The notes under the pieces were generated by a model that had not been told where the DNA came from, made no database searches, and worked only from the letters and a program-made list of their open reading frames with translations. Shown here one piece after another: positions 1 through 64,000 of a stretch of DNA of 64,000 bases. The translations under genes were made by a program, and so were the position numbers. The DNA is from an uncultured Chloroflexia bacterium. Lineage in GTDB: Bacteria > Chloroflexota > Limnocylindria > Limnocylindrales > CSP1-4. The first letter of the stretch is position 1; every line of letters starts with the position of its first letter. Where the stretch lies: contig CAWEZH010000003.1 of NCBI GenBank assembly GCA_963813535.1, forward strand, positions 704,001 to 768,000, written 5' to 3'.

Positions 1-106
1 CGAAGAGCGACGCCGAGACGATGACGATCCCGAAGCCACGCAGCGGGATCGCGCCACCGACGCCGGCTGCCACCGCAGGTGTGGTCGTCAGGGGCGGGCT
101 GGACAC
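1..106 (-). CDS. N-terminus of a membrane protein running off the window edge (possibly DMT/EamA transporter)
   Basis: GTG at 106 gives MSSPPLTTTPAVAAGVGGAIPLRGFGIVIVSASLF..., entering a hydrophobic helix; truncated by window edge. Confidence 0.45.
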   Translation of the reverse strand, partial: MSSPPLTTTPAVAAGVGGAIPLRGFGIVIVSASLF

Positions 107-149
107 CGGGGCATGGTAGAGCGCAGGACCGCGATCCGCCCGACCACGG

Positions 150-1226
150 TCAGCCCGCGGCGACGCGCTCGCCGGGACTCTCTACCGCCGCGGTCTCGCG
201 TCGACTCCTCGAGAGCCGGATGCCGGTGAATGGGATCCGGATCTCGCGGAAGACCTCGATCGAGACGAGGAACCCGACGAACAGGAACACGACGCCCAGG
301 AACTTGCCGAGCTGGAACAGATCGGTCGAGCCGAAGCGGTTGAGCGAGTCGGTGAGGGTCGGGATGAACGCCCCGATCGCGATGAGGATCGTGGCTGGCA
401 CCCGGCTGTGGATCCGTCCCGAGGCGAGCGCCGTGATCGTGCCGGGCAACGACGCGACGAGGTTGACGAGGATCGCCACGGGCGCGATCAGCAGGTTGAA
501 CAGGAACTGATCGCCCGGCTGGTTCGGGTCGAGCGAGTAGGGCAGGACGCGACGCTTGGGCATGAACATGTACGTGCTGAACACGGCCCCCAGGATCAAG
601 GCGAATGCGCCAGTGACGTTCAGGAACGGCGTCAGCAGCCGCAGATGTGGCGGGAGCAGCGTCGCGACGGGCATCGTCGTCTCGGGGTCGACCGCGTAGC
701 CCGGTGCCGGGATCACCGTCGTGGCCATCAACACGAGGCTCAGGATCGTGGCGCCCACGACGGCACCGGCGGCCAGGATCGGCCACCGCTCGTTCTGGAA
801 GTAGGTCTCGACCGCCACCGCCAGGGCGAGCACGCCGGCAGCCAGGAAGTAGAGCAGCGGCAACGCCCCCGCCCCCGCGTACTCGGGCCGGTTCCGCACG
901 AGGAACGTGAAGAGGCCGGCCAGGAACAGGCACAGGGCGAAGCTGTAGCCGAACCGGGTGCGTCCCAGCAGGAACGCGGTCCCCAGCCCGAGCCACCCCG
1001 CGGTCCAGACGGCGCCCGTCAGATACCACGTTCGGTAGAGCGGCTCGTTCCAGGCACCCGCGCCGGCCAACGCTTCGCAACCGGCGGCGATGCCGTAGAA
1101 GAGCATCCCGATCGCCCAGATCAGCTGGAACCCGCCGCGCCGTTCGCGCCATTGGTCGAAGAGCGCAGCGCTGAACACGAGCGCGAGGAGGGAGGTGACC
1201 GCCGGAAGGAGGACGTCCAATCGCAT
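150..1226 (-). CDS. Polytopic membrane protein, hypothetical
   Basis: 358-aa ORF with about 10 hydrophobic segments; starts 3 nt after the upstream HTH gene stop. Confidence 0.8.
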   Translation of the reverse strand: MRLDVLLPAVTSLLALVFSAALFDQWRERRGGFQLIWAIGMLFYGIAAGCEALAGAGAWNEPLYRTWYLTGAVWTAGWLGLGTAFLLGRTRFGYSFALCLFLAGLFTFLVRNRPEYAGAGALPLLYFLAAGVLALAVAVETYFQNERWPILAAGAVVGATILSLVLMATTVIPAPGYAVDPETTMPVATLLPPHLRLLTPFLNVTGAFALILGAVFSTYMFMPKRRVLPYSLDPNQPGDQFLFNLLIAPVAILVNLVASLPGTITALASGRIHSRVPATILIAIGAFIPTLTDSLNRFGSTDLFQLGKFLGVVFLFVGFLVSIEVFREIRIPFTGIRLSRSRRETAAVESPGERVAAG

Positions 1227-1229
1227 CGA

Positions 1230-1946
1230 TCAGCCTTCGCGCTGGTGTGCTTCGATGAACCGAAGGAGCAGCCGGTCGAGCAGCGCCCACGCGTCGCCGT
1301 ACAGGCCGGCGAGCCGGTTCGGATCCAACGATCGGCGCCGGCCGACCGCCGCGAGCTCGGCGACGAACGGCTGGCGGGCGACGACGAAGCGCGACACCGA
1401 GTCGGTCAGGCCGCTGCCGCCCAGCGCGAGACGAACCGCCTGGTCGGCGACGATGGATCCGGCCTGGGTCTCGAGCCGGCGCCGACGCCGAACATCATCC
1501 GGTCCTGCGTCGAGGTACGCGACGAGCGTCGTGATGAGTTGCCGGCCATCGCGTCGGAACGCATCGCGCTCGGCATCATCGGGCGCGCCATCCGCCGCGT
1601 AATGGCGCCGGTAGGCCCTGGTCATGCGCTCCGGCGACGCCCCCAGACTCGCGAGCGGGCGGTGTGTGGTCGACCGACGCTCGGTGACAAGCCGCTCGAG
1701 CGCGCGTCGGTCGAAACGGCGGTGGCCGCCGGGCGTGACCCACGCCGGCACACGGCCGTTGTCGGCCCACCGCCGGAGCGTGTCGGGATCGATGCCCAGG
1801 AGCTGGCTCGCCGGCCCGAGCGACAGCCAACTCCGCCGAGACGCCGTTGCCGGTTCGCGCACTCGAGGCCCTCGCTGGACGACCGAGATCGGGCGCCGAC
1901 GGGCCAGCACAGTCGTGGGGGGAAACGACCGGCGACCCGTCGGCAT
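1230..1946 (-). CDS. MerR/excisionase (BldC-like) helix-turn-helix regulator with helical C-terminal domain; alternative start GTG 1862
   Basis: WLSLGPASQLLGIDPDTLRRWADNGRVPAWVTPGGHRRF is a typical HTH_17/MerR-like signature. Confidence 0.8.
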   Translation of the reverse strand: MPTGRRSFPPTTVLARRRPISVVQRGPRVREPATASRRSWLSLGPASQLLGIDPDTLRRWADNGRVPAWVTPGGHRRFDRRALERLVTERRSTTHRPLASLGASPERMTRAYRRHYAADGAPDDAERDAFRRDGRQLITTLVAYLDAGPDDVRRRRRLETQAGSIVADQAVRLALGGSGLTDSVSRFVVARQPFVAELAAVGRRRSLDPNRLAGLYGDAWALLDRLLLRFIEAHQREG

Positions 1947-1948
1947 GG

Positions 1949-2022
1949 AAACCTGGGTAAATCTGGGTACCAGACTCCGCCCGGGCCAACAGAGGATAGG
2001 GCGGCCCCTCGGGGGGCGTCAA
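1949..2022 (-). promoter_or_regulatory. Sigma70-type promoter plus downstream 10-bp direct repeat (candidate operator)
   Basis: Minus strand TTGACG (2017-2022), 18 nt, TATCCT (1993-1998); AAACCTGGGT/AAATCTGGGT tandem at 1949-1968. Confidence 0.5.
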
Positions 2023-2055
2023 ACCGGCGCCGACGCAGACCTCAGACCGAGTCCG

Positions 2056-2415
2056 TCAGGCAGGCACGAACTCGTGATCGTCGCGGTGGATGCCGTCGCA
2101 CAGGCCCCACCGACCGGCGTCCGGCGGACCCTCGGGATCCGGGATCGGAACGGGCCGCATGATCTCGCGGACCTCGCCCTTGCGGCAGAAGTAGTAGCCG
2201 CGAGTGGCCATCCAATCACGCACGCAGGCCGGGTCCCCGTGGAACTGGAACGGACCCGGATTGATGACCGGCTGCTCGGCCCAGCCGACCGCGGTCTCCG
2301 GCGCCACGATGTCGAGGAGGTTCACCCGCCAGGGGGTCCCGTCGATGATCTGCCCGCAGCCGGCGCATCGCTTCGCGACGTTGTCGGTGATGATGGTCCG
2401 GATCTTGACACCCAT
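2056..2415 (-). CDS. Small Cys/His-containing hypothetical protein (possible Zn binder)
   Basis: MGVKIRTIITDNVAKRCAGCGQII...FHGDPAC...FC...LCDGIHRDDHEF; alternative start 2424. Confidence 0.7.
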   Translation of the reverse strand: MGVKIRTIITDNVAKRCAGCGQIIDGTPWRVNLLDIVAPETAVGWAEQPVINPGPFQFHGDPACVRDWMATRGYYFCRKGEVREIMRPVPIPDPEGPPDAGRWGLCDGIHRDDHEFVPA

Positions 2416-2478
2416 GATCTCCATCGACTCGATGGTAGCAGGGGCCTCGGGGGCGCCGCGGATGCTAGGGTCGAGGGG

Positions 2479-3384
2479 ATGGACGTCGCGCTCATCGGGG
2501 TCCCATTCGACTCGGCCGGAACCGCGACCGGCGTTGCCCGGGCACCCGCCGCCCTCAGAGGCGCGGGTCTGCTGACGGCGCTGCAGAAGGCCGGCAGCTC
2601 CGTGGTCGACAGAGGCGATGTCCCGCTCACGCCTGGTGACGCGACCCGCGATGCCGGCAGCGGGATCATCTCCCCTGCGGCGCTCCTCGCCATGGTCCAC
2701 GACGTTCGGGACGCGGTGAGCGCCGCCGTCGGTGCCGGTGCCGTACCCCTGGTCATCGGTGGCGATTGTCCGGTCCTGCTCGGCTGCCTGGCCGCGATCC
2801 GCGAGGAGCCCCTCGGTCTGTTGTTCGTGGACGGCCACGAGGACGCGTGGCCGCCGCAGATGTCGACGACCGGTGAGGCCGCCGACATGGAACTCGGCCT
2901 TCTCCTGGGGCGGTTCGTCGACGACTTGCCCGACCCATTGCGATCCGCACTGCCCCGTATCCAGCCCGAGCGCGTCGTCGTCGTCGGAGCACGCGACCAG
3001 CTGGAACTCGCGGACGCCGGCGTGGAGTCGATCGACGGCGTCGTCGACGTCATCAGGACCGGGGGCCTGACGCAGGCCGCGATCGAGGCGCTCGTCGCCG
3101 AACGGATCGATCGCCTTGATGCGCTCGGTCGTTGGTGGCTGCACGTCGACCTCGACGTGCTCTCGAGCGTGAGCCTGTCGGCGGTCGACTATCGACAGGA
3201 CGGCGGGCTGGAGTGGGCGACACTCACGGCCCTGACGGAGCGAGCGCTCGGTGCGCGCGGCGTGGCCGGTTGGACGGTGACGATCTACAACCCGGACCTC
3301 GACCCTGATGGGCGTCAGGCCGAGACGATCGTCCGCTACATCGCTCGAAGCGCGAACGTTTTGGGATCCCGGACGCCCGACTAG
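2479..3384 (+). CDS. Arginase/ureohydrolase family protein
   Basis: IGVPFD, GGDC, FVDGHED, HVDLDVL and YNPDLD motifs of the ureohydrolase fold. Confidence 0.85.
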   Translation: MDVALIGVPFDSAGTATGVARAPAALRGAGLLTALQKAGSSVVDRGDVPLTPGDATRDAGSGIISPAALLAMVHDVRDAVSAAVGAGAVPLVIGGDCPVLLGCLAAIREEPLGLLFVDGHEDAWPPQMSTTGEAADMELGLLLGRFVDDLPDPLRSALPRIQPERVVVVGARDQLELADAGVESIDGVVDVIRTGGLTQAAIEALVAERIDRLDALGRWWLHVDLDVLSSVSLSAVDYRQDGGLEWATLTALTERALGARGVAGWTVTIYNPDLDPDGRQAETIVRYIARSANVLGSRTPD

Positions 3385-3400
3385 TGGGCGGGCGCTGCCG

Positions 3401-3664
3401 TCAGCTGGCGCGGGCGACCGCGAGGACCTCGGCCGGGACGATCATCCCGTGGGCCCCTTCCATTGCCGTCTCGATGCGCGAGGCGAGCGACGGGTCGGCG
3501 AACGTCGCCTCCAGGACGACCATCTGGACCTCGCCGCTCTCGCTCAGGACGCGCCGCAGCGCGTAGCGGATGTCGGCGTCGGACACGGACGCCATCAAGC
3601 GAACGGCGTAGCTCGCGTCGCGCTCCTGGGCGAAGGCGGCGGCGACCGAGTTGCCTGCGACGTC
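3401..3664 (-). CDS. Small hypothetical protein; 5' end uncertain (frame open to about 3664, probably disrupted upstream)
   Basis: DVAGNSVAAAFAQERDASYAVRLMASVSDADIRYALRRVLSESGEVQMVVLEATF... reads as protein-like, but an in-frame TGA lies upstream. Confidence 0.4.
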   Translation of the reverse strand, partial: DVAGNSVAAAFAQERDASYAVRLMASVSDADIRYALRRVLSESGEVQMVVLEATFADPSLASRIETAMEGAHGMIVPAEVLAVARAS

Positions 3665-3926
3665 TCACCTGGGCAGCATCCGGTCGTCAGGAGCGCGAGG
3701 CAAGACCGGCTTGGGGCATACGCCGTGGTGTCGATGGTCCTGTGCGCCTGAGCACCGGTCGCCGGCCCCGCCCTCCCGACACCAGCCGGGACGCGCCTCC
3801 CATGTCGTGGAACCGCGTGGTACGACTGGGTCGCTCCAAGGCGGATGCGCCGGTGGGTATCCTTCGATGCCGCGGGGGTCGCGGGAACGTCGCGTTCTCG
3901 CGGCGCGAAGACCGACGAGGGTGTGC

Positions 3927-4886
3927 GTGCCCGATCAGCCTGGTCCACACGAAAGTCGCTTCGACGATCTGGTCGGTTCGCTCGACGCGGTCGTCTGGGA
4001 AGCCGACGGCGACGACTACCGGATGACGTTCGTGTCGCCGCGTTGCAGCGAGATCGTCGGGTACCCGCCCGAGAAATGGCTGACCGAGCCCGAATTCTGG
4101 GAGCGACACCTCCACCCGGACGATCGGGATCGTGCGATCACGGCCACCGACGCCGCGATCCGGGAGCTGCGCAGCCTGCGCATCGAGTACCGCTTCCTCG
4201 TCTCCAGCGGCGAATATCGCTGGTTCTCCGACGTCATCCGTGTCCTGCGCAAGCACGATGGTTCAGGCCACCGGGTGGTCGGCGTGATGATCGATATCAC
4301 CGACCAGAAACGGCTGGAGGAGGCGCTCGCCTACCGCGCGACACACGACACGCTCACCGGGCTGCTCAACCGCGAGCAGCTGAACATCGAGCTGGTCCGC
4401 GTGCACCAGCTGCCCGAACCGTGGGCGCTCCTCTTCCTCGACCTCAACGGCTTCAAGGACATCAACGACGCCCTCGGCCACTCGGTCGGGGACGATGTCC
4501 TGCGGATGGTCGCCGATCGACTGAGCGGCACGGCGCGGGGGACCGATGTCGTGGCCCGCTTCGGTGGCGACGAGTTCTGTGTCCTCGCCTCGGTCACCGA
4601 GAACGAGGCCTCCCTGCACCTCGCCCGCCGGCTTCGGGATGCGATCGCCAAGCCGACCATCGTCGGCGAGCACGCTCTGCGACTCAGCACATCCGTCGGC
4701 ATCGCGTATGTCGAGGCGGAGGGCGCTCCGGAGACGCTGGTCCGCCAGGCGGATGCGGCGATGTACGGAGCCAAGGGCACCGCCGAGGGCATCGCCGTGT
4801 ACGAACCCTGGATGCGCGAGGCCGCCCTCCGGCGGCTCGATGGCAAGGTCTCCGCCGGCGGATCGCCGGGTGCCGAGTCGGGCTGA
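3927..4886 (+). CDS. PAS-domain diguanylate cyclase (PAS_3 + GGDEF)
   Basis: FWERHLHPDDR PAS motif; HDTLTGLLNR, DLNGFKDINDALGHSVGD, intact RFGGDEF. Confidence 0.92.
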   Translation: MPDQPGPHESRFDDLVGSLDAVVWEADGDDYRMTFVSPRCSEIVGYPPEKWLTEPEFWERHLHPDDRDRAITATDAAIRELRSLRIEYRFLVSSGEYRWFSDVIRVLRKHDGSGHRVVGVMIDITDQKRLEEALAYRATHDTLTGLLNREQLNIELVRVHQLPEPWALLFLDLNGFKDINDALGHSVGDDVLRMVADRLSGTARGTDVVARFGGDEFCVLASVTENEASLHLARRLRDAIAKPTIVGEHALRLSTSVGIAYVEAEGAPETLVRQADAAMYGAKGTAEGIAVYEPWMREAALRRLDGKVSAGGSPGAESG

Positions 4887-4911
4887 CCGACACGGACGCG
4901 CTGCCCGAAGG

Positions 4912-4988
4912 TGGTGCCCCCAAGGGGATTCGAACCCCTGATCTCCACCTTGAAAGGGTGGCGTCCTAGGCCTCTAGACGATGGGGGC
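4912..4988 (-). tRNA. tRNA-Glu (anticodon TTC)
   Basis: Reverse complement GCCCCCATCGTCTAGAGGCCTAGGACGCCACCCTTTCAAGGTGGAGATCAGGGGTTCGAATCCCCTTGGGGGCACCA; cloverleaf, GTTCGAA T-loop, encoded CCA. Confidence 0.96.
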
Positions 4989-5031
4989 GGGAAGGGCCCG
5001 ACCGGTGCCCGAGTCTAGCAGAGGGCCCCGA

Positions 5032-5457
5032 TCAGCCTGACCCGAGTGCCAGCTGGAACAGGATGATCGCACCGGCCGCGGCACCCGCCGCCGCGATGGC
5101 CGCGAACCCGCCCACGAGCGCCGCCAGCAGCATCCGACCGCCATTGCCGCGCTCCACGCCGCCGCGCCAGATCGATCGAAGGCAGTACACGGCGAGGGCC
5201 GCGAACACGATCGCCAACACGACTGAAGCGGAGGCCAGGAGGGGGATCTGCGTCGCCTCGCGGACGGTCAGGAAGTACGCAGCGAACGCGATGGAACCGA
5301 TGACGGCGATGGCGAAGAAGATCACGCCGGGTGAGACGCGACGTCCACCACTCGGCGGGTCGTAGCGGTCGTCGTACCCACTGTCGTCGTATGGATCGCG
5401 AGACCGCGGCGGTGGGGCCGTGGGGTAGGGGTCGCGTGTGGCGCGGCGGTCGGTCAT
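5032..5457 (-). CDS. Small membrane protein (3 TM), hypothetical
   Basis: ATG overlaps upstream stop (ATGA coupling); hydrophilic N-terminus then three hydrophobic helices. Confidence 0.7.
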   Translation of the reverse strand: MTDRRATRDPYPTAPPPRSRDPYDDSGYDDRYDPPSGGRRVSPGVIFFAIAVIGSIAFAAYFLTVREATQIPLLASASVVLAIVFAALAVYCLRSIWRGGVERGNGGRMLLAALVGGFAAIAAAGAAAGAIILFQLALGSG

Positions 5458-6065
5458 CCGGGCTCCTCTCCGAGCGTCCGATGGTAGACCGCCACGTTGT
5501 ATGACAACCGCGGCCGGGTCATCCGTGCGGCGACCGCACGTCCGGACTCGCCGAATGCCGCCTCGAGGAAGGTCTGCGCCGCCTCGAGCGATTCGAACGT
5601 CCACCAACAGTGCAGCACGCGGATCTTGAAGCCGTTGCCCAGGAACGGCCCATCACGTCGGGTCCACTCGCCGTACTCGGGTCGCGGTCCTTGCAGCTCG
5701 GCCACATCGTCGCGTCCGTAGTCGTGGACGGCCAGCAGGCGGCCGCCGGGGCGCAGTAGCCGGGCAGCCTCGGTCATGTCGGGCGAGCCGGCTCCACGGA
5801 ACGCCGACCACAGCCCGACGACGACATCGGCCGACGCGTCGGGCGCATCGAATGTCCCGGGCAGCGGATCCACGACAGATACGCGGGCGCCGAGTTCAGC
5901 AAGTTGACGAGCGCGCAGTCCCGCGGATCCATCGATGACGACGACGTCTCGCCCCACCACCGGACCTAGCGCCTCGATCGCCCGCGGGATCTTGCCCTCG
6001 ACATCCAGGACCCGGGCCAGTTGTTCGTCGAGCCCGGCCCCCAGTTGGACGGGGAGATCAGCCAC
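5454..6065 (-). CDS. Class I SAM-dependent methyltransferase-like protein (degenerate motif I)
   Basis: DASADVVV and ARLLRPGGRL methyltransferase motifs; TATACT just upstream of GTG. Confidence 0.7.
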   Translation of the reverse strand: MADLPVQLGAGLDEQLARVLDVEGKIPRAIEALGPVVGRDVVVIDGSAGLRARQLAELGARVSVVDPLPGTFDAPDASADVVVGLWSAFRGAGSPDMTEAARLLRPGGRLLAVHDYGRDDVAELQGPRPEYGEWTRRDGPFLGNGFKIRVLHCWWTFESLEAAQTFLEAAFGESGRAVAARMTRPRLSYNVAVYHRTLGEEPG

Positions 6066-6103
6066 AGGCCGCGAAGTATATGCGGCGCCCGACGCTCCGA
6101 CGG

Positions 6104-7612
6104 TCAGGCGGCGTCGGGCGCGACGCGCAGCACGCGGCCGGTCCGTGGCGGGAGCGGGATCCAGGCTCGACCGTCCGTGACGACGACCGCGTCACCACCC
6201 TCGCCGCCGGGCAGCGCGACCGGCGCCAGCCACCCTGACCCGACATCGTCCACGGTGACCTGCAGATCCATAGCTCCGTCACCGGGATTGAGGGCGAGGA
6301 TCAGCCGGCCATCGTCGAGCCGCCGCTCGATCGCCATCGCCGGCCCGTCGGCCCCGATCGCTGTCGTCGAACCGTGCCGGAGTGCCGGTTCAGCGGCCCG
6401 CAGCGCCAGGACACCGCGGATGAACGCCCGCAGTTCCCCATCCCAGACGCCGGCATCCCACGGGAAGCCGCCGCGGTTCTGTGGGTCGTTGCCGCCCGTG
6501 AGGCCGACCTCATCGCCGTAGTAGATGCACGGAGCGCCGGGCAGGACACATTGCAGAAGGACCGCCATGCGCATCGCCGCGCGGTCGCCGCCGAGCACGG
6601 TCAGGGCGCGTGGCGCGTCATGGGAGGAGAGCAGGTTTAGCTGGACGGCGACCACATCCGGGTCGTACACGCCGAGCAATTCGACGAGCCGCGCCGCGAA
6701 TGCCGGTCCATCGAGCGGATGGAGATGGTCGCGGTACTCGTGGTGGGCGGTCACCGCTCCCATGTCCAGGCTGGAACCGCCGACGTACCCGAGGATCGCC
6801 TCGGCCAGCGGGTAATCCATCAGCGCATCGAACCGATCACCGGCCACCCACTCCGGCGCGGTCTCCCAGATCTCGCCGACGAGATAGGCATCGGCACGGA
6901 TGGCCCGACAGCGCTGGCGAAAGGCGGCCCAGAACGCCGGGTCGTCGATCTCATCGGGGACGTCGAGCCGCCATCCGTCGATGCCGAAGCGCAGCCAGTG
7001 CTCGGCGACCGAGAGCAGGTACTCGCGGACGTCCGGGTGGTCGGTGTTCAGCTTGGGCAGCGCTGGCAGACCCCACCACGCCTCGTATCCGAGCCACGTC
7101 CCGGACGGGGCGTCCCGCGGGGGGTACGGCATGAACTCCCGGCGCCCTTCCAGCACGTCATGGTCGATATGGAACCAGTCGCGATAGGGCGACGCCGCGC
7201 CGTTCTCGAGGATGTGATGGAAGGGCCAGAACCCGCGTCCGGTGTGGTTGAAGACGCCATCGAGGACCACCCGCATCCCGCGGGCATGGGCAATGTCGAG
7301 AAGCTCGCGGAGTGCGTCGTCCCCGCCGAGCAGCGGGTCGACATGGAAGTAGTCGTAGGTGTGGTAGCGATGGTTCGACCCCGACTGGAAGATCGGCGTC
7401 AGGTAGATCGCGGTGACCCCGAGCTCCTGGAGATGGTCGAGCCGTTCGGCGATGCCGAGCAGGTCGCCGCCCTTGAACCCGTGGTTCGTCGGTGGGCTGT
7501 CCCACGGTTCGAGCGGGCCGGGCTTGGGGACCCGCTCGCTCTGGGCGAACCGGTCGGGGAAGATCTGGTAGAAGACCGCATCGCGGACCCATGCCGGCGT
7601 GTCGACGGTCAC
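6104..7612 (-). CDS. GH13 cyclomaltodextrinase/neopullulanase-like alpha-glycosidase
   Basis: FYQIFPDRF, GGDLLGI, DGVFNH, GWRLDV, GEIW, LSSHD conserved GH13 regions. Confidence 0.93.
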   Translation of the reverse strand: MTVDTPAWVRDAVFYQIFPDRFAQSERVPKPGPLEPWDSPPTNHGFKGGDLLGIAERLDHLQELGVTAIYLTPIFQSGSNHRYHTYDYFHVDPLLGGDDALRELLDIAHARGMRVVLDGVFNHTGRGFWPFHHILENGAASPYRDWFHIDHDVLEGRREFMPYPPRDAPSGTWLGYEAWWGLPALPKLNTDHPDVREYLLSVAEHWLRFGIDGWRLDVPDEIDDPAFWAAFRQRCRAIRADAYLVGEIWETAPEWVAGDRFDALMDYPLAEAILGYVGGSSLDMGAVTAHHEYRDHLHPLDGPAFAARLVELLGVYDPDVVAVQLNLLSSHDAPRALTVLGGDRAAMRMAVLLQCVLPGAPCIYYGDEVGLTGGNDPQNRGGFPWDAGVWDGELRAFIRGVLALRAAEPALRHGSTTAIGADGPAMAIERRLDDGRLILALNPGDGAMDLQVTVDDVGSGWLAPVALPGGEGGDAVVVTDGRAWIPLPPRTGRVLRVAPDAA

Positions 7613-7651
7613 GGGCGTCCGTCCGCGGACCCGATGCGATACTCCACCGCG

Positions 7652-9358
7652 ATGTCCTCCCGCTCTCCCTGGCTGGCCACGACCGTGGCCGCGCTCCTCG
7701 TGGCAGCCTGTGCCGGTACCACCTCGCCGTCGCCTGCCGGGCGGACCGATCCGACGATCAGCGCGAGTCCGCCAAGCTCGGCATCTCCCGACTGCATCGC
7801 TGCGTCTCCGGACGCGTCGACCGCGGGGTGGTGGCGCGAGCGCGTCTTCTACGAGGTGTTCGTCCGCAGTTTCGCCGACTCGGACGGCGACGGCATCGGC
7901 GACCTGCGCGGTCTCACCCAGCGACTCGACGAGCTGAACGACGGGGATCCGGCAACGACCGACGATCTCGGCGTCACCGGCCTATGGCTGATGCCGATCG
8001 CCGAGTCACCCAGCTATCACGGCTACGACGTGGTCGACTACCGCGCGGTCGAGCAGGACTACGGCTCGACGGCCGACCTGGCTGCGCTGGTCGGCGCCGC
8101 ACACCAACGAGGGATCGCGGTCATCGTCGACCTCGTCATCAACCACACGTCGCGCGAGCATCCCTGGTTCCAGGACGCGCGGACACCCGGCTCGGACCAC
8201 GACGATTGGTACATGTGGGCCGACGAGCACCCGGCGATCGCGCGCTCGGACGGGTCGCGCGTCTGGCATCCCGATGGCGAGCGCTTCTACTACGGCTACT
8301 TCTGGGAGGGCATGCCGGACCTGAACCTCGCGAACCCCGAGGTGACCGCGGAGCTGGACTCGATCGCGGACGCCTGGCTCGACGCCGGCATCGACGGCTT
8401 CCGCATCGACGCCGCCCGGCACCTGTTCGAGGACGGCGCGACGCTCGAGAACGTCGATGCCACGTTCGAGTGGCTCGCGGCGTTCCGCGACCGGATCAAG
8501 CAGCAGCATCCCGATGCGCTCGTCCTCGGCGAGGTCTGGGACGCGTCGTCGATGTCGGCCCGGTACGTGCGCGAGGGCGCGCTCGATGTGACCTTCGATT
8601 TCGGCCTGGCCAGCGCGATCGTCGATTCCGTCCGGTCCGGAGACGGCGGGGCGGTCCAGGCGGCACTCGACGAGGTGGCGCAGCTGTACGAGCCGGGCTG
8701 GCTTGCGACATTCCTGACCAACCACGACCAGGACCGGGTCATGACCGAGCTCGGCGGCGATGTCGAGTCGGCGAAGCTCGCGGCAACGCTGCTGCTGACC
8801 GGTGGCGGGACGCCGTTCCTGTACTACGGCGAGGAGATCGGCCTGACCGGCCAGAAGCCGGATGAGCGCATCCGTACGCCGATGCGCTGGGACGCCAGCG
8901 GACCGGCGGCCGGGTTCACCACCGGCACGCCTTGGGAGCCGCTCGGCGACGATCCGCCGGGGGCCGACGTCCGGACCGAGCGCGCCGACCCGAGCTCGCT
9001 CTACTCGACCTACCGCGAGCTGATCGCGATGCGGGCCGGTGAGCCCGCACTGCGTTCCGGTGCGATCTGGCCGGTAGGCGCGAGCGAAGCGTCGGTCGTG
9101 GCGTTCCTCAGGGCCGATCCCGACCCGGCTCGTGGTGCTGTCCTCGTCATAGCCAACCTCGCGGATTCGCCGGTCCCGTCGTTCGCCCTGACGGCAGAGA
9201 CGGGCCCGCTCTGTGGCTCGCCGAAGCCCGAGGTCCTGCGTGGACCGGAGAGCGTCCAGCCGCCGTCGGTCAGTGCCTCCGGGGGCTTCGACGACTACGT
9301 GCCCCTCGCGGACGGCCTCGCGGCCCGCGAGGTCCTCATCGTTCGGCTCCACCCGTGA
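7652..9358 (+). CDS. Lipoprotein alpha-amylase (GH13)
   Basis: Lipobox LVAAC; YEVFVRSFADSDGDGIGD, SYHGY, DLVINH, GFRIDAA, GEVW, FLTNHD. Confidence 0.92.
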   Translation: MSSRSPWLATTVAALLVAACAGTTSPSPAGRTDPTISASPPSSASPDCIAASPDASTAGWWRERVFYEVFVRSFADSDGDGIGDLRGLTQRLDELNDGDPATTDDLGVTGLWLMPIAESPSYHGYDVVDYRAVEQDYGSTADLAALVGAAHQRGIAVIVDLVINHTSREHPWFQDARTPGSDHDDWYMWADEHPAIARSDGSRVWHPDGERFYYGYFWEGMPDLNLANPEVTAELDSIADAWLDAGIDGFRIDAARHLFEDGATLENVDATFEWLAAFRDRIKQQHPDALVLGEVWDASSMSARYVREGALDVTFDFGLASAIVDSVRSGDGGAVQAALDEVAQLYEPGWLATFLTNHDQDRVMTELGGDVESAKLAATLLLTGGGTPFLYYGEEIGLTGQKPDERIRTPMRWDASGPAAGFTTGTPWEPLGDDPPGADVRTERADPSSLYSTYRELIAMRAGEPALRSGAIWPVGASEASVVAFLRADPDPARGAVLVIANLADSPVPSFALTAETGPLCGSPKPEVLRGPESVQPPSVSASGGFDDYVPLADGLAAREVLIVRLHP

Positions 9359-9789
9359 CCGGGACGGAGGGCGACATCGGCCCCGAGAGCCCCGATGACG
9401 TCGAGGTCAACCGTCCGTCGCGACCGGCACTCGTGGAGCTCGCGGCCGCCATCCTCATCGTCGGCGGGGCGATGCAGCTCATCGTCACGATCGCAACGCT
9501 CTCGGGAGTGCCGCCAGGTGCGGAGCCCTTCCTGGCTGTCGCACTCGCGCTCAACGTGGCGTCCATCACGCTGGGCGCCCTCGTGCGCACGGGCCGGGCG
9601 TGGCTCCTCGCCATCAACTTCGCGGCCGTGGTGGCGTTCCTCGATCTCCTCGGCTCGGGCGGGAGCCCCCTCTCCCTCATGCTCGGAGCGGCCGAGGTCC
9701 TCGTCGTTGCGATCCTCGTGGCGCGCAAGCCGTGGTTCGACGCGATGCGAGCGTGGCGGGGGGCGATGGCCGCTGCGACCCGACCCTGA
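9355..9789 (+). CDS. Membrane protein (4 TM), hypothetical
   Basis: GTGA overlap with amylase stop; four hydrophobic helices. Confidence 0.7.
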   Translation: MTGTEGDIGPESPDDVEVNRPSRPALVELAAAILIVGGAMQLIVTIATLSGVPPGAEPFLAVALALNVASITLGALVRTGRAWLLAINFAAVVAFLDLLGSGGSPLSLMLGAAEVLVVAILVARKPWFDAMRAWRGAMAAATRP

Positions 9790-9792
9790 ACG

Positions 9793-10749
9793 TCAGCCCT
9801 TGACGCCGCCGACTGCCAGGCCACCCACCAGGTAGCGCTGGAAGACGAAGAAGACGATCGACACCGGCAAGGCGAACAGGATCGCGAATGCCGCGAACTG
9901 CGACCAGTTCGTCGTCCGTGCGAACTGCCCGACCATGCTGTTGAGAGCCAGCGACAACGTCCAGTCGTGGACCTCGCTGATGAACATCGCGACCGTCAGG
10001 TACTCGCTCCAGCCGCCGAGGAAACCGAGGAACCCCGTTACCGCGATCGCTGGCACGGACAGCGGCACGATGATCTTGCGGAAGACTTGGTTCTGCGACG
10101 CACCGTCCACGGAAGCCGCTTCCTCGAGGTCCCTTGGGATCGTGTCGAGGTAGCCCTTGAGGTTCCAGATCGCGAACGGCAACTGCGCTGAGATGACGGC
10201 GAGCGTGACGCCCATCAGCGAGTTGCGCAGGTTGAACGACAGCTCGCCGAAGTTGATCTGGAACTGGTTGAGGAAGATGAACAGCGGGATGATCGTCGCC
10301 ACCGACGGCAGCATCAGCACGCCGAGGACCGCGATCATCAGCGCTGCCCGGCCCCGGAACTTGAGCCGCGAGAAGGCGTAGGCGGCGAGCAGCCCGATCG
10401 CGACCGCCACGGCCGCGCTGGCAAGGGCGATCTTCATGCTGTTGAGGGCCAAGTCGATGAAGCCGATCGGGTTGCTCGTCGGCTGCGCGATGACCTTGGC
10501 GAACGAGTCGAGCGATGCGCCCGGCGGGATCAGGTTGAGGCCATCCGGTCGGGCGAGATTGCGCGGGTCGAGCGCCATGCTGACGATCCAGATCAGCGGG
10601 AAGAGAACGGTGAACGTGATCAACAGCAGGATCGCCTGCAGGACGAGCTGTCGGCCAAGCGGCAACCGCCGCTCGCCAGACGTCCTCCCCAGGCTGAGAC
10701 CGCGGGTCAGCAAGCGTCGGGTCGTATCGGTGGTCGCGGGCGCCGTCAT
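9793..10749 (-). CDS. malG: Maltose/maltodextrin ABC permease (MalG-like)
   Basis: LKGYLDTIPRDLEEAASVDGAS EAA loop; position in operon. Confidence 0.88.
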   Translation of the reverse strand: MTAPATTDTTRRLLTRGLSLGRTSGERRLPLGRQLVLQAILLLITFTVLFPLIWIVSMALDPRNLARPDGLNLIPPGASLDSFAKVIAQPTSNPIGFIDLALNSMKIALASAAVAVAIGLLAAYAFSRLKFRGRAALMIAVLGVLMLPSVATIIPLFIFLNQFQINFGELSFNLRNSLMGVTLAVISAQLPFAIWNLKGYLDTIPRDLEEAASVDGASQNQVFRKIIVPLSVPAIAVTGFLGFLGGWSEYLTVAMFISEVHDWTLSLALNSMVGQFARTTNWSQFAAFAILFALPVSIVFFVFQRYLVGGLAVGGVKG

Positions 10750-10776
10750 CGAATCGTCTCCCGTGCGGGTCGGCCG

Positions 10777-11790
10777 TCAGTCGGCATAGCTCTTCGTCGC
10801 CTTCGCCATCCGGTTGGTGATGAGCGTGATGATGAGGAGCAGGAAGAAGAGATACACCGCAAAGGCCGCGGCGACACCGAACAGGCGGCGCTCGTATGCG
10901 AGGCGATAGGCCTGCGTGACGAGGATCTCGGTGCGACCGAACGGTTCACCCTGGGTCATGAAGAACGGCAGGAAGAACAGGTTGAACGTGATCACGAAGC
11001 CGTAGATGGCGTACGGCAGCATCGCGGGTCTGAGGAATGGGACCGTGACGTTGCGGAACTTCTGCCACCAGCTCGCGCCGTCCATCTCGGCGGCCTCGTA
11101 CAGCTCGCCCGGGATCGACTGGAGGGCACCCGTCGCGACGACCGCATTGAGCGGCCAGCCCAGCCAGGTATTGGCGGTGATCATCGCGAAGAACGCCAGT
11201 GACAGCGGGATCCACGATATCGGATCGTTGGGCTGGCGGATCCAGTCGAGGTGGAAGGCCGGATTATCCGGGGAGATCCCGAACAGGCCACCCAGGCCCT
11301 GGAGGCCGAGGTTCACGGCACCCGCATCGGGATCGAACATGTTCCGCCAGACCGTGGCCACGATGATCTGCGGGATCACGACCGGCAGGATGAAGATCGC
11401 CCGATAGATGCCCTTCAACCACAGGCCCTTCGTGTTGAGGATCACCGCCACGAAGACGCCGATGATGACGTGCACCACGACGTTGCTGAAGGCCCAGAAC
11501 AGGTTGAACAGCACCAGCCGGGCGAACTCGAAGTTGGGGATCTGGAGCTTCGATGTCGCAATGCGGATGTAGTTGTCGAGCCCGACGAACTCGGCCGGCA
11601 CGGGGTTGCGGACCCGGAAGTTGATCTGGCCGAAGTCGTGGAACGACATCCAGACCTGGAAGAAAAGTGGATAGAACGTGATGACCGCCATCACGGCGAA
11701 CGCTGGTACCAGGTAGAGGTACGGCTGCAGGTTGCGTCGGACCCTGGCACCCCGGCTGCGTCGGGGTAACGCGGCTGTCGCGGTCGCCAT
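10777..11790 (-). CDS. malF: Maltose/maltodextrin ABC permease (MalF/MalC-like)
   Basis: LQSIPGELYEAAEMDGAS EAA loop; multiple TMs. Confidence 0.88.
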   Translation of the reverse strand: MATATAALPRRSRGARVRRNLQPYLYLVPAFAVMAVITFYPLFFQVWMSFHDFGQINFRVRNPVPAEFVGLDNYIRIATSKLQIPNFEFARLVLFNLFWAFSNVVVHVIIGVFVAVILNTKGLWLKGIYRAIFILPVVIPQIIVATVWRNMFDPDAGAVNLGLQGLGGLFGISPDNPAFHLDWIRQPNDPISWIPLSLAFFAMITANTWLGWPLNAVVATGALQSIPGELYEAAEMDGASWWQKFRNVTVPFLRPAMLPYAIYGFVITFNLFFLPFFMTQGEPFGRTEILVTQAYRLAYERRLFGVAAAFAVYLFFLLLIITLITNRMAKATKSYAD

Positions 11791-11839
11791 GAACGAGTCT
11801 CCCTCTTGTGGGTGACGGCGGTCGTGGTGGCGAGAGTAT

Positions 11840-11871
11840 GACGAGGGCGCCGGCGGACCGGCGCCCTCGTC
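11840..11871 (-). terminator. Intercistronic hairpin after the binding-protein gene (stabiliser/attenuator)
   Basis: Perfect 14-bp stem GACGAGGGCGCCGG-CGGA-CCGGCGCCCTCGTC. Confidence 0.65.
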
Positions 11872-11886
11872 GCTCGAGGGAAGGGC

Positions 11887-13143
11887 CTAGAGGCCGCTCG
11901 CCTCGTTCATCAGCGCGCAGGCGTCCTTGACGGCCGTGGCAGGATCGGCGCCCGTGTCGATGACCTTGTTCAGCGCATCGCCGAACGGCCCCCACCAGTT
12001 GCCGAACTGTGCGTTCTGGGGTCGCGGCAATCCGGCTTCGGCCGCGTCGGCGAAGCCCTGCGTGATCGAGTCGGTGATCTGGACCGTCGGGTTCGCCGGA
12101 ACATGGCCGGCGTCGTCGACGAAGGTCTGCATCGCGGTGGGCGACGTGAGCGCGAGCGCCACATCGACCGCCAGCTTTGCCTGGTCCGTCTCGAGGTTGG
12201 GGTTGATATACCAGCCGTCGGTACCGGTGAACGGATTGGCGGCGGCCGCCGGACCCTTGGGGATCGTCGTGACCGCGAGGTTGTCACCGAGAGCGGTGCG
12301 GAAGTCCGCCGTCTGCCATGGCCCGTCGATGATCGCGTTGATCTCGCCGGTCTGGAAGGCGGCCTTGAGAGCGTTGCCGTCCGTATTGAACGTCGCGCCG
12401 GCGTCCTTGAGCTCCTTCAGGTAGCCGAAGGCTTCGGCGAAGCCGCCCGCGTCCGCCGTGCACTTGCCGGCGTCGTCCATCAGCGTGCCGCCGAACGCGC
12501 CCGTCCAGCCGAACTGGTGGTAGACGCCCTGGTTGATGCCGACCTTCACCGACCCGTCCTTGACGGCGGCAAGGAGCTCGTCAGAGGTCGTCGGCGGCGT
12601 CGCGACCTTGCTCTTGTCATACCAGAGGGCGACGGCCTTGAGCGACTCGGGGACCATGTAGAACGAGCCGTCGACCTTCGAACCATCGAGGGCGACAGGC
12701 AGGTAGCCCTCGAGCGCGGGGTTGCCGGTGAGGAACTCGTCGAGGTTCATCAACGATTCCTCGCGAGCGTCCTTGCCCAGGTCGTCGTTCGGGGCGATGA
12801 ACATGTCGGCGCCGGCGCCTGCAGCGACCTCGGTCCGCCACTTGGTGAAGATCTGGTCGAACGGCTGCTCGACGACATTGATGGTCAGATCGGGATTGTC
12901 AGCGCGGACCTTCTCGAGGACCGTGTTGAGCGCGCCGGTCTCGCCGCCGCCCGAGCCGTAGGAATGCCACAGCGTGACCTCACCGGCGAGCGCCGCCGGC
13001 GCCGCCGATCCCGCTGCGGGCGACTCGGGGGCGGCCGACTCGGGGGCCGTGCTGGGAGCGGAACTCGTCGTCGGGCTCGCGCAGGCGCTGGCGATGATCG
13101 CCATCCCTGCCACGATCGACGCGAGCCGAAGCTGCTTCTTCAT
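11887..13143 (-). CDS. malE: Maltodextrin-binding lipoprotein (MalE/MalX-like)
   Basis: MKKQ start with GAGGAG SD, lipobox ASAC, S/P/A linker, VTLWHS and GPWQ motifs. Confidence 0.88.
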   Translation of the reverse strand: MKKQLRLASIVAGMAIIASACASPTTSSAPSTAPESAAPESPAAGSAAPAALAGEVTLWHSYGSGGGETGALNTVLEKVRADNPDLTINVVEQPFDQIFTKWRTEVAAGAGADMFIAPNDDLGKDAREESLMNLDEFLTGNPALEGYLPVALDGSKVDGSFYMVPESLKAVALWYDKSKVATPPTTSDELLAAVKDGSVKVGINQGVYHQFGWTGAFGGTLMDDAGKCTADAGGFAEAFGYLKELKDAGATFNTDGNALKAAFQTGEINAIIDGPWQTADFRTALGDNLAVTTIPKGPAAAANPFTGTDGWYINPNLETDQAKLAVDVALALTSPTAMQTFVDDAGHVPANPTVQITDSITQGFADAAEAGLPRPQNAQFGNWWGPFGDALNKVIDTGADPATAVKDACALMNEASGL

Positions 13144-13270
13144 CGTGCCTGTGGTCTCCTCTCTTATCTCGCCTGGCCGGTCGTGCCGGCCGGGATCGCC
13201 GCGCTCGGCGGCCGTGTCGGTACGTCGTGTGGCGGAGCGCACCTGACGCGGACGTCGCTCGCCGTGGATC

Positions 13271-14344
13271 TCAGCCTGCTTCCCCGGCCACCTCCCTTCG
13301 GTCCATAGGCACCGGCCCGGTCGAGCCGCGGATGATGAGCCGCGTCTCGAGCCGGCGATGCTCGGGCTTGGATTGACCCCGTCGTTCGATGACGGTCAGG
13401 AGGGCACGGACCGCTTCCTCGCCCTTCCGACGGATCGGCTGGTGGACCGTCGTGAGCGGGGGGTCGACGTGCGGGGCGAGGTCGATGTCATCGAAGCCGA
13501 CGACGCTCACGTCGCCCGGGATGTCGAGTCGAAGGTCGCGCAGGGCGCGCATGGCGCCGATGGCCATCGCATCCGACATCGCCAGGATGGCGGTCGGCCG
13601 GAGGCCGTCCGCCCAGGCACCCGTGGTCGCCGCGATGCCGCCATCGATGCTCGCGGGTCCGACGACCACCCGGTCGTCGGGGATCTCGACGCCGACAGCG
13701 CGAAACGCCTCCCGGTAGCCCCGCAGGCGGCGGCTGGTGACGCCGTCGGGATCGAGTCCACCGGGTGCCGGCGGCTCGACGCCCAGCACGAGCACGTCCC
13801 GGTGGCCGAGGCTGGCGATGTACGCCGCAGCCGCCTGCGCGCCACCCACGTCATCGATCTCGACCGAGCCGTGCTCTGGCAGCGCGAGCGAGTCGACCAG
13901 GACGATCGGCAGGCCGGCCCGGCGGATCTGCTCCACCTCGGGATGGCCATCGGCCAGACCGATCGCCACCACCCCATCGACGGTCGCGCGGGTCATCGCC
14001 CGGATAAGGCTGCCGTGCAACGGCGAGATGAAGTGGAGCCCGTACCCGTACTCCTCGGCCACCAGCGCGACGCCCTCGCTGAACGCCCCGAAGAACGGAT
14101 TGCTGAAGATGACGCTGAGGGCCTGCGGTGTGAGCACGCCGATGGTCATCGTCTGGCGCTGGGTGAGCATCCGGGCGACGGGGTGCGGCGTGTAGCCGAG
14201 CTGGAGCGCGATCTCGCGGATGCGCACCGCGGTCTCGGGTGCGAGGCGGTCGGGCGAATTGAACGCGAAGGACACGGCCGTCTTGCTCACGCCCGCTTCG
14301 CGGGCGACGTCGGCGATGCGCGGGCGCTGGGTCCTTGGCTCCAC
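13271..14344 (-). CDS. LacI family transcriptional regulator
   Basis: RIADVAREAGVSKTAVSFAFN HTH; DVSVVGFDD, PPLTTVHQP. Confidence 0.93.
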   Translation of the reverse strand: MEPRTQRPRIADVAREAGVSKTAVSFAFNSPDRLAPETAVRIREIALQLGYTPHPVARMLTQRQTMTIGVLTPQALSVIFSNPFFGAFSEGVALVAEEYGYGLHFISPLHGSLIRAMTRATVDGVVAIGLADGHPEVEQIRRAGLPIVLVDSLALPEHGSVEIDDVGGAQAAAAYIASLGHRDVLVLGVEPPAPGGLDPDGVTSRRLRGYREAFRAVGVEIPDDRVVVGPASIDGGIAATTGAWADGLRPTAILAMSDAMAIGAMRALRDLRLDIPGDVSVVGFDDIDLAPHVDPPLTTVHQPIRRKGEEAVRALLTVIERRGQSKPEHRRLETRLIIRGSTGPVPMDRREVAGEAG

Positions 14345-14464
14345 CAGGGTCTCGACTCCGCTTGCTTGCTTCGCTCTGAGCGCCGACCGGTCGACGAGTC
14401 GACCGGCCCGTCGAGGCGATGCGGGGCCGCCGCAGGAGGAGGAGAGCGCGGGGCCCGGCATCGT

Positions 14465-14523
14465 GCAAACCGGTTTAGCAAACCGGTTTAGCCGAATGTA
14501 GGCGTGCGTCCCGATGGTGTCAA
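14465..14523 (-). promoter_or_regulatory. Promoter of lacI-mal operon with tandem LacI-type operators
   Basis: Minus strand TTGACA (14518-14523), 17 nt, TACATT (14495-14500); two tandem GCAAACCGGTTTA copies with palindromic cores at 14465-14490. Confidence 0.8.
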
Positions 14524-14553
14524 GACCCACGCGGCAGGAGGTCGTACCATCGG

Positions 14554-15009
14554 ATGGCCGTGACCGTTCCTGCCGACTCGACCTCGACCCCGACCTCGAC
14601 CCCGCGCCCGGATGGCGCCGCACCGCCGACGGGCACCGACCATCCGCCACGGATGCCCTCGGGCCTCCGGCTGTTCCTGGTCTACGCGGCACTGATCCTC
14701 GTCGGGATCGCCCTGAGCATGCGCACCGTGGTCGACTCGGCGCTGGGCGCGATGCCGATCACCCCGCTCGGCATCGTCGTCATGATCCTGCTCGCCTACA
14801 CGATCTTCACGATGACCCTCGTCCTGCAACGAAAGCAGGCCGGTTTCGCCCTCGCCATCGTCCTCGCCAGCCTGACCATCCCGCTGGTGCTGCTGCTCGC
14901 CGTCAGTCCGGTCCACCCGGCGGCGCCGGTATTCGCCGCAGCCTTCGGGCTCCTGCTCTTCCGCGGCTTGCTCCGACCGGAGGTCCGAACGTACCTCTCG
15001 GAGGCGTGA
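14554..15009 (+). CDS. Membrane protein (4 TM), hypothetical
   Basis: TACCAT just upstream of ATG; hydrophobic helices. Confidence 0.75.
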   Translation: MAVTVPADSTSTPTSTPRPDGAAPPTGTDHPPRMPSGLRLFLVYAALILVGIALSMRTVVDSALGAMPITPLGIVVMILLAYTIFTMTLVLQRKQAGFALAIVLASLTIPLVLLLAVSPVHPAAPVFAAAFGLLLFRGLLRPEVRTYLSEA

Positions 15010-15126
15010 TCCGGACGTCGAACGCGGGAACCGACCGGGCCGGGTACCCTCTGCGGGCGCGGCCTTCGTCGCCGCCGGGTCCGATACCGACCCGGCGACC
15101 CCTTCGACCGCACCGAGGCATCTTCT

Positions 15127-15984
15127 GTGAGCAAGGAATCCCGCCGGCGTCAGCGCATGGCCGGCCAGCCATCCGGGACCGGTCCCGAAGCGACAGCGCG
15201 AGGATCGGCGAGCGCCCCGGCCGGGACGACCAGCCCCTCCCCCGCCCGACCCTCGACGAGCTCGCGTGGGACGGCGCGAGCGGGACGGCGCGAGCGCGCT
15301 CGGCCCGCACCGAGGGGGTCGTTCCTCCAGCGCTATCGGCGCTGGCTGTTCGCCGCCGGCGTCGTCGGCGTCGTGGCGATCGTGGGTGCGGGCGTCTTCG
15401 CAGCCGCGACCCAACCCGCGTTCGCGTGCTCGAACATCTGGGAACCATCGGCGACACCGAGCCCGGTGGCCGACGCCTCCCCCCAGCCCGGTTACGTGCA
15501 GCCCGATATGGGCAACTCCCACGTCGCACCCGGCACCGTGGTCAAGTACACCTACTGCCCGCCCGCATCGGGTCGGCACTACAACCAGCCGGGCGTCGGC
15601 GGTCCGATCCCTGCCCGGCCGTATGGTCCCAACGACGCCGTCATCCCCGAGGGCTGGGTCCACAACCTCGAGCACGGCGGTCTCGTGATCCTGTACCGCG
15701 GTGCCGAAGCGGACCAGGCGCCGCTCCGCGCGCTGTACGACGCGGTGCCGGTCAGCCCGGTCTGCGGCTTCGAGCCCGGCGGGAACTCACCCGGGCCGGT
15801 CGTCGCCCGGTTCGATGACATGGCCTGGCCGTACGCGGCCCTCGTGTGGGACCGGGTGCTCCCTATGCAGACGCTCGATCAGGCGGCCGTCCTCGACTTC
15901 TATGCCCGCTACGGCGAGAGGACGAACCCCGAGAAGTTCTGCGACCCGTCGGGGAGCCCGGTGCCGTCCGCGTCGCCGAGCTGA
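15127..15984 (+). CDS. DUF3105-like membrane-anchored protein
   Basis: Single TM, then PPASGRHY and VHNLEHGGLVILY motifs. Confidence 0.8.
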   Translation: MSKESRRRQRMAGQPSGTGPEATARGSASAPAGTTSPSPARPSTSSRGTARAGRRERARPAPRGSFLQRYRRWLFAAGVVGVVAIVGAGVFAAATQPAFACSNIWEPSATPSPVADASPQPGYVQPDMGNSHVAPGTVVKYTYCPPASGRHYNQPGVGGPIPARPYGPNDAVIPEGWVHNLEHGGLVILYRGAEADQAPLRALYDAVPVSPVCGFEPGGNSPGPVVARFDDMAWPYAALVWDRVLPMQTLDQAAVLDFYARYGERTNPEKFCDPSGSPVPSASPS

Positions 15985-15996
15985 TCGGCCCGGCGA

Positions 15997-16896
15997 GTGA
16001 GGCTGTACGCCTTCGCCGGCGATACCGGCGTCGAGTGCGGTCGGCTCGACGGCGAGTCTGTCGTGATCGACGCTGACCGGCGTGACGATATCTCTGCTGC
16101 CGCCGCCGACGGCAGCCTCATGGACTTCCTCGGACACCTCCAGAGCGTGCAGGCCGGCCAGCGTCGGCCGATCGCGTCCCTCGCCCCGGCCCCAGCGGTC
16201 CCTCGTCCCCGGAAGATCGTCTGTGTCGGGTTGAACTATCGAGACCACGTCGCCGAAGGTGGCCGCCCGAGCCCCGATCGGCCACTGCTCTTCTCGAAGT
16301 TCGCCAACACGGTCATCGGCGACGGTGAACCGATCGTCCGCCCGGAGGGCACCCACGCCCTCGATCTCGAGGTCGAGCTCGGTGTCGTCATCGGCAAGGA
16401 GGCTCGCCGCGTCGCGGCCGCCGACGCGACCGACCACGTCGCCGGGTACGTGGTCGTGAACGACGTCAGCGCGCGCGATTGGCAGGGTGTCCCAGCCGCG
16501 CTGCGCGACGGCGAGAAGGGCGACGGCCAATGGCTGCGCGCCAAGGGCAGCGATACCTTCCTCCCGATGGGGCCCGTGTTCGTCACGCCGGACGACATGG
16601 ACCCTGCGCCGGGGTTGCGGCTCCGGAGCTGGCGCATCACGGCCGACGGCGAGGAGCACCTCATGCAGGACGGCTCGACCGCGGACATGATCTGGGGCGT
16701 CCCGGCGCTGATCGAGTTCATCACGGCCGCCATCACGCTCGATGCGGGCGACGTGATCGCGACCGGCACGCCGTCCGGCGTCGGCGTCTTCCGGGATCCG
16801 CCGGTCTTCCTCGAGCCGGGCGACCGCGTCCGCTGCGAGATCGAGGGCATCGGCACCGTCGAGAACCCCGTCATCGACTGGTCGGCAACGCCCTAG
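15997..16896 (+). CDS. Fumarylacetoacetate hydrolase family protein
   Basis: [35 protein letters not shown]. Confidence 0.9.
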
Positions 16897-16943
16897 CCGC
16901 CCGCGCGCCCGCCGGCTCGTTCCCCGCGCGCTACGCTCCCGGC

Positions 16944-17969
16944 ATGCAGGCCCTCGTCAAGACTGCGGCCGGACCCGGGGTCGAGCTGCGCGACGTGCCG
17001 GAACCCGAGATGACCATCAACGACGTCCGCATCCGCGTCCGCAAGACCGGGATCTGCGGCACGGACCTGCACATCGTCGACTGGGACGCGTGGGCACAGA
17101 AGACCATCACGCCGCCCCTCATCGTCGGGCACGAGTTCGTCGGCGAGGTGCTCGAGGTCGGCAGCAACGTCCACGACATCGCGCCCGGCGACCTCGTCAG
17201 CGGCGAGGGACATGTCGTCTGCGGTCGATGCCGCCATTGCCGGGCCGGCCGCTGGCACCTGTGCGCCAATACGGTCGGCCTTGGCGTGCAGCGCGACGGT
17301 GCCTTCGCCGAGCAGGTGGTCCTGCCGGTGACGAACGTCTGGCACCACTGGCCGGGCATCGACGAGGAGGTCGCCGCGATCTTCGATCCGTTCGGCAACG
17401 CGGTCCACACCGCGCTCGCCTTCCCGGTCCTTGGCGAGGACGTCCTGGTCGTCGGGGCCGGCCCGATCGGGCTGATGGCCACAGCCGTCGCCCGACACGC
17501 CGGGGCTCGTCACATCGTCGTCAGCGAGCCGAACGAGACCCGCCGTGAGCTCGCGACACGGATGGGTGCGAGCCTCGTCGTGGACCCGCAGCGGCGTGAC
17601 CTCAAGGACGCTCAACGCGAGCTCGGGATGGTCGAGGGGTTCGACGTCGTCTTCGAGATGTCGGGCAACCCGGCGGCCCTGCGCGATGCGTTGGCGAGCA
17701 TGGCCCACGGCGCCGGGATGGCCATCCTCGGCATCCCGACAGAGGAGATCCCCATCGACATCAGCCGGATCGTGTTCGACCAGCTCCGGCTCCAGGGGAT
17801 CTACGGCCGGGAGATGTACGAGACGTGGTACAAGATGTCGGTGATGCTCCAGTCGGGCCTCGACATCCGGCCCGTGATCACGCATCGATTCGGCTACCGG
17901 GACCACGAGGCTGCGTTCGCGGCAGCCCGGAGCGGAGCGTCCGGCAAAGTGGTGATGGACTGGGCATGA
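16944..17969 (+). CDS. tdh: L-threonine 3-dehydrogenase
   Basis: [51 protein letters not shown]. Confidence 0.95.
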
Positions 17970-17976
17970 CGGCGTC

Positions 17977-19203
17977 ATGACGACGACACCTCGCCCCGAC
18001 CCGCTGGCCTTCCTGGGCGATGAGGTCGCTGCCCTCCGCGAACGCCATCTGTACCGGGCGCTGCGGGTCATGTCGTCGGCCCAGGGCCCGATCGTGTCGA
18101 TCGATGGCGAGCGGCTGGTCAGCCTCTCATCGAACGACTACCTGGGCCTGACCCACCATCCACGGCTGCGCGAGGCCGCGCTCGCCGCGGTCCGCGAATT
18201 CGGCGTCGGGTCGGGCGCCGTCCGCACGATCGCCGGGACGATGTCGATGCACGAGGCGCTCGAATCGGAGCTCGCCGAGTTCAAGGGCACACCGGCCGTC
18301 CTCACGTTCCAGTCAGGCTTCACGGCCAACACCGGCGTGATCCCGACCATCACCGGCGAGACCGACCTGATCGTCAGCGACGGTCTCAACCACGCGTCGA
18401 TCATCGACGGCATGCGCCTGTCCAAGGCGCCCCGGAAGGTCTTCCCGCATGCCGACATCGAGGCGCTCAAGGCGATCCTGGACGAGGCGGTCGAGCACGG
18501 CCGCGAGGGGACCGGCGAGCCCTATCGGCTGATCCTCGTCGTCACCGACGGCGTCTTCTCGATGGACGGCGACATCGCGCCCTTGCCGGCCATCGTCGAG
18601 GCGGCGGAGTCGGTCGGCGCAGGTGTCTTCGTCGACGACGCCCACGCATCGGGAGTGCTGGGTCGCGACGGCCGAGGGACGGTCGACCACTTCGGTCTGC
18701 ACGGCCGGGTCGCGATCCAGGTGGGGACGCTCAGCAAGGCCGTCGGAGCGATGGGCGGCTATGTCGCGGGGAGCACCGCGCTGCGCGAGATCCTCACGCA
18801 GCGGGCGCGACCCTTCCTGTTCTCGACCTCCCACCCGCCGGCGGTCGTGGCCGCCTGCCGCGAAGCCATCAGGGTGATGCAGGAGGAACCCGAGCTTCTC
18901 GAACGCCTGTGGGTGAACACGCGTCGGTTCAAGTCGGAGCTGGCCCGCCTGGGCTTCGACACCGGTCGATCCGAAACGCCGATCACGCCGGTGATGATGG
19001 GCGACCCGGAGACCGCGATGCGGTTCAGCGACCGATTGATGGGCCAGGGCGTCTTCGCCCAGCCGGTGGTCTTCCCGACCGTGGCCCTCGATCAGGCTCG
19101 CATCCGGACGATCGTCACCGCGGCCCACGACGACGCGCAACTCGACCGGGCCCTCGACGCGTTCTCGACGGTCGGCCGCGAGCTCGGCGTGATCGCCGGG
19201 TGA
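17977..19203 (+). CDS. kbl: Glycine C-acetyltransferase (2-amino-3-ketobutyrate CoA ligase)
   Basis: SNDYLGL, NHASIIDG, DGVFSMDGD, DDAHASG, GTLSKA PLP lysine; adjacent to tdh. Confidence 0.88.
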   Translation: MTTTPRPDPLAFLGDEVAALRERHLYRALRVMSSAQGPIVSIDGERLVSLSSNDYLGLTHHPRLREAALAAVREFGVGSGAVRTIAGTMSMHEALESELAEFKGTPAVLTFQSGFTANTGVIPTITGETDLIVSDGLNHASIIDGMRLSKAPRKVFPHADIEALKAILDEAVEHGREGTGEPYRLILVVTDGVFSMDGDIAPLPAIVEAAESVGAGVFVDDAHASGVLGRDGRGTVDHFGLHGRVAIQVGTLSKAVGAMGGYVAGSTALREILTQRARPFLFSTSHPPAVVAACREAIRVMQEEPELLERLWVNTRRFKSELARLGFDTGRSETPITPVMMGDPETAMRFSDRLMGQGVFAQPVVFPTVALDQARIRTIVTAAHDDAQLDRALDAFSTVGRELGVIAG

Positions 19204-19204
19204 G

Positions 19205-20101
19205 GTGGCCGGGGGACGGCCGTTGACCGATCGACAGGCGCGCGACCTCCCGCTCGATGCGCACCTCCATACCGACCTGTCACCGGACAGCGACGTGCCG
19301 ATCGACGCGTTCGCGGCACAAGCCGTCGAGCGGGGCATCCCCGAGATCGCGATCACCGACCATGTCGACTTCGAGCCCGGCGCGCCGGCGTACCGATTCA
19401 CGACGTTCGAGCAACGCGAGCGGATCGTCCGTGAGGCCGCCGAGCGCTGGGCCGATCGCGGCATCGCGATCCGGTTCGGCGTCGAGTTGACGTACGACCG
19501 CGCATGGGAGGCCGACATCCGCGACCACCTCATGCATCACGCGTATGACTTCACGATCGGGTCGTGGCACGACCGTGTCGGCTCGGTCTACAGCCAGCTG
19601 TCGGTCGCGAGCTGGGTGGCCGGTCGTTCCCTCGCAGAGATCGTCCAGCCGGCGTTCGACGAGGTCGTCGCCGCCGCTCGGTCCCAGCTCTTCGACACGA
19701 TCGGGCACATCGACGTCGTCAAGCGCTATCTCGCGCCGCACGTGACGGCGGACGACCTGGCCGCGGCTCCGGAGCTGTACGAACCGATCCTCGAAGCGCT
19801 CGTCGACAGCGGGACCGCGCTCGAGATCAATACGAGCGGGTTGCGCCAGGAGTCCGGCGAGATGTATCCGCGTCCGGCCATCGTCGCCCGGTACCACGAG
19901 CTCGGCGGCGAGCGCATCACGATCGGCTCGGACGCACATCGAACCCACACATTCGCATGGGCACTCGATGAGGGCTACGCGGCCGCCGTCGCAGCCGGGT
20001 TCGAGACGCTGTCGTTCCGTCGCAAGGGCGGACCGGTCGCCGTTCCGATCGAGCGCTCGGTCGGGTCATCACGTCGTCCGCTACCCTCGGCACATGGCTG
20101 A
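19205..20101 (+). CDS. PHP-family histidinol-phosphatase (HisJ-like)
   Basis: DAHLHT, ITDH, GHID, EINTSG, GSDAH motifs. Confidence 0.85.
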   Translation: MAGGRPLTDRQARDLPLDAHLHTDLSPDSDVPIDAFAAQAVERGIPEIAITDHVDFEPGAPAYRFTTFEQRERIVREAAERWADRGIAIRFGVELTYDRAWEADIRDHLMHHAYDFTIGSWHDRVGSVYSQLSVASWVAGRSLAEIVQPAFDEVVAAARSQLFDTIGHIDVVKRYLAPHVTADDLAAAPELYEPILEALVDSGTALEINTSGLRQESGEMYPRPAIVARYHELGGERITIGSDAHRTHTFAWALDEGYAAAVAAGFETLSFRRKGGPVAVPIERSVGSSRRPLPSAHG

Positions 20102-20867
20102 CGGAGGGACCCGACTCGAGGTCGACGTGCTCGGCGCGGGCCCGGCCTACTCGGATCAGGTGGGCTCCGCGGGCGCCTCCTACCTGGTCAGATCCGGCTC
20201 GACGGCCATGGTGCTGGACCTCGGTCAGGGATCGTTCCCTCGCCTCGCGGCGACCATCGAGCCGAGCACCCTCGATGCCGTCGTCATCAGTCACCTCCAC
20301 CCGGACCACTTCGTCGATCTCGTGGCGCTGCGTCACTACCTCCAGTGGCAGTTCCGGCCGGAGCGTCACGTCCGGGTGCTCGCGCCGGGCGGTCTGGAGC
20401 AACGCCTCGACGCGCTCCATGACGAACCGGGGTTCACCGCGGCCACGCTCGACGTCGAGTCGATCGACGCGTCGGTCGGCGGACCGGTCGAGATCGGCGA
20501 CATCCGACTCGAGGCCGTCCGGGTGACCCACACGGATGACAGTCACGCCTTCCGCGTGTCGCTGGCTGATGGGGTGGGGCTCGTCTATTCCGGCGATTGC
20601 GGACGCGCCGACGATCTGGCGCCGCTCATCCGACGCGGGGACGTCCTGCTCTCCGAGGTGTCGTTCGGGCCAGGACCCGTGCCGTACGACGCCCTCCACC
20701 TCGACGGCCCATCGGTCGGGACGCTGGCTGCGCGGACGGGTGTCGCTCGCGTCCTGCTCACGCATCTCCAGATGGGCTACGACCCGGACGCGACGTTGGC
20801 GGCGGTCGCGTCGCGATACGACGGCTCGATCGAGTTCGTCGAGCCGGGCACGCGTCTCGTGATCTAG
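20094..20867 (+). CDS. MBL-fold metallo-hydrolase (RNase Z/AtsA-like)
   Basis: SHLHPDHFVD, VTH, YSGD, LLTH. Confidence 0.85.
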   Translation: MADGGTRLEVDVLGAGPAYSDQVGSAGASYLVRSGSTAMVLDLGQGSFPRLAATIEPSTLDAVVISHLHPDHFVDLVALRHYLQWQFRPERHVRVLAPGGLEQRLDALHDEPGFTAATLDVESIDASVGGPVEIGDIRLEAVRVTHTDDSHAFRVSLADGVGLVYSGDCGRADDLAPLIRRGDVLLSEVSFGPGPVPYDALHLDGPSVGTLAARTGVARVLLTHLQMGYDPDATLAAVASRYDGSIEFVEPGTRLVI

Positions 20868-20914
20868 CCCCCAGTCCCTCCGGACGCCGGGAACGGCCCC
20901 GGACATGGATCGAC

Positions 20915-21060
20915 CGGGCAGCCAGGTGAGTGGCAGACCCGGTCGAGTCGGATTCGAGACGGTGGACGGAGCACCGCACGGACAGCGCGGCGCTCCGTCC
21001 GGGTCTCGGGGACCCCAACTGAAGCTCGAGCGCGGGATGTGATCCCACATTGCCCGAGGC
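20915..21060. other. Structured intergenic segment (candidate ncRNA)
   Basis: Long hairpins TCGACCGGG...CCCGGTCGA and CGAGAC..GGACGGAGC...GCTCCGTCC..GTCTCG; no convincing ORF. Confidence 0.3.
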
Positions 21061-21164
21061 CGCGGATGGTCCCATGGGTCAGGGGTCCACGTCTAGTACT
21101 TTCGACCCCCTCCGGTGCCGTCGGGCACCGCGCCCTCTGGTGACCGATCCCTTCGTGACATGGT

Positions 21165-21196
21165 GACGACCGCCGCCCGATCGGGCGGCGGTCGTC
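21165..21196 (-). terminator. Hairpin downstream of surface-protein gene
   Basis: Palindrome GACGACCGCCGCCCGATCGGGCGGCGGTCGTC. Confidence 0.6.
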
Positions 21197-21231
21197 GGGT
21201 GCTCGGACCGGTGCGGCTCGGACGCCCCGGG

Positions 21232-22344
21232 TCAGCGAGCGCTGTCCCCCTTGCGAACCCGAGCTGGCGTCAGCACCAGCGCGGCGGTCAGCAGGCCGGC
21301 CATCCCGAGGAGGATGAGCCGCCAGGGGTCACCAGCGGGCGCCGAGGAGGCGACGCCCGTGGTGTCGGTGGCCGGCAGGGTTGCCCTCGAGGTCGCGGCC
21401 GGTGTACCGGTCGCTGGCCCGACGCCCCCCGTCGGCTCTTCTGCGGGGCTGTTGTTGACGATGACGATGGTGAGGCTGAGCTCCTGCTCGCCCTCGTTGG
21501 GCATGCACTCGACGAGCCCGCTCACATCCCAGATGCAGGTGAGCGACGGATCGACGTTCAGCTCGACGAGGATCGGCTCGCTGCCGTCGAAGCCAGCAGG
21601 CACGGTCGACTCGACGATCCAGTACATGCCCTCATCGAGCAGGTCCGTGTCGAGCAGGCCGCCGGTGGCCGCCGCGGGTCCGAACACCTTGGTGTCCGCG
21701 CCGGACTCGAAGACCTCGTCTCCATCGTCGGCCCAGACCTCGAACGACGCTCCGTCGAGGAGCACGTCGTCGGCCTCGGTCGCGGTTCCCTTGTCATCGA
21801 GCTTCGCGATCAGGATGCTCGCCTGATCGGTCTCCTCGGACGGCGGGGGCGTGGGCGTCGGGACGGGCGTGGGGGTCGGGGTCGGGACAGGTGTCGGGGT
21901 CGGCGTCGGGACAGGTGTCGGCGTAGGCGTCGGCACCGGTGTCGGCGTGGGCGTGGGCTGCACGCAGGCGCCGATCTGGAGCTCGAACTCCCTGGTCCAC
22001 CCGCGGTTGCCCGTCGGGTCGTCCCAGGCGGTGATCTCGACCGTCGCCGTGTGCGCCTGCGTCGCCGGCGTCACCGCGATGGTCTTCGAGAACGACGCAC
22101 CGAACGAGAACGGCGAACCCGCCACATCGACGTCGTCGATCGACACGTCGACCGAGTTCGTGCCATTGCTGTTGTACTGGGTGAGGTTGATGACCAGTCC
22201 GCCCTGGCAGGTGAGTGACACGTTGGGCGTGTGCGCCGAGACGGCCGTGGGCGCCAGGAGCGCGACGGCGGTCAGCGCGGCGACGGCCAGCCACGACACA
22301 CGTCGGGCCAGGCGCGAGCGGACACGCGCAGGAGCTGATGTCAT
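21232..22344 (-). CDS. Secreted surface protein with Pro-Thr linker, SpaA/Cna-B-like domain and LPxTD-TM-basic C-terminal sorting signal
   Basis: Signal peptide ending VSA; (PT)n linker; ILIAKLDD...LDGASFEV...YWIVESTVPAGF; LPATD then hydrophobic helix and RVRK tail. Confidence 0.8.
   Translation of the reverse strand: MTSAPARVRSRLARRVSWLAVAALTAVALLAPTAVSAHTPNVSLTCQGGLVINLTQYNSNGTNSVDVSIDDVDVAGSPFSFGASFSKTIAVTPATQAHTATVEITAWDDPTGNRGWTREFELQIGACVQPTPTPTPVPTPTPTPVPTPTPTPVPTPTPTPVPTPTPPPSEETDQASILIAKLDDKGTATEADDVLLDGASFEVWADDGDEVFESGADTKVFGPAAATGGLLDTDLLDEGMYWIVESTVPAGFDGSEPILVELNVDPSLTCIWDVSGLVECMPNEGEQELSLTIVIVNNSPAEEPTGGVGPATGTPAATSRATLPATDTTGVASSAPAGDPWRLILLGMAGLLTAALVLTPARVRKGDSAR
21848..21958 (-). 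repeat. Pro-Thr tandem repeat (PTPTPTPV units)
   Basis: Degenerate 24-bp repeats inside the CDS. Confidence 0.85.
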
Positions 22345-22610
22345 GTGACGGTTCCCCGAGCAGAGGCCGGAGCCTCGGTTGGATGGATCTCGCGTCGGTG
22401 GCTTCCCCCGGTGGTGTCCGTGCACCGGCGCGAGAGGCCGGATATTCCCATGAGGGTCCTGGCCGGTCTAGTACCTCTGGCGGCCGACCACCACACCAGT
22501 CCCTCCCCCACCGCCCAGGGGACGGCGAATTCGTTGCTGCCCAGCAACGAACGGTCCTGCCGGCGGCCTGGTACCTCCGGTGTCCGACCGACCCAAGTAC
22601 GATGCAGCGC

Positions 22611-24294
22611 GTGATCCCACCCGCGCTCCGCACCCAGATCCGCCGCGCCGTCCAGGACGCCTGGGAGCGCGCGATCGCGGAGGGTGCGCTCTCGACCCTC
22701 GATGACGCAGCACGTCCCGTCGTGGAGGTCGAACGACCGGCCAAACCGGAGCACGGGGACTTCGCGACGAACCTGGCGATGAAGCTCGCCCGACCGTACA
22801 GACGGGCGCCGCTCGAGCTCGCCACGTTGCTGGCGGCCAAGATGGTCCGAGACGGCTCCGCGCCGGCGGCGACGTCGCCGGTCGAAGCGGTCGAGGTCGC
22901 CCCGCCCGGCTTTCTCAACGTCCGCGTGCGCGCCGGGGCGCTCGAGGCCATGGTCGACGGCATCCTTGCCGAGCCCGATGCGTGGGGACACGTGGATGCG
23001 CTCTCGACGCGGTCGGTCAACGTCGAGTTCGTATCGGCCAACCCGACCGGGCCGCTGACCATCGGCAATGCCCGAGGCGCGTTCATCGGCGATCTGCTCA
23101 GCCGTGTGCTCGAGGCGGGCGGCCAGCGTGTGACGCGCGAGTACTACTTCAACGACTCAGGCGCGCAGATCGACAACCTCGGTGCGTCTGTCGTCGCCAT
23201 CCGGCGAGGCGATCCGATCCCGGAGGAGGGCTACCAGGGCGCGTATGTCAGCGACCTCGCCGCCGAGCGTGCCGGACGATGTGTGGGCTGCGGCCAACGC
23301 GTCGGGCGCCGATCCGGCAGCGGAGATCGGGCACTGGGCCGCGGGCGAGATCCGCGCCCAGATCGAAGCGAGCCTGGAACGGCTCGGTGTCCATTTCGAT
23401 GTCTGGACGAGCGAGGGCCGCTTGCACGCCGAGGGCTGGGTCGGGCGCGCCGTCGAGCGACTCCGCGAGCGTGGCCACGTCTACGAAGAGGACGAGGCGA
23501 CGTGGTTCCGATCGACCGCATTCGGGGACGACAAGGATCGGGTCATCTACCGGGCTGATGGCCGTCCGACCTACTTCGCGGCCGACATCGGCTACGTCAC
23601 CGAGAAGTTCAGCCGCGGGTTCGACCACCTCATCTACGTCTGGGGGGCGGATCACCACGGGACGGTCGCGCGGGTCCGCAATGCGGCCGAGGCGATGGGC
23701 TACGACCCCGCGGCTGTGCAGGTGCTTCTCTATTCATGGGTCCGCTTCGTGCGCGACGGCGTCGAGGTGTCGATGTCGAAGCGGGCGGGGGAGTTCATCA
23801 CCCTCGACGAACTGCTGGCCGAGGTCGGGGTCGACGCCGCTCGCTGGTTCTTCGCCTCACGCGCAGCCACGACAGCCATCGATTTCGACATCGAGCTTGC
23901 CAAGAAGCAGTCGAACGAGAACCCGGTCTTCTACGTGCAGTACGCACACGCCCGCATCGCATCGATCCTGCGCAAGGCCGCGGACGCCGGCCTGACGCCG
24001 GCCACGACCGTCGCCGGCACGCTGTCGACCGGGCCCGAGGCCGCCCTGGCGCGGGCCATCGTGCGTCTGCCCGAGGTCATCGAGGACGCCGTCGCCGACG
24101 AGGAGACCCACGGCATCACGGCCTACGCGACCGAGCTCGCGACGGCGTTCCATGCCTTCTACCGCGATGCCCGCGTCGTCGACCCGGACAACCCGGAGCG
24201 GTCGGCATCGCGCCTCGCACTCGCGCGTGCCGCACAGCTCACGCTCGCGCGCACGCTCGGGCTCCTCGGGATCTCGGCGCCCGAGTCGATGTGA
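22611..24294 (+). CDS. argS: Arginine--tRNA ligase, +1 frameshift near 23268 (probable sequencing error)
   Basis: HGDFATN and EFVSANPTGPLTIGNARG in first frame; WGADHHG, MSKRAG, YVQYAHARI, APESM in second frame. Confidence 0.93.
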
Positions 24295-24328
24295 TGATCG
24301 ACGCGGGCCGCGGCCCGCGGGTCGGGAG

Positions 24329-25606
24329 CTAGCCCGCCAGACCGAGGACGCCGGCGACCTTCTGCAGGGCGGCGTCGTCGCTGCCGATGACCACCCAGCG
24401 GGTCGTGCCGCCGGCACCGGGCAGGACCGACCCCGGACCGCCGGCCTTCTCGACCGCGCTCTTGGCGGTGACCTCGAACTCGGCAGCGTCATCTTCGGTA
24501 TCCCACACCGTGTGCCAGGCGACCGCCCAGGCATCGCTGGGACCGCCAAGCAGCGTGATGCGGTCGCCGCCCCAACCGGCGGCGGCGTCGGTGGCAGCCG
24601 CGATCGTCCCCGATCCGAGCCAGATGGCCGTCTGGTGCTCGCCCATCGTCTCCTCGTCGACGACCGACCAGCCAGTGCCCATCTTGCTCGCCAGGTCGTC
24701 CGCAAGGTCGACCGCCATCGGCGCTTCCCGGCTCTGGTACTTCTCGGGGTGGAGGACCTGCTCGGTCGACTTTGGCGGGTCCCCGAACGCCGCGTCGACG
24801 GCCTCCCAGCCACCGGCCACCTGCATGCCGGCGACGAACTGGGTGCCCTGCAACGCAGAGAACATCAGTTGCGCGGCGACGATCGGTGGGATCTTGTCGA
24901 GGGCGGCCTGTGCCTCCGGGTCTGCCGAGGCCTCCAGCACTTCCGTTAGCTCCGCAGGCGTCAGGTTCTGCTGGAGCCAGTAGGTCATGAGCACGTACGC
25001 ATCGCCCTCCACGAGGGATTGACGCCCGAGCGCTTCGTCCGTCTGGTCGTCGAGTCCCTCGGTGATCGCCTCGAGGTCGTAGTTCTGGTCCTGGAGGGCG
25101 TGGTCGTACTCGTGTGAGTAGTAGACCTTCTCGACCGCTCCGACCCCACCCGCCTTCGACACGACGTAGAGCCGCTCCTCGACCGGGTCGTACAGGCCGG
25201 CGACCTGGCTCGACAGCAGCTCGATGTAGACGTCGGCGAGCTTGTCGTCCTTCGGCAGCAGCCCGAGTGCGTGGTACATGCGCTCGTCGGCGGCGACCTG
25301 GTCGGGCGGGTAGTCCTTTTGGAACGACGTGCGCAGCACCTCGGTCATCTCCTCGGGTGAGACGACGGTCGGTTCGACGGGCTTCTTTTCCTCGAGGCCG
25401 CGGATGGCCCGGACCTGCTCGTTGATCTCGGCGTACACGGTGGCGAGGTCCGGCGAGCCGGATGGGCTCGGCGTCGCGCCGGAGCCCGACGGTGTCGGCG
25501 GCGCGGAGGGACTGGCTGACGGGGATGGGGCGGCGTTGCCGCACGCCACGACGATGAGGGCGAGGACGGCGATCGACACGATCGACCGGGGAAAGATTCG
25601 ATCCAT
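24329..25606 (-). CDS. Lipoprotein with HExxH zinc-metallopeptidase-like motif
   Basis: Lipobox VVAC, S/P linker, HEYDHALQDQ and EGDA third-ligand motif. Confidence 0.8.
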   Translation of the reverse strand: MDRIFPRSIVSIAVLALIVVACGNAAPSPSASPSAPPTPSGSGATPSPSGSPDLATVYAEINEQVRAIRGLEEKKPVEPTVVSPEEMTEVLRTSFQKDYPPDQVAADERMYHALGLLPKDDKLADVYIELLSSQVAGLYDPVEERLYVVSKAGGVGAVEKVYYSHEYDHALQDQNYDLEAITEGLDDQTDEALGRQSLVEGDAYVLMTYWLQQNLTPAELTEVLEASADPEAQAALDKIPPIVAAQLMFSALQGTQFVAGMQVAGGWEAVDAAFGDPPKSTEQVLHPEKYQSREAPMAVDLADDLASKMGTGWSVVDEETMGEHQTAIWLGSGTIAAATDAAAGWGGDRITLLGGPSDAWAVAWHTVWDTEDDAAEFEVTAKSAVEKAGGPGSVLPGAGGTTRWVVIGSDDAALQKVAGVLGLAG

Positions 25607-25712
25607 GACCCGATCGTACACGCGGCCGAGATAGCGCCCGGACGCACGGTCGGTATCGCTTTCTTAACCGGTTGCCGTCTCGACCGTGAATCAGGGCGCC
25701 GTAGCGTAGCGA

Positions 25713-25791
25713 TCGGACGAACCCTCAGGGTTCCATCCTCCCTCCCTCCGACCGGGGGCGCCGATTGGGCAGGCGCTCCCGGTCTTTCTCT
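25713..25791 (+). ncRNA. Candidate small RNA (hairpin, CU-rich single strand, terminator)
   Basis: TAGCGT -10-like at 25702-25707; GAACCC-TCA-GGGTTC; CATCCTCCCTCCCTCC; 13-bp stem plus TTTCTCT. Confidence 0.4.
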
Positions 25792-25874
25792 GTCCGGCAT
25801 TTGCTCCACCGAGGTCCGAGGGGGAGCTCCGCGACCCCATCGGCCCGAGGTCCGCTGTGTCAGAATCGGGCCTC

Positions 25875-26555
25875 ATGGAACTGACCTGGTACGGCCGGAC
25901 GTGCGTCCGTCTGCGCGGCAAGGACGCCGTCGTCGTCGCCGACCCCTATCAATCCGTGGTCGGCCCGACCGGCCGCGGGATCACCGGCGACATCGTGACG
26001 TTCAGCCACCCCGATGACGCGCCCGTCGCTCGCGGCAAGCCCAAGGGCAAGCTGTCACGCGACGGGTCGACACTCATCCCCTCGAGCCTGGATGCGGCGT
26101 TCGTGCTCGACGGGCCCGGTGAATACGAGGTCAAGGAGGTGCTGGTCACCGGCGTCCGCACCTACCGCGACGACGCCAAGGGTGCCGAGCACGGCAAGGG
26201 CGTTTCGTTCGTCGTCGAGGTCGACGGGGTCCATACGATCCACCTCGGCGAGATCGGCCATCTCCTCTCGGAGGAGAAGCTCGGCGACATCGGCCAGGTT
26301 GATATCGCGTGCGTGCCCCTCGGGGGAACCCTCAGTCCGACCAAGGCCGCGGCACTGATGGCCCAGCTCGACCCCAAGATCGTCGTGCCCATGACCCTGT
26401 GCGACGACGACGCCGACTGCGCCGAGGCGCTCGCCAAGTTCTTCCACGAGATGGGCGCCGAGCCCGTCACGCAGCCGAAGCTGTCCGTGACGTCGTCGAG
26501 CCTGCCGGGGGAGACGATGACCGTCCTCCTGGAGTCGCGCGGCAAGCAGCCCTAG
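25875..26555 (+). CDS. MBL-fold (Lactamase_B_3-like) protein with degenerate metal ligands
   Basis: MELTWYG..CVRL, VADPY, FSHPDD, GPGEYEV, IHLGEIGH, PKIVVPM. Confidence 0.8.
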   Translation: MELTWYGRTCVRLRGKDAVVVADPYQSVVGPTGRGITGDIVTFSHPDDAPVARGKPKGKLSRDGSTLIPSSLDAAFVLDGPGEYEVKEVLVTGVRTYRDDAKGAEHGKGVSFVVEVDGVHTIHLGEIGHLLSEEKLGDIGQVDIACVPLGGTLSPTKAAALMAQLDPKIVVPMTLCDDDADCAEALAKFFHEMGAEPVTQPKLSVTSSSLPGETMTVLLESRGKQP

Positions 26556-26582
26556 CCGTCGAACGCAGGCCCCGGGCACGGC

Positions 26583-27947
26583 TCAGGGCCGGTCGAGCAC
26601 CACGCGTCCGCGCTTGATGACGGTGCGGACGAGGTCGGCACCCGGGTGGTATGGGATCCGCTTGCTGGTCGGGACCCGCCAGATCACCAGGTCCGCGGCC
26701 TTGCCCGGTTCGATCGACCCGATCTCGTCCTCGAGGGCCAGCGCGCGGGCCGCGTTGATGGTCACGGCCGCGAGGGCTTCGTCGGGGGTCATGCGCAGGT
26801 TGACGCAGGCGAACGACATCGCAAGGGTCAGGTTCGGTGTCGGCGACGTCCCGGGGTTGAAGTCCGACCCGATGGCGACCGGGACGCCCGCCTCGATGAA
26901 CGCCCGAGCCGGCGCGTGGTGATCCTTCATCAGGAACCACGTCGTGACCGGCAGGAGGGTCGCGACCACAGGATCGTCGGCATCCGCGGCGGCGCCCATC
27001 GCCGCGATCCCCTCGAGCGACGGGGAGGCGAGGTGGTCGGCCGAGGCCGCCCCGATCTCCGCCGCGAGCTCGGCGCCGCCGGACGGTGCCAGCTCGTCGG
27101 CATGCAGTCGAGGCAACAGCCCATAGGCGCGGGCCGCCTCGAGGATGCGTCGCGAATGGTCGGCGCTGAAGACGCCCTCCTCGCAGAAGACGTCCGCGAA
27201 CCGCGCTCGACCATGGGCGGCGATGCCCGGCAGCTGTTCGTCGAGCAGGTGCCGGATATAGGCGTCGACGCCGTCCGGGCGCGATCGGAACTCGGGCGGC
27301 ACGGCATGGGCACCCAGCCACGTCGGGACGACCTCGATGGGGCCCTCTCGCCCGAGCCGGTAGGCGACCTCGATGAGCCGGAGCTCCGTCTCCAGGTCGA
27401 GGCCGTACCCGGACTTCGCCTCCACCGTGGTGACGCCGTGGGTGAGCATCTCGTCGAGCCAGCGCCGGCCATGGATCAACAGATCGGATTCCGATGCGGC
27501 GCGGGTCGCCGCGACGGTCGACAGGATCCCGCCGCCCGCCGCGAGGATGTCGAGATATGACGCCCCCTGCTGGCGGAGGACCAACTCGTCCTCGCGGGAC
27601 CCCGCGAAGAGCAGATGGGTGTGCGGGTCGATCAGGCCGGGTGTCACCGATCCACCGGCTGCGTCGACCCGTGCGAACCGGGCGAGCGGCAGGCCATCCG
27701 CCTCGAGCTCGGCCTCCACGCCGTCTCGCGGGCCGACGGCGGCGATGCGCCCCTCCCAGACGGCGACGACGGGTGCATCGGGCGATGCCGGGTCCTCGGC
27801 GGGCAACCGCGCCACATCGCCCTGCAACGGTCCGCGGCGGATCCCGCCGGCGAGGGTGACGACCTCGCTTGCCCCGACGATGAGCAGACCGGGCGTGACC
27901 TCGCCCGTCCGCCCGCCTTCGATGACGCGGAACGGACCGCCGCTCAT
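26583..27947 (-). CDS. hutI: Imidazolonepropionase
   Basis: PGLIDPHTHL, GGGILSTV, EAKSGYGL, DVFCEEG, LHADEL, SDFNPG. Confidence 0.94.
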   Translation of the reverse strand: MSGGPFRVIEGGRTGEVTPGLLIVGASEVVTLAGGIRRGPLQGDVARLPAEDPASPDAPVVAVWEGRIAAVGPRDGVEAELEADGLPLARFARVDAAGGSVTPGLIDPHTHLLFAGSREDELVLRQQGASYLDILAAGGGILSTVAATRAASESDLLIHGRRWLDEMLTHGVTTVEAKSGYGLDLETELRLIEVAYRLGREGPIEVVPTWLGAHAVPPEFRSRPDGVDAYIRHLLDEQLPGIAAHGRARFADVFCEEGVFSADHSRRILEAARAYGLLPRLHADELAPSGGAELAAEIGAASADHLASPSLEGIAAMGAAADADDPVVATLLPVTTWFLMKDHHAPARAFIEAGVPVAIGSDFNPGTSPTPNLTLAMSFACVNLRMTPDEALAAVTINAARALALEDEIGSIEPGKAADLVIWRVPTSKRIPYHPGADLVRTVIKRGRVVLDRP

Positions 27948-28948
27948 GACGATCCGGGGCCGTCGCCCGGGCTCGCGGTGCTCATGCCGGCCCGGGCAGC
28001 CTCGAGTCGTCGCTCGAGGATCTGCATCGGCGAGTGATCGCGGAGACGGATGTACTCGGCAGCGGCGGCAAGCCGTTCGTCGATGCCGCCAACGGCCTCG
28101 GCATGTGCGGCGATCGCCTCGAACGCCGCTTGCGGCGCCAGCCCGATGAGCTCCGACTCCGCCGGCCGGACGCCGTCCTCCGCGGCGAGCTCGCGCACGA
28201 CGTCCCAGACCAGCCACAGGGGGGTGACCTCGAAGTCGAGGAGGTTCATCGAGACCTGGGCACGGGGCGGATGGCCTCGTTCGGGCTCGTGGACCTCGAA
28301 GCCGTTCGCCTGGAGCTTCGGTAGTCCCCCGCCGGATTCGCGGACCCGGCGTGCGATCCTCTTGGCGAGATCGACATCGTCGGAGTCGAGGTTGATGTTG
28401 TAGGCGATGAGGAACGGGCGCGCGCCGACCGCTACAGCACCGGCGGATGGATGGAGTCGTGTCGGCCCGAAGTCCGGCTCGCGGCCGCGCTGACCGATCT
28501 CCTCCTTGAGCCCCTCGTACTGACCGCGCCGAACGTCGGCCAGGCGCTCGCGGTCGGGGCGTCGAGCGGCGCGAGCGTAGAGGTAGACGGGCAGGTCGAA
28601 GCGCGTCGCGACCCGCTCCCCGAAGCGTCGGGCGAGGTCGATCACCTCGTCCATGGTCGACGACCCGAGCGGGATGAAGGGGATGACGTCGACCGAGCCG
28701 ATGCGCGGATGCTCACCCTCGTGGGCGTCCATGTCGATCTCGTGGATCGCCCCTGCAAGGAGCCGCTCGAGGGCCTCGCTGACCGCGGCGTCGTCGCCGG
28801 CCATCGTGAAGACCGAGCGGTTGTGGCTCGCGTCGCTCGTGCGGTCGAGGAGGGCGACCTCGGGGACGGACGTGATCGCATCGGCAAGCCGGTCGACCAC
28901 GTCGATCCGGCGCCCCTCGGAGACGTTCGGGACCGACTCGACGAGCAC
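27944..28948 (-). CDS. ftcD: Glutamate formiminotransferase
   Basis: VESVPNVSEGR, HNRSV, GEHPRIGSVDVIPF, GARPFLIAYN, QVSMNL. Confidence 0.93.
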   Translation of the reverse strand: MLVESVPNVSEGRRIDVVDRLADAITSVPEVALLDRTSDASHNRSVFTMAGDDAAVSEALERLLAGAIHEIDMDAHEGEHPRIGSVDVIPFIPLGSSTMDEVIDLARRFGERVATRFDLPVYLYARAARRPDRERLADVRRGQYEGLKEEIGQRGREPDFGPTRLHPSAGAVAVGARPFLIAYNINLDSDDVDLAKRIARRVRESGGGLPKLQANGFEVHEPERGHPPRAQVSMNLLDFEVTPLWLVWDVVRELAAEDGVRPAESELIGLAPQAAFEAIAAHAEAVGGIDERLAAAAEYIRLRDHSPMQILERRLEAARAGMSTASPGDGPGSS

Positions 28949-28992
28949 CCGCTGATGCTACTCGGCGCCGCGCGCCGCCGATGGCCGACCGC

Positions 28993-30663
28993 TCAGCGGT
29001 CCTCGAGCATCGGGACGTGGACGCCTCGCTCACGGGCGACCTCGATCGCCCGGTCATAGCCGGCATCGACGTGGCGCAGGACCCCCATCGCCGGATCCGT
29101 CGTGAGCACGCGCTCGAGCTTCTGGGCCGCGAGCGGGGAGCCATCCGCGACCACGACCATGCCGGCATGCTGCGAGAAGCCGATGCCCACGCCGCCACCG
29201 TGGTGGATCGACACCCATGACGCTCCGGCGGCCGTGTTGACGAGCGCGTTCAGCAGCGGCCAGTCAGCCACGGCGTCGGTGCCATCCGCCATCGCCTCGG
29301 TCTCCCGGTTCGGCGAGGCGACCGAACCGGCGTCGAGATGGTCGCGGCCGATGACGATCGGAGCGCTGACCTCACCCGATGCGACGAGCTCGTTGAAGGC
29401 TAGGCCGGCGCGTGACCGTTCCCCATACCCGAGCCAGCAGATGCGGGCCGGCAGGCCCTGGAACGGGACACGGGCCTCGGCAATCTCGATCCAGCGCCGG
29501 AGCCCGGCATCGTCGGGGAAGAGCTCGAGGACGGCGCGGTCGGTCCGAGCGATGTCGGCAGGATCGCCCGACAGCGCCGCCCAGCGGAACGGGCCCCGGC
29601 CCTCGCAGAACTGCGGCCGGATGAACGCCGGGACGAACCCCGGGTAGTCGAACGCGTCGGCGACGCCAGCGTCCTTGGCTTGCGCCCTGAGGTTGTTGCC
29701 GTAGTCGAAGACGATCGCGCCTGCACGCTGGAACTCGAGCATCGCCCTGACATGGGCGGCCATCGCGGCCGTCGACCGTCGCTCGTACTCGGCCGGCTGG
29801 GTCCTGCGGAGGGTGAGCGCGTCATCCAGCGAGATCTCGGCCGGCACGTAGCCGGCCAGCGCGTCATGGGCGGATGTCTGGTCCGTCACCAGGTCGAAGC
29901 GCTCCCCCGCCGCGGCCCAGCCAGGTTCGATCTCGGCGGCATTGCCGACCAGCGCGATCGAAGTCGCTTCACCTGCGCCGGCGCCGGCACGCGCCCAGGC
30001 GAGGGCCTCCGCCGGCTCGTGCGTCAACCGGTCGACGTACCCGATGTCGAGGCGGCGCTGGGCCCGTGCCGGGTCGACCTCGATGGCGAGACACACCCCC
30101 TCGTTCATCGTCACGGCCAGGGGCTGTGCACCGCCCATCCCGCCCAGTCCCGCCGTGAGGGTGATCGTCCCGCGCAGTGTCCCACCGAAATGCTGGCGAG
30201 CGGCCTCGGCGAAGGTCTCGTACGTTCCCTGCAGGATCCCCTGGGTCCCGATGTAGATCCAGGAGCCGGCGGTCATCTGGCCGTACATCATCAAGCCGGC
30301 GCGCTCGAGCTCGCGGAAATGCTCCCAGGTCGCCCAGCGACCGACGAGGTTCGAGTTGGCGATCAGGACCCGGGGTGCCCACTCGTGGGTGCGGAGCACC
30401 CCGACGGGCTTGCCGCTCTGGACGAGTAGCGTCTCGTCGTCGGCAAGGACCCGCAACTCGCGGACGATGGCGTCGAACGCGTCCCAGTCGCGTGCCGCCT
30501 TGCCGGTCCCGCCATAGACGACGAGGTGGTCGGGGTCCTCGGCGACCTCCGGGTCGAGGTTGTTCATCAGCATCCGCAACGCGGCTTCCTGCGCCCAACC
30601 ACGGCACGTCAACTCGGGGCCACGCGGCGCGCGGACGGGACGCGGGCCGGCGCTGGTCGTCAT
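28993..30663 (-). CDS. hutU: Urocanate hydratase
   Basis: [48 protein letters not shown]. Confidence 0.97.
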
Positions 30664-30672
30664 GCGGTCAGG

Positions 30673-31290
30673 CTACTCGGTCAATCCGGCGACGACTCGC
30701 TCGCCGAAACCCCCGTCCCCGGCGCCCTGCATCGAGACGATGACGTCGCTGTCGGGGAGGTGGACGTGGTACGTGCGGACGCCGCCGGCACACGTCCCGA
30801 CGTATGTCCGGCGTCCACCGATGTCGACCTCGGCCCGGCCGTCGACCCCGCCGGCCTGCTCGCACACGGCGGTGTCGAAGGTGTCGCGCCAACCTCGGTA
30901 GAACAGGTCGCCGAACTGCCCGGGTTTCAGCCGAGCCACGGTGACGACGACATAGTCGGTGTTCGCATCCGTGGCGAGCGGAGCGAAGGCGGCCGCGATG
31001 GCGATGGCGGAGACGAACGGCGCGATCGACGGCTCGGCGGCGATCTCGGCAGCCGTGGCCGCATCGGGCTGCAGCGGGACACCGGCAACGTCGCGCGGCA
31101 GCAACTCGAGGAGTGACGGGTCGACGACGACCGCCGCGCCGGGTGACGCCGGGGACGAGCTCGCGTCCCCCGTGGGCGCGGTGGTGGGCGACGGCGTCAC
31201 AGTCGGCGGGGGCGGGGAGGGACGTGGCGGGATGCACGCGGCCAGACTCATGAGGACGACGAGAAGGATCGTGAGACGCCGACCCGTCAC
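30673..31290 (-). CDS. Lipoprotein, hypothetical
   Basis: Lipobox LAAC, Pro/Ser linker; GTGA overlap with upstream gene. Confidence 0.7.
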   Translation of the reverse strand: MTGRRLTILLVVLMSLAACIPPRPSPPPPTVTPSPTTAPTGDASSSPASPGAAVVVDPSLLELLPRDVAGVPLQPDAATAAEIAAEPSIAPFVSAIAIAAAFAPLATDANTDYVVVTVARLKPGQFGDLFYRGWRDTFDTAVCEQAGGVDGRAEVDIGGRRTYVGTCAGGVRTYHVHLPDSDVIVSMQGAGDGGFGERVVAGLTE

Positions 31291-32075
31291 GCGAGCTCGC
31301 GACGCATGACCGGGAAGCGCTCGTCGGGGGCCGCGACCCGAAACCCGACCGACTCCCAGAAACCCGGGGTCGCTGCGCTCGTCGCGTCCGGTCGCGCGCC
31401 GAGCGCAGGGTAGGTCTCGACGGCGGCGAACCCACGCCGGCCGAGGTCCTCGCACACGTCTTCGACCATCGACCGGGCAAGCCCCCGGTCCCGCGCTGCG
31501 GACGTCGAGGCGATGCAGGTGATGACGGCGGGCAGCGGCGCCTCGGGCAGGGCCGGGTACAGGTCGCGCGTGCGCTGGGCTCGCGGATACGCCGTCAGCG
31601 GGCCGAACTGGCAGTACACCGCCGGCACGTCATCGAGCAGGAGCACCTTCGCGTAGCTCCCCGACACTGCCAGCCCCCGCGCGAGGAGGCGGAGCTTCGG
31701 CGGGGCCCCAGCGGCGACGGTCGGCTGCGGAGCACGCTCCGGCGCGAATGGGTTGTCGTCCGCTTCGTCATCACCGCTCAGGAACGGATTGATCGATCCA
31801 CCGCCGGCGCCGGGCGGAGCGAACGGGTTCGAGGATCGCTCCTCGAGATCGGCGAGGAACGGGTTGGCCGCCTTGGGCCGCGGTGGCGGGTCGGACTCGG
31901 TGGCGGGAGGCTCCAGCCAGGCGAGTCGGATCGCCTTCGACCCGCGGTCGGCGTCCTCCCAGTAGTCGCACGAGCGATGGTCGAAGGTCGGATCGGCGCA
32001 TGGGGGGATGAGGGTGAACGTCTCCTCATCGACGACGTCGACGATCGTGACCGAGCGGGGATCAGGGGTCTCCAT
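31287..32075 (-). CDS. GNAT-fold protein with NPF-repeat insertion
   Basis: YCQFGP, VITCI, RDRGLA acetyl-CoA motif, VETYP, FWESVGF. Confidence 0.7.
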   Translation of the reverse strand: METPDPRSVTIVDVVDEETFTLIPPCADPTFDHRSCDYWEDADRGSKAIRLAWLEPPATESDPPPRPKAANPFLADLEERSSNPFAPPGAGGGSINPFLSGDDEADDNPFAPERAPQPTVAAGAPPKLRLLARGLAVSGSYAKVLLLDDVPAVYCQFGPLTAYPRAQRTRDLYPALPEAPLPAVITCIASTSAARDRGLARSMVEDVCEDLGRRGFAAVETYPALGARPDATSAATPGFWESVGFRVAAPDERFPVMRRELA

Positions 32076-32182
32076 GGCCGTTCGAAAGTCTACGGTGCGT
32101 GGACGCCACGAACCGGCGAATCGGCGTTGTAGAGTCCGCGCATGGCAGTGCTCGGGGTGCTGCCCATCGGGGGACCCACCAC

Positions 32183-32665
32183 ATGCTCGAACGAGTCGAG
32201 GGCGACGCATATGTCGTCCTGGGCATCGCGCGCGACGCCGACGACAAGGCCATCGCGATGGCGCATCGTCGTCTTGCGCGCCGCCACCACCCGGACGTGG
32301 CCGGCGAGGAGGCGAACACCCGGATGATGCGGATCAATGCCGCATACGACGCGATCCGGACACCCCAACGCCGCGCCGAGTACGACCGCGCCCGACGCCA
32401 CGCCGCGTTCCGTGACGGCACCGGCGGCGCCGGTCGACCGCCCGGGCGTCCATCTGGCAGCGTCCTCGATTTCGGCCGCCACGTCGGCTGGTCGATCGGC
32501 GAGATCGCCCGCGTCGACCCTGGCTACCTCCAGTGGCTGGCGGATCGCGCCGAGGGGCAGCCCTATCGCAAGGAGATCGATCCGATCCTGGATCGCATGG
32601 GACTGAAGACGACCAAGGCGGATCCGACCCTCCCGCCCTGGCGCCGCGGCCTTGCCTTTCGCTGA
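32183..32665 (+). CDS. J-domain protein with C-terminal FGRHxG...PGYLxW module
   Basis: AYVVLG, LARRHHPD, INAAY; LDFGRHVGWSIGEIARVDPGYLQWL. Confidence 0.8.
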   Translation: MLERVEGDAYVVLGIARDADDKAIAMAHRRLARRHHPDVAGEEANTRMMRINAAYDAIRTPQRRAEYDRARRHAAFRDGTGGAGRPPGRPSGSVLDFGRHVGWSIGEIARVDPGYLQWLADRAEGQPYRKEIDPILDRMGLKTTKADPTLPPWRRGLAFR

Positions 32666-32718
32666 GCCCCGGTCGATCCGCCACTGACCCGCGGCCGTTC
32701 GCCGCTCGGGACGCTCGA

Positions 32719-34308
32719 TCAGTCGCCGGGTCTGGCGAGGTCGGCCAACGCACCGTCCCGGACGAGCTCCAGGGCGGCTGCCAGATCGGGACCCGGTTCA
32801 CGATCGCGATCGAGGTGCGCGATCCGTTCGCGGATGCGCCCGCGCGCCTCGGCGACACCCGCCCCGGGCTGAGGCGACGATCCGTCCTCCGCGCCTACGG
32901 CGTCGAGCCGCAGGTCAAGGGCCTGGGCGCCCACCACGAGCTCGATCGCGATGATGCGCTCGACGCCAGCGAGCACGGCGCGTGCGTGGCGCGCCGAGAT
33001 CGAGCCCATCGAGACGTGGTCCTCCTGGTTCGCCGACGTCGGGATGGAGTCGGCGGACGCGGGATGCGCAAGGACCTTGTGCTCGGAGACCAGGGCCGCC
33101 GCGGTGTACTGGTAGATCATCATCCCCGACTCGATGCCGGACGAGGTCGTCAGGAACGGCGGTAGCCCCCCGTTGAGCCGCGCATCGACGAGGAGCGCCG
33201 TCCGGCGCTCGCTGATCGAACCGAGCTCGGCGACCGCGAGCTTGGCGTAATCGAGGACCAGCGCGAGTGGCTCGCCGTGGAAGTTGCCGCCGCTGATGAC
33301 GCGTCCGCCGCCCGTCGCGAGCACGTCACCCTCGGCCACGCCGCCGCCCGGGAAGACGAGCGGGTTGTCCGTCGCCGAGTTCAGTTCGATGTCGAGGACG
33401 CGCCTGAGCTGATCGAGCGCGTCGCGCACCGCACCATGCACCTGCGGGACGCAACGCAGCGAGTACGGGTCCTGGACCTTGTGGGCCGACCCGTGATGCG
33501 CTCGTTGCAGGCCGCTGTCGCGCAGCAGGTGGCGCAGCTCGGCCGCCACGGCGATCTGGCCGGGATGCGGCCGTGCCAGCTGGTACGCCGCAGCGAAGGC
33601 GACATCCGTGCCCAACAGGGCCTCGACCGACTGCGCGGCCGCGACGCTGGCGGTGCGGACCAGGCGATCGGCATCCGCCAGGAACAGCGCGGCGAGGGCG
33701 CTCATCATCTGCGTGCCGTTGAGCAGGGCAAGCCCTTCCTTCGCTTCGAGCTGGAGCGGCTCGAGGCCCGCGGCGGCGAGGGCGTCGGCGGCGGGCGCGA
33801 CCTGCCCGTCGATCTCGACGTCGCCCTTGCCGATCAACGGCAGCGCGAGGTGTGCGAGCGGCGCAAGGTCGCCCGACGCGCCCAGGCTGCCTTGCTCCGG
33901 CACGACCGGGTGGATACCGCGATCGAGGAAGGCCAGGAGGCGATCGACGAGGAGCGGCCGGCAGCCACTGTGACCGAGCGCAAGCGTGTTGGCCCGCAGC
34001 AGCAGCATGGCCCGGACGACCTCGCGCGGGAGCGCCGTGCCGACACCGGTCGCGTGGCTCATCAGGAGGTTCGCCTGGAGGCGTCCGGCCTGATCGGCCG
34101 GGATGGACGTCGTCGCGAGGTCGCCGAAACCCGTCGTCACGCCATAGACCACGGCGCCGGCGTCGACCAGCTCCTCGATGACATCGCGCGCGTCCTGCAT
34201 CCGGCGGCGGGCCATGTCGTCGAGTCGGGCGCCCACCCCCAGCCGCGCGACGGCCTCGACATCCGCGATCGAAAGATCCGCGCCCGTCAGGACGATGGGG
34301 TCGGTCAC
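32719..34308 (-). CDS. hutH: Histidine ammonia-lyase
   Basis: YGVTTGFG, GSLGASGDLAPL (MIO triad), QDPYSLRC, GGNFHG, NQEDHVSM. Confidence 0.96.
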   Translation of the reverse strand: MTDPIVLTGADLSIADVEAVARLGVGARLDDMARRRMQDARDVIEELVDAGAVVYGVTTGFGDLATTSIPADQAGRLQANLLMSHATGVGTALPREVVRAMLLLRANTLALGHSGCRPLLVDRLLAFLDRGIHPVVPEQGSLGASGDLAPLAHLALPLIGKGDVEIDGQVAPAADALAAAGLEPLQLEAKEGLALLNGTQMMSALAALFLADADRLVRTASVAAAQSVEALLGTDVAFAAAYQLARPHPGQIAVAAELRHLLRDSGLQRAHHGSAHKVQDPYSLRCVPQVHGAVRDALDQLRRVLDIELNSATDNPLVFPGGGVAEGDVLATGGGRVISGGNFHGEPLALVLDYAKLAVAELGSISERRTALLVDARLNGGLPPFLTTSSGIESGMMIYQYTAAALVSEHKVLAHPASADSIPTSANQEDHVSMGSISARHARAVLAGVERIIAIELVVGAQALDLRLDAVGAEDGSSPQPGAGVAEARGRIRERIAHLDRDREPGPDLAAALELVRDGALADLARPGD

Positions 34309-34328
34309 GACGCCGAGGATAGTCGGCT

Positions 34329-35003
34329 ATGCTCCCCGCCGTGTTCGACTTCCTGAACGGGCCGGTACGGGACCTGGTCACCCAGATCTACGACGCGGTG
34401 GGGTATGTCGGGGTCGCGCTGTGGGTGGCCATCGAGAGCGTGATCATCCCCATCCCGTCCGAGCTGGTGCTCCCGTTCGCCGGGTTCCTCGTCGGGACGG
34501 GCGACGCCATCGAGCCGCTCACCGGGCAGCCGTGGTCGTTCTGGCTGGTCGTGCTCGCTGGCACGCTCGGGGCGACGGTCGGCGCCCTCATCGCGTACGC
34601 GATCGGCGCGTGGGGCGGTCGGCCGTTGATCGAGCGCTGGGGCCGCTATGTCGGCATCAAGGCGGCCGACCTCGACCGCGCCGAGACGTTCTTCGCCCGC
34701 TATGGCGAGGCCGCCAGCTTCTTCGGCCGGATGGTGCCCGTCATCCGCTCGCTGGTCTCGTTCGCGGCGGGTGTCGCCCGGATGCCGCTCGGGCGCTTCG
34801 TCATCTTCTCGTTCCTCGGGTCGCTGCCGTTCACGGCGGTCCTCGTGTTCGCGGGCGTGCAACTCGGGTCGAACTGGGAGTCGGTGGGAGCCGTCCTCAA
34901 GCGCTTCGAGTACGCGATCGTGGCGGTGCTCGTGCTCGTCGTGCTGGCCTGGATCTGGTTCCGGATCATCAAGCCGCGCAGGTCCGCCCGCGCCAACGCC
35001 TGA
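34329..35003 (+). CDS. DedA family membrane protein
   Basis: ESVIIPIPSELVLPFAG, FFGRMVPVIR. Confidence 0.9.
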   Translation: MLPAVFDFLNGPVRDLVTQIYDAVGYVGVALWVAIESVIIPIPSELVLPFAGFLVGTGDAIEPLTGQPWSFWLVVLAGTLGATVGALIAYAIGAWGGRPLIERWGRYVGIKAADLDRAETFFARYGEAASFFGRMVPVIRSLVSFAAGVARMPLGRFVIFSFLGSLPFTAVLVFAGVQLGSNWESVGAVLKRFEYAIVAVLVLVVLAWIWFRIIKPRRSARANA

Positions 35004-35007
35004 CGCA

Positions 35008-36282
35008 TCAGCGGTCCCCCGCGACGGCCACCTCCTCCGGCGGCCGGACGGACTTGAAGTCGCGGTAGATCAGCAGGTCGTAGACGATCTTGAGGCTCCC
35101 CGCCAGGAAGAACGGGAGGGCCACGGTGCCGGCGCTGGCCATCAGCACGCTCGAGAAGGAGGGCGAGACCGCCGCGCCGACCGTCCGGGCGATCCCGGTC
35201 ACGCCGGCCGCCGCGGAGCGCTCATCGGGGTCGACCACCGCCATCACGTAGGACTGCCGCGTCGGCACGTCCATCTGGCTGAGGCTGAACCGCAAGAGCA
35301 GGACCGCGACAGCGAGGGGCAACGTCGGCATGAGCGGGACGAGGATCAGCAGCACGTTCGATGGCAGGTGGGTGAACACCATCGTCTCGATGAGGCCGAT
35401 GCGCGCTGCGATCCGTGCTGCGGACAGCGACGACACGGCGGCGAGGAGATTGGCGGCGAAGAAGATCAGCCCCAGGGTGCCCGGGCTCACGCCGAACTGG
35501 ACCGTGAACCAGAACGCCATCAGGCTCTGTGGGATGAAGCCCCCCGCGAAGGCGTCGAGTGAGAACAGGGCCGACAGGCGAAGGACCACCGAGCGCGATC
35601 GTCCCAGCCCCAGTCGACGGGCGATGCCGTCATCGGCCGCTGCCGATGGCGTTGGGACCTCGATGCCGGAGCCGAGGCGCCACGCGAGGACCGCCATGAC
35701 TACGCCGATCAGGGCATAGCCGACGACCACCGCCCGGTACGCGTCGACGGCCTGCCATCCCGCACCGATCAGCGCCTGGCCGAGCAGTCCGGCGGCCAGC
35801 GCGCCGGTCGCGGTCGCCACGTAGCCGACGACGTTGTACCAGGCGAACGTGGCGGTCCTGCGCCGGTCCGGCACGATCTGCGTCAACGAGGACTGCTCGA
35901 CCGCGAGGAACGGCCCGACCTCGTTGCCGGTCGGCGAGATGACGCCGACGATGCCGGCCAGGATCAGCAGCGGCAGCCAGTCGGTGAGCGCGAACACGAT
36001 GCCCGCGATGACCACCAGCAGGCTGCTGACGATCAGGACGCGACGCCGGCCGAGACGGTCCGCATGGGTCGTGAGCCACAGCGACACGAGCGTGTCACCG
36101 ATGAGGGTCAGCGTCAGGACGGCACCGATGGCCAGCGGGTCGAGGCCGCTCGCATCGAGGTACAGGACGAGGACGACCGCGAGGAACCCGTACCCGAACA
36201 TCCGAACGGTCCGCAGGGCGAACAGTGCGCGACCATCGGGACCGAGGCCGCGCAGGCTCGAGACGAGGGACGCGTCGGTCAT
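35008..36282 (-). CDS. MFS transporter
   Basis: ADRLGRRR motif A; about 12 TMs; DVPTRQSY. Confidence 0.9.
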   Translation of the reverse strand: MTDASLVSSLRGLGPDGRALFALRTVRMFGYGFLAVVLVLYLDASGLDPLAIGAVLTLTLIGDTLVSLWLTTHADRLGRRRVLIVSSLLVVIAGIVFALTDWLPLLILAGIVGVISPTGNEVGPFLAVEQSSLTQIVPDRRRTATFAWYNVVGYVATATGALAAGLLGQALIGAGWQAVDAYRAVVVGYALIGVVMAVLAWRLGSGIEVPTPSAAADDGIARRLGLGRSRSVVLRLSALFSLDAFAGGFIPQSLMAFWFTVQFGVSPGTLGLIFFAANLLAAVSSLSAARIAARIGLIETMVFTHLPSNVLLILVPLMPTLPLAVAVLLLRFSLSQMDVPTRQSYVMAVVDPDERSAAAGVTGIARTVGAAVSPSFSSVLMASAGTVALPFFLAGSLKIVYDLLIYRDFKSVRPPEEVAVAGDR

Positions 36283-36337
36283 ATCGGCGTCGAGTCTAGG
36301 AGTCGTCGCCACGTCAGGCTCTGCCACAATGGCCGCG

Positions 36338-36562
36338 ATGACCACATCGCCACACGACAGCGACCGACCGGGTCACGAAGGCGCTGTCGCCCATCACGCA
36401 GCGGACGACCACGGCGAGGACCACGGTCACGACGACCACGCCCACGACGAGGCCATGCCCCTCGGCCCGGTCGACGTCGTGGCCTGGGGCGTGGGTGCGA
36501 TCGGGGTCGTCCTCGGGCTCGCGGTGGCCGCAGCCTTCGCGCTCTCGGTCGGGGCGATCTAG
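36338..36562 (+). CDS. Small His/Asp-rich single-TM protein
   Basis: MTTSPHDSDRPGHEGAVAHHAADDHGEDHGHDDHAHDEA then GPVD..W and one TM; CACAAT just upstream. Confidence 0.7.
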   Translation: MTTSPHDSDRPGHEGAVAHHAADDHGEDHGHDDHAHDEAMPLGPVDVVAWGVGAIGVVLGLAVAAAFALSVGAI

Positions 36563-36628
36563 ACCGGCGATCGAGACCCGCTGACGTCGGCCGGTCAGGG
36601 CGCGAGGGCGCCCGCGAGGGACCTCGAG

Positions 36629-38335
36629 CTAGAACAGCCCGACGACGTTGCCCTCAGCATCGATGTCGATCTTCTCGCCGCCCGGCTTCGACGGCAGTCC
36701 CGGCATGGTCCGCATCTCCCCGCAGAGCGGCGTGATGAACCCCGCGCCGGCCGAGAGGCGGATCTCGCGGATCGGCACGGTGAACCCCGAGGGTGCGCCC
36801 TTGAGCGCGGCATCGTGGCTGATCGAGTACTGGGTCTTGGCCATGCAGATCGGTAGATGGCCGAAGCCCATCGACTCGTAGAGCTTCAGGGACTTCTGTG
36901 CGGCGGGTGTCAGCTCGATGCCATTGCCGCCGTAGATCTCCTTGACGATCGTGAGGATCTTCTCGCCGAGCGGTGCCTCGTCCGGGTAGAGCAGCTTGAA
37001 CGAACGGGACGGATCCTCTGCCGCCGCCCAGACCGCCTCGGCGAGGTCCGTGGCGCCGGCGCCACCGTCCGTGAAATGGGTCGCGACGACCGCGTCACGA
37101 GCACCGGCGGCCAGGGCGACCTCGCGGATCGCCTCGACCTCGGCCGGGGTGTCGGTCGGGAACGCGTTGATCGCCACGACCGCCGGGATGCCGAACCGCC
37201 GGACGATCCCGATGTGCGCGGCGAGGTTCGACGCGCCGGTCCGGACCGCCTCGACGTTCTCCTCCAGCAGGGCCGGGTCCAGCGGCTTGCCCGCGACGAT
37301 CTTGCCGACGCCACCGTGCATCTTGAGCGCCCGGACCGTGGCGACGACCACGGCCGCGTCGGGGGCGAGCCCGGACGCGCGGCACTTGATATCGAAGAAC
37401 TTCTCGGCTCCCATGTCGGAGCCGAAGCCGGCTTCGGTGCAGACGATGTCGTTGGTCACCAATGCCACGCGGTCGGCGATGATCGAGTTGTTGCCGTGGG
37501 CGATGTTGCCGAACGGCCCGCAATGGACGAACGCCGGCCCGCCTTCCAGGGTCTGGAGCAGGTTCGGCTTGATCGCATCGCGGAGCAGCACGGTCATCGA
37601 GCCCGCCACGCCCAGGTCCTCGGCCGTGACCGGCGATCCATCGACCCGCGTCGCGAGGACCATTCGACCGAGCCGATCGCGCAGGTCGAACAGGTCGGTC
37701 GCGAGGGCAAGGACGGCCATGACCTCGGAGGCGACCGTGATGACGAACTCGGTCTCGCGGGGCACGCCGTCCTCGCGTCCGCCGAGCCCGATCACCGCGT
37801 GGCGAAGCGCACGGTCACTGATATCGAGGACGCGCGGCCACAGGATCCCGTGTGGATCGATCCCGAGCGGGTTCTTGTGATGGAGGCTGTTGTCGATGAA
37901 CGCCGCGGCGAGGTTGTGCGCGGCTCCGATCGCGTGGACGTCGCCGGTCAGGTGGAGGTTGAAGTCCTCCATCGGGATGACCTGGCTGTACCCACCACCC
38001 GCGGCCCCGCCCTTGATCCCGAACACCGGGCCGAGGGACGGCTGGCGGATGTTGACCGATGCCTTGCGGCCGATCCGGTTCAATCCCTGGGCGAGGCCTA
38101 CGGTCGTCGTCGACTTGCCCTCGCCGAGTGGCGTCGGGGTGATGGCGGTGACCACGACGTACTTGCCGCGGGGCCGCTCGGCTTCGAGGCGGGTGATGGC
38201 TTCGAGTCGGACCTTCGCCTTCGTCGGGCCGTAGAGCTCGAGCTCATCGTCGCGGATGCCGAGGTCGGCGGCGATGTCGACGATCGGTCGCGGGGTGACG
38301 GAACGCGCGATCTCGAGGTCTGACGGAAAGCTCAT
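36629..38335 (-). CDS. fhs: Formate--tetrahydrofolate ligase
   Basis: TPTPLGEGKSTT, GIKGGAAGGGYSQ, GPFGNIAHG, EAGFGSDMGAEKF, MPGLP. Confidence 0.97.
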   Translation of the reverse strand: MSFPSDLEIARSVTPRPIVDIAADLGIRDDELELYGPTKAKVRLEAITRLEAERPRGKYVVVTAITPTPLGEGKSTTTVGLAQGLNRIGRKASVNIRQPSLGPVFGIKGGAAGGGYSQVIPMEDFNLHLTGDVHAIGAAHNLAAAFIDNSLHHKNPLGIDPHGILWPRVLDISDRALRHAVIGLGGREDGVPRETEFVITVASEVMAVLALATDLFDLRDRLGRMVLATRVDGSPVTAEDLGVAGSMTVLLRDAIKPNLLQTLEGGPAFVHCGPFGNIAHGNNSIIADRVALVTNDIVCTEAGFGSDMGAEKFFDIKCRASGLAPDAAVVVATVRALKMHGGVGKIVAGKPLDPALLEENVEAVRTGASNLAAHIGIVRRFGIPAVVAINAFPTDTPAEVEAIREVALAAGARDAVVATHFTDGGAGATDLAEAVWAAAEDPSRSFKLLYPDEAPLGEKILTIVKEIYGGNGIELTPAAQKSLKLYESMGFGHLPICMAKTQYSISHDAALKGAPSGFTVPIREIRLSAGAGFITPLCGEMRTMPGLPSKPGGEKIDIDAEGNVVGLF

Positions 38336-38351
38336 CGAGTCTCCTGGTCGA

Positions 38352-39228
38352 TCACCGCGCGGCGACCTGGCGCTCGGCCGCGCGGATGAGGTGGGTGAGC
38401 AACAGGGCGTTGGTCAATGGTCCGACGCCGCCGGGTACGGGGGTGATCGCGGAGGCCACCCGGCGCGCCGACTCGAACTCGACGTCGCCGCGGATGTGGC
38501 CATCGACGACGTTGATGCCGACATCGACGACGACGGCTCCCGGCTTGAGCATCGCGCCGGTCACCAGGCCCGGGTGCCCGGCGGCGACGACCACGATGTC
38601 GGCCCTACCGATGTGGCCGCGAAGGTCCCGTGTCCGCGAGTGGGACACCGTCACCGTGGCGTCCTCCTTGACGAGCAGGAACGCGGCAGGCATGCCCACC
38701 ACCGCCGAGCGGCCGATGACCAGCGCATCCTTGCCCGCGATCTCGATCCCCGATCGGCGCAGGATCTCGACGGCGGCATGCGCGGTGGCAGGCAGGAACC
38801 CGTCATATCCCAGCCGGAGCAGCCCGGCGTTCAGCGGGTGGATGCCATCGATGTCCTTGGCCGGGTCGATCGCATCGATGACCGACCTGAGGCGGATCGT
38901 GCGCGGCAGCGGCATCTGCACGATGACGCCGTCGACGGTCGGGTCGCTGTTGAGGGTCCTGATCGCCTCGACCACGGACGATTCCGTCGCCTCGCCCTCG
39001 AGCTCGGCGAAGCGGGCGTCGATGCCGACCTTGGCGCAGCCACGCAGGATCTGTTCCAGGTAGACGGTCGAGGGCGCATCGCGCCCGATGATCACGACGG
39101 CCAGGCCCGGCGGGCGTCCCTGGGCCGCGGTGAAGGTCTGCGACATCCTCCGCGACGGCCGCGCGGATCTCGGCGGCGATCGGCCCGCCTTCGAGGAGCC
39201 GGGCCGTGCCGGTCGAAGCGTCGATCAC
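38352..39228 (-). CDS. folD: Methylene-THF dehydrogenase/cyclohydrolase, frameshift near 39140 (probable sequencing error)
   Basis: ARLLEGGPIAAEI in one frame; QMPLP, KDIDG, GRSAVVG, DVGIN, TPVPGGVGP in the next. Confidence 0.92.
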
Positions 39229-39905
39229 GCCGGCTCGGTCGGCGCGACGGGATCGCGTCGGTCGCCCGAGGCAACGACCTTGTGCGCCTCTGCCGCGAGG
39301 TCCTCGATCGCTGCGAGGAGCTCGGAGACACGGGCCATGGTCTCGCCTTCGAACGAGGGGTCGCCCGTCGACGGGAGATTGATCAGGACGTTCGCGGCGG
39401 CACCGCGGGCGGCCGCCTCGCCGAGCATCGCTGCGACGTCGACGTCGCTCGCCGCGTTCGGATTGCTCCTGCCGGCCAGCACCTCGGCGGCCCCGACCAG
39501 ATCGAGGCAGGCCTCGAGGCACTCCAGCGGGACCTCCGATGCGCGTCTGGCGGCGGTCCGCATCGCCGTCGATCGAGCTTCGATCTCGGCGTCGGTGTCG
39601 CGCGGCAGCTTCAGGGCAGCCGCGAAGCCGGCGTATGCGTGGGCGTCGTCGTCGGCGATCGTGAGGAACCGATCCGACAGGCGACGGCCGGTCTCGAGTG
39701 CCCACGCGAGCATCGGCTCATGGTCGACGTACTTGGGACGGCCCGTGGTGAGCGAGGCCACCATCGTCACGAGACTCGCCGCGAGGCCTGCGGCGACCGC
39801 CGAGGCACTGCCGCCGCCTGGCACCGGTTCGGACGACGCGAGCCGGGACGCGAACTCGTCGATCGTGACGTCGCGGAATCGGCCTTCGGGTCCACTGGGG
39901 TGCAC
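39225..39905 (-). CDS. fchA: Formimino-THF cyclodeaminase / cyclohydrolase family (FTCD_C)
   Basis: LASSEPVPGGGSASA, DAHAY, SDV, NVLINL. Confidence 0.88.
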   Translation of the reverse strand: MHPSGPEGRFRDVTIDEFASRLASSEPVPGGGSASAVAAGLAASLVTMVASLTTGRPKYVDHEPMLAWALETGRRLSDRFLTIADDDAHAYAGFAAALKLPRDTDAEIEARSTAMRTAARRASEVPLECLEACLDLVGAAEVLAGRSNPNAASDVDVAAMLGEAAARGAAANVLINLPSTGDPSFEGETMARVSELLAAIEDLAAEAHKVVASGDRRDPVAPTEPA

Positions 39906-40073
39906 CGCGCGATTGTAGGTTGCCGCCCGCACCGTTCGTACGCGCGAGTGCGCGCGCCGGTCCGCTCGGTGTCGAGACGCGTCGAAGGGGCGGGTGCGGT
40001 ACCGGCGCACCCGCCCCCACTCGACAATTCGCCAGCGGCGTCAGGGAGGGACGACCCCGCTGGCCTTCGGTGG

Positions 40074-40343
40074 TCAGGCCGCGGTGCGCGCCTCGTCGAG
40101 CGCGGTCACGGTCCAGCGCTTGGATCGATGCTGATAGGACAACGCGAGTCGTGCCCGCGGTGTCTGGACCTCGAACAATGTGCGAGGGCCGGTGATGACC
40201 GGATAGGCCGCCGCCTCCTCGCGGATGACGGCGAGATCGGTGATCGGTAGTCGTTCGGCGCCCCAGGTGATCTCCCTGGGCCGTCCGCTGAACCAGTCGG
40301 TCCGGACGTGGACTGCGACCGGCGCGACACGGGTGAATGCCAT
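40074..40343 (-). CDS. Small SOS-regulated protein (DUF6504-like)
   Basis: AAGGAGG SD; PREITW...TLFEV...LALSY...W pattern; own LexA-boxed promoter. Confidence 0.7.
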   Translation of the reverse strand: MAFTRVAPVAVHVRTDWFSGRPREITWGAERLPITDLAVIREEAAAYPVITGPRTLFEVQTPRARLALSYQHRSKRWTVTALDEARTAA

Positions 40344-40398
40344 GTCAGCCTCCTTCAGGGGGCGATACGGACCCGTCGTCCGGAGCACTCGGCCGACA

Positions 40399-40449
40399 GA
40401 ACATCTGTTCGATGTGGTGACACTAGACCGAACACTTGTTCGATGTCAA
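40399..40449 (-). promoter_or_regulatory. Promoter with two LexA (SOS) boxes
   Basis: GAACATCTGTTC (40399-40410) and GAACACTTGTTC (40430-40441); minus strand TTGACA (40444-40449), 18 nt, TAGTGT. Confidence 0.88.
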
Positions 40450-41753
40450 GGGTCATCGGGTGGAATGTCGTCGAGCTCCGTGTCAGCTAGGTTGTCACGA
40501 GCTGCGCGCGCGTCCGGATCCTCGTCCACGTTCTCCGTCGGCAGACCGCGCGCACGGCGGTCCAGCGGATTGCGCGGGTCCCGCTCGAACGGCGCCGGCA
40601 GGTCGGATCCCACGAGCCGTCCACGCGTCACCGCTCGAGATCCGTACCGACGTCGGACCGCATCCGCCGCCTCGACCACCTTCCTCCGGCGCGGATCGTC
40701 CCCCGCGAACAGCTCGAGCTGCTCGCGCTCGCCGAGGTTCGACGCGCTCACCCCGAGCAACCGGACGCGTATGCCACGGACCTGTGGCCGGGTCAGCTCC
40801 AACGCCGTCCGGTAGATCGGCTCGGTCAGATCGGTCGGTTCCGCGAGGGTCCGCTGGCGAGTGATGGTCTTGAACGAGGAGTCGCGGATCTTCACCGTGA
40901 TCGTCGATGCTCGGACGCTGGCGGACCGCAGGCGCCCGGCGACCCCCTCGCTCAGGGCCAGCAGGGTGCGCTCGATCACCTCGGGGTCGGAGCTGTCGGT
41001 GTCGAACGTGGTCTCGTGGCCGACGGACTTCGCGGGGTCGCCCTCGTGGACGGGGTCGTCGTCCATGCCCAGTGCTCGCGTCCCCAGCGACGCACCGTGC
41101 TTCCCGAATCGACGCACGAGCAGATCGGGCGACAACGCCGCCAGGTCGCCGATCGTCTTGACGCCGTATTCCTCGAGGACCGTCGCCGTCTTCTGGCCGA
41201 CCCCCCACAGGCGCGAGATCGGGAGCGGCGCGAGGAACGCCGCCTCCTCTCCGGCCGGGACGACGACGAGGCCGTCGGGCTTGCGGAGATCGGACGCGAT
41301 CTTGGCGACGAGCTTCGTCGTCGCTACCCCGACCGACGCCGTCAGCCCGACGTCGTCCCGCACCGCCGACTTGATCGCCGCCGCGATCGCCGGTCCTTCA
41401 CCGAAGAGTGGCCGCGAACCGGTCACGTCGAGGAACGCCTCGTCGATCGAGATCGGCTCGACCTGCGGCGTGAACCGGCGGAGGATCGCCATCACGTCCC
41501 GTGACGCCTGCTGGTAGCGGCGCCCGTCGACGGGCAGGAAGACACCATGCGGGCATCGGCGGAATGCCTCGGTGACGGACATCGCCGAGTGGACGCCGTA
41601 TGCCCGCGCCTCATAACTCGCGGCCGAGACGACGCCACGTCCGGGCGGCACGCCCCCGACGATGACCGGCTTCCCGCGCAGTTCCGGATGGTCGCGCTGC
41701 TCGACCGCGGCGAAGAACGCGTCGAGGTCGACGTGGAGGATCGTCCGGTCCAT
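40446..41753 (-). CDS. dinB: DNA polymerase IV
   Basis: HVDLDAFFAAVEQ, AASYEAR, SIDEAFLD, KIASDLRKPDG, VRLLGV. Confidence 0.95.
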   Translation of the reverse strand: MDRTILHVDLDAFFAAVEQRDHPELRGKPVIVGGVPPGRGVVSAASYEARAYGVHSAMSVTEAFRRCPHGVFLPVDGRRYQQASRDVMAILRRFTPQVEPISIDEAFLDVTGSRPLFGEGPAIAAAIKSAVRDDVGLTASVGVATTKLVAKIASDLRKPDGLVVVPAGEEAAFLAPLPISRLWGVGQKTATVLEEYGVKTIGDLAALSPDLLVRRFGKHGASLGTRALGMDDDPVHEGDPAKSVGHETTFDTDSSDPEVIERTLLALSEGVAGRLRSASVRASTITVKIRDSSFKTITRQRTLAEPTDLTEPIYRTALELTRPQVRGIRVRLLGVSASNLGEREQLELFAGDDPRRRKVVEAADAVRRRYGSRAVTRGRLVGSDLPAPFERDPRNPLDRRARGLPTENVDEDPDARAARDNLADTELDDIPPDDP

Positions 41754-41821
41754 GGCGCGGGTATCATCGCGCCGCCGCGGACGACGCGGCCGGCCGGGCT
41801 ACGGCAGTGGGGACGAGGGTG

Positions 41822-43120
41822 ATGTCGACCGAGGCACAGGCGAGCACGGCACCCCGGGCACGTGACCGGGTCGCCGCGGACTGGGTCGACGAGCTCGCGA
41901 TCCCGGTCATCCTGTTCCTCGTCGCCTGGCCCGTCTATGCGTGGATCAACCACGGGCGCACGGCCGACCTGGACTACTTCGTGCCCCTTGCGGACGCCTT
42001 CCTGCACGGGCGACTCGGGCTGCTCGAGGGCGTGTCCTACCTCAACGAGCTGGTACCCAAGGACGGCCTGTTCTACGTCGTGTATCCACCGATGCCGGCA
42101 CTCATCCTGCTGCCGGCTGTGGCCCTGTTCGGCGTCGACTTCCACCAGGAGTGGGCGTCGATCCTCCTCGGTGCCGCGAGCGTCTCCATCATGGCGAGCA
42201 TCCTTCGCGCGATGGGCGTTCGGCGGATGCCGCTCATCGTGCTGTCACTGGTCTTCGCGTTCGGGACGATCGTCTGGTACTCCGCACAGGCGGGCTCGTC
42301 ATGGCACTTCGCCCACGTGGTCGCCACGTTCTTCATGCTGCTCGCGATCAGGGCCTGCCAGCTCGATGCCCGGACCGGGTTGATCGGTCTCCTGGTCGGG
42401 GCCGCCGTGCTCTCGCGATTGCCGTTGATCCTGGCAGCGCCGTACTTCATCGCGTACGTCATCGATCGAGCGGATCGGGAGGCGACCGGCGACCGGACGG
42501 TGTTCGGAGCACTCGGCGTCGAGCGGCCCATCGCCTGGCTGACCCGGATCGACGTTCCGCGGGTGGTCGACCTCGGCGGGCGCCTGGCCGTGAGCGTCGG
42601 CCTGATGGTCGTGTGGTACCTGGCCTATGACTTCATGCGCTTCGGAACGCCCTTCGAGAACGGCTACGCGCTGATCCCGGGCCTCCTCGCGGAAGACCAG
42701 TACCGCCACGGATTCTTCAGCCTCTTCAACATCCCCCACAAGGTCTACGCGTTGTTCCTCAGCGGCCCCATCGAGATCGGCGAGTTCCCTTGGATCCAGT
42801 CGCGCCAGCTGGGCGGCTTGTCGATCGTGCTCACGACGCCACTCTTCCTTTGGTCGTTCAAAGCACGCCGGCCCGACCTCTTCAATCTCGGCGCCTGGGC
42901 GACGGTCGTACTCACCCTGATCCCGATCGTGACCCACGCCGATCCAGGCGGCGCCCAGTTCGGCTTTCGCTACGCGCAGGACTTCTACCCCTTCCTGTTC
43001 CTGCTGACCGTCCGCGGGCTGGCTGGTCGCATCTCCTTCGAGGCGTGGATCGCGATCGCCATCGGCGGCCTCGTGAATCTGTGGGGAATGGGCTCGACGT
43101 ACTTCGATTGGTGGGCGTGA
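41822..43120 (+). CDS. Polytopic membrane protein, GT-C glycosyltransferase-like
   Basis: YPPMPA loop, multiple TMs, RFGTPFENGY, QFGFRY. Confidence 0.65.
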   Translation: MSTEAQASTAPRARDRVAADWVDELAIPVILFLVAWPVYAWINHGRTADLDYFVPLADAFLHGRLGLLEGVSYLNELVPKDGLFYVVYPPMPALILLPAVALFGVDFHQEWASILLGAASVSIMASILRAMGVRRMPLIVLSLVFAFGTIVWYSAQAGSSWHFAHVVATFFMLLAIRACQLDARTGLIGLLVGAAVLSRLPLILAAPYFIAYVIDRADREATGDRTVFGALGVERPIAWLTRIDVPRVVDLGGRLAVSVGLMVVWYLAYDFMRFGTPFENGYALIPGLLAEDQYRHGFFSLFNIPHKVYALFLSGPIEIGEFPWIQSRQLGGLSIVLTTPLFLWSFKARRPDLFNLGAWATVVLTLIPIVTHADPGGAQFGFRYAQDFYPFLFLLTVRGLAGRISFEAWIAIAIGGLVNLWGMGSTYFDWWA

Positions 43121-45372
43121 GCCGGTCCGGCGTCATCTCGACCGCGCTGAGCGCGACCGTCCCGTCCCTGCTCGTCATCGCCCTCATCGAGGCCCTCATC
43201 GCGACCCGCCTGCCGATGCCGCCGGGCATGACGCTCTGGAACCTCGACCTGCCGAAGATCGACGCCCCGCTGGCGGTCTTCATGTCGGAGGCGCTGGACC
43301 AGGGTCGGCTGCCGTTATGGAACGACCGACTGGGCCTCGGCTTCCCGCTGTACGCAGAGGGCCAGATCGGGGCGTTCTACCCGCCCAACTGGGCCCTGTT
43401 CCAGCTCGACCCGCTCGACGCGCTCGCCGCCTCGCGGGTCGTGCACCTCGTCGCGGCCGGCTTGGGGACGGGGCTCCTTGCGCTCCGGATCACCGGGTCT
43501 CGACCGGGCGCCGTCGTGGCGACCTCGGTCGCCGTCCTCGGCGGTGCCATCGCGACCAAGCTCGAGTGGACCAACATGGTCGCCGCCTATGCCTGGCTGC
43601 CTTGGGTCCTGCTGCCCCTGTCGCGCAGGCCCACCCCCACACGCGTCGGTCTGCTCATGGCCGGTATCGCGTGGGGCCTGCAGGCGCTCGCCGGTCACCC
43701 CAACACGTGGCTGCTGACCGGGATCGCTGCAGCGACACTCCTCATCGCGACGCACCACGATCGCGGTCTCGTGCCGCGGTTGCTCGTCTTCGGCGGCGTC
43801 GGCGTCGCGATCGGTGCCATCCAACTGCTCCCGACGCTGCTACTGACGACGCTCTCGGTTCGGAGCCTGGGCCTGAGTCCGGACGATGTCTTCGCCTCCG
43901 CGGCGACCCCGTTCGACGTGCTCGGTTTCGGCTTCGCGCAGCCGTTCATCAGGGCCGGGCGGGACGGCTGGGACATCTTCACCAACTGGTACCCGGACGG
44001 GATCTTCGCGCTGCTCGAGGCGAGCGCCTTCGTGGGTCTGCCGGTCATCGCCCTCGCAGCAGCCAGCGTCACGTCCCGACGTGCCCGGCGCTGGCTCGTC
44101 GTTGCGGCGGTGATGCTGGCGATCCCCGTCGTCGCGGCATTCCGACCGACCGTCTGGCTGGACCTGCCACTGCTGAACGGACTTCGGTCGCCGGTCCGGT
44201 CCTACGTCGTCGTCGCCCTGGTGCTCGGGCTCCTCGCGGCCATCGCGATCGCCAGGGCGCGCCACGGGACCTCGGCCTGGCCGGTTCGCCTGGCCGCGGT
44301 CGCGGTCGGGCTCACGATGGTCGCCTACATCGGAACGCTGGCGATGGCCGGTCTCGCGCCGGAGGCGTTCGCGACGCTCTACGGCGCAGCCGTGAACCAC
44401 CCATCGCCCGAAGCCACCGAGGCTGCCCGATCGGCCGCCGTGGCCGCGCTGGCATCGCCGCTTCCGATCGTCCTCGAGATCGCGGCCGGGGTCGTCATGG
44501 TCGCCCTGCTCGCACCGCGCCACGGCTGGGCCATGACCACCGCGCGGGTGCTGCTCGTGATCGTGCCACTCGCCCTGCTCGCACCGATGGCGAACCAGAT
44601 CCGGCCGACTTCGGACGCCCTCGTGTCAGGCGGCGAACTCGCGACGGCATTGCGCGAGTACGCGCCGAACCGTGTCCTGACGATCGACCCGCCGGGCTTC
44701 GCTCCGCCGTCCCCGGACCGCCTCGCCGCCGCCGGCGTCCCCGACCTCGCCATGTTCAGTTCGCTTGATCTGCTGGCCAGCGACAGGCTGCTCGATCAGG
44801 TCCGCAACGGTCCGGACGCGGACGCCGTGCGTGCCCTGACCGGGATCGACGTGCTGGTCACGTTCGACCGGCCCTGCCCGGGTCACGACGTTCGCCAGTT
44901 GACGCAGGACGCGGCGGTCGTGTGCCGGATCGACGCGGTGAACGCGCCGTACTGGCTGCCCGCCGACGTGGTCACCGTCGGGGACCCCGCGACCTCGCCG
45001 ATCTCGCCGCGTGACGCGACGATCGATCCCGTCAAGGCCCTCGCCGCGGTGCGTCCAGGCGACGTGTCGGTGGAAGGACCGGACGACCTGGTCGCGCAGG
45101 TCGATGCCCCGGCCGCTGGGTACGTGTGGATCGATCGCGCGTGGTGGCCCGGCTGGAACGTGACCGTCGACGGCGTGCGGGTGCGACCGCTCCGCGCGCT
45201 GGCCGGACAGCTGGTGCCCGTGGACGCGGGCAGCCACGAGATCCGGCTGCACCTCGTGCCGTGGGATGCCCTTGTGGGACTCGGAGCTGCGGTCGTCGCG
45301 ACGCTCCTCGCGGCCAGCTGGGTCCTCCGTGGCCGGCAGGCCCGGGAGGATGATGAAGGTCCCCGCTCCTAG
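43117..45372 (+). CDS. YfhO-like membrane glycosyltransferase
   Basis: GRLPLWNDRLGLGFPLYAEGQIGAFYPPN, AGHP, C-terminal WWPGWNVTVDG...VDAGSHEI. Confidence 0.8.
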   Translation: MSRSGVISTALSATVPSLLVIALIEALIATRLPMPPGMTLWNLDLPKIDAPLAVFMSEALDQGRLPLWNDRLGLGFPLYAEGQIGAFYPPNWALFQLDPLDALAASRVVHLVAAGLGTGLLALRITGSRPGAVVATSVAVLGGAIATKLEWTNMVAAYAWLPWVLLPLSRRPTPTRVGLLMAGIAWGLQALAGHPNTWLLTGIAAATLLIATHHDRGLVPRLLVFGGVGVAIGAIQLLPTLLLTTLSVRSLGLSPDDVFASAATPFDVLGFGFAQPFIRAGRDGWDIFTNWYPDGIFALLEASAFVGLPVIALAAASVTSRRARRWLVVAAVMLAIPVVAAFRPTVWLDLPLLNGLRSPVRSYVVVALVLGLLAAIAIARARHGTSAWPVRLAAVAVGLTMVAYIGTLAMAGLAPEAFATLYGAAVNHPSPEATEAARSAAVAALASPLPIVLEIAAGVVMVALLAPRHGWAMTTARVLLVIVPLALLAPMANQIRPTSDALVSGGELATALREYAPNRVLTIDPPGFAPPSPDRLAAAGVPDLAMFSSLDLLASDRLLDQVRNGPDADAVRALTGIDVLVTFDRPCPGHDVRQLTQDAAVVCRIDAVNAPYWLPADVVTVGDPATSPISPRDATIDPVKALAAVRPGDVSVEGPDDLVAQVDAPAAGYVWIDRAWWPGWNVTVDGVRVRPLRALAGQLVPVDAGSHEIRLHLVPWDALVGLGAAVVATLLAASWVLRGRQAREDDEGPRS

Positions 45373-45815
45373 CCCTTCGGCTCGACGACGATCGTGACCT
45401 CGGGCGTCATGCCCGTGAACACCTTGATCGCGACCTTGTACGTGCCGAGCGACTTGAGCGGCTCCTCGAGGTCGATCTTGTGCCGGTCGATCTCGATCCC
45501 GCGGCGCGCGAGCGCATCGGCGATGTCCTTGGACGTGATCGAGCCGTAGAGCTTGCCGCCCTCACCGACCTTGACGCCCATCGTCAGCGTCGTCGAGGAG
45601 ATGCGGGTCGTGGCGATCTCGGCTTCCTCGCGCTCCTTGCGGCGCTTGTCCTCGCGGCTCGCGATGTCGTGCTGCCACGCGCGGTACGCGCCGCCGGCGG
45701 CGGGCACCGCCAACGAGTGCGGGATCAGGTAGTTGGTCGCGTAGCCGTCCGCGACCTGCTTCAGGTCGCCGCTCTTGCCGAGCTTCGGAACGTCCGTGGT
45801 CAGGATGACCTTCAA
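45369..45815 (-). CDS. rplI: 50S ribosomal protein L9
   Basis: MKVILTTDVPKLGKSGD..VADGYATNYLIP, GKLYGSIT; TTG start with AGGAGG SD. Confidence 0.96.
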   Translation of the reverse strand: MKVILTTDVPKLGKSGDLKQVADGYATNYLIPHSLAVPAAGGAYRAWQHDIASREDKRRKEREEAEIATTRISSTTLTMGVKVGEGGKLYGSITSKDIADALARRGIEIDRHKIDLEEPLKSLGTYKVAIKVFTGMTPEVTIVVEPKG

Positions 45816-46309
45816 GTGCTGGGCTCCTCCTTGGTGATCCAGGCTCGCGCACGCGGCACGATCCCGGACCGTTCGATGGCGCGACCGGCGGCCGTGACGA
45901 GGCCGGGGATGCGGCGGATGGTCCGTCGCACGGGACCGGGCGTCAAGCGTCGGATCTGGGCGATATCGCGGTCGAACGACACGCGATCGATGGCGAGGTC
46001 GTCGAGCTTCTCCTGGAGGAGCTCGGGTGGTACGCCATCGATGAACAGGTCGACCGCGAGGACGACGACGACGAAGTCGTCGAGGCCACCGATGACCGGG
46101 ATGTTGTCGGGGATCAGGTCACGGCCCAGGACGAGGTAGCCCGCCGCCGCGCCGAGCAGCACCTTGCGATCGGCCGGCATCCGCTCGTCGACGACGAGCG
46201 CTCCGATCAGCCGGGCGTAGTCCGGTACGCGACTGGCGACCGGCAAGAACGCGAGCAGCGACACGAATCGACCGATGCTCGCTCGTCCCGCATTCCGCTT
46301 GCTGGCCAC
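45812..46309 (-). CDS. YkvA/DUF1232 family protein
   Basis: YLV...DLIPDNIPVIGGLDD signature. Confidence 0.85.
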   Translation of the reverse strand: MASKRNAGRASIGRFVSLLAFLPVASRVPDYARLIGALVVDERMPADRKVLLGAAAGYLVLGRDLIPDNIPVIGGLDDFVVVVLAVDLFIDGVPPELLQEKLDDLAIDRVSFDRDIAQIRRLTPGPVRRTIRRIPGLVTAAGRAIERSGIVPRARAWITKEEPST

Positions 46310-46382
46310 GCCGTCGCACCTCCTGATCGCCTGGGGATCGGGAGTCTACCAGCGATCCGGTCCCGATCCGTTCCGGCCAGCC

Positions 46383-46410
46383 TTGACATCGAACGTACGT
46401 TCGGTATGAT
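46383..46410 (+). promoter_or_regulatory. lexA promoter with SOS box in the spacer
   Basis: TTGACA (46383-46388), perfect palindrome CGAACGTACGTTCG (46390-46403), TATGAT (46405-46410). Confidence 0.92.
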
Positions 46411-46430
46411 GCGCGGCGAAGGAGGCGCGA

Positions 46431-47081
46431 GTGACGAAGCACGACGCCGAACGCAAGCTCAGGATCCTCGACTTCATCGCCGCCACCCTTCGCGCGCGCG
46501 GGTATCCGCCGTCGGTGCGCGAGATCATGCAGGCCGTCGGCCTCGCGTCGACCTCGGCCGTCCACCACCATCTCCAGATGCTCGTCCGAGAGGGCTACCT
46601 CGAGCGAGGCGAGGGCCAGAGTCGCGCCATCCGGCTCACGCCGACCTCGGCGATCCGGCTCGGCCTCTCGAGCGAGCTCGTGCCGCAGGCCACGACGGCT
46701 GACGCGCGCGTCGTCCCGATCATCGGCGAGATCGCCGCCGGTGGGCCGATCGAGGCCTACCAGGACGCATCGGAGACGCTGGCCGTGCCGGACATGCTCG
46801 CTCCCAGCGGCGACGCGTATGTGCTCAGGGTGCGCGGCGACTCGATGATCGAGGCCCACATCGCCGATGGCGACTTCGTGCTCATCCGGCCGCAGTCCAC
46901 CGCTCGCAACGGGGACATCGTCGTCGCCCAGGTCGAGGAGAACGCGGTCACGCTGAAGCGCTTCTTCAAGGAGAAGGACAAGATCCGTCTCCAGCCCGCC
47001 AATCCGGAGTATCCGCCCCAGTTCTACGACGACGTCCGGATCCAGGGCAAGCTCATCGGTGTCATCCGCAAGCTCGACTAG
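46431..47081 (+). CDS. lexA: LexA repressor
   Basis: GYPPSVREI, GEIAAG cleavage site, VRGDSM serine, TLKRF lysine. Confidence 0.96.
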   Translation: MTKHDAERKLRILDFIAATLRARGYPPSVREIMQAVGLASTSAVHHHLQMLVREGYLERGEGQSRAIRLTPTSAIRLGLSSELVPQATTADARVVPIIGEIAAGGPIEAYQDASETLAVPDMLAPSGDAYVLRVRGDSMIEAHIADGDFVLIRPQSTARNGDIVVAQVEENAVTLKRFFKEKDKIRLQPANPEYPPQFYDDVRIQGKLIGVIRKLD

Positions 47082-47248
47082 AAGCGGGTCGTTGGACGCC
47101 CGACTGCCGGCGTTGACGACCTCCGCGCCTCGCTCACGCACTTTGAGTGCGTTCGCTCCGGTGCTCGATCGTCGCCTTGGCCTCGGACGCCCAACGACCC
47201 GATTCTCAGGTCGTCACCGCCCTCCGCGCCGATCCTCGATTCGATGGA

Positions 47249-47315
47249 CTGTCCACAGGTTTCCCACAGGGCGCTAACCGGGGACGCGAAAGTCGTGGAC
47301 GCGGTTCGGGGATAA
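47249..47315. promoter_or_regulatory. DnaA-box-like sites upstream of dnaB
   Basis: CTGTCCACA (47249), TTTCCCACA (47260), reverse TTATCCCCG (47307-47315) versus consensus TTATCCACA. Confidence 0.5.
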
Positions 47316-47383
47316 GGGCCTATCGGCCGGAGGGCCACTCCGCGAGAGTGGGGACTTCATCCCAGCAGTCATCTCGGGGACAC

Positions 47384-48734
47384 ATGATCGACCGCCTTCC
47401 GCCACAGAGTCTCGAAGCCGAGCAGTCCGTTCTCGGCGCCATCCTCATCGACCGCGATGCCGTCGTCGAGGTCGCCGAGTTCCTGCGGCCCGAGGATTTC
47501 TACCGTCAGGCCAACAGCCGCATCTATGCCGCGATCCTCGACCTGTTCGAGCGCCGCGAGCCGATCGACATCGTCACCGTGGCGGAGGCGCTCGAGCGCC
47601 GCGAGGACCTCGAAGCCGTGGGCGGCCGGGCCTACCTGTCGAGCCTGAGCAACGAGACGCCGACCGCCGTCCACGCAGCGCAGTACGCCCGGATCGTCGA
47701 ACGCAAGGCCGTGCTGCGGAACCTCATCGGTGCCGCCGGCCGCATCGCCGGCATCGGCTACGAGGATCCGGCCGAGATCCAGGAGGCGATCGACCGGGCC
47801 GAGTCGGAGCTGTTCGCCGTCAGCCAGAAGCGCATCGACGCCGGCTTCAGCCCGCTCAAGTCGCTGCTCCACGATGCGTACGACCGTCTCGACTACCTGC
47901 ACACCCACCGCGGTGAGATCTCGGGCGTCCGGAGCGGCTTCACCGACCTCGATGCGCTCACGACGGGACTCCAGCCGAGCGACCTGATCGTGGTCGCAGC
48001 GCGTCCCTCGGTCGGCAAGACGTCGTTCGCCCTCAACGTCGCCGAGCACGCCGCCGTGCGCGAGGGCAAGAGCGTCGGTGTCTTCAGCCTGGAGATGAGC
48101 AAGGAGCAGCTGGTCCTGCGCCTGCTCTCGAGCGTCGCCAACATCGACTCGCAGAAGCTCCGCTCCGGTTTCCTGGACGAGCTCGACTTCACCCGCATCG
48201 CGCCGGCGATGAACTCGCTGTCCGAGGCGCCGATGTACATCGACGACACGCCGAACATCAGCGCCATGGAGCTGCGCACCAAGGCCCGCCGGCTGCAGGC
48301 CGAGGCCGGTCTCGATCTCGTGATCGTCGACTACCTGCAGCTCGATGCAGGCGACGACGACCAACAGGGACGCCAACCGCGTCCAGGAAGTCTCCGAGAT
48401 CTCCCGCGGCCTCAAGGCCCTCGCGCGCGAGCTGTCCGTGCCGGTCATCGCCCTCTCGCAGCTATCACGCCAGCCGGAGATGCGCGAGTCGAAGGAACCG
48501 CGCCTGTCCGACCTGCGCGAGTCGGGGGCGATCGAGCAGGACGCCGACCTCGTGCTCTTCCTGTGGCGCGACAAGGAGCGCGGCAGCGACGATCAGGAGA
48601 CGGACGGCGAGGTCATCAACCTCAAGCTGGCCAAGCATCGCAACGGCCCGACCGGCGAGGTGCAGCTCTGGTTCAAGAAGCGCCAGACGCGCTTCGTGTC
48701 GTACGCGGGCGAGCGCTACGCAGAGGTGAGCTAG
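47384..48734 (+). CDS. dnaB: Replicative DNA helicase, +1 frameshift near 48343 (probable sequencing error)
   Basis: [28 protein letters not shown]; then [29 protein letters not shown]. Confidence 0.95.
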
Positions 48735-48742
48735 CTCGCGGA

Positions 48743-48780
48743 CATGCCACGAGGCCGACCCCTCACCGGGTCGACCTCGT
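48743..48780 (-). repeat. REP-like hairpin repeat, copy 1
   Basis: CATGCCACGAGGCCGACCC...GGGTCGACCTCGT; first 19 nt exactly inverted at 50309-50327. Confidence 0.7.
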
Positions 48781-48803
48781 CGAGGTCGCGATGGGCTGCT
48801 GGC

Positions 48804-49109
48804 TCAGACGTGGGCGGGCGTCTCCAGGGTGCCTGCTCGGACCTTGTCGAAGCAGGAGCTGCAGTACACCGGCCGATCGTTCCGCGGCGCGAACGGCACG
48901 ACGGCCTGACCCCCACATGAGCCGCAGATCGCCGCGTGGAACTCGCGGGGCCCTTCGTTGTTGCGCGCCCGCTTCGCTGCCGCGCGGCATGACGGACAGC
49001 GCTGCGGGTCGTTGACCAGGCTCTTGCTGGCATAGAAGGCCTGCTCGCCAGCGGAGAAGGTGAACTCCTCGCTGCAGTCGCGACAGGTCAGTGTTCGATC
49101 CTGGTACAC
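48804..49109 (-). CDS. Zinc-ribbon protein with CxxC-x17-CxxC domain
   Basis: YQDRTLTCRDC..FTFSAGEQAFY...PQRCPSC; CGSC..VPFAP...PVYCSSC. Confidence 0.9.
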   Translation of the reverse strand: MYQDRTLTCRDCSEEFTFSAGEQAFYASKSLVNDPQRCPSCRAAAKRARNNEGPREFHAAICGSCGGQAVVPFAPRNDRPVYCSSCFDKVRAGTLETPAHV

Positions 49110-49338
49110 GATCTCCGGACCCTCCCTACGCTCGGACGCCGTGACGATCGGCCCGGCGCGCTGCCGCACGGCACTGGGCCGAGTGCGCTGGGGGCAGATA
49201 GGGGGGTACTGCGCGCTCGGTCCGGTCCGGGCGGAGCCCGGGTCATAGCGGTGAAGATACGCGCGCCGTCAAGAGGTGTGGATAGGTGTAGTGACCGATG
49301 TCGCGGAACCTTGGCCGGCCTCGCGACGTCCCGCAGCC

Positions 49339-50262
49339 ATGTCATACCGCACACGCCGTCTGGCGACCCTCACCCTGACCCCGTTCCTCATCGTGTCGTT
49401 CGTCGCCTGCAGCAGCGGCGCGGCCCCGTCGGCGCCCCCGAGCGCGGCCCCGTCCGGGGCCCCCGCAAGTGAGGCTCCGAGCCCTTCCAGCGCAGGCGCT
49501 GTGGAGCACAAGACCGGGGCCACCGATGTGCTCCTGCGGTACGAGGAGGGCGGCGGTTTCATGATGGCCGGCTACGCGGCCTCCCAGGCCCCGATCTTCA
49601 CGCTGTACGGCGATGGCACGGTGATCTTCCGCAACCCGATGCTGGACGTGCCGCCGGCGCAGGGCTCGACGATGACCTTCAACCCGCTCCGGACTGCGAA
49701 GCTCAGCGAGGAGCAGATCGGCGAGCTGCTGACACTCGCGCTCGGCGAAGGTGGCCTCGCCGCGGCCCGTCCGAAGTACGACAACATGATGGTCTCCGAC
49801 GCCAGCACCGCGGTCTTCACGATCGATGCGGGCGGCATCAAGAAGGCCGTCTCGGTCTACGCGCTCGGTATGGAGCCCCAGGCGGGCGACCCGGACACGA
49901 TCGCCAAGACGGCATTCAAGAAACTGGCCGATCGGCTGTCCGACTTCGACCAGGGCGGCTCGATCACGACGGCGGTGTACGAGCCCGAGGCCTACCGCGC
50001 GTCGATCATCGAGAGCCCCGGCATGGTCGCCCCGGACATCATCGACTGGCCGTGGGCCGACCTGACCGTCGCGGACTTCAGATCGGACGCGGATCCCAAC
50101 GGGCTGTCCTTCCCGCACCACACCCTGACGACCGACGAAGTCGCGAAGCTCGGGGTCAAGGACTTCGAGGGCGGTTTCAACGGGCTCGTCCTCCGAGGAT
50201 CGGACGACAAGCTCTACACCCTCGCGCTTCGCCCTCTCCTCGCCGACGACAAGGACGCCTAG
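49339..50262 (+). CDS. Lipoprotein, hypothetical
   Basis: Lipobox FVAC, S/A/P linker, FTLYGDGTVI, LRPLLADD. Confidence 0.8.
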   Translation: MSYRTRRLATLTLTPFLIVSFVACSSGAAPSAPPSAAPSGAPASEAPSPSSAGAVEHKTGATDVLLRYEEGGGFMMAGYAASQAPIFTLYGDGTVIFRNPMLDVPPAQGSTMTFNPLRTAKLSEEQIGELLTLALGEGGLAAARPKYDNMMVSDASTAVFTIDAGGIKKAVSVYALGMEPQAGDPDTIAKTAFKKLADRLSDFDQGGSITTAVYEPEAYRASIIESPGMVAPDIIDWPWADLTVADFRSDADPNGLSFPHHTLTTDEVAKLGVKDFEGGFNGLVLRGSDDKLYTLALRPLLADDKDA

Positions 50263-50288
50263 GAGCCGACACGCACTCCCAAGCGTCT

Positions 50289-50327
50289 CACGAGGCCGGC
50301 CCGGCAACGGGTCGGCCTCGTGGCATG
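50289..50327 (+). repeat. REP-like hairpin repeat, copy 2
   Basis: CACGAGGCCGGCCCGGCAACGGGTCGGCCTCGTGGCATG. Confidence 0.7.
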
Positions 50328-50371
50328 ATGGCCGCGCCGGACCGTGATCGATGGACCTGGGAGGTGCAACC

Positions 50372-50575
50372 GTGGGCGTGATCATCATCCGAGAGATGGT
50401 CGGGACCAGCCCGCGGTCGTGGAGCGATGCCGCCCGTCAGGCCGTCGCCACCGCGTCCAAGACGGTCCGCAACATCCAGACGGTCGAGGTCGTGAAATCG
50501 AGCGCCGTCGTCGAGGACGGCGAGATCGTCGAGTACCGGGTCGAGCTCAAGATCGGCTTCGAATACGAGGGCTGA
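50372..50575 (+). CDS. Dodecin family protein
   Basis: EMVGTSPRSWSDAARQAVATASKTVRNI...EYRVELKIGF; GGAGG SD. Confidence 0.9.
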   Translation: MGVIIIREMVGTSPRSWSDAARQAVATASKTVRNIQTVEVVKSSAVVEDGEIVEYRVELKIGFEYEG

Positions 50576-50613
50576 CCCCGCAGCTAATCGTCGGTTGAGC
50601 GCGTGGCGCCACC

Positions 50614-53600
50614 ATGGCGCCCATGCCCGACCGCCCCTCGCTCGGCTCCGTTGACACGGCGCGCGAGCGGTCGATATCGTTCGCGCCTCCCGAACCGCGT
50701 CAAGCATCGAGCCAATTCATCAGCCGTCATCCGGTTCCGGTCGGTCCGGGCCGCGCGGTCGAGGCGACCTCGTCCAGGAGTGCCCACCTGAGCGACGACG
50801 GTAGCGGTTATCCGATCCAGTTCGCGAAGGTGCAGCGTCCCGCACTCCGCGATGAGACGCTCGAGCGCCCCCGGCTCCTCGACTGGCTGCGCGCCAAGGT
50901 CCACGGGAGGGTCGTCCTGATCCTCGCCGACGCGGGTTACGGCAAGACGACCCTCCTCGCCGACTTTTCGCGCCGGACCCGGATGCGCACGCTCTGGTAC
51001 CGGCTCGATCCCGACGATCGCGACTGGGTCACGTTGCTTCACCACCTCGTCGCCGCCGGTCGGGAGCATGACCCGACCTTCGCTCCGGCGACCGCCGCGT
51101 GCCTCGCCGAGGTCGGAACGGCCGGAACGACACGCGAATTCGCGGTCTCGACCTTCGTCGGGGAGCTCCCGACCATCGCCTCGTCGGGAGCCGTGCTGAT
51201 CTTCGACGACTTCCACCTCGTCGACGACGCACCTGACGTGCGCTACATTGCGCGCGAGCTCGTGGCTCGTGCACCCGAGCGCCTCACGATCGCGTTCGCG
51301 AGCAGACGGGCACCGACGGTGCCGCTATCCAGGTTGCGAACCGTGGGTGACGTGGCCGAGCTCGGCACCGACGACCTGCGATTCGACGCCACCGAAACGG
51401 CGCAACTGTTCACCGAGACGTACGGCCGACAGCTGGATCCCGACGTCCTCGAGGACCTCGCCGCGCGGACGGAAGGGTGGATCGCGTCACTCCAACTCGT
51501 GCAGGCGGCACTCCGGGACCGCACGCCGGGCGAGATCCGTCGCTTCGTGCGAACCCTGAACGGAGCGGACCACGACCTCTACGACTACCTGGCAGAGGAG
51601 GTCGTCGGCGACCTCGACGACGAGCTCCAACGGTTCCTGATGGAGACGTCGATCCTCCAGGTCGTGACACCCGAGTTGGCTGAGGTCGTGTCGGGTCGCG
51701 ACGCGGTCGACGTCGCTCGGCTGACGACCGTGGCCGAGCGGCTCACCCTGCTTGGACGGCTGTCTGGCGCTCCGCGGACCCATCAGCGGTATCACCCCCT
51801 GGTCCGCGGCTTCCTCGAGGCAAGACTTCGGTCGACCGACGGTCCCGAGGCGGTCGCAGGGCTTCACCGTCGTGCTGCGGCAGCCGCGGCCGGGACGGAC
51901 TGGAAGGTGGCGGCCCACCACTACCGGGAGGCCGGCGACACCGAGGCGATGCTCGGCGTCGTGGCGGGCGCGATCCCGACGATCATGGGCAATGGACAAT
52001 ACGCCCTCGCCGAGGGCTTCATCGGCCCGATCTCGGCCGACCGCCGCCCGCTGGGCTTCGACCTGATCCTGAGCCGCGTCGACATGCAGCAGGGCGACTA
52101 CGAGGCGGCGATCGCTGCGAGCCAAGCGGTCCTCGACTCGGGCATCACCGACCCAGTCCAACGCGATCACGCACTGCTCAACCTACGTGACACTCGCCAC
52201 CAACTATGGCGACGGTGATCGAGCCATGGCCTTGGCAAAGGAGTTGAGCGCAACTGCTTCTGATCCGAACCTTCGGGCAATTGCAGACGTGTCAGCCCGC
52301 ATCCTGTCGGTCCAAACGGAGAGTGATCTGAGGCGGTTAACAGGCGGTTGAGAACGATGGCCCAGGCGCAACGTGAGACGAGATCGCATCACTTCGGGGT
52401 CACGATGCTCAATCTTGCGCTGAATTCCCTCGTGCAGGACCGCGTCTACGACTCTTTGGCAGAAGCGACTGAAGCCTTGGAGGCATTGGGTTCGACATCG
52501 GGCCTCGTCGAGCAGTCTGCCGCCCGAGTACTCCTCGCATCTATCTGCCTACGACTTGGGCGGCCATGAGGCGGCCGAGAAATACATCGACGAACTCGGA
52601 TATGGCGCGAAGACATACATTCCAAATGAGGCCTTCGCCGATGCGGCTGGCGCATGCGACTCGTACGGATCCCGACTGTTGGCCACGAGATGCCTCGGTC
52701 GAATCGGCGATTCCTCCATTCACACTCGTGCTGACAGGCGAAATCCTGGCAATCACGCGTGCCCGGATGGCCATTCGTAGCCGTGACGCCGCAGCCGCGG
52801 AGCATGAACTCGAGGGGTATCCGGACGGTGTCCCCACCACGGTCGGCGCCATCGCTGAACTTCAACAGGTGCGCGCCCACCTCGGATTGATCGCGCGGCG
52901 ATCCGAGAGCCGGGAGGTTGTTGGAAGAGGCGTCGTCGACGGCCATCGGCCAAGGCGCCACCGCGATGCGCCGCGTGTGTGACCTTCTCATCGCCGCAAG
53001 TCACGGAGCTGAGGAACTATCCAAAGCCTGTGTTGTCATTGGCCAGTCCACGCCGTGGCATCTGAGCTTTGTCGCGGAGGACATCGTCCCGTCCCTCGAG
53101 CAACTGACAGCGGAAGCGCGATTGGTAGTCGAAGGAGCCGCAAACCTACATCGTGAGCGGTGGCGGACCGCGCTGCGGCAAAGCCTTGACTTCGACATAT
53201 CGACCCAATATCGAGGCAGCGCGCTTGTTGGAGCAGGTGGGCGATCGCTCGGATATCTCGCGACTCCGAGGGATCGCGAGGTCGGCGAGAAGGCGGCCCG
53301 ATGCGGCAGGTCTTGGACGACAGTTGTCGCGGCGACTCGCTGACCGCGTGTATGTCGAGGACCAGGGTCGGATTGCGATCGAAATCGGGGGCCGCGCCGT
53401 CCTGGGTTCGACGGTTCGCCGCAAGGTTCTCGCGATGCTGTCGTACCTAATTACCCGCCCTGAACTCTCAGCCACTCGAGATCAAGTACTCGACGCCATG
53501 TGGCCGGAGCTCGACCCGGAGGTCGCGGTCAACTCTCTCAATCAGACGATCTATTTCCTGCGGAGGGTGCTGGAAGAGAATTACTCGGACGACTTGTCGC

Positions 53601-54059
53601 CAGGCTACGTTCACCACGACTCCGACGTGGTGTGGCTCGATGCTGAACTCGTCTCCAGCCGGAGCGTGGAATGCCGGCGAGCTAATTCGGGAGTTTCCGG
53701 CACGGCCGACTCCGGACGACGTGGAGCGGCTCACGCTCCTCTATCGCGGCCGCTTTGCGCTCGACTTCGAGTACGAGGAGTGGGCTGCCGCGTATCGCGA
53801 CAACCTCCACGCGACATACCTAGAGATAGTCGAGAGGTCCGTGCTGGATGACTTCAGATCGGGCCACTACGACCGAGGGATCACGATCGCGCGGCGAGCC
53901 CTCGAGGTCGACCCAAGCGCAGAGCAAATCGAGGCATGCCTGCTTCGTCTGTACCGCGTAACGGGAGCTCATGCGGCGGCCGCGGAGCAGTACGCCCACT
54001 ACGCAGCGGTGATGCGCGAAGAGGTCGGAGTTGAGCCTCCGCCGCTCGAGACCCTATAG
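50614..54059 (+). CDS. Large STAND (MalT-like ATPase)-TPR-wHTH-BTAD transcriptional regulator; several frameshifts in 52185-53680
   Basis: ERPRLL, AGYGKTT Walker A, LIFDDFH Walker B, RTEGW, YLAEEV, RYHPL; C-terminal pieces RRKVLAMLSYL...RDQVLDAMWP..., LYRGRF..DFEYEEWA, EVGVEPP. Confidence 0.8.
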
Positions 54060-54079
54060 GGGATAGGTAAGGTGCCGTA

Positions 54080-54109
54080 TTGACCGGTTTACTTAGCCAT
54101 CCCTACAGT
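54080..54109 (+). promoter_or_regulatory. Sigma70-type promoter for the riboswitch-peptide-HD-GYP operon
   Basis: TTGACC (54080-54085), 18 nt, TACAGT (54104-54109). Confidence 0.6.
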
Positions 54110-54153
54110 CCGGGCACTTGCTAGTACCCCAGTACTAGGAAGAAACGTCAAGA

Positions 54154-54227
54154 CGCTCGGACGCGGCGATGTCTCACCTGAAATGGGCACTTAGGGTGAG
54201 GCGGAGCGACTAGTGCAACCGACCGAC
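54154..54227 (+). ncRNA. c-di-GMP-II riboswitch aptamer
   Basis: CTCGGACGCGGCGATGTCTCACCTGAAATGGGCACTTAGGGTGAGGCGGAGCGACTAGTGCAACCGACCGA: conserved AAATGGGCACTT loop, GCACT/AGTGC pseudoknot, GA/GGAG kink-turn, TAGTGCAACCGACC 3' motif. Confidence 0.85.
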
Positions 54228-54246
54228 TTTCAGTCAGGTCGGTTTT
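54217..54246 (+). terminator. Terminator of the riboswitch expression platform
   Basis: AACCGACC-GACT-TTC-AGTC-A-GGTCGGTT-TT; 5' arm overlaps the aptamer 3' strand; short U tract. Confidence 0.6.
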
Positions 54247-54343
54247 CGTGTTCCCCAGAGCACGAAGGCCGCGAAGGAGGAACGCCCGTGGCTCCCGAGT
54301 CCGCCAAGGCCTGGTAGGCGAGTCCCAGCGATGAGGGACCGAA

Positions 54344-54421
54344 TTGGTGCGCATCCTCGTTGCGCTCTCGAGCGTGGCGATGATCGCCCTGGCTGGAGGG
54401 GCTTCTCTTAGAGGCTTCTAG
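54344..54421 (+). CDS. Small signal-peptide-like precursor (L/M)VRILVALSSVAMIALAGGASLRGF; true start probably ATG 54331 or GTG 54288 if indels are errors
   Basis: Open frame 54335-54421; basic residue, hydrophobic core, AGGA, aromatic C-terminus; AAGGAGG SD at 54274-54280; lies between riboswitch and HD-GYP gene. Confidence 0.7.
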   Translation: MVRILVALSSVAMIALAGGASLRGF

Positions 54422-54489
54422 TACTGATGGCCCATTACCTCACTCGCGGCGCTGGCCGTAGAGTGAGGAAAGAGGCCGATCAGGTAACG

Positions 54490-55896
54490 ATGCCCAAGTC
54501 CCTCAAGCTTTACGTCGCAGTTGTCGTGGTCATCGGCGCCTTGGCGCTGGTGGCCGCGACTTTCGTGTTCCCGCCGAAACCCGGCATCGCGATCGATCTG
54601 CCGGGTTCTACTGGCAGCCCGACGACGCCTGAATACGCGCTGGGCGTGCTGTATTGGATCGCGCTCACGCTAATCGGATCTGCATTTCCAGTTCAGCTTC
54701 CCCGGGGCACCCAACAGGCGGTCGGAATCGCCCCGATCATGGGGTCGCTGTTCCTCGGCGGACCCGCGGTGGCCGGCTGGGTGGCTGCGATCGGGACGAC
54801 AGAGCTTCGCGAACTCAGAGGTCGTATTCCCTGGTACGGGACCCTGGCAAATCATGCGGCGCTGGTGCTGCCGGCAATCGTCGCGGGCAGCGTTCGCGAA
54901 GGACTGCTTGTGCTCGGTGCGCGGCGTGGCGTGGGACTTCGCTGTCCGGAATGGTCGCCGCTTTTGTGTTTATCGCCGGGAACCTCGCGCTGGTCTCATC
55001 TGGCACTTGGCCTTCGGACCGGACAGTCACCGAGGGCCGTACTCCTTGGGGACATCCGCGGAATCACAGGCGGGGTTATTGCCCTTGCGCCTCTCTCCTG
55101 GCTAATGACTGTCGTCTATGCCGTCCAGTGGTGGGCCACCGCCCTGTTCGCCGTTCCCCTGTATTCGACCCGGCTGGCGTACGCGCGCTTCATCGAGATG
55201 CGCGAGATGTTCACCCAGACGATCGGTGCGCTCGCCGAGGCCGTCGACAAGCGCGACCCGTTCACGGCCAAGCACAGCCATCGGGTGAAGGAGATCGCGG
55301 TCGACATCGGCCGCGTGATGCACGTGACCGACGCGGAGCTGGAAGCGCTCGAGTGGGGCGGCCTGCTGCACGACGTCGGCAAGATCGGCGTCCCGGATCG
55401 CGTCCTGCTCAAGCAGGAGCGCCTGAACAAGGACGAGCGGATGATCATGAACGCGCACCCGGTCCTCGGTGCGCAGATCATCGCCCCGGTCACGAAGCTC
55501 GCTCCGGAGCTTCCGATCATCCGCCACCACCACGAGTGGTACAACGGCTCGGGCTATCCGGACCGCCTGATCGGCGACGAGATCCCCAAGCTCGCCCGCA
55601 TCCTCCACGTGGCCGACGCATTCGAGGCGATGACCGCCGCCCGCCCCTACCGGATGACCCCGCTGACGGCGGAGCAGGCGCTCGCCGAGCTGCGCAAGTT
55701 CGCCGGCATCCAGTTCGACCCGGTCGTGGTCGACGCCTTCGTCAACACCCACCACGTCGAGGGCGTCCAGGATCCGGGCCGCACCGTCCAGCCGCGGCCG
55801 ATCCCGCTCCTCGGCCAGGCTGCCGCCACCCGGCTGGCCGACCCACCCGCCACCGGCACGATGCCGTCCACCGCCAAGGCACCCGAGCAAGTCTGA
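54490..55896 (+). CDS. Membrane-sensor HD-GYP cyclic-dinucleotide phosphodiesterase
   Basis: About 6-7 N-terminal TMs (probable compensating frameshifts at 54920-55000); DPFTAKHSHRV, LLHDVGKIG, HHHEWYNGSGYP, ADAFEAMT..RPYR. Confidence 0.92.
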   Translation: MPKSLKLYVAVVVVIGALALVAATFVFPPKPGIAIDLPGSTGSPTTPEYALGVLYWIALTLIGSAFPVQLPRGTQQAVGIAPIMGSLFLGGPAVAGWVAAIGTTELRELRGRIPWYGTLANHAALVLPAIVAGSVREGLLVLGARRGVGLRCPEWSPLLCLSPGTSRWSHLALGLRTGQSPRAVLLGDIRGITGGVIALAPLSWLMTVVYAVQWWATALFAVPLYSTRLAYARFIEMREMFTQTIGALAEAVDKRDPFTAKHSHRVKEIAVDIGRVMHVTDAELEALEWGGLLHDVGKIGVPDRVLLKQERLNKDERMIMNAHPVLGAQIIAPVTKLAPELPIIRHHHEWYNGSGYPDRLIGDEIPKLARILHVADAFEAMTAARPYRMTPLTAEQALAELRKFAGIQFDPVVVDAFVNTHHVEGVQDPGRTVQPRPIPLLGQAAATRLADPPATGTMPSTAKAPEQV

Positions 55897-55929
55897 CGAA
55901 GCGGGAGCCCGCTCCAGCATCATGACGCG

Positions 55930-57957
55930 ATGCTGATCGGCGGGATCCTCCTCGGCCTGCTCCTCGGCCTTCTCGCCGGCGGAAGCCTCCGGAACCTCGC
56001 CGAGATCCGGCTCCGCTGGACCGGGCTGCTCGTCGCCGCCGTGGTCATCCGGTTCGCGACCGAAGCCGCGCTCGACGCCCAGATCGGTGCCGTCGAGGCG
56101 CTCCGGCTGCCGCTGCTCGCCAGCGCGTTCGGGATGCTGCTCGTCACGCTCTGGGTCAACCGGTCGTACCCGGGCCTGAGCCTGGCGTTCCTGGGCGTCC
56201 TGGCGAACGCGCTCGTGATCCTCGCGAACGGCGGGTACATGCCGATCTGGGCGCCGGCGCTTGCCGCCGCCGGTCTGACCGAGGCGGACGTCAACCGCGC
56301 GTTCCACACGATCGTCGACGCCGGAGCGTCCGACTTCCTCGGTCGATTGCTGATCCTCGGGGACGTCATCCCGGTGCCGGTCGACGTCATCCGAAACGTC
56401 TACTCGCTTGGCGACCTGTTCCTGACACTCGGCCTCGCATTCTTCCTGTTCGCCGGGGTCGTGCGCGTCCCGTCGGTCATCGAGGAGGAGGAAGACGCGG
56501 AGCTCCGGCGTCGCCTCGCCGCCGAGCAGGCGGGACAGGGGAGTCGATCGGGCCTCGCCCCGGGTCTGGAACGGACCGCGGCGCTCCAGCGGCCGACCGT
56601 GCTCGGCGCCGGCCGTCCGCGGCTGGCCGGACCGAGCGCCAACCCGGTCGCGGAGACGCCACCGCCGCGCGGCGCGATCGCGATCCCGGGGCTCACCCCG
56701 GATGTCCTCGCTCGCCTCCGACGCCATCCGTATGTCCGCCTCGCGCTCAACGGGTCGTTCAGCGCACTGTGGTCCGGCCAGCTGATCTCGTTGTTCGGCG
56801 ACCGGGTCCACCAGGTGGCGATCGCGGCGATCGTGTTCGTCCTGACCGACTCGCCGATCGCGGTCGCCCTGGTGTTCGTCGCGGCGACGCTCCCCAACCT
56901 GGTGTTCGGGCCGATCGCGGGGACCTTCGTCGATCGCTGGGACCACCGCGAGGTCCTGGTCGTGAGCGACATCCTGCGTGCCGCGGTCGTCTTCGTGATG
57001 CCGATCGTAGCCTCGCTGAACATCTGGCTGGTCTATCCGCTCGCGTTCCTCCTGACCACGATCTCGATCTTCTTCCGGCCCGCGCGGGTCGCGATCCTGC
57101 CCCGGCTCGTGCGGGAGGACGAGCTGCTCACCGCGAACTCGGCGCTCTGGATCGGGGAGACGTTGGTGGACGTCATCGGCTTCCCGCTGGCCGGGCTGTT
57201 CGTGGCGCTCGTCGCCGACGCAGTGTCGATCGCGTTCTGGTTCGACGGCGCAACCTACCTCGCCTCGGCGCTCCTGCTGAGCACGCTCATCCCGCGGCCG
57301 GTCCGTACCGAGGCTCCGACTGGTGCGACCGCCGGCGCGACGACGGGCGGGTTCCGTGCGGAACTCATGGAGGGCTGGCGGTTCCTGCGCAACGACGCCG
57401 TGCTGCTCGCGAATACGCTCCAGGCCGTGGTCGCCCAGCTCACGATCGGCGTCCTCTTCGGTCAGACGATCGTCTACGCGGAACGGGTGTTCGGGCCGCA
57501 GGGCTACAACGGGCTCGCCGTCTACGGCTTCATCGAGGGCAGCCAGGGCGCCGGCAACCTCATCGGCGGGTTCGTGATCGGTCTGGTCGGCGCCGGACTG
57601 GCGAAGGGCAAGTTGATCATCGCCGGCTACACGGTCTTCGGCCTGTTGACCACCGCGATGGCGCTGTCAGGCGACCTCGCCGTCGTCCTGGCCATGGCCT
57701 TCGGCATCGGCATCGCCAACATGGTCTTCATCATCCCGAGCCAGACGCTGTTCCAGGAGCGCACACCGGGCAATCTCATCGGCCGGGTCGTGAGCTTCCG
57801 GTTCTCGCTGGTGTCCGGCGCGATGACGCTGTCGATCGGGCTCGGCGGCGTGCTTTCCGAAGCCATCGGCGTGACAACGACCATCGCGGCGTTCGGCATC
57901 GTCACCGCGGTGGCCGGCATCGCCGGCTGGTTCGTGCCGGCAGTCCGCGAAGCGTGA
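55930..57957 (+). CDS. DUF5317-like membrane domain fused to an MFS_3-type exporter
   Basis: N-terminal GGSLRNL, LWVN, NALVILANGGYMP, H, LGDVIP, YSLGD; C-terminal LWSGQLISLFGD, GTFVDRWDHR, Q.RTP..LIGRV MFS motifs in one continuous frame. Confidence 0.82.
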   Translation: MLIGGILLGLLLGLLAGGSLRNLAEIRLRWTGLLVAAVVIRFATEAALDAQIGAVEALRLPLLASAFGMLLVTLWVNRSYPGLSLAFLGVLANALVILANGGYMPIWAPALAAAGLTEADVNRAFHTIVDAGASDFLGRLLILGDVIPVPVDVIRNVYSLGDLFLTLGLAFFLFAGVVRVPSVIEEEEDAELRRRLAAEQAGQGSRSGLAPGLERTAALQRPTVLGAGRPRLAGPSANPVAETPPPRGAIAIPGLTPDVLARLRRHPYVRLALNGSFSALWSGQLISLFGDRVHQVAIAAIVFVLTDSPIAVALVFVAATLPNLVFGPIAGTFVDRWDHREVLVVSDILRAAVVFVMPIVASLNIWLVYPLAFLLTTISIFFRPARVAILPRLVREDELLTANSALWIGETLVDVIGFPLAGLFVALVADAVSIAFWFDGATYLASALLLSTLIPRPVRTEAPTGATAGATTGGFRAELMEGWRFLRNDAVLLANTLQAVVAQLTIGVLFGQTIVYAERVFGPQGYNGLAVYGFIEGSQGAGNLIGGFVIGLVGAGLAKGKLIIAGYTVFGLLTTAMALSGDLAVVLAMAFGIGIANMVFIIPSQTLFQERTPGNLIGRVVSFRFSLVSGAMTLSIGLGGVLSEAIGVTTTIAAFGIVTAVAGIAGWFVPAVREA

Positions 57958-58039
57958 CCGGCTATCGGGTATCCTGTCGGCCGCCCCACGGCGCGCGATC
58001 CGACGGCGCGCGACCAGCTCCAGGAGCGATGACACTTCC

Positions 58040-58675
58040 GTGACCGAGCCCCGTGACCGCTCGCCCGACGAGCCGCTCGAGCCGACCGATGACGAGGCAC
58101 CCGAGGAGGCCGTCGCGGCCGACGCGCCCGACGATCGGGCGCCGAGCGACGCTAGCGACATCGACGCCGAAACGAGCGACGCCGACGTCGACAAGATCGA
58201 CGACGAGCTGCTCGACGATGCCGAGGCTGACGCCGAGAGCGACGCCATCGAGGTCGACGATTACGAAGCGGCCCTCCGTGAGGTCGCAGGCGAGGCGCCG
58301 CCGGTCGCCGACGCCCCACGGCCGTCGTCCACGAAGCGACGCGGCGAGACGAAGGCACCAGCTCGCGCACCGACACCGTCCGAGGTCGCGGTCCACATCC
58401 GGGAGGACGTCTCGAAGGTGTACGTCCTGGTCGCGGTCGGCGTCTTCGTGCTGATCCTGCTCAACGCCTTGCTCTTCGGAACGGGCGGGTTGCTGCGGCC
58501 GCTACCGACTCCGACACCGAGCGCCAGCGAGAGCCCCAGCGCCAGCCCGGGCGCATCGGCGTCCGGGAGCCCGGGCGCATCCCCGTCGGACAGCGCCGCA
58601 CCGTCGCCGAGCGCCGCCCCGTCGCCCAGCGCAGCACCGTCGCCCAGCGCCGCACCGTCGCCCAGCGCCTCGTAG
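58040..58675 (+). CDS. Acidic single-TM protein with Ser/Pro/Ala C-terminal repeats
   Basis: D/E-rich N-terminus, one TM, (AAPSPS)x4 tail. Confidence 0.75.
   Translation: MTEPRDRSPDEPLEPTDDEAPEEAVAADAPDDRAPSDASDIDAETSDADVDKIDDELLDDAEADAESDAIEVDDYEAALREVAGEAPPVADAPRPSSTKRRGETKAPARAPTPSEVAVHIREDVSKVYVLVAVGVFVLILLNALLFGTGGLLRPLPTPTPSASESPSASPGASASGSPGASPSDSAAPSPSAAPSPSAAPSPSAAPSPSAS
58592..58670 (+). repeat. 18-bp tandem repeat encoding SAAPSP
   Basis: AGCGCCGCACCGTCGCCG-like unit, four copies. Confidence 0.8.
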
Positions 58676-58718
58676 CGGGGCAATCCCCGGGCTGGCACCG
58701 GCGGCTACTCTCTGCCCC

Positions 58719-59402
58719 ATGGGCGCTGACGAGGATCGGCGGCGCATGGTCCAGGACCAGCTGCGGGATCGAGGCATCCGCGACGAGCGGGTGCTCACCG
58801 CGATGACCGACGTGCCCCGCGAGCAGTTCCTGGACGTGGGCCACCAGAACCGTGCGTACGCCGACGAGGCTGTGCCGATCGATGCCGGCCAGACGATCAG
58901 CCAGCCGTGGGTCGTCGCGCGGATGACCGAGCTCCTGGCGCCGCAGCCGGGCGAGCGCATCCTCGAGCTGGGCACGGGCTCCGGATATCAGGCTGCCATC
59001 CTCGCCGCGCTCGGCGCAGACGTGACGAGCCTGGAGCGACACGCCGTGCTGGCCTCGACGGCGCGCGACCGGATCGACCGGCTCGAGTTGCCGGGCACGG
59101 TCACGATCCGGACGACCGACGGCAGCCTCGGTGATCCGGCCGGCGGACCGTGGGACGGGATCATCGTCACGGCCGCCGCCCCGTCCATCCCGACGGAGCT
59201 GCGGGAGCAGCTGGCGGAGGGCGGTCGCCTCGTCATCCCGGTCGGGCCCCGCGACCATCAGGTCCTGACGCTCGTGGTCCGTCGGGGCGACGACTGGCGC
59301 GACACACCGCATGGCGCCGTCGTCTTCGTGCCCCTCATCGGCGAGGGCGGCTTCCCCGACGACGGACGGTCGGGACGCAACGGATTCCGTCGCTGGTTCT
59401 GA
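58719..59402 (+). CDS. pcm: Protein-L-isoaspartate O-methyltransferase
   Basis: GQTISQP, LELGTGSGYQAA, DGIIVTAAA, GGRLVIPVG, FVPLIG. Confidence 0.94.
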   Translation: MGADEDRRRMVQDQLRDRGIRDERVLTAMTDVPREQFLDVGHQNRAYADEAVPIDAGQTISQPWVVARMTELLAPQPGERILELGTGSGYQAAILAALGADVTSLERHAVLASTARDRIDRLELPGTVTIRTTDGSLGDPAGGPWDGIIVTAAAPSIPTELREQLAEGGRLVIPVGPRDHQVLTLVVRRGDDWRDTPHGAVVFVPLIGEGGFPDDGRSGRNGFRRWF

Positions 59403-59439
59403 GTCCGGGCGGGGTGACGCTCGGTATACTCGGCCGGCC

Positions 59440-60516
59440 ATGACCCACGTCTTCGTCGCGCCGCATCCGGACGACGTCGCCCTGTCGTGTGGCGGCCTCA
59501 TCGCCAATCTGCGCGAGCTCGGCCAGGTCGTCACGATCATCACGGTCTTCTCGGGCGACGACGTCGAGGGCGGCATCGGGGGCGGGCTCGGCACCTACCA
59601 GCGCGAGGCGCTCGGCTTCGGGAGCAAGACCATGTGGCCGTCGACCGAGGCGTTCAACCGGAGCTCGATCCTGCCCGACTTCCCGATCGTGCCGGCATGG
59701 GAAGCCGGTGAGGAAGGCCTCGAGGCGACGCAGTCGGAGGCCGACGCATCCGCCAAGCGCTTCTGGCAGCGAGCGTCGTGGTATCGGCGGGCGAGCATCC
59801 GGAACGAACCACTCGCCGGCCAGGCCGTCATCGACGATGTGCCGACGCAGGGCCCGGTCCTCACCGATGAGGTCGTGGATGCTGCGGCGGCCGGCGACCT
59901 CATGGCCCGCCGACGCATCGAGGATGAGCGGTACGCCTACTTCTCCGAGGCGTCGATCGTCTTCCTGGACCAGCCGGACGCGGTCTTCCGTGGGTATGCG
60001 ACCGACGACGAGCTGCTCGGGACACCGCGCGAGGGCGACGTTCGCCTCGAGGGTCTCCTGCGCCGGGAGATCGACCGGCTCGAGCCCCAGCAGCTCTACC
60101 TCCCCCTCGGCGTCGGGGGCCACGTCGACCACCAGCTCTGCCGGCAGGCCGGCATCGACCTGCTCCTGTCGGGCGACCGCTGGGTGATGCCCGGTCCCGA
60201 TTACGCGGGGACCATCGTCTTCTACGAGGACTTCCCGTACTCGCTCTGGAACGACTTCAGGACGCTCGACCAACTGGGACCGGACGCGCTGGCCGGCATG
60301 CCGTCCGACGTGAGCCTGTTCCCCGCGTACACCGATATCAGCGACCAGATCGAGAAGAAGATCACCGGCATCACCATCTACGAGAGCCAGATCGAGCGCC
60401 TGTTCGACGACACGCGCCAGATGGCCGATGCGGTGCGATCGTACGGCGCGGCGCTCGGGGTCCTGGGCGACGTCGCCGGCCCGGCCGAGCGGTACTGGCG
60501 GACGAGCCGCGTCTGA
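59440..60516 (+). CDS. PIG-L/LmbE family deacetylase
   Basis: APHPDDVALSCGG, GGHVDH, YEDFPY, YESQ. Confidence 0.88.
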   Translation: MTHVFVAPHPDDVALSCGGLIANLRELGQVVTIITVFSGDDVEGGIGGGLGTYQREALGFGSKTMWPSTEAFNRSSILPDFPIVPAWEAGEEGLEATQSEADASAKRFWQRASWYRRASIRNEPLAGQAVIDDVPTQGPVLTDEVVDAAAAGDLMARRRIEDERYAYFSEASIVFLDQPDAVFRGYATDDELLGTPREGDVRLEGLLRREIDRLEPQQLYLPLGVGGHVDHQLCRQAGIDLLLSGDRWVMPGPDYAGTIVFYEDFPYSLWNDFRTLDQLGPDALAGMPSDVSLFPAYTDISDQIEKKITGITIYESQIERLFDDTRQMADAVRSYGAALGVLGDVAGPAERYWRTSRV

Positions 60517-60520
60517 ACCC

Positions 60521-61768
60521 GTGCCAGCCGGCTGGCGTCGCGCCGACTGGCTGATCGTCCTCGTTGCCATCGTGGCGGGGACAGCCATCCGCCTCTGGCT
60601 GCTCCCGATGGACGGGCTGCGCGCGGACCTGGATCAGTTCATCGGCTGGGTCCATCACATCACGACCCGCGGCCTGGGGACGCTGTACGGCCCGACCGAC
60701 GCCGGCCCGGTGAGCTTCGGGCCCGTGATGGCCTACGTCTGGACGGTGCTGGCCGCCGTCCAGCCAGCATTCGCGATCGTCACCGACGGCACCGATCCGG
60801 CGATCCGGGCGCTCATGAAGGTCCCCGCGATCCTCGCCGACTACGGGCTTGCGGCGCTCGTCGCCTATGCGCTGCGCGACCGGCCGCGCTGGGCGGCGAT
60901 CGGTGTGGCCGCGGTCCTGCTCCACCCCGTCGTCTACTACGTGAGCGCGTGGTGGGGGCAGTACGACTCGATCTACGCGCTCAGCGGCTTGGCCGCCGCG
61001 GTCGCGGCGATCAACCGTCGAAACGGCCTGGCCGCGGCGCTCCTCGCCGTCGCGTTGATGACCAAGCCACAGGCGATCCCCTTCGTCGTGCCGTTCGTCG
61101 CCTGGTTCTGGGCGACCGGCGGGGTCCGCGAACTGGCGCGGGCCGCGGTCATCGGCGCGGCAGTGGTGGTCGTCCTCTGGCTGCCGTTCGCCCCGGCGGA
61201 CGGTCCGGCGTATTACCTGCAGTCCGTGCGCGAGTACTCGAGCGGGGTCTTCGCGATCCTGTCGCTGCGGGCGTGGAACCCGTGGTGGATCGTCCAGGAG
61301 ATCGCCGGGCGGGCGGACTTCATCCGCGACGATGTCGCCTTCCTCGGCCCACTCACGCTCAGGCACGTCGGGTACGCCATCACGGGCGTCCTATCTGTGA
61401 TCATCGCGCTCGCGATCGTGCGCGACCCGTCCCCGCGCCGCCTGATCCTCGGTCTGGCGGCGTCGAGCCTGGTGTTCTTCACGTTCATGACCCAGATGCA
61501 CGAGCGCTATGCGTTCGCGGCGTTCATCTTCCTCATCCTGCTGCTCGATGAACGCCCGACGCGGTGGGTATGGATCGTCTTCGGGACGGTGCTGATGTTC
61601 GACCTGTTCAGCGCCGCGCCGGCGACCGTCGTGATGCAGCAGGTCCTGCCGAACAGCGGGCCGGTCGCCATCGTGGGGTCTGTCGTGGTGACGCTCTCGA
61701 CGCTCGCCCTGGTCGTGATCGCGACACGGCGGACGCAGCCGGGGCGCGCCGCACACATCACGGCGTGA
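60521..61768 (+). CDS. GT-C membrane glycosyltransferase (GT87/mannosyltransferase-like)
   Basis: K.PAILAD, SAWWGQYDS, KPQ, MHERY motifs. Confidence 0.8.
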   Translation: MPAGWRRADWLIVLVAIVAGTAIRLWLLPMDGLRADLDQFIGWVHHITTRGLGTLYGPTDAGPVSFGPVMAYVWTVLAAVQPAFAIVTDGTDPAIRALMKVPAILADYGLAALVAYALRDRPRWAAIGVAAVLLHPVVYYVSAWWGQYDSIYALSGLAAAVAAINRRNGLAAALLAVALMTKPQAIPFVVPFVAWFWATGGVRELARAAVIGAAVVVVLWLPFAPADGPAYYLQSVREYSSGVFAILSLRAWNPWWIVQEIAGRADFIRDDVAFLGPLTLRHVGYAITGVLSVIIALAIVRDPSPRRLILGLAASSLVFFTFMTQMHERYAFAAFIFLILLLDERPTRWVWIVFGTVLMFDLFSAAPATVVMQQVLPNSGPVAIVGSVVVTLSTLALVVIATRRTQPGRAAHITA

Positions 61769-63141
61769 TGGACGAGGTGTCCGGATCCGCCACCAGTCGG
61801 GCGCCGCGACCGGCGACGGTGGCATTCGGCATCATCGCGATCATCGCCTTCGCAGCCCTGCTGTGGCTCGGCCGGGGCATGACGTTCTTTGCGGACGAGT
61901 GGGCGTTCATCCAGACCCGCTCGCTGGGCGATCCGAGATCCTGGTTCGTGCCGCACAACGAGCACTGGGTCACGATCCCGGTGCTGCTCTATCGGACCGT
62001 GGTCGAGACGGTGGGGATCGGGTCGTACGTGCCGTACCTCGTCGTCCTGCTGGTACTCCATGTGGCCGTTGCGACGCTCGTGTACCGGCTGACCTTGCGG
62101 TCGGCTGGTCCACGGTTCGCGCTCGTGGCGGCGACGATCGCGCTCTTCCTCGGCGGAGGCTTCGAGAACCTGTACTGGGGGTTCCAGATCTCCTTCGTCG
62201 GCTCGACGCTGTTCGGCCTGATCGCAATGGAGGTGTCCGATGGCGAGCCTGACTCACGCCGGGCGTGGCTGGTCGCCGCGCTGCTCCTCGCCTCCCTGGC
62301 GACCTCCGGGATCGGGGTCGTGGTCTCCTTCGCCATCGGGATCGAATGGCTCGCCGACCGGCGTTGGCGGCCGTACGTGCCCTACCTCGTGGTCCCGGCC
62401 GGGGTCTTCCTCGTCTGGTACCTGGCCTTCGGCCGCTACGGTCTCAGCCCGGACCGGGATCCCATCTCAGCGGAGGCCATCGCGTCGATCCCGCGCTTCG
62501 TCGCGGATGGACTCGGCACCGTGCTCGGCGTCGTGGCGGGCGTGCCAGCGGAGGCGGGGCTTCTGGTGCTGGCCGCGGTCTTGATCGCCGTCGGGATCCG
62601 CCACCCCCGCCGCCTGCGATCGCCACGGGTGATCGGCATCGCCATGGCCATCGTCGCCCAGTACGCGCTGGCGGCGTTGGTCCGAGCGCACCTGTTCGAG
62701 GGCCAGGCGGAGTACACGCGCTACGTGTACACGCCGGCCATCCTGGCGCTCGTCGCCGCGGGGGTGCTCGTGCGCGGGATCAAGCGCACGTCCGAGGGTC
62801 GGAAGCGCCTCTACACGACCGTCGGGCTGGCGGTCTGGGCGACCACCGCCCTGATCCTCAACGGACGATTTCTGATCGCGGGTCGCGAGCTGTTCCTGGC
62901 CCGCGCCGACATGACGCGCGCGCTCGTGACCGTCGCCCTTGCACCGGACCGCCCATCGGGCGTCGACACGACCCGCTCCCTGGTCCTGGTCCCGTCACCG
63001 GATTCGCTCGGGCTGATCGTCGAGCGCTATGGGGATCCCCGCACCGATTCGCTCATCCCCGGGTCAGTGCGCCCCATCCCGCCCGAGATCCTCACCGAGG
63101 CGCGGCGCCGGCTCATCGAGGGCGCCCCGCTCCCGCGCTAG
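61768..63141 (+). CDS. Polytopic membrane protein, GT-C-like
   Basis: FFADEW, PHNEH, ENLYWGFQ, TRYVY. Confidence 0.7.
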   Translation: MDEVSGSATSRAPRPATVAFGIIAIIAFAALLWLGRGMTFFADEWAFIQTRSLGDPRSWFVPHNEHWVTIPVLLYRTVVETVGIGSYVPYLVVLLVLHVAVATLVYRLTLRSAGPRFALVAATIALFLGGGFENLYWGFQISFVGSTLFGLIAMEVSDGEPDSRRAWLVAALLLASLATSGIGVVVSFAIGIEWLADRRWRPYVPYLVVPAGVFLVWYLAFGRYGLSPDRDPISAEAIASIPRFVADGLGTVLGVVAGVPAEAGLLVLAAVLIAVGIRHPRRLRSPRVIGIAMAIVAQYALAALVRAHLFEGQAEYTRYVYTPAILALVAAGVLVRGIKRTSEGRKRLYTTVGLAVWATTALILNGRFLIAGRELFLARADMTRALVTVALAPDRPSGVDTTRSLVLVPSPDSLGLIVERYGDPRTDSLIPGSVRPIPPEILTEARRRLIEGAPLPR

Positions 63142-63988
63142 CATCGGCAGCCGGTCGGGACCGAGTACCTGGATGACGGCGAGGGCCATCACGACCAGGG
63201 GAGCCATCAGGACCATCGGCAGGGCGAGGAACGCCGCGACGATCGGTCGACCGACCAAGCGCCGGCAGCGCCATCGCCACGTAGTAGAACTGCGTCGCGG
63301 GGAAGACGGCCGGGACCGCGAACCACTCGGCGCCCTGCCGACGCAGGACCCACAGCGCCGCGAGGGTGGGGACCACGAGGATCGGGAACCGCCACGCGCT
63401 GCCGTTCCACGCCGTCTCCAGGTGGCTGCCGACGCCGAGGCCTCGATCCAGGTAGAGCTGCCAGGGCAGGACCAGGGTCACGACGGCCAGGACGGCACCG
63501 GCGACGACGAGGTGCCGCCAGCGCGTGACCAGCGGGATCGCGGCATAGAGCTTCAGACCGACCGCCGCGACCGCGCCGACGAGGCTGCCCTGGACGAGCA
63601 GGGCGAGCGCGATGGTCTGCGGGTTGCCGTTCCAGACGCCATGCAGCAGCGGCGGGAAGGCCAGATACCACCAGGGAAGCTCGAGCTTTCGGATGAGCCA
63701 CACCGCGGCGACGGCACCGGCCGCCAGCCAGAGCCATGTCGAGACCGTGACCGGCAGGACGCTCGTCGGTGCGTAGAACAGCAGCGTGTGCGGGCCTGCC
63801 GCGTAGGGGATGCCCGACTCCGTCACCGACCACGGGTCGCCACCGGCGAGCCAGGTCGTCGCCGCGTTCTGGTAGTGGCGGGCATCGATCCCGAGCGCGT
63901 CCGGCTTGGCGATCCACAGGAGGTCGATGACCACGAACCAGGCCGGCAGGCCGATCCGCTCCAGGGCGAGCCGAAGGCGCTCGATCAT
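63113..63988 (-). CDS. GT87-like membrane glycosyltransferase; probable frameshift near 63255
   Basis: DARHY..A...WLAGGDPW, FPP, GNPQ, GLKLY; hydrophobic continuation appears in the other frame (RPIVAAFLALPMV). Confidence 0.7.
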   Translation of the reverse strand: MIERLRLALERIGLPAWFVVIDLLWIAKPDALGIDARHYQNAATTWLAGGDPWSVTESGIPYAAGPHTLLFYAPTSVLPVTVSTWLWLAAGAVAAVWLIRKLELPWWYLAFPPLLHGVWNGNPQTIALALLVQGSLVGAVAAVGLKLYAAIPLVTRWRHLVVAGAVLAVVTLVLPWQLYLDRGLGVGSHLETAWNGSAWRFPILVVPTLAALWVLRRQGAEWFAVPAVFPATQFYYVAMALPALGRSTDRRGVPRPADGPDGSPGRDGPRRHPGTRSRPAADASAGAGRPR

Positions 63989-64000
63989 CTGGCGGGTCGT

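What the first reader, a model, noticed from the sequence alone, without database searches (positions are those of the whole stretch)
54080..57957. Candidate new signalling system: c-di-GMP riboswitch, peptide precursor, membrane HD-GYP receptor and DUF5317-MFS maturase/exporter
Seen, in one direction: promoter, c-di-GMP-II aptamer with overlapping terminator, SD plus an unannotated hydrophobic micro-ORF ending LAGGASLRGF*, a multi-TM sensor fused to an intact HD-GYP domain, and a DUF5317-like domain fused to an MFS exporter. Known: HD-GYP domains hydrolyse c-di-GMP, and peptide quorum systems comprise precursor, membrane maturase, exporter and receptor. Inference: a peptide pheromone circuit whose output is c-di-GMP degradation rather than a two-component relay, induced by c-di-GMP itself as negative feedback. 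I am not aware of a characterised example.
Basis: partly seen in the sequence, partly recalled or inferred. Interest (0 to 1): 0.93.

Follow-up and report, generated by a model that had tools for sequence, protein, structure and literature searches.

The report
Riboswitch-controlled phosphodiesterase operon with conserved mini-protein
A c-di-GMP riboswitch in a soil Chloroflexota genome controls an operon for a membrane c-di-GMP-degrading enzyme, and beside it sits a tiny, previously unnamed membrane protein that travels with the unknown membrane protein DUF5317 in many bacterial phyla, which points to an undescribed signalling module.

Summary
A c-di-GMP-II aptamer with an overlapping terminator is followed by a hydrophobic micro-ORF, a membrane HD-GYP gene and a DUF5317::MFS fusion.

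The micro-ORF is a real gene. Across Limnocylindria it is a 29-codon ORF, and in its last 13 codons pairwise codon differences are 1270 synonymous against 307 non-synonymous.

New here:
- A second conserved 9-10-codon uORF ends K-G/S-W/F.
- The sensor domain is MASE9.
- A STAND-TPR-BTAD regulator is syntenic.
- A small ORF built the same way (basic N-terminus, one TM helix, Gly-Ala junction, short tail) lies beside DUF5317 in 59 of 80 loci from many phyla. HD-GYP is adjacent in 43 of those 80 loci.

The riboswitch was seen only in Limnocylindria: 0 of 25 other loci carry one.

Best reading: c-di-GMP induces a phosphodiesterase, giving negative feedback, and its MASE9 sensor works with a conserved mini-protein/DUF5317 input module. 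Whether the mini-protein is cleaved to a peptide signal or stays an uncleaved subunit is open. Pheromone, maturase and exporter roles are not shown.

The parts
50614..54059 (+). STAND NTPase - TPR - wHTH/BTAD transcription regulator, split over several frames in this assembly
   Evidence: AAA_16 on 50614-52218 and BTAD on 53640-54059. tblastn of the 1070-aa L075 regulator gives E 4e-41 on window 50809-51846. The BTAD end is found upstream of the riboswitch in the related Limnocylindria loci, and a homologue lies upstream of small ORF plus DUF5317 in 17 of 80 other loci.
54080..54109 (+). sigma-70-like promoter, TTGACC-18-TACAGT
   Evidence: Conserved TTGACC...TATAGT/TAGAGT in 10 of 10 leaders of other genera.
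54121..54139 (+). conserved 5' hairpin CUAGUAC-N-GUACUAG, function unknown
   Evidence: Predicted in the MFE and centroid folds. The same palindrome is seen in the leaders printed.
54150..54233 (+). c-di-GMP-II riboswitch aptamer
   Evidence: RF01786, 64.4 bits, E 4.5e-12, full model 1-84. Present in 18 of 20 and 10 of 13 related loci.
54221..54252 (+). intrinsic terminator (expression platform); its 5' arm overlaps the aptamer's 3' end
   Evidence: The stem and T-run are conserved in 18 of 18 aligned leaders.
54288..54317 (+). uORF1, 9 codons (GTG start), MAPESAKAW*, with SD GAAGGAGG at 54273-54280
   Evidence: In frame and ending K-G/A-W/Y in 14 of 18 same-genus leaders, with whole-codon insertions and a 24-nt duplication in two of them. 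Ends K-G/S-W/F in 10 of 10 leaders of other genera and a second family.
54344..54421 (+). uORF2, the mini-protein gene (25 codons from TTG here; 29 codons from ATG in relatives)
   Evidence: It is a member of a cross-phylum family of small ORFs beside DUF5317 (alignment A5). There is no Pfam or NCBIfam match.
54459..54464 (+). conserved TAGAGT, possibly the -10 box of an internal promoter (inference only)
   Evidence: Conserved column block, and TAGAGT/TAGACT. Not tested.
54490..55896 (+). MASE9 - HD-GYP c-di-GMP phosphodiesterase gene
   Evidence: HD_5 2.5e-39. Catalytic motifs are invariant. MASE9 (PF20972) is hit by 12 of 16 orthologues, best E 4.3e-10, but not by the window's own copy. A stretch of about 30 codons near 54925-55015 is out of frame.
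55930..57957 (+). DUF5317 domain fused to a DHA3/MFS_3-type major facilitator
   Evidence: PF17248 1.2e-23, MFS_1 1.5e-22 and MFS_3 6.4e-22. The fusion is conserved in the genus. 713 proteins had E<=1e-3, and the best 120 listed nearly all show this architecture.
58040..58675 (+). acidic, Pro/Ser-rich protein with one hydrophobic stretch; syntenic downstream gene of unknown role
   Evidence: No Pfam match. An ORF starting MTE(P/R/H)... follows the fusion gene in L062-L070.

Best explanation
This is a four-cistron operon of a Limnocylindria (Chloroflexota) bacterium: uORF1, the mini-protein, MASE9-HD-GYP and DUF5317::MFS. It is switched on by c-di-GMP through a class II riboswitch, because ligand binding holds the 5' arm of the terminator inside the aptamer.

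The main enzymatic product is a membrane HD-GYP phosphodiesterase, so induction lowers c-di-GMP (negative feedback).

The phosphodiesterase does not work alone. Its MASE9 membrane sensor is served by an old, widespread input pair:
- a signal-peptide-like mini-protein, oriented N-terminus in, with one TM helix, an invariant Gly-Ala junction and a 3-25-residue tail outside;
- DUF5317, a five-helix membrane protein whose invariant Asn/Asp/Ser cluster also faces outward.

I propose that DUF5317 binds or processes the mini-protein at the Gly-Ala junction, and that the product or the complex sets the activity of the neighbouring signalling protein. That protein is HD-GYP here. Elsewhere it is a MASE9 histidine kinase or a STAND-TPR-BTAD regulator.

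Shown: the parts, their conservation, their co-occurrence and selection on the peptide. Inferred: the ON logic, the topology, the contact with DUF5317, the processing, and the effect on phosphodiesterase activity.
For: Riboswitch and operon:
- Aptamer, overlapping terminator and promoter are present.
- They are conserved with the same gene order in 18 of 20 same-genus loci and 10 of 13 loci of other genera and a second family.
- It is the only RF01786 match in the genome. The genome has 20 GGDEF, 4 EAL and 3 HD_5 matches.

Mini-protein under protein-level selection:
- In 20 sequences, all 13 third positions of the last 13 codons vary, against 5 of 13 first and 5 of 13 second positions. Pairwise codon differences there are 1270 synonymous against 307 non-synonymous.

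Co-occurrence in 80 DUF5317 loci from Chloroflexota, Bacillota, Bipolaricaulota, Thermotogota, Atribacterota, Gaiellales, Ignavibacteriales, Fraserbacteria and others:
- HD-GYP lies directly upstream in 39 and directly downstream in 4.
- A MASE9 hybrid kinase is adjacent in 4.
- A STAND-TPR-BTAD regulator lies upstream in 17.
- A mini-protein ORF is present in 59 of 80. Of the 21 without one, 12 are cut by a contig end.
- A rule-based detector found 57 hits in 256 kb next to the genes, against 4 in 1270 kb elsewhere.
- The pair also occurs without any HD-GYP, including a second pair in this genome.

Other features:
- Tandem copies: 5 plus 1 in L075, and 3 in L073.
- Gly26 and Ala27 are the only near-invariant columns of the 46-sequence alignment.
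- Topology: the N flank is more positive than the tail in 46 of 46 mini-proteins. DUF5317 loop charges are +2, -1, +1 and -2 in order, which places residues 100-159 outside.
- DUF5317 has invariant N77, N93, N100, D146, S160 and D163.
- Galperin and Chou proposed that MASE9 binds its ligand within the membrane (passages read).
Against: - No tool showed contact, cleavage or any effect on the enzyme.
- DUF5317 has no detectable likeness to any protease or any solved fold. The protein atlas gave nothing either.
- The hydrophobic core of the mini-protein is long (16 residues or more), like a stable membrane anchor rather than a cleaved signal peptide. K/R-W after a helix is a common interfacial anchor.
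- The tail is almost invariant across two families, which fits a structural contact at least as well as a signal.
- The small-ORF detection rules were written after seeing examples, and the HMM scan is circular for its training members.
- Nine loci with enough sequence showed no small ORF.
- In the window itself the mini-protein start and the MASE9 domain carry frame disruptions, so this copy may be damaged or mis-assembled.
- The ON direction of the riboswitch rests on sequence overlap only.
Confidence: 0.45

Rival explanations
1. The mini-protein is an uncleaved single-pass subunit, in the manner of MgrB with PhoQ or KdpF with Kdp (comparison recalled, not tested). It stays in the membrane and stabilises or tunes DUF5317 and/or the MASE9 sensor, and no peptide is released. 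The rest (riboswitch ON, phosphodiesterase feedback) is as in the best explanation.
For: - It is 26-50 aa with one long hydrophobic helix flanked by K/R and W on both sides in many phyla (MKW...KW).
- The tail is nearly invariant within Limnocylindria.
- The gene position shifts inside the cluster (after DUF5317 in Peptococcaceae, between DUF5317 and HD-GYP in Ignavibacteriales), as expected for a complex member.
- No protease fold was found in DUF5317.
Against: - Five identical tandem copies plus a degenerate one are unusual for a stoichiometric subunit.
- Tails differ strongly between lineages and include Gly/Pro-rich and Cys-pair types, while the junction Gly-Ala is the invariant part.
- uORF1 looks like a free tail without the anchor.
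Confidence: 0.35
2. One reading: the mini-protein is a pheromone precursor, DUF5317 cleaves it, the fused MFS exports it, and the membrane HD-GYP senses the diffusible peptide from outside. This would be cell-to-cell quorum sensing with c-di-GMP hydrolysis as its output.
For: - The mini-protein has a signal-peptide-like layout with small residues at the junction and a short tail.
- Tandem precursor-like arrays occur.
- TPR-containing regulators are adjacent in 17 loci, which recalls peptide-binding TPR regulators (recalled).
- The MFS fusion and the leaderless uORF1 both occur in the same lineage.
Against: - The MFS fusion was seen only in Limnocylindria among the loci examined, so export by an MFS is not part of the general module.
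- The tail would already lie outside after membrane insertion, so it needs no exporter.
- There is no diversification of the peptide between genera.
- MASE9 has only short outer loops according to the preprint passages.
- No processing enzyme was identified.
Confidence: 0.2
3. The two uORFs are only cis-acting leader peptides. Their translation or stalling at the shared K/R-G-W/F-stop end tunes expression of the downstream genes, and their products have no function of their own.
For: - Both uORFs end in [KR]-[GS]-[FW]-stop.
- uORF1 has a very strong SD and stops 13-40 nt before uORF2, which has a weak SD, as in translational coupling.
Against: - The same kind of small ORF is found downstream of DUF5317 in several lineages, where it cannot act as a leader.
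- It keeps a basic N-terminus and a hydrophobic helix in all phyla.
- It occurs in tandem arrays.
This reading remains possible for uORF1 alone.
Confidence: 0.05
4. This is a transport operon. DUF5317::MFS exports a small molecule when c-di-GMP is high, the mini-protein is a transporter accessory, and the HD-GYP is merely a co-expressed feedback enzyme with no functional tie to the other two.
For: - The MFS domain matches the DHA3/MFS_3 efflux type.
- DUF5317 has conserved polar residues within the membrane.
Against: - In 80 loci from other lineages DUF5317 is a separate gene of about 170-210 aa without an MFS, yet it still sits beside HD-GYP, MASE9 kinases or STAND regulators.
- The tie to signalling proteins is therefore the general feature, and the transporter is the exception.
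Confidence: 0.1

Closest known systems
c-di-GMP-II riboswitch (Rfam RF01786) with a terminator expression platform
   Same: There is a full-length aptamer match above the gathering score. A terminator overlaps the 3' end. It lies in the 5' leader of a c-di-GMP turnover gene.
   Different: It is followed by two conserved uORFs before the enzyme gene, and preceded by a conserved 5' hairpin. It was found only in the Limnocylindria form of the module. Ligand binding and switch direction are untested.
MASE9-HD-GYP proteins (Galperin and Chou preprint 10.1101/2021.11.05.467447; passages read), e.g. T. maritima TM1467 and S. venezuelae HdgA
   Same: The architecture is the same: an N-terminal multi-pass MASE9 domain and a C-terminal HD-GYP with all catalytic motifs.
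   Different: The main text of the preprint does not mention DUF5317 or a riboswitch (0 occurrences each), and the passages shown describe no small partner protein. Its supplementary figures could not be opened. The conserved neighbours reported here therefore appear to be new.
Signal-peptide-like peptide pheromone precursors of Gram-positive bacteria with TPR regulators (RRNPP type, e.g. SHP/Rgg, Phr/Rap; recalled, not tested here)
   Same: The ORFs are 20-50 codons long, with a basic N-terminus, a hydrophobic stretch and a short C-terminal part. They lie beside a regulator gene that holds TPR repeats in 17 loci, and tandem copies occur.
   Different: The regulator here is a STAND NTPase with BTAD output, or the partner is a membrane MASE9 sensor. 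The constant neighbour is DUF5317, not a known protease or ABC exporter. No Opp-type importer was looked for. The peptide is highly conserved between genera.
Small membrane-protein regulators of sensors (MgrB-PhoQ type; recalled)
   Same: The protein is under 50 aa with a single helix, is encoded beside a membrane sensor and is co-transcribed with it.
   Different: It is conserved across many phyla together with a third membrane protein. It also occurs without any sensor gene next to it, and sometimes in multiple tandem copies.
Signal peptidase II (LspA, Pfam Peptidase_A8) acting on a lipobox
   Same: This is a superficial likeness that I raised from memory. The mini-protein's L-A-G-G resembles a lipobox without the Cys, and DUF5317 has Asp-containing motifs near a membrane boundary.
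   Different: Tested and not met. The DUF5317 profile found no PDB sequence at E<=10, and Foldseek gave no hit at E<=0.001, with LspA not among its 7 weak hits. The genome has its own LspA elsewhere.

Membership tests
c-di-GMP-II riboswitch (RF01786) | Covariance-model score above Rfam's gathering threshold over the whole model | tested here: met
   64.4 bits against 53.5, model positions 1-84 of 84. Orthologues score 55-72 bits.
c-di-GMP-II riboswitch (RF01786) | Expression platform that competes with the aptamer | tested here: met
   The terminator stem 54221-54244 shares 13 nt with the aptamer's 3' end. It is conserved in 18 of 18 aligned leaders.
c-di-GMP-II riboswitch (RF01786) | Binds c-di-GMP and changes termination | not testable with these tools
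   Needs in-line probing and transcription assays.
HD-GYP phosphodiesterase (Pfam HD_5) | HD_5 profile match, with the HD and HHExxxGxGYP metal and substrate motifs kept | tested here: met
   E 2.5e-39. H294, D295, H347, H348, E349, G353, G355, Y356 and P357 are invariant in 16 orthologues, the window included.
HD-GYP phosphodiesterase (Pfam HD_5) | Hydrolyses c-di-GMP | not testable with these tools
   Needs an enzyme assay.
MASE9 membrane sensor domain (PF20972) | Profile match to the N-terminal multi-pass domain | tested here: inconclusive
   12 of 16 Limnocylindria orthologues match (best E 4.3e-10), but the window's own copy does not. That copy holds a stretch of about 30 codons read out of frame. 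Homologues in Bacillota and Atribacterota match at 2e-9 and 9.5e-13.
DUF5317 (PF17248) | Profile match above the curated cut-off | tested here: met
   84.2 bits against 25, residues 25-173. A second stand-alone copy is in the genome.
Major facilitator superfamily (MFS_1 / MFS_3) | Profile match across the 12-helix region | tested here: met
   MFS_1 1.5e-22 and MFS_3 6.4e-22 on residues 275-669. Sources name homologues as DHA3 macrolide-efflux-like.
Peptide quorum-sensing system (precursor, protease/exporter, receptor) | Small precursor ORF with a leader and a short C-terminal part | tested here: met
   Alignment A5: a basic N flank, a helix of 16 residues or more, a Gly-Ala junction and a tail of 3-10 residues. 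Tails reach about 25 residues in the Anaerolineae type.
Peptide quorum-sensing system (precursor, protease/exporter, receptor) | Dedicated processing enzyme of a recognisable protease class | tested here: not met
   DUF5317 shows no sequence or fold likeness to any solved protease, and the atlas gave no look-alike. This does not exclude a new class.
Peptide quorum-sensing system (precursor, protease/exporter, receptor) | Mature peptide released and sensed between cells | not testable with these tools
   Needs LC-MS of supernatants and a peptide add-back experiment.
Peptide quorum-sensing system (precursor, protease/exporter, receptor) | Peptide diverges between close lineages (pherotypes) | tested here: not met
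   The tail AGGAS(L/F)(R/K)G(F/W) is kept over at least 7 genera and two families. It differs only between distant lineages.
Signal peptidase II-like aspartyl peptidase (my own lead for DUF5317) | Detectable sequence or fold likeness to LspA | tested here: not met
Small membrane-protein sensor regulators (MgrB type) | Physical binding to the sensor's membrane domain | not testable with these tools
See Tried and rejected.

The most novel reading that the evidence does not exclude
The mini-protein/DUF5317 pair is a widespread, undescribed peptide-signal module. Under this reading:
- DUF5317 founds a new family of membrane-embedded processing enzymes. It cuts signal-anchor mini-proteins at their invariant Gly-Ala junction on the outer face.
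- The short released tails (ASLRGF here; KW-type, APETTGW-type and Cys-pair types elsewhere) are the long-sought ligands of MASE9 sensors and of STAND-TPR-BTAD regulators.
- In Limnocylindria this couples a peptide signal directly to c-di-GMP hydrolysis under riboswitch feedback.
- The leaderless uORF1 peptide is exported by the fused MFS as a second signal.
Probability: 0.2. Interest if true: 0.92.

Novelty: new variant of a known kind. Interest (0 to 1): 0.8.

Why it matters
- MASE9 and DUF5317 are families with no known ligand or function. In the held library 0 papers mention DUF5317 or PF17248, and only one relevant paper mentions MASE9.
- A three-way association with an unnamed mini-protein, conserved across many phyla, gives both families a concrete and testable partner.
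- It suggests how a large class of membrane HD-GYP enzymes, some histidine kinases and some STAND regulators receive their input.
- The same locus is a clean case of a riboswitch-driven c-di-GMP feedback loop in an uncultured soil lineage.
- It also shows that ORFs of 9-30 codons skipped by annotation can be core parts of signalling systems. 5 of the 8 exact mini-protein sequences asked about were not in a 15-billion-protein collection.

Tried and rejected
- LspA idea. From memory, DUF5317's Asp motifs and the mini-protein's L-A-G-G recalled signal peptidase II and a lipobox. It is rejected: the profile against PDB sequences gave 0 hits at E<=10, and Foldseek on a confident model (pLDDT 93.7) gave 0 hits at E<=0.001, the best being a rhodopsin at E 4.3.
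- DUF5317 against the HD-GYP membrane domain by hhalign: unrelated, probability 0.4. The mini-protein is therefore not a missing helix of a DUF5317-like sensor.
- Complex prediction with three chains from locus L066: MASE9 residues 1-245, the DUF5317 domain and the 32-aa mini-protein. The verdict was 'no answer'. Scores were 0.47, 0.44 and 0.53. Partner-swap controls scored 0.00 and 0.00. The control with MASE9 replaced scored 0.69.
- The protein-atlas search on DUF5317, skipping its own family: no usable hit.
- Pfam and NCBIfam on 19 distinct mini-proteins: nothing at or below E 0.01, only three chance-level matches at E 0.04-0.22.
- The look-up of sequencing runs and read laying: only small shares (0.17 or less), and contigs rather than reads. 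RNA-library contigs of relatives pile on the aptamer, and one bridges the aptamer to uORF2. I treat this as a weak hint of transcription and early termination, not as evidence. The parts without cover say nothing.
- The narrow HMM (A1) search of 401 Chloroflexota genomes found the Limnocylindria form only. Two of its 17 matches were the N-terminus of a 489-aa kinase. It missed the divergent forms found later, so 'not found' there means little.
- Literature: the search 'c-di-GMP-II riboswitch' plus 'HD-GYP' returned 5 papers (4 listed; listing only), and 'HD-GYP' plus 'small membrane protein' plus 'c-di-GMP' returned 4 (listing only). No title or abstract start in either listing bears on this module.
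Figure S5 of the MASE9 preprint may show neighbours I could not see.

Full report
**What is in the window.** The region 54080-57957 reads, all on the + strand, as follows.
- A promoter-like site, TTGACC-18-TACAGT.
- A 19-nt palindromic hairpin.
- A full-length c-di-GMP-II aptamer at 54150-54233 (RF01786, 64.4 bits, E 4.5e-12).
- A terminator hairpin at 54221-54244 with a T-run. Its 5' arm lies inside the aptamer.
- A strong SD (GAAGGAGG) with a 9-codon ORF at 54288-54317.
- A 468-aa membrane HD-GYP protein starting at ATG 54490 (HD_5 2.5e-39).
- A 675-aa fusion of DUF5317 to an MFS_1/MFS_3 transporter.

The aptamer is the only RF01786 match in the 3.28-Mb genome. The genome has 20 GGDEF, 4 EAL and 3 HD_5 matches. 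Source names of near-identical proteins place the organism in Candidatus Limnocylindrales, Chloroflexota.

**The cassette is conserved.** A search with the fusion protein found full-length relatives through the genus, in 36 genomes plus the window's own. The small-genome sister family gave only generic MFS-level matches.

I fetched 20 upstream regions.
- 18 hold the aptamer above the gathering score. The other two are cut by the contig end.
- 19 hold an ORF ending AGGAS-x-F. In the twentieth that place is masked.
- In 14 the ORF is an intact 29-codon ATG ORF with consensus MKA(K/R)xxRIxVTLSSVAMIALAGGASLRGF.

A profile of these 14 sequences, run over 401 Chloroflexota genomes, matched in 17.
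- The window's genome, 2 of the same genus and 9 of six other genera of the family matched (11 of 23 family genomes sampled).
- 5 of 16 genomes of a second family of the class matched. Three of these are true small ORFs ending ...LALAGGAS(L/F)R(I/L/G)W, and two are the N-terminus of a kinase.
- None of the other 361 genomes matched.

In 10 larger fetches from these genera the order riboswitch, small ORF, HD-GYP, DUF5317::MFS, acidic protein is the same. RF01786 is above threshold in 10 of the 13 loci scanned.

**The micro-ORF is translated.**
- Over 20 intact sequences, all 13 third positions of the last 13 codons vary, against 5 first and 5 second positions.
- Pairwise codon differences in those codons are 1270 synonymous against 307 non-synonymous.
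- Over all 29 codons the figures are 2028 against 1752.
- The stop is TAG in 18 and TGA in 2.
- Three of eight exact sequences exist in the public protein collection as 29-aa 'hypothetical protein'.
- No Pfam or NCBIfam family matches at a meaningful level.

**A second uORF.** The strong SD belongs to a 9-10-codon ORF.
- It is in frame and ends K-(G/A)-(W/Y) in 14 of 18 same-genus leaders. Two of these carry whole-codon insertions, and two carry a 24-nt internal duplication that repeats the ESAKGW unit.
- The four exceptions keep the bases but lose the frame. Three of those four assemblies also have other indels.
- In 10 of 10 leaders of other genera and the second family it reads M-x-(P/R/I)-(E/Q/D)-x-x-(x)-K-(G/S)-(W/F).
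- Both uORFs thus end basic, small, aromatic, stop.

**State of the window's own copy.**
- An extra A after 54341 puts the ancestral ATG (54331) out of frame, so the ORF can start only at TTG 54344 or GTG 54347.
- In the HD-GYP gene about 30 codons of the membrane domain differ from all 15 orthologues, and the orthologous residues appear in another frame.
- The upstream regulator is also split over several frames.
- The genome is in three contigs. Assembly indels are the simplest reading, but decay cannot be excluded.

**What the sensor is.** Twelve of 16 Limnocylindria orthologues, though not the window's disrupted copy, match Pfam MASE9 (best E 4.3e-10). Homologues in Bacillota and Atribacterota match too. 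MASE9 was defined by Galperin and Chou. In the passages I read they describe 8 membrane segments, note that the domain is promiscuous among HD-GYP and GGDEF-EAL proteins, and propose ligand binding inside the membrane (preprint 10.1101/2021.11.05.467447). That text has no mention of DUF5317 or of a riboswitch.

**The wider picture.** A scan of 185,579 species genomes with a DUF5317 pattern gave 460 confirmed relatives. The best 80 loci span many groups: Chloroflexota classes, Bacillota, Bipolaricaulota, Thermotogota, Atribacterota, Gaiellales/Thermoleophilia, Bacteroidota/Ignavibacteriales, Sumerlaeota, Fraserbacteria and Neomarinimicrobiota.

Using an HMM of the HD-GYP domain built from my alignment:
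- 39 of 80 loci have an HD-GYP gene ending just before DUF5317 on the same strand;
- 4 have one just after it;
- 1 has one on the other strand;
- 28 have none although the flank is present;
- 8 are too short to tell.

In 29 of the 43 adjacent cases, the membrane part of the HD-GYP protein also matches an HMM built from the N-terminal membrane domain of my alignment A3. In four Chloroflexia loci the neighbouring MASE9-like protein is a hybrid histidine kinase instead. In 17 loci, mostly those without HD-GYP, a roughly 1070-aa STAND NTPase-TPR-BTAD regulator lies upstream. The regulator upstream of the window's riboswitch is its homologue.

**The small ORF travels with DUF5317.** Upstream of the HD-GYP genes I found ORFs of one recurring shape:
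- Atribacterota: MKINKAKLISLLISVMALLLAGGAKFRWR
- Bacillota: MKWRILYYITVIASFLIASGATHKWR
- Bipolaricaulota and Thermotogae: ...LLAVLSGAHQKWGG
- Gaiellales: ...AAYAVASGAAVKWGA

In Peptococcaceae the ORF follows DUF5317. In Ignavibacteriales it lies between DUF5317 and HD-GYP.

In loci with the STAND regulator and no HD-GYP, the gap before DUF5317 holds ORFs with tails such as ...MAVGAPETTGW...VASGAPAGPGGSNGG and ...VAAGAPICFRC. In two Anaerolineae it holds tandem arrays: five identical copies plus a degenerate one in L075, and three copies in L073.

Stand-alone DUF5317 genes of Limnocylindria-like genomes have a downstream ORF ending ...LEAG(R/K)RW. The second DUF5317 of the window's own genome has one of this kind too.

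In total, 59 of 80 loci have such an ORF. Of the 21 without one, 12 are cut at the place where it would lie, and 9 have sequence but nothing was found.

A rule written after seeing examples found 57 hits in 256 kb of same-strand neighbourhood, against 4 in 1270 kb elsewhere on both strands. The rule asks for 20-95 aa, a hydrophobic 14-mer, a basic N flank, small residues at the helix end and a short tail. In the 46-sequence alignment the only near-invariant columns are a Gly and the following Ala at the end of the helix.

None of 25 loci outside Limnocylindria has a c-di-GMP riboswitch of either class at the gathering threshold. Among the loci examined, the MFS fusion was seen only in Limnocylindria.

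**DUF5317 itself.**
- An AF2 model from a 45-row alignment is confident (pLDDT 93.7, pTM 0.87). It has five long helices, plus a small sheet between residues 104 and 159.
- It resembles nothing in the PDB by sequence profile or by Foldseek.
- Invariant or near-invariant residues are G17/G18, N77, N93, N100-G-G-x-M-P105, D146, S160-x-G-D163 and G169.
- Loop charges are +2, -1, +1 and -2 in order. With the cytoplasmic start usual for an MFS (established knowledge), this places the 100-159 region and most invariant polar residues on the outer face (inference).
- In all 46 mini-proteins the N flank is more positive than the tail (median +3.5 against 0), so the tail should also lie outside (inference).

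**How it most likely works.**

*Shown:* the parts, their order, their conservation, and selection on the mini-protein.

*Inferred, step 1.* c-di-GMP binding keeps the shared 13 nt in the aptamer, the terminator cannot form, and the operon is read through (an ON switch).

*Inferred, step 2.* The HD-GYP lowers c-di-GMP, closing a negative loop.

*Inferred, step 3.* The MASE9 domain gates the enzyme in response to something in the membrane. The constant neighbours, the mini-protein and DUF5317, are that input.

Whether DUF5317 cuts the mini-protein at Gly-Ala and frees the tail, or holds it as an uncleaved partner, cannot be decided here.
- For cutting: the signal-peptide-like build, the invariant junction with lineage-specific tails, the tandem arrays, the Cys-pair tails, and the fact that uORF1 looks like a tail without an anchor (compare APESAKGW with the APETTGW tails of Anaerolineales).
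- For an uncleaved subunit: the long helix, the interfacial K/R-W, the near-invariance of the tail within Limnocylindria, and the lack of any protease likeness.

I put the input-module reading with processing or binding by DUF5317 at 0.45, the uncleaved-subunit version at 0.35, and true cell-to-cell pheromone signalling at about 0.2. These overlap, because the last is a special case of the first.

**Comparison and novelty.** The riboswitch-phosphodiesterase loop is a new member of a known kind. The mini-protein/DUF5317/MASE9 (or STAND) association is not in the papers I could search: DUF5317 and PF17248 return 0 papers, and MASE9 returns one relevant preprint. It has no family model. Conceptually it resembles peptide-precursor systems or small-protein sensor regulators, so I rate it a new variant of a known kind, built from parts of unknown function.

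**Limits.**
- The small-ORF rules were not blind.
- The 80 loci are the best-scoring of 460 and are not a random sample.
- Many genomes are MAGs with indels.
- No experiment or contact prediction supports any physical step.
- Supplementary files of the MASE9 paper could not be read.

Noticed in passing
window 54121-54139, and 54419-54424: A conserved hairpin, CUAGUAC-N4-GUACUAG, sits between the -10 box and the aptamer in all Limnocylindria leaders seen. The word TAGTAC recurs exactly at the uORF2 stop in most of them, so a long-range alternative pairing is conceivable.
   Followed up: partly
window 54459-54464: A conserved TAGAGT (TAGACT in the second family) lies about 25 nt before the HD-GYP SD. 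It is the same word as the -10 box of the main promoter in relatives, so it may be a riboswitch-independent internal promoter.
   Followed up: no
window 50614-54059: A large STAND NTPase-TPR-BTAD regulator gene is split over several reading frames in this assembly. It is syntenic with the cassette and with small ORF/DUF5317 pairs in 17 other loci.
   Followed up: partly
G000:C2 (L004 7619-8194 and 8366-8467): The same genome holds a second, stand-alone DUF5317 gene with its own downstream 33-codon mini-protein ORF (ending ...LVLEAARRWN). No HD-GYP and no riboswitch lie nearby.
   Followed up: partly
L075 4924-5922; L073 5446-5922: Tandem arrays of near-identical 46-47-codon mini-protein genes (five plus a degenerate sixth in L075; three in L073) lie between the STAND regulator and DUF5317 in two Anaerolineae MAGs.
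   Followed up: partly
window 54900-55030 and 54331-54346: There is a compensated frame disruption in the MASE9 domain, and a one-base insertion removes the ATG of the mini-protein. Several related long-contig MAGs show similar indels in these genes.
   Followed up: partly
window 54161-54241: In two soil metatranscriptome runs, contigs of relatives pile on the aptamer (summed depth 320 and 34) far more than on the conserved HD region (3.7 and 28). Two DNA runs show the reverse (9 against 78, and 4.7 against 130). One RNA-library contig bridges the aptamer to uORF2. These are contigs only, so this is a weak hint of abundant terminated leaders.
   Followed up: partly
G000:C2:519915-520328 (L072 1270-1965): The genome's own signal peptidase II homologue reads ...FNLANS... 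where I recall an Asp in the usual motif. The motif is recalled from memory and was not checked.
   Followed up: no
L140 2781-2997; L146 2829-3045: A raiA RNA (RF03072, about 173 bits) lies some 1.5 kb upstream of the mini-protein/HD-GYP/DUF5317 cluster in two Atribacterota MAGs. This is probably unrelated.
   Followed up: no
window 4338-4781 and 4915-4988: A GGDEF-domain gene (+ strand) and a tRNA gene (- strand) lie elsewhere in the window.
   Followed up: no

What the first reader, a model, noticed from the sequence alone, without database searches (positions are those of the whole stretch)
55930..56470. DUF5317 domain may be a signal-peptidase-II-like aspartic protease, here fused to an exporter
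Seen: N-x5-NGGYMP, a His, then LGDVIPVP...VYSLGDLF, two Asp motifs 16 residues apart before the last TM. Known: LspA uses V-x-D-F...F-N-x-A-D with similar spacing and cuts after L-A-G. Inference: DUF5317 is the peptide maturase, and the in-frame MFS fusion is a Rosetta-stone hint of coupled processing and export. Its own N-terminus (LLAGGSLRNL) also resembles the peptide end (LAGGASLRGF), possibly by chance.
Basis: inference. Interest (0 to 1): 0.75.

Follow-up and report, generated by a model that had tools for sequence, protein, structure and literature searches.

The report
DUF5317 membrane domain in c-di-GMP micropeptide module
The uncharacterised DUF5317 membrane domain, here fused to a transporter, carries two almost invariant outward-facing aspartates and belongs to a conserved, undescribed gene set (riboswitch, tiny membrane peptide, c-di-GMP-degrading sensor enzyme), so it may be a new peptide-handling enzyme, but it is not a relative of signal peptidase II in fold.

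Summary
ORF 55930-57957(+) is a DUF5317 domain (residues 1-179) fused to a DHA3-like MFS transporter. D145 and D162 are near-invariant (352 of 354 and 340 of 340 database proteins; 130 of 130 locus ORFs each). The His is not conserved.

The LspA reading is only partly supported:
- There is no PF01252 match.
- Foldseek finds no PDB relative of a confident model (pLDDT 92.6).
- Profile comparison with LspA is weak (probability 12-18%), although it does align the two Asp pairs.

DUF5317 is tied to c-di-GMP enzymes: 56 of 80 loci from at least six phyla have an HD-GYP or GGDEF/EAL gene directly upstream. A tiny peptide gene (invariant G-A, then x-x-K/R-W) accompanies it in 48 of 80. In this window a c-di-GMP-II riboswitch (54150-54233) precedes peptide, MASE9-like HD-GYP and DUF5317::MFS.

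Independent fusions exist: MFS::DUF5317, HD-GYP::MFS and DUF5317::PAS-GAF-GGDEF.

My best reading (about 0.37) is that DUF5317 acts on the micropeptide at the outer membrane face, probably by cleavage. A non-catalytic co-receptor role is nearly as likely.

No searched paper describes this. Earlier notes of this scan found the same module on other DNA.

The parts
50614..54059 (+). Remnant of a large STAND/TPR/BTAD (MalT/AfsR-like) regulator, broken here
   Evidence: Pfam finds weak AAA_16 (28.1 bits, below its 32.6 cut-off) at the front and BTAD (above cut-off) at the end. tblastn with the intact 1142-aa orthologue of L108 matches in four pieces in frames 2, 2, 3 and 1. The frame of the first piece has a stop at 52216-52218, and orthologue residues 649-764 are unmatched. 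Intact copies lie at the same place in many related loci.
54080..54109 (+). Promoter-like site (TTGACC-18-TACAGT)
   Evidence: Consensus scan found 1 site against 0.1 expected in shuffles. This is a pattern match only.
54150..54233 (+). c-di-GMP-II riboswitch aptamer (RF01786)
   Evidence: 64.4 bits against a gathering score of 53.5, E 1.6e-13, full length 1-84 of 84. The same family sits before the peptide gene in 7 of 8 related fusion loci tested.
54221..54244 (+). Terminator-like hairpin overlapping the 3' end of the aptamer (probable expression platform)
   Evidence: 9-pair stem followed by a T run. The hairpin also appears in the minimum-free-energy fold of 54140-54270. That it acts as an ON switch is inference.
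54344..54421 (+). Micropeptide gene (25-26 codons from TTG/GTG; hydrophobic helix, then A-G-G-A-S-L-R-G-F)
   Evidence: It is the only match to the family pattern in the whole 64-kb window. Homologues occur in 48 of 80 loci and in 15 of 20 same-class loci. An alignment of 47 copies has an invariant G-A. The window carries a 1-nt insertion at 54342/54343 relative to L104 and L108, which uncouples the ancestral ATG at 54331.
54427..55896 (+). Membrane HD-GYP c-di-GMP phosphodiesterase with a divergent MASE9-like N-terminal domain (true start probably ATG 54490)
   Evidence: HD_5 135 bits on residues 269-434. NCBIfam gives a c-di-GMP phosphodiesterase hit. The N-domain links by phmmer and jackhmmer to HD-GYP proteins that carry Pfam MASE9. 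Pfam MASE9 itself was not reported for the window protein at E<=0.01.
55930..56466 (+). DUF5317 domain (residues 1-179): five helices plus a four-strand outward mini-domain
   Evidence: PF17248 at 84.2 bits. AlphaFold2 model has pLDDT 92.6 and pTM 0.85, with helices 2-15, 31-49, 59-76, 83-99 and 160-178 and strands 104-107, 126-129, 145-149 and 156-159.
56206..56244 (+). N93-x6-N100-G-G-Y-M-P motif at the outer end of helix 4
   Evidence: N93 382 of 385, N100 378 of 384, G102 382 of 383, M104 378 of 380 and P105 378 of 380 database proteins.
56362..56364 (+). Codon of Asp145 (G-D-V-I-P-V-P)
   Evidence: D in 352 of 354 database proteins and 130 of 130 locus ORFs.
56404..56415 (+). S159-L-G-D162 at the start of helix 5
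   Evidence: S159 341 of 341, G161 340 of 340 and D162 340 of 340 database proteins; 129-130 of 130 locus ORFs.
56467..56751 (+). Charged, largely disordered linker (residues 180-274)
   Evidence: pLDDT below 50 for residues 203-253 in the full-length model.
56752..57957 (+). DHA3-like MFS transporter domain
   Evidence: MFS_1 80.5 bits and MFS_3 78.1 bits. TIGR00900 scores 198 bits, below its 319.6 cut-off.
58040..58675 (+). Syntenic downstream gene: acidic N-terminus, one hydrophobic segment, Pro/Ser-rich tail; role unknown
   Evidence: No Pfam or NCBIfam hit. Homologues lie at the same position in 15 of 20 same-class loci.

Best explanation
Shown:
- Residues 1-179 are a DUF5317 domain fused to a DHA3-like MFS transporter.
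- The gene is the last long gene of an operon-like unit that runs: promoter-like site, c-di-GMP-II riboswitch, 25-26-codon membrane peptide, MASE9-like HD-GYP phosphodiesterase, DUF5317::MFS.
- The triad of peptide, MASE9-domain c-di-GMP enzyme and DUF5317 recurs in Chloroflexota, Bacillota, Bipolaricaulota, Thermotogae, Thermoleophilia/Actinomycetota and a Neomarinimicrobiota bin.

Inferred:
- DUF5317 has five membrane helices. Near-invariant N93, N100, G-G-x-M-P, D145 and S-x-G-D162 gather at the outer-leaflet boundary, around a small beta-sheet.
- The peptide is a single helix. Its invariant G-A, followed by x-x-K/R-W, should sit at the same boundary.

Mechanism I commit to: DUF5317 acts directly on this peptide, most likely as a new aspartate-dependent membrane peptidase. 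It would be convergent with LspA, not homologous to it. It would trim or clear the peptide and so set the form or amount of peptide that the MASE9 domain senses inside the membrane. The riboswitch makes peptide supply depend on c-di-GMP, which closes a feedback loop on the phosphodiesterase. The fused MFS would move the product or a related ligand.
For: Domain and fusion.

Conserved residues: (D145 352 of 354 and 130 of 130; D162 340 of 340 and 130 of 130).

Model and topology. The reversed fusion L044 has a degenerate helix 1, which fits a four-helix core that starts in the cytoplasm.

Neighbourhood:
- HD-GYP is directly upstream in 20 of 20 same-class fusion loci.
- An HD-GYP ORF lies within the 1.5-kb flanks in 14 of 29 other Chloroflexota loci: 13 on the same strand, up- or downstream, and one convergent.
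- In the 80 cross-phylum loci, HD-GYP is upstream in 32, EAL/GGDEF in 23, and a MASE9-HD-GYP-GAF-GGDEF protein in 1, making 56 of 80.
- The N-domains of the GGDEF-EAL partners align with MASE9.

Fusions: DUF5317::PAS-GAF-GGDEF in 9 clusters, HD-GYP::MFS followed by DUF5317, MFS::DUF5317.

Peptide:
- 53 pattern hits in 48 of 80 loci, all on the DUF5317 strand.
- 0 hits in 103 kb of unrelated control loci, and 1 hit in the 64-kb window.
- 47 aligned copies have an invariant G-A.
- Tandem paralogous copies occur in L125, L168, L175 and L177.
- In cassettes whose HD-GYP is cytosolic (four PAS-type, one with no N-terminal Pfam domain), the peptide gene sits immediately before DUF5317.

Riboswitch before the peptide gene:
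- RF01786 in the window and in 7 of 8 fusion loci.
- c-di-GMP-I-type aptamers in 12 of 12 loci where the peptide follows DUF5317.

Local likeness to LspA: hhalign aligns both Asp pairs at 12-18% probability. Of 116 nulls, 3 reach the native score. The MASE9 profile scores 16.2 and the A24 profile 16.9, against 29.4 for LspA.
Against: - No catalytic activity is shown anywhere.
- Foldseek finds no protease, and no PDB relative at all. The PDB profile search and the ESM Atlas also give nothing.
- The hhalign signal is weak, and block shuffles can keep the motif block intact.
- The G-A...K/R-W tail is conserved across phyla. That fits a structural contact better than a diversifying secreted signal.
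- Fusion of DUF5317 to PAS-GAF-GGDEF is the usual architecture of a membrane sensor input domain, not of a protease.
- The second DUF5317 copy of this genome has no c-di-GMP gene among the nine large ORFs tested by Pfam in its 12-kb locus and no peptide within that locus. The one nucleotide-signalling gene there is an adenylate/guanylate cyclase ORF about 1.6 kb upstream.
- 24 of 80 loci lack an adjacent c-di-GMP enzyme by my 700-nt rule.
- I could not measure the Asp-Asp distance, because model coordinates are not exposed.
- In this window the regulator is broken and the peptide gene has a 1-nt insertion. This particular copy may be decaying, or the assembly may carry indels.
Confidence: 0.37

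Rival explanations
1. DUF5317 is a non-catalytic co-receptor or adaptor. Its outward Asp/Asn pocket binds the peptide tail (for example its Lys/Arg-Trp) or another small ligand or cation. It passes the signal within the membrane to the MASE9 domain of the HD-GYP or GGDEF-EAL enzyme. The peptide would be a small regulatory subunit, in the manner of MgrB with PhoQ.
For: - DUF5317 is fused as the N-terminal membrane module of PAS-GAF-GGDEF cyclases (9 clusters).
- Its constant partner is a MASE9 domain.
- The paper that defined MASE9 proposes ligand binding inside the membrane (passages read).
- The peptide tail is conserved across phyla, and Lys/Trp occur at both ends of the helix, as in interface-anchored single-pass proteins.
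- There is no protease-like fold.
Against: - Near-invariance of five polar residues plus G-G-x-M-P in about 480 sequences is stricter than most ligand pockets of sensor domains.
- Tandem, diverging peptide copies look more like precursors than subunits.
- In PAS-HD-GYP cassettes there is no MASE9 to talk to, yet peptide and DUF5317 stay adjacent.
Confidence: 0.3
2. DUF5317 is a substrate- or ion-binding accessory of the transporter. With the MFS it forms a c-di-GMP-controlled export or uptake device. The HD-GYP and the peptide would only regulate it.
For: - The DUF5317::MFS fusion is fixed in the class (712 hits; 30 of 30 class genomes have a DUF5317 match, most in open frames of 612-753 aa).
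- The reversed fusion and separate adjacent MFS genes exist.
- The full-length model has pTM 0.79 despite a disordered linker, which suggests a modelled contact between the domains. This is an indirect reading.
Against: Most DUF5317 genes outside Limnocylindria and Thermoleophilia have no MFS nearby: 62 of 80 loci have none. The link to c-di-GMP enzymes and the peptide is much wider.
Confidence: 0.12
3. DUF5317 modifies the peptide rather than cutting it, for example by transferring a lipid or prenyl group to the conserved Lys or Trp, as ComQ does for ComX (ComQ/ComX recalled from memory).
For: - A conserved Trp lies 0-3 residues from the peptide's end.
- The site is membrane-embedded, acidic and Asn-rich.
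Against: - No similarity to any transferase family in Pfam, NCBIfam or PDB searches.
- In the window's own class the tail ends G-F or G-W, and Trp is not invariant.
Confidence: 0.08
4. DUF5317 is a divergent true homologue of signal peptidase II (MEROPS A8) and processes lipoproteins.
For: - Two invariant Asp with LspA-like spacing before the last helix, on the same face of the membrane.
- hhalign aligns them.
- The genome's own LspA reads N-M-A-D-Q and F-N-L-A-N, that is Asn in place of the second catalytic Asp.
Against: - No PF01252 match and no Foldseek match to LspA.
- The large outward domain follows helix 4 here, but helix 1 in LspA (the LspA layout is recalled from memory).
- LspA is present in 40 of 41 sampled Chloroflexota genomes, whether or not they have DUF5317.
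- Most family relatives keep F-N-x-A-D: 13 of 15 readable, including the same-genus genome.
- The associated peptides lack a lipobox Cys.
Confidence: 0.03

Closest known systems
LspA, lipoprotein signal peptidase II (MEROPS A8, Pfam PF01252)
   Same: A small polytopic membrane protein with two conserved Asp 16-18 residues apart, the second at the start of the last helix, facing the outer leaflet. Conserved Asn residues lie nearby. The candidate substrate has small residues at the end of a signal-peptide-like helix. Profile alignment puts Asp on Asp.
   Different: No HMM match and no fold match. Five helices, with the beta mini-domain between helices 4 and 5. No Cys in the peptide. The context is c-di-GMP signalling, not lipoprotein maturation. 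The genome keeps a separate PF01252 gene. LspA structural details are recalled, not taken from a call.
MASE9-HD-GYP phosphodiesterases (Thermotoga maritima TM1467; Streptomyces venezuelae HdgA), defined in bioRxiv 10.1101/2021.11.05.467447
   Same: The gene directly upstream is of this type. Pfam MASE9 is found in the partners in L121, L161, L175, L177 and L168. T. maritima scores positive for DUF5317 in the control genomes.
   Different: In the passages I read, the paper describes the domain and proposes an in-membrane ligand. It does not mention DUF5317, a small peptide or the riboswitch. Its supplementary figures could not be seen.
Agr-type peptide signalling (AgrD peptide, AgrB membrane peptidase, AgrC polytopic sensor); recalled from memory
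   Same: An operon of a tiny peptide, an integral-membrane protein that would process it, and a polytopic membrane sensor with a cytoplasmic output.
   Different: No sequence relation. AgrB uses Cys/His. The output here is c-di-GMP hydrolysis, not a histidine kinase. The peptide tail is conserved across phyla rather than hypervariable.
Small single-pass regulators of membrane sensors (MgrB or SafA with PhoQ); recalled from memory
   Same: A peptide of 25-47 residues encoded next to, and probably acting on, a membrane sensor.
   Different: Those systems have no third conserved enzyme-like membrane protein and no riboswitch.
c-di-GMP-II (RF01786) and c-di-GMP-I-type riboswitch operons
   Same: The aptamer passes the Rfam gathering score directly upstream of the unit.
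   Different: The first regulated gene is an unannotated micropeptide. Two different aptamer classes precede the same peptide family in two gene arrangements.
GxGD membrane aspartyl proteases (prepilin peptidase A24; presenilin/SPP)
   Same: S-x-G-D at the start of a helix resembles G-x-G-D. The putative substrate looks like a signal peptide.
   Different: The profile comparison with A24 aligns only 8 columns, at probability 0.3%. Presenilin/SPP was not tested.

Membership tests
Pfam DUF5317 (PF17248) | HMM match above the gathering score | tested here: met
   84.2 bits against 25, residues 25-173, profile positions 1-150 of 151.
Pfam DUF5317 (PF17248) | Family-wide invariant residues (N93, N100, G102, M104, P105, D145, S159, G161, D162) present | tested here: met
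   All are present in the window protein.
LspA / peptidase A8 | PF01252 HMM match | tested here: not met
   No PF01252 hit at E<=0.01. A separate PF01252 gene exists in the genome.
LspA / peptidase A8 | Fold of solved LspA structures | tested here: not met
   Foldseek of the pLDDT-92.6 model against 350,542 PDB chains gave 23 matches. The best E was 3.2 and TM at most 0.33, and none was LspA. No pairwise superposition was possible.
LspA / peptidase A8 | Catalytic Asp dyad within the V-x-D-F and F-N-x-A-D motifs (motifs seen in my LspA alignment) | tested here: inconclusive
   Two near-invariant Asp with similar spacing are aligned to the dyad by hhalign at 12-18% probability. Of 116 nulls, 3 reach the score. 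The surrounding motifs differ: G-D-x-x-P-x-P and S-x-G-D.
LspA / peptidase A8 | Substrate with a lipobox ending in Cys | tested here: not met
   47 aligned peptides have an invariant G-A but no conserved Cys.
LspA / peptidase A8 | Aspartic protease activity, globomycin sensitivity | not testable with these tools
   Needs a bench assay.
GxGD aspartyl proteases (A24) | Profile similarity to PF01478-type prepilin peptidases | tested here: not met
   hhalign probability 0.3%, with 8 aligned columns around S-x-G-D / G-x-G-D.
Major facilitator superfamily, DHA3-like | MFS_1 / MFS_3 HMM match above cut-off | tested here: met
   80.5 bits against 33.4 and 78.1 bits against 27.
Major facilitator superfamily, DHA3-like | TIGR00900 subfamily cut-off | tested here: not met
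   198.1 bits against 319.6. It is therefore 'DHA3-like', not a named exporter.
Membrane-associated sensor (MASE-type) input domains | The same membrane domain fused N-terminally to several different signalling outputs | tested here: inconclusive
   Fused to PAS-GAF-GGDEF in 9 clusters and to MFS in hundreds. No histidine kinase or other output was seen among what I searched.
Micropeptide / MASE9 enzyme / DUF5317 module (defined by this scan, not in print) | All three genes on one strand within about 2.5 kb | tested here: met
   Window 54344-57957. The N-domain of the HD-GYP links to MASE9 only through iterated searches.

The most novel reading that the evidence does not exclude
DUF5317 founds a new family of membrane aspartic peptidases with a fold absent from the PDB. 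It cleaves a riboswitch-controlled, signal-peptide-like micropeptide after its invariant G-A at the outer leaflet. The membrane-retained helix, or the released four-to-seven-residue K/R-W tail, is the long-sought ligand of MASE9 c-di-GMP enzymes. In Limnocylindria the fused MFS exports or recovers the product. Together these make a peptide layer on second-messenger control that is shared by at least six phyla.
Probability: 0.25. Interest if true: 0.9.

Novelty: new variant of a known kind. Interest (0 to 1): 0.7.

Why it matters
MASE9 sensor domains have no known signal. DUF5317 has no paper at all in the searched library: 0 hits for 'DUF5317' and for 'PF17248'.

Three findings together turn an anonymous domain into a concrete three-protein hypothesis that can be tested with two point mutants and a mass spectrum:
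- DUF5317 is the fixed partner of MASE9 enzymes.
- A tiny conserved peptide travels with them.
- In one class, c-di-GMP riboswitches of two kinds sit in front of that peptide.

If the peptidase reading is right, it adds a new class of membrane protease and a new kind of feedback on c-di-GMP. If the co-receptor reading is right, it still identifies the input side of a widespread phosphodiesterase family.

Tried and rejected
- **Complex prediction**. I sent the MASE9 domain, peptide and DUF5317 domain of the intact same-class locus L038, each with its alignment, with DUF5317 as partner. The verdict was 'no answer', so it counts neither for nor against binding.
- **The search for related loci with the 9-sequence alignment A1** failed for lack of a conserved stretch. 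It was repeated with a narrower alignment.
- **PDB sequence-profile search** gave only a chance hit to carbamate kinase at E 0.2.
- **ESM Atlas** gave no usable hit outside PF17248.
- **My first peptide pattern** missed the G-A-G-x-R-W class and found nothing in the short-flank loci. A broader pattern was then used.
- **A motif inside the GGDEF-EAL partners.** I considered that the L-S-G-G-A-P-Q-F-x-K stretch in these proteins mimics the peptide. The alignment shows it is simply the equivalent loop of MASE9, so I dropped the idea.
- **Replacement of a decayed LspA.** I considered that DUF5317 replaces a decayed LspA in this genome. The Asp-to-Asn change is not shared by the same-genus genome, nor by 13 of 15 readable family sequences, so I dropped it.
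- **Second DUF5317 copy of the genome** (contig 2). It has no HD-GYP, GGDEF/EAL or peptide nearby.
- **Size-limit errors.** Two riboswitch searches exceeded the size limit and were repeated with fewer loci.
Full report
**What is at the coordinates.** Window 55930-57957 (+) is one 675-codon ORF.
- Pfam places DUF5317 (PF17248) on residues 25-173 (84.2 bits, cut-off 25).
- Pfam places MFS_1 and MFS_3 on residues 275-669.
- NCBIfam puts the transporter part nearest to the DHA3 subfamily, but below its cut-off (198 against 319.6 bits).

Every quoted motif is there. Names given by sources to close relatives place the organism in Chloroflexota, Candidatus Limnocylindrales/Limnocylindria.

**Conservation.** A 97-sequence alignment has these residues invariant: G17, G18, G89, N93, N100, G102, M104, P105, D145, S159, G161, D162 and G168.

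| Residue | Database proteins | Locus ORFs |
|---|---|---|
| D145 | 352 of 354 | 130 of 130 |
| D162 | 340 of 340 | 130 of 130 |
| S159 | 341 of 341 | 129 of 130 |
| H126 | 277 of 361 | 38 of 99 |

H126 is not a family feature. The 80 loci were retrieved with the pattern ANGGYMP[IA]. They are biased for that motif, but not for the aspartates. The unbiased library search counted 2535 representatives at E<=1e-3.

**Fold and topology.** AlphaFold2 on the 97-row alignment gives a confident model (pLDDT 92.6, pTM 0.85).
- Helices: 2-15, 31-49, 59-76, 83-99 and 160-178.
- Short strands: 104-107, 126-129, 145-149 and 156-159.

Across the family, loops 16-30 and 77-82 carry 2.9 and 1.0 Lys+Arg. Loop 50-58 carries 0.27. 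The 100-159 segment is net acidic. The domain must also end in the cytoplasm to continue into an MFS. Together these put the N-terminus outside and the beta mini-domain, with both Asp, on the outer face.

The reversed fusion in L044 has a degenerate first helix, and the Pfam model starts at residue 25. The core is therefore four helices that start in the cytoplasm.

D145 opens strand 145-149. D162 follows strand 156-159 at the start of helix 5. A hairpin register would put them side by side.

**Test of the LspA idea.**
- There is no PF01252 match.
- A profile search of all PDB sequences gives only a chance hit.
- Foldseek against 350,542 PDB chains gives 23 matches. The best E is 3.2 and TM at most 0.33. 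None is LspA.
- The ESM Atlas gives nothing outside PF17248.

I built an LspA alignment of 34 ORF sequences from the genome's own LspA locus and 29 further Chloroflexota loci. I left out the one locus from a genome flagged unpublished. hhalign against the DUF5317 profile gives 11.8-17.5% probability over 51-57 columns. It places D145 on the Asp of V-x-D-F and D162 on the Asp of F-N-x-A-D.

As a null I used 115 block shuffles and one reversal of the LspA alignment. Three of these 116 reach the native score of 29.4. The unrelated MASE9 profile scores 16.2. The prepilin-peptidase A24 profile scores 16.9 on 8 columns.

So there is a local resemblance in the two-Asp segment, slightly beyond my nulls. 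There is no evidence of common fold or family. LspA itself is present in 40 of 41 sampled genomes of the phylum (that tally includes one unpublished genome).

In 20 of 20 fusion loci fetched from the same class, a membrane HD-GYP gene lies directly upstream on the same strand.

In 29 short-flank loci of other Chloroflexota:
- an HD-GYP ORF lies within the 1.5-kb flanks in 14;
- a homologous MFS gene sits 4 nt upstream in 4;
- a BTAD regulator lies upstream in 9.

In 80 loci from species-representative genomes, the adjacent upstream gene on the same strand carries:
- HD-GYP in 32;
- EAL/GGDEF in 23;
- MASE9-HD-GYP-GAF-GGDEF in 1;
- none of these, by my 700-nt rule, in 24. Some of the 24 have such a gene downstream.

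These loci cover Chloroflexota, Bacillota (including Carboxydothermus islandicus), Bipolaricaulota, Thermotogae, Thermoleophilia/Actinomycetota and one Neomarinimicrobiota bin.

Pfam finds MASE9 in the HD-GYP partners of L121, L161, L175, L177 and L168. The N-domains of the GAF-GGDEF-EAL partners align with them. The window's own N-domain links to these through phmmer and jackhmmer, although Pfam MASE9 was not reported for it.

Other arrangements:
- DUF5317 is fused to PAS-GAF-GGDEF in 9 protein clusters, one of them named as a Bipolaricaulota diguanylate cyclase.
- One genome fuses HD-GYP to the MFS and follows it with DUF5317.

In the phylum scan, 92 of 301 genomes have DUF5317, including 30 of 30 in the window's class (the tally includes one unpublished genome). 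Thermus thermophilus and Thermotoga maritima are positive among the control genomes.

**The micropeptide.** A pattern for a hydrophobic run followed by G-A/G, one to three residues, K/R-W (or the class variant G-G-A-S/G-x-K/R) gave these counts:
- 53 hits in 48 of 80 loci, all on the DUF5317 strand;
- no hit in 103 kb of unrelated loci;
- exactly one hit in the 64-kb window.

Fifteen of 20 same-class loci have it. Forty-seven aligned copies share an invariant G-A.

Its position varies:
- before the MASE9-HD-GYP gene;
- after DUF5317 in the GGDEF-EAL arrangement;
- immediately before DUF5317 in cassettes of the form regulator, peptide, DUF5317, Os1348-family NHLP-clan protein, cytosolic HD-GYP (four PAS-type, one with no N-terminal Pfam domain).

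Tandem diverged copies occur in four loci. Between the window, L104 and L108 the peptide's amino acids are kept while the DNA differs.

**Riboswitches.**
- A promoter-like site lies at 54080-54109.
- A terminator-like hairpin at 54221-54244 overlaps the aptamer's 3' end. The ON logic is inferred.

The same aptamer precedes the peptide gene in 7 of 8 fusion loci tested. Where the peptide follows DUF5317, a c-di-GMP-I-type aptamer (RF03167, once RF01051) lies directly before it in 12 of 12 loci. None was found at gathering score in the four loci tested from other phyla. Within Limnocylindria the riboswitches of both classes therefore sit directly in front of the peptide gene in both gene arrangements.

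**How it most likely works.**

*Shown:*
- the gene set, and its conservation across phyla;
- the outward-facing conserved polar cluster;
- the fusions;
- the riboswitch.

*Inferred:*
- DUF5317 and the peptide meet at the outer leaflet.

I prefer a hydrolytic role: a new Asp-dependent peptidase, convergent with LspA, that trims or clears the peptide and so sets what MASE9 senses. My reasons are:
- five polar residues are near-invariant in an otherwise hydrophobic protein;
- the peptide looks like a cargo-less signal peptide with small residues at the right depth;
- its genes multiply in tandem like precursors;
- peptide and DUF5317 stay together even where MASE9 is absent.

A non-catalytic co-receptor is almost as likely, for three reasons:
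- the GGDEF fusion has the classic sensor-domain architecture;
- the peptide tail is conserved rather than diversifying;
- no protease fold is recognisable.

The full-length model has pTM 0.79 despite a disordered linker. This hints at a modelled contact between DUF5317 and the MFS, no more.

**Literature.**
- 'DUF5317' and 'PF17248': 0 papers.
- 'HD-GYP' with 'NHLP': 0 papers.
- 'HD-GYP' with 'riboswitch' and 'small membrane protein': 0 papers.
- 'MASE9': 2 papers. I read passages of the defining preprint. It proposes in-membrane ligand binding, and those passages do not mention DUF5317 or a peptide. Its supplementary figures were not available.
- 'Os1348': one paper, on a Pseudomonas small protein, seen only in the listing.
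- 'c-di-GMP-I-GGC': three papers, seen only in the listing.

Earlier notes of this scan describe the same module, and the same verdict of 'LspA-like motif, different fold', on other genomes. I reached the context independently before reading them. I took only the riboswitch lead from them.

**State of this copy.** The upstream regulator is broken into at least three frames, with an internal stop. The peptide gene has a 1-nt insertion that removes its ancestral start. Either this lineage's copy is decaying or the assembly has indel errors. The DUF5317::MFS and HD-GYP frames are intact.

Noticed in passing
Own genome, contig 2, 519915-520328 (locus L053): The genome's only PF01252 (LspA) gene reads N-M-A-D-Q and F-N-L-A-N where 33 other Chloroflexota LspA sequences have N-x-x-D-R and F-N-x-A-D. 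The second catalytic Asp is Asn and the conserved Arg is Gln. In the same family, 13 of 15 readable sequences keep Asp, including the same-genus genome. One other genome also has Asn.
   Followed up: partly
window 50614-54059: The large STAND/TPR/BTAD regulator upstream of the operon is split over frames 2, 2, 3 and 1 relative to an intact 1142-aa orthologue, with a stop at 52216-52218 and about 115 residues unmatched. GC content drops to 0.62 there, against about 0.70 around it. This is either a pseudogene or assembly indels. A 96%-identical relative (L104) also shows a fragmented regulator.
   Followed up: partly
window 54331-54344: A 1-nt insertion (an extra A) relative to L104 and L108 puts the ancestral ATG of the micropeptide out of frame. 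The conserved part stays open from TTG 54344 or GTG 54347.
   Followed up: yes
L088, L089, L091-L094 (other Chloroflexota): There is a conserved cassette: an MalT/AfsR-like regulator of about 1070 aa, a micropeptide ending G-A-P..., DUF5317, an Os1348-family NHLP-clan protein of about 91 aa (NF038399; one above cut-off, the others at E 1e-6 to 1e-8), and a cytosolic PAS-(GAF)-HD-GYP.
   Followed up: partly
L136, L140, L146, L153, L156, L157, L163, L166, L170, L174, L180, L044: A c-di-GMP-I-type aptamer (RF03167 'GGC' variant; RF01051 in L180) lies between DUF5317 and a downstream micropeptide gene in 12 of 12 loci. A second riboswitch class therefore precedes the same peptide family.
   Followed up: partly
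Own genome, contig 2, 1731711-1732136 (loci L001, L003): A second, standalone DUF5317 gene has no HD-GYP, GGDEF/EAL or micropeptide nearby. Its neighbours are DinB-like, glyoxalase, S9 peptidase and an adenylate/guanylate cyclase ORF.
   Followed up: partly
window 58040-58675: This gene is syntenic in 15 of 20 same-class loci. It encodes an acidic N-terminus, one hydrophobic segment and a Pro/Ser-rich repeat tail, and has no family match.
   Followed up: no
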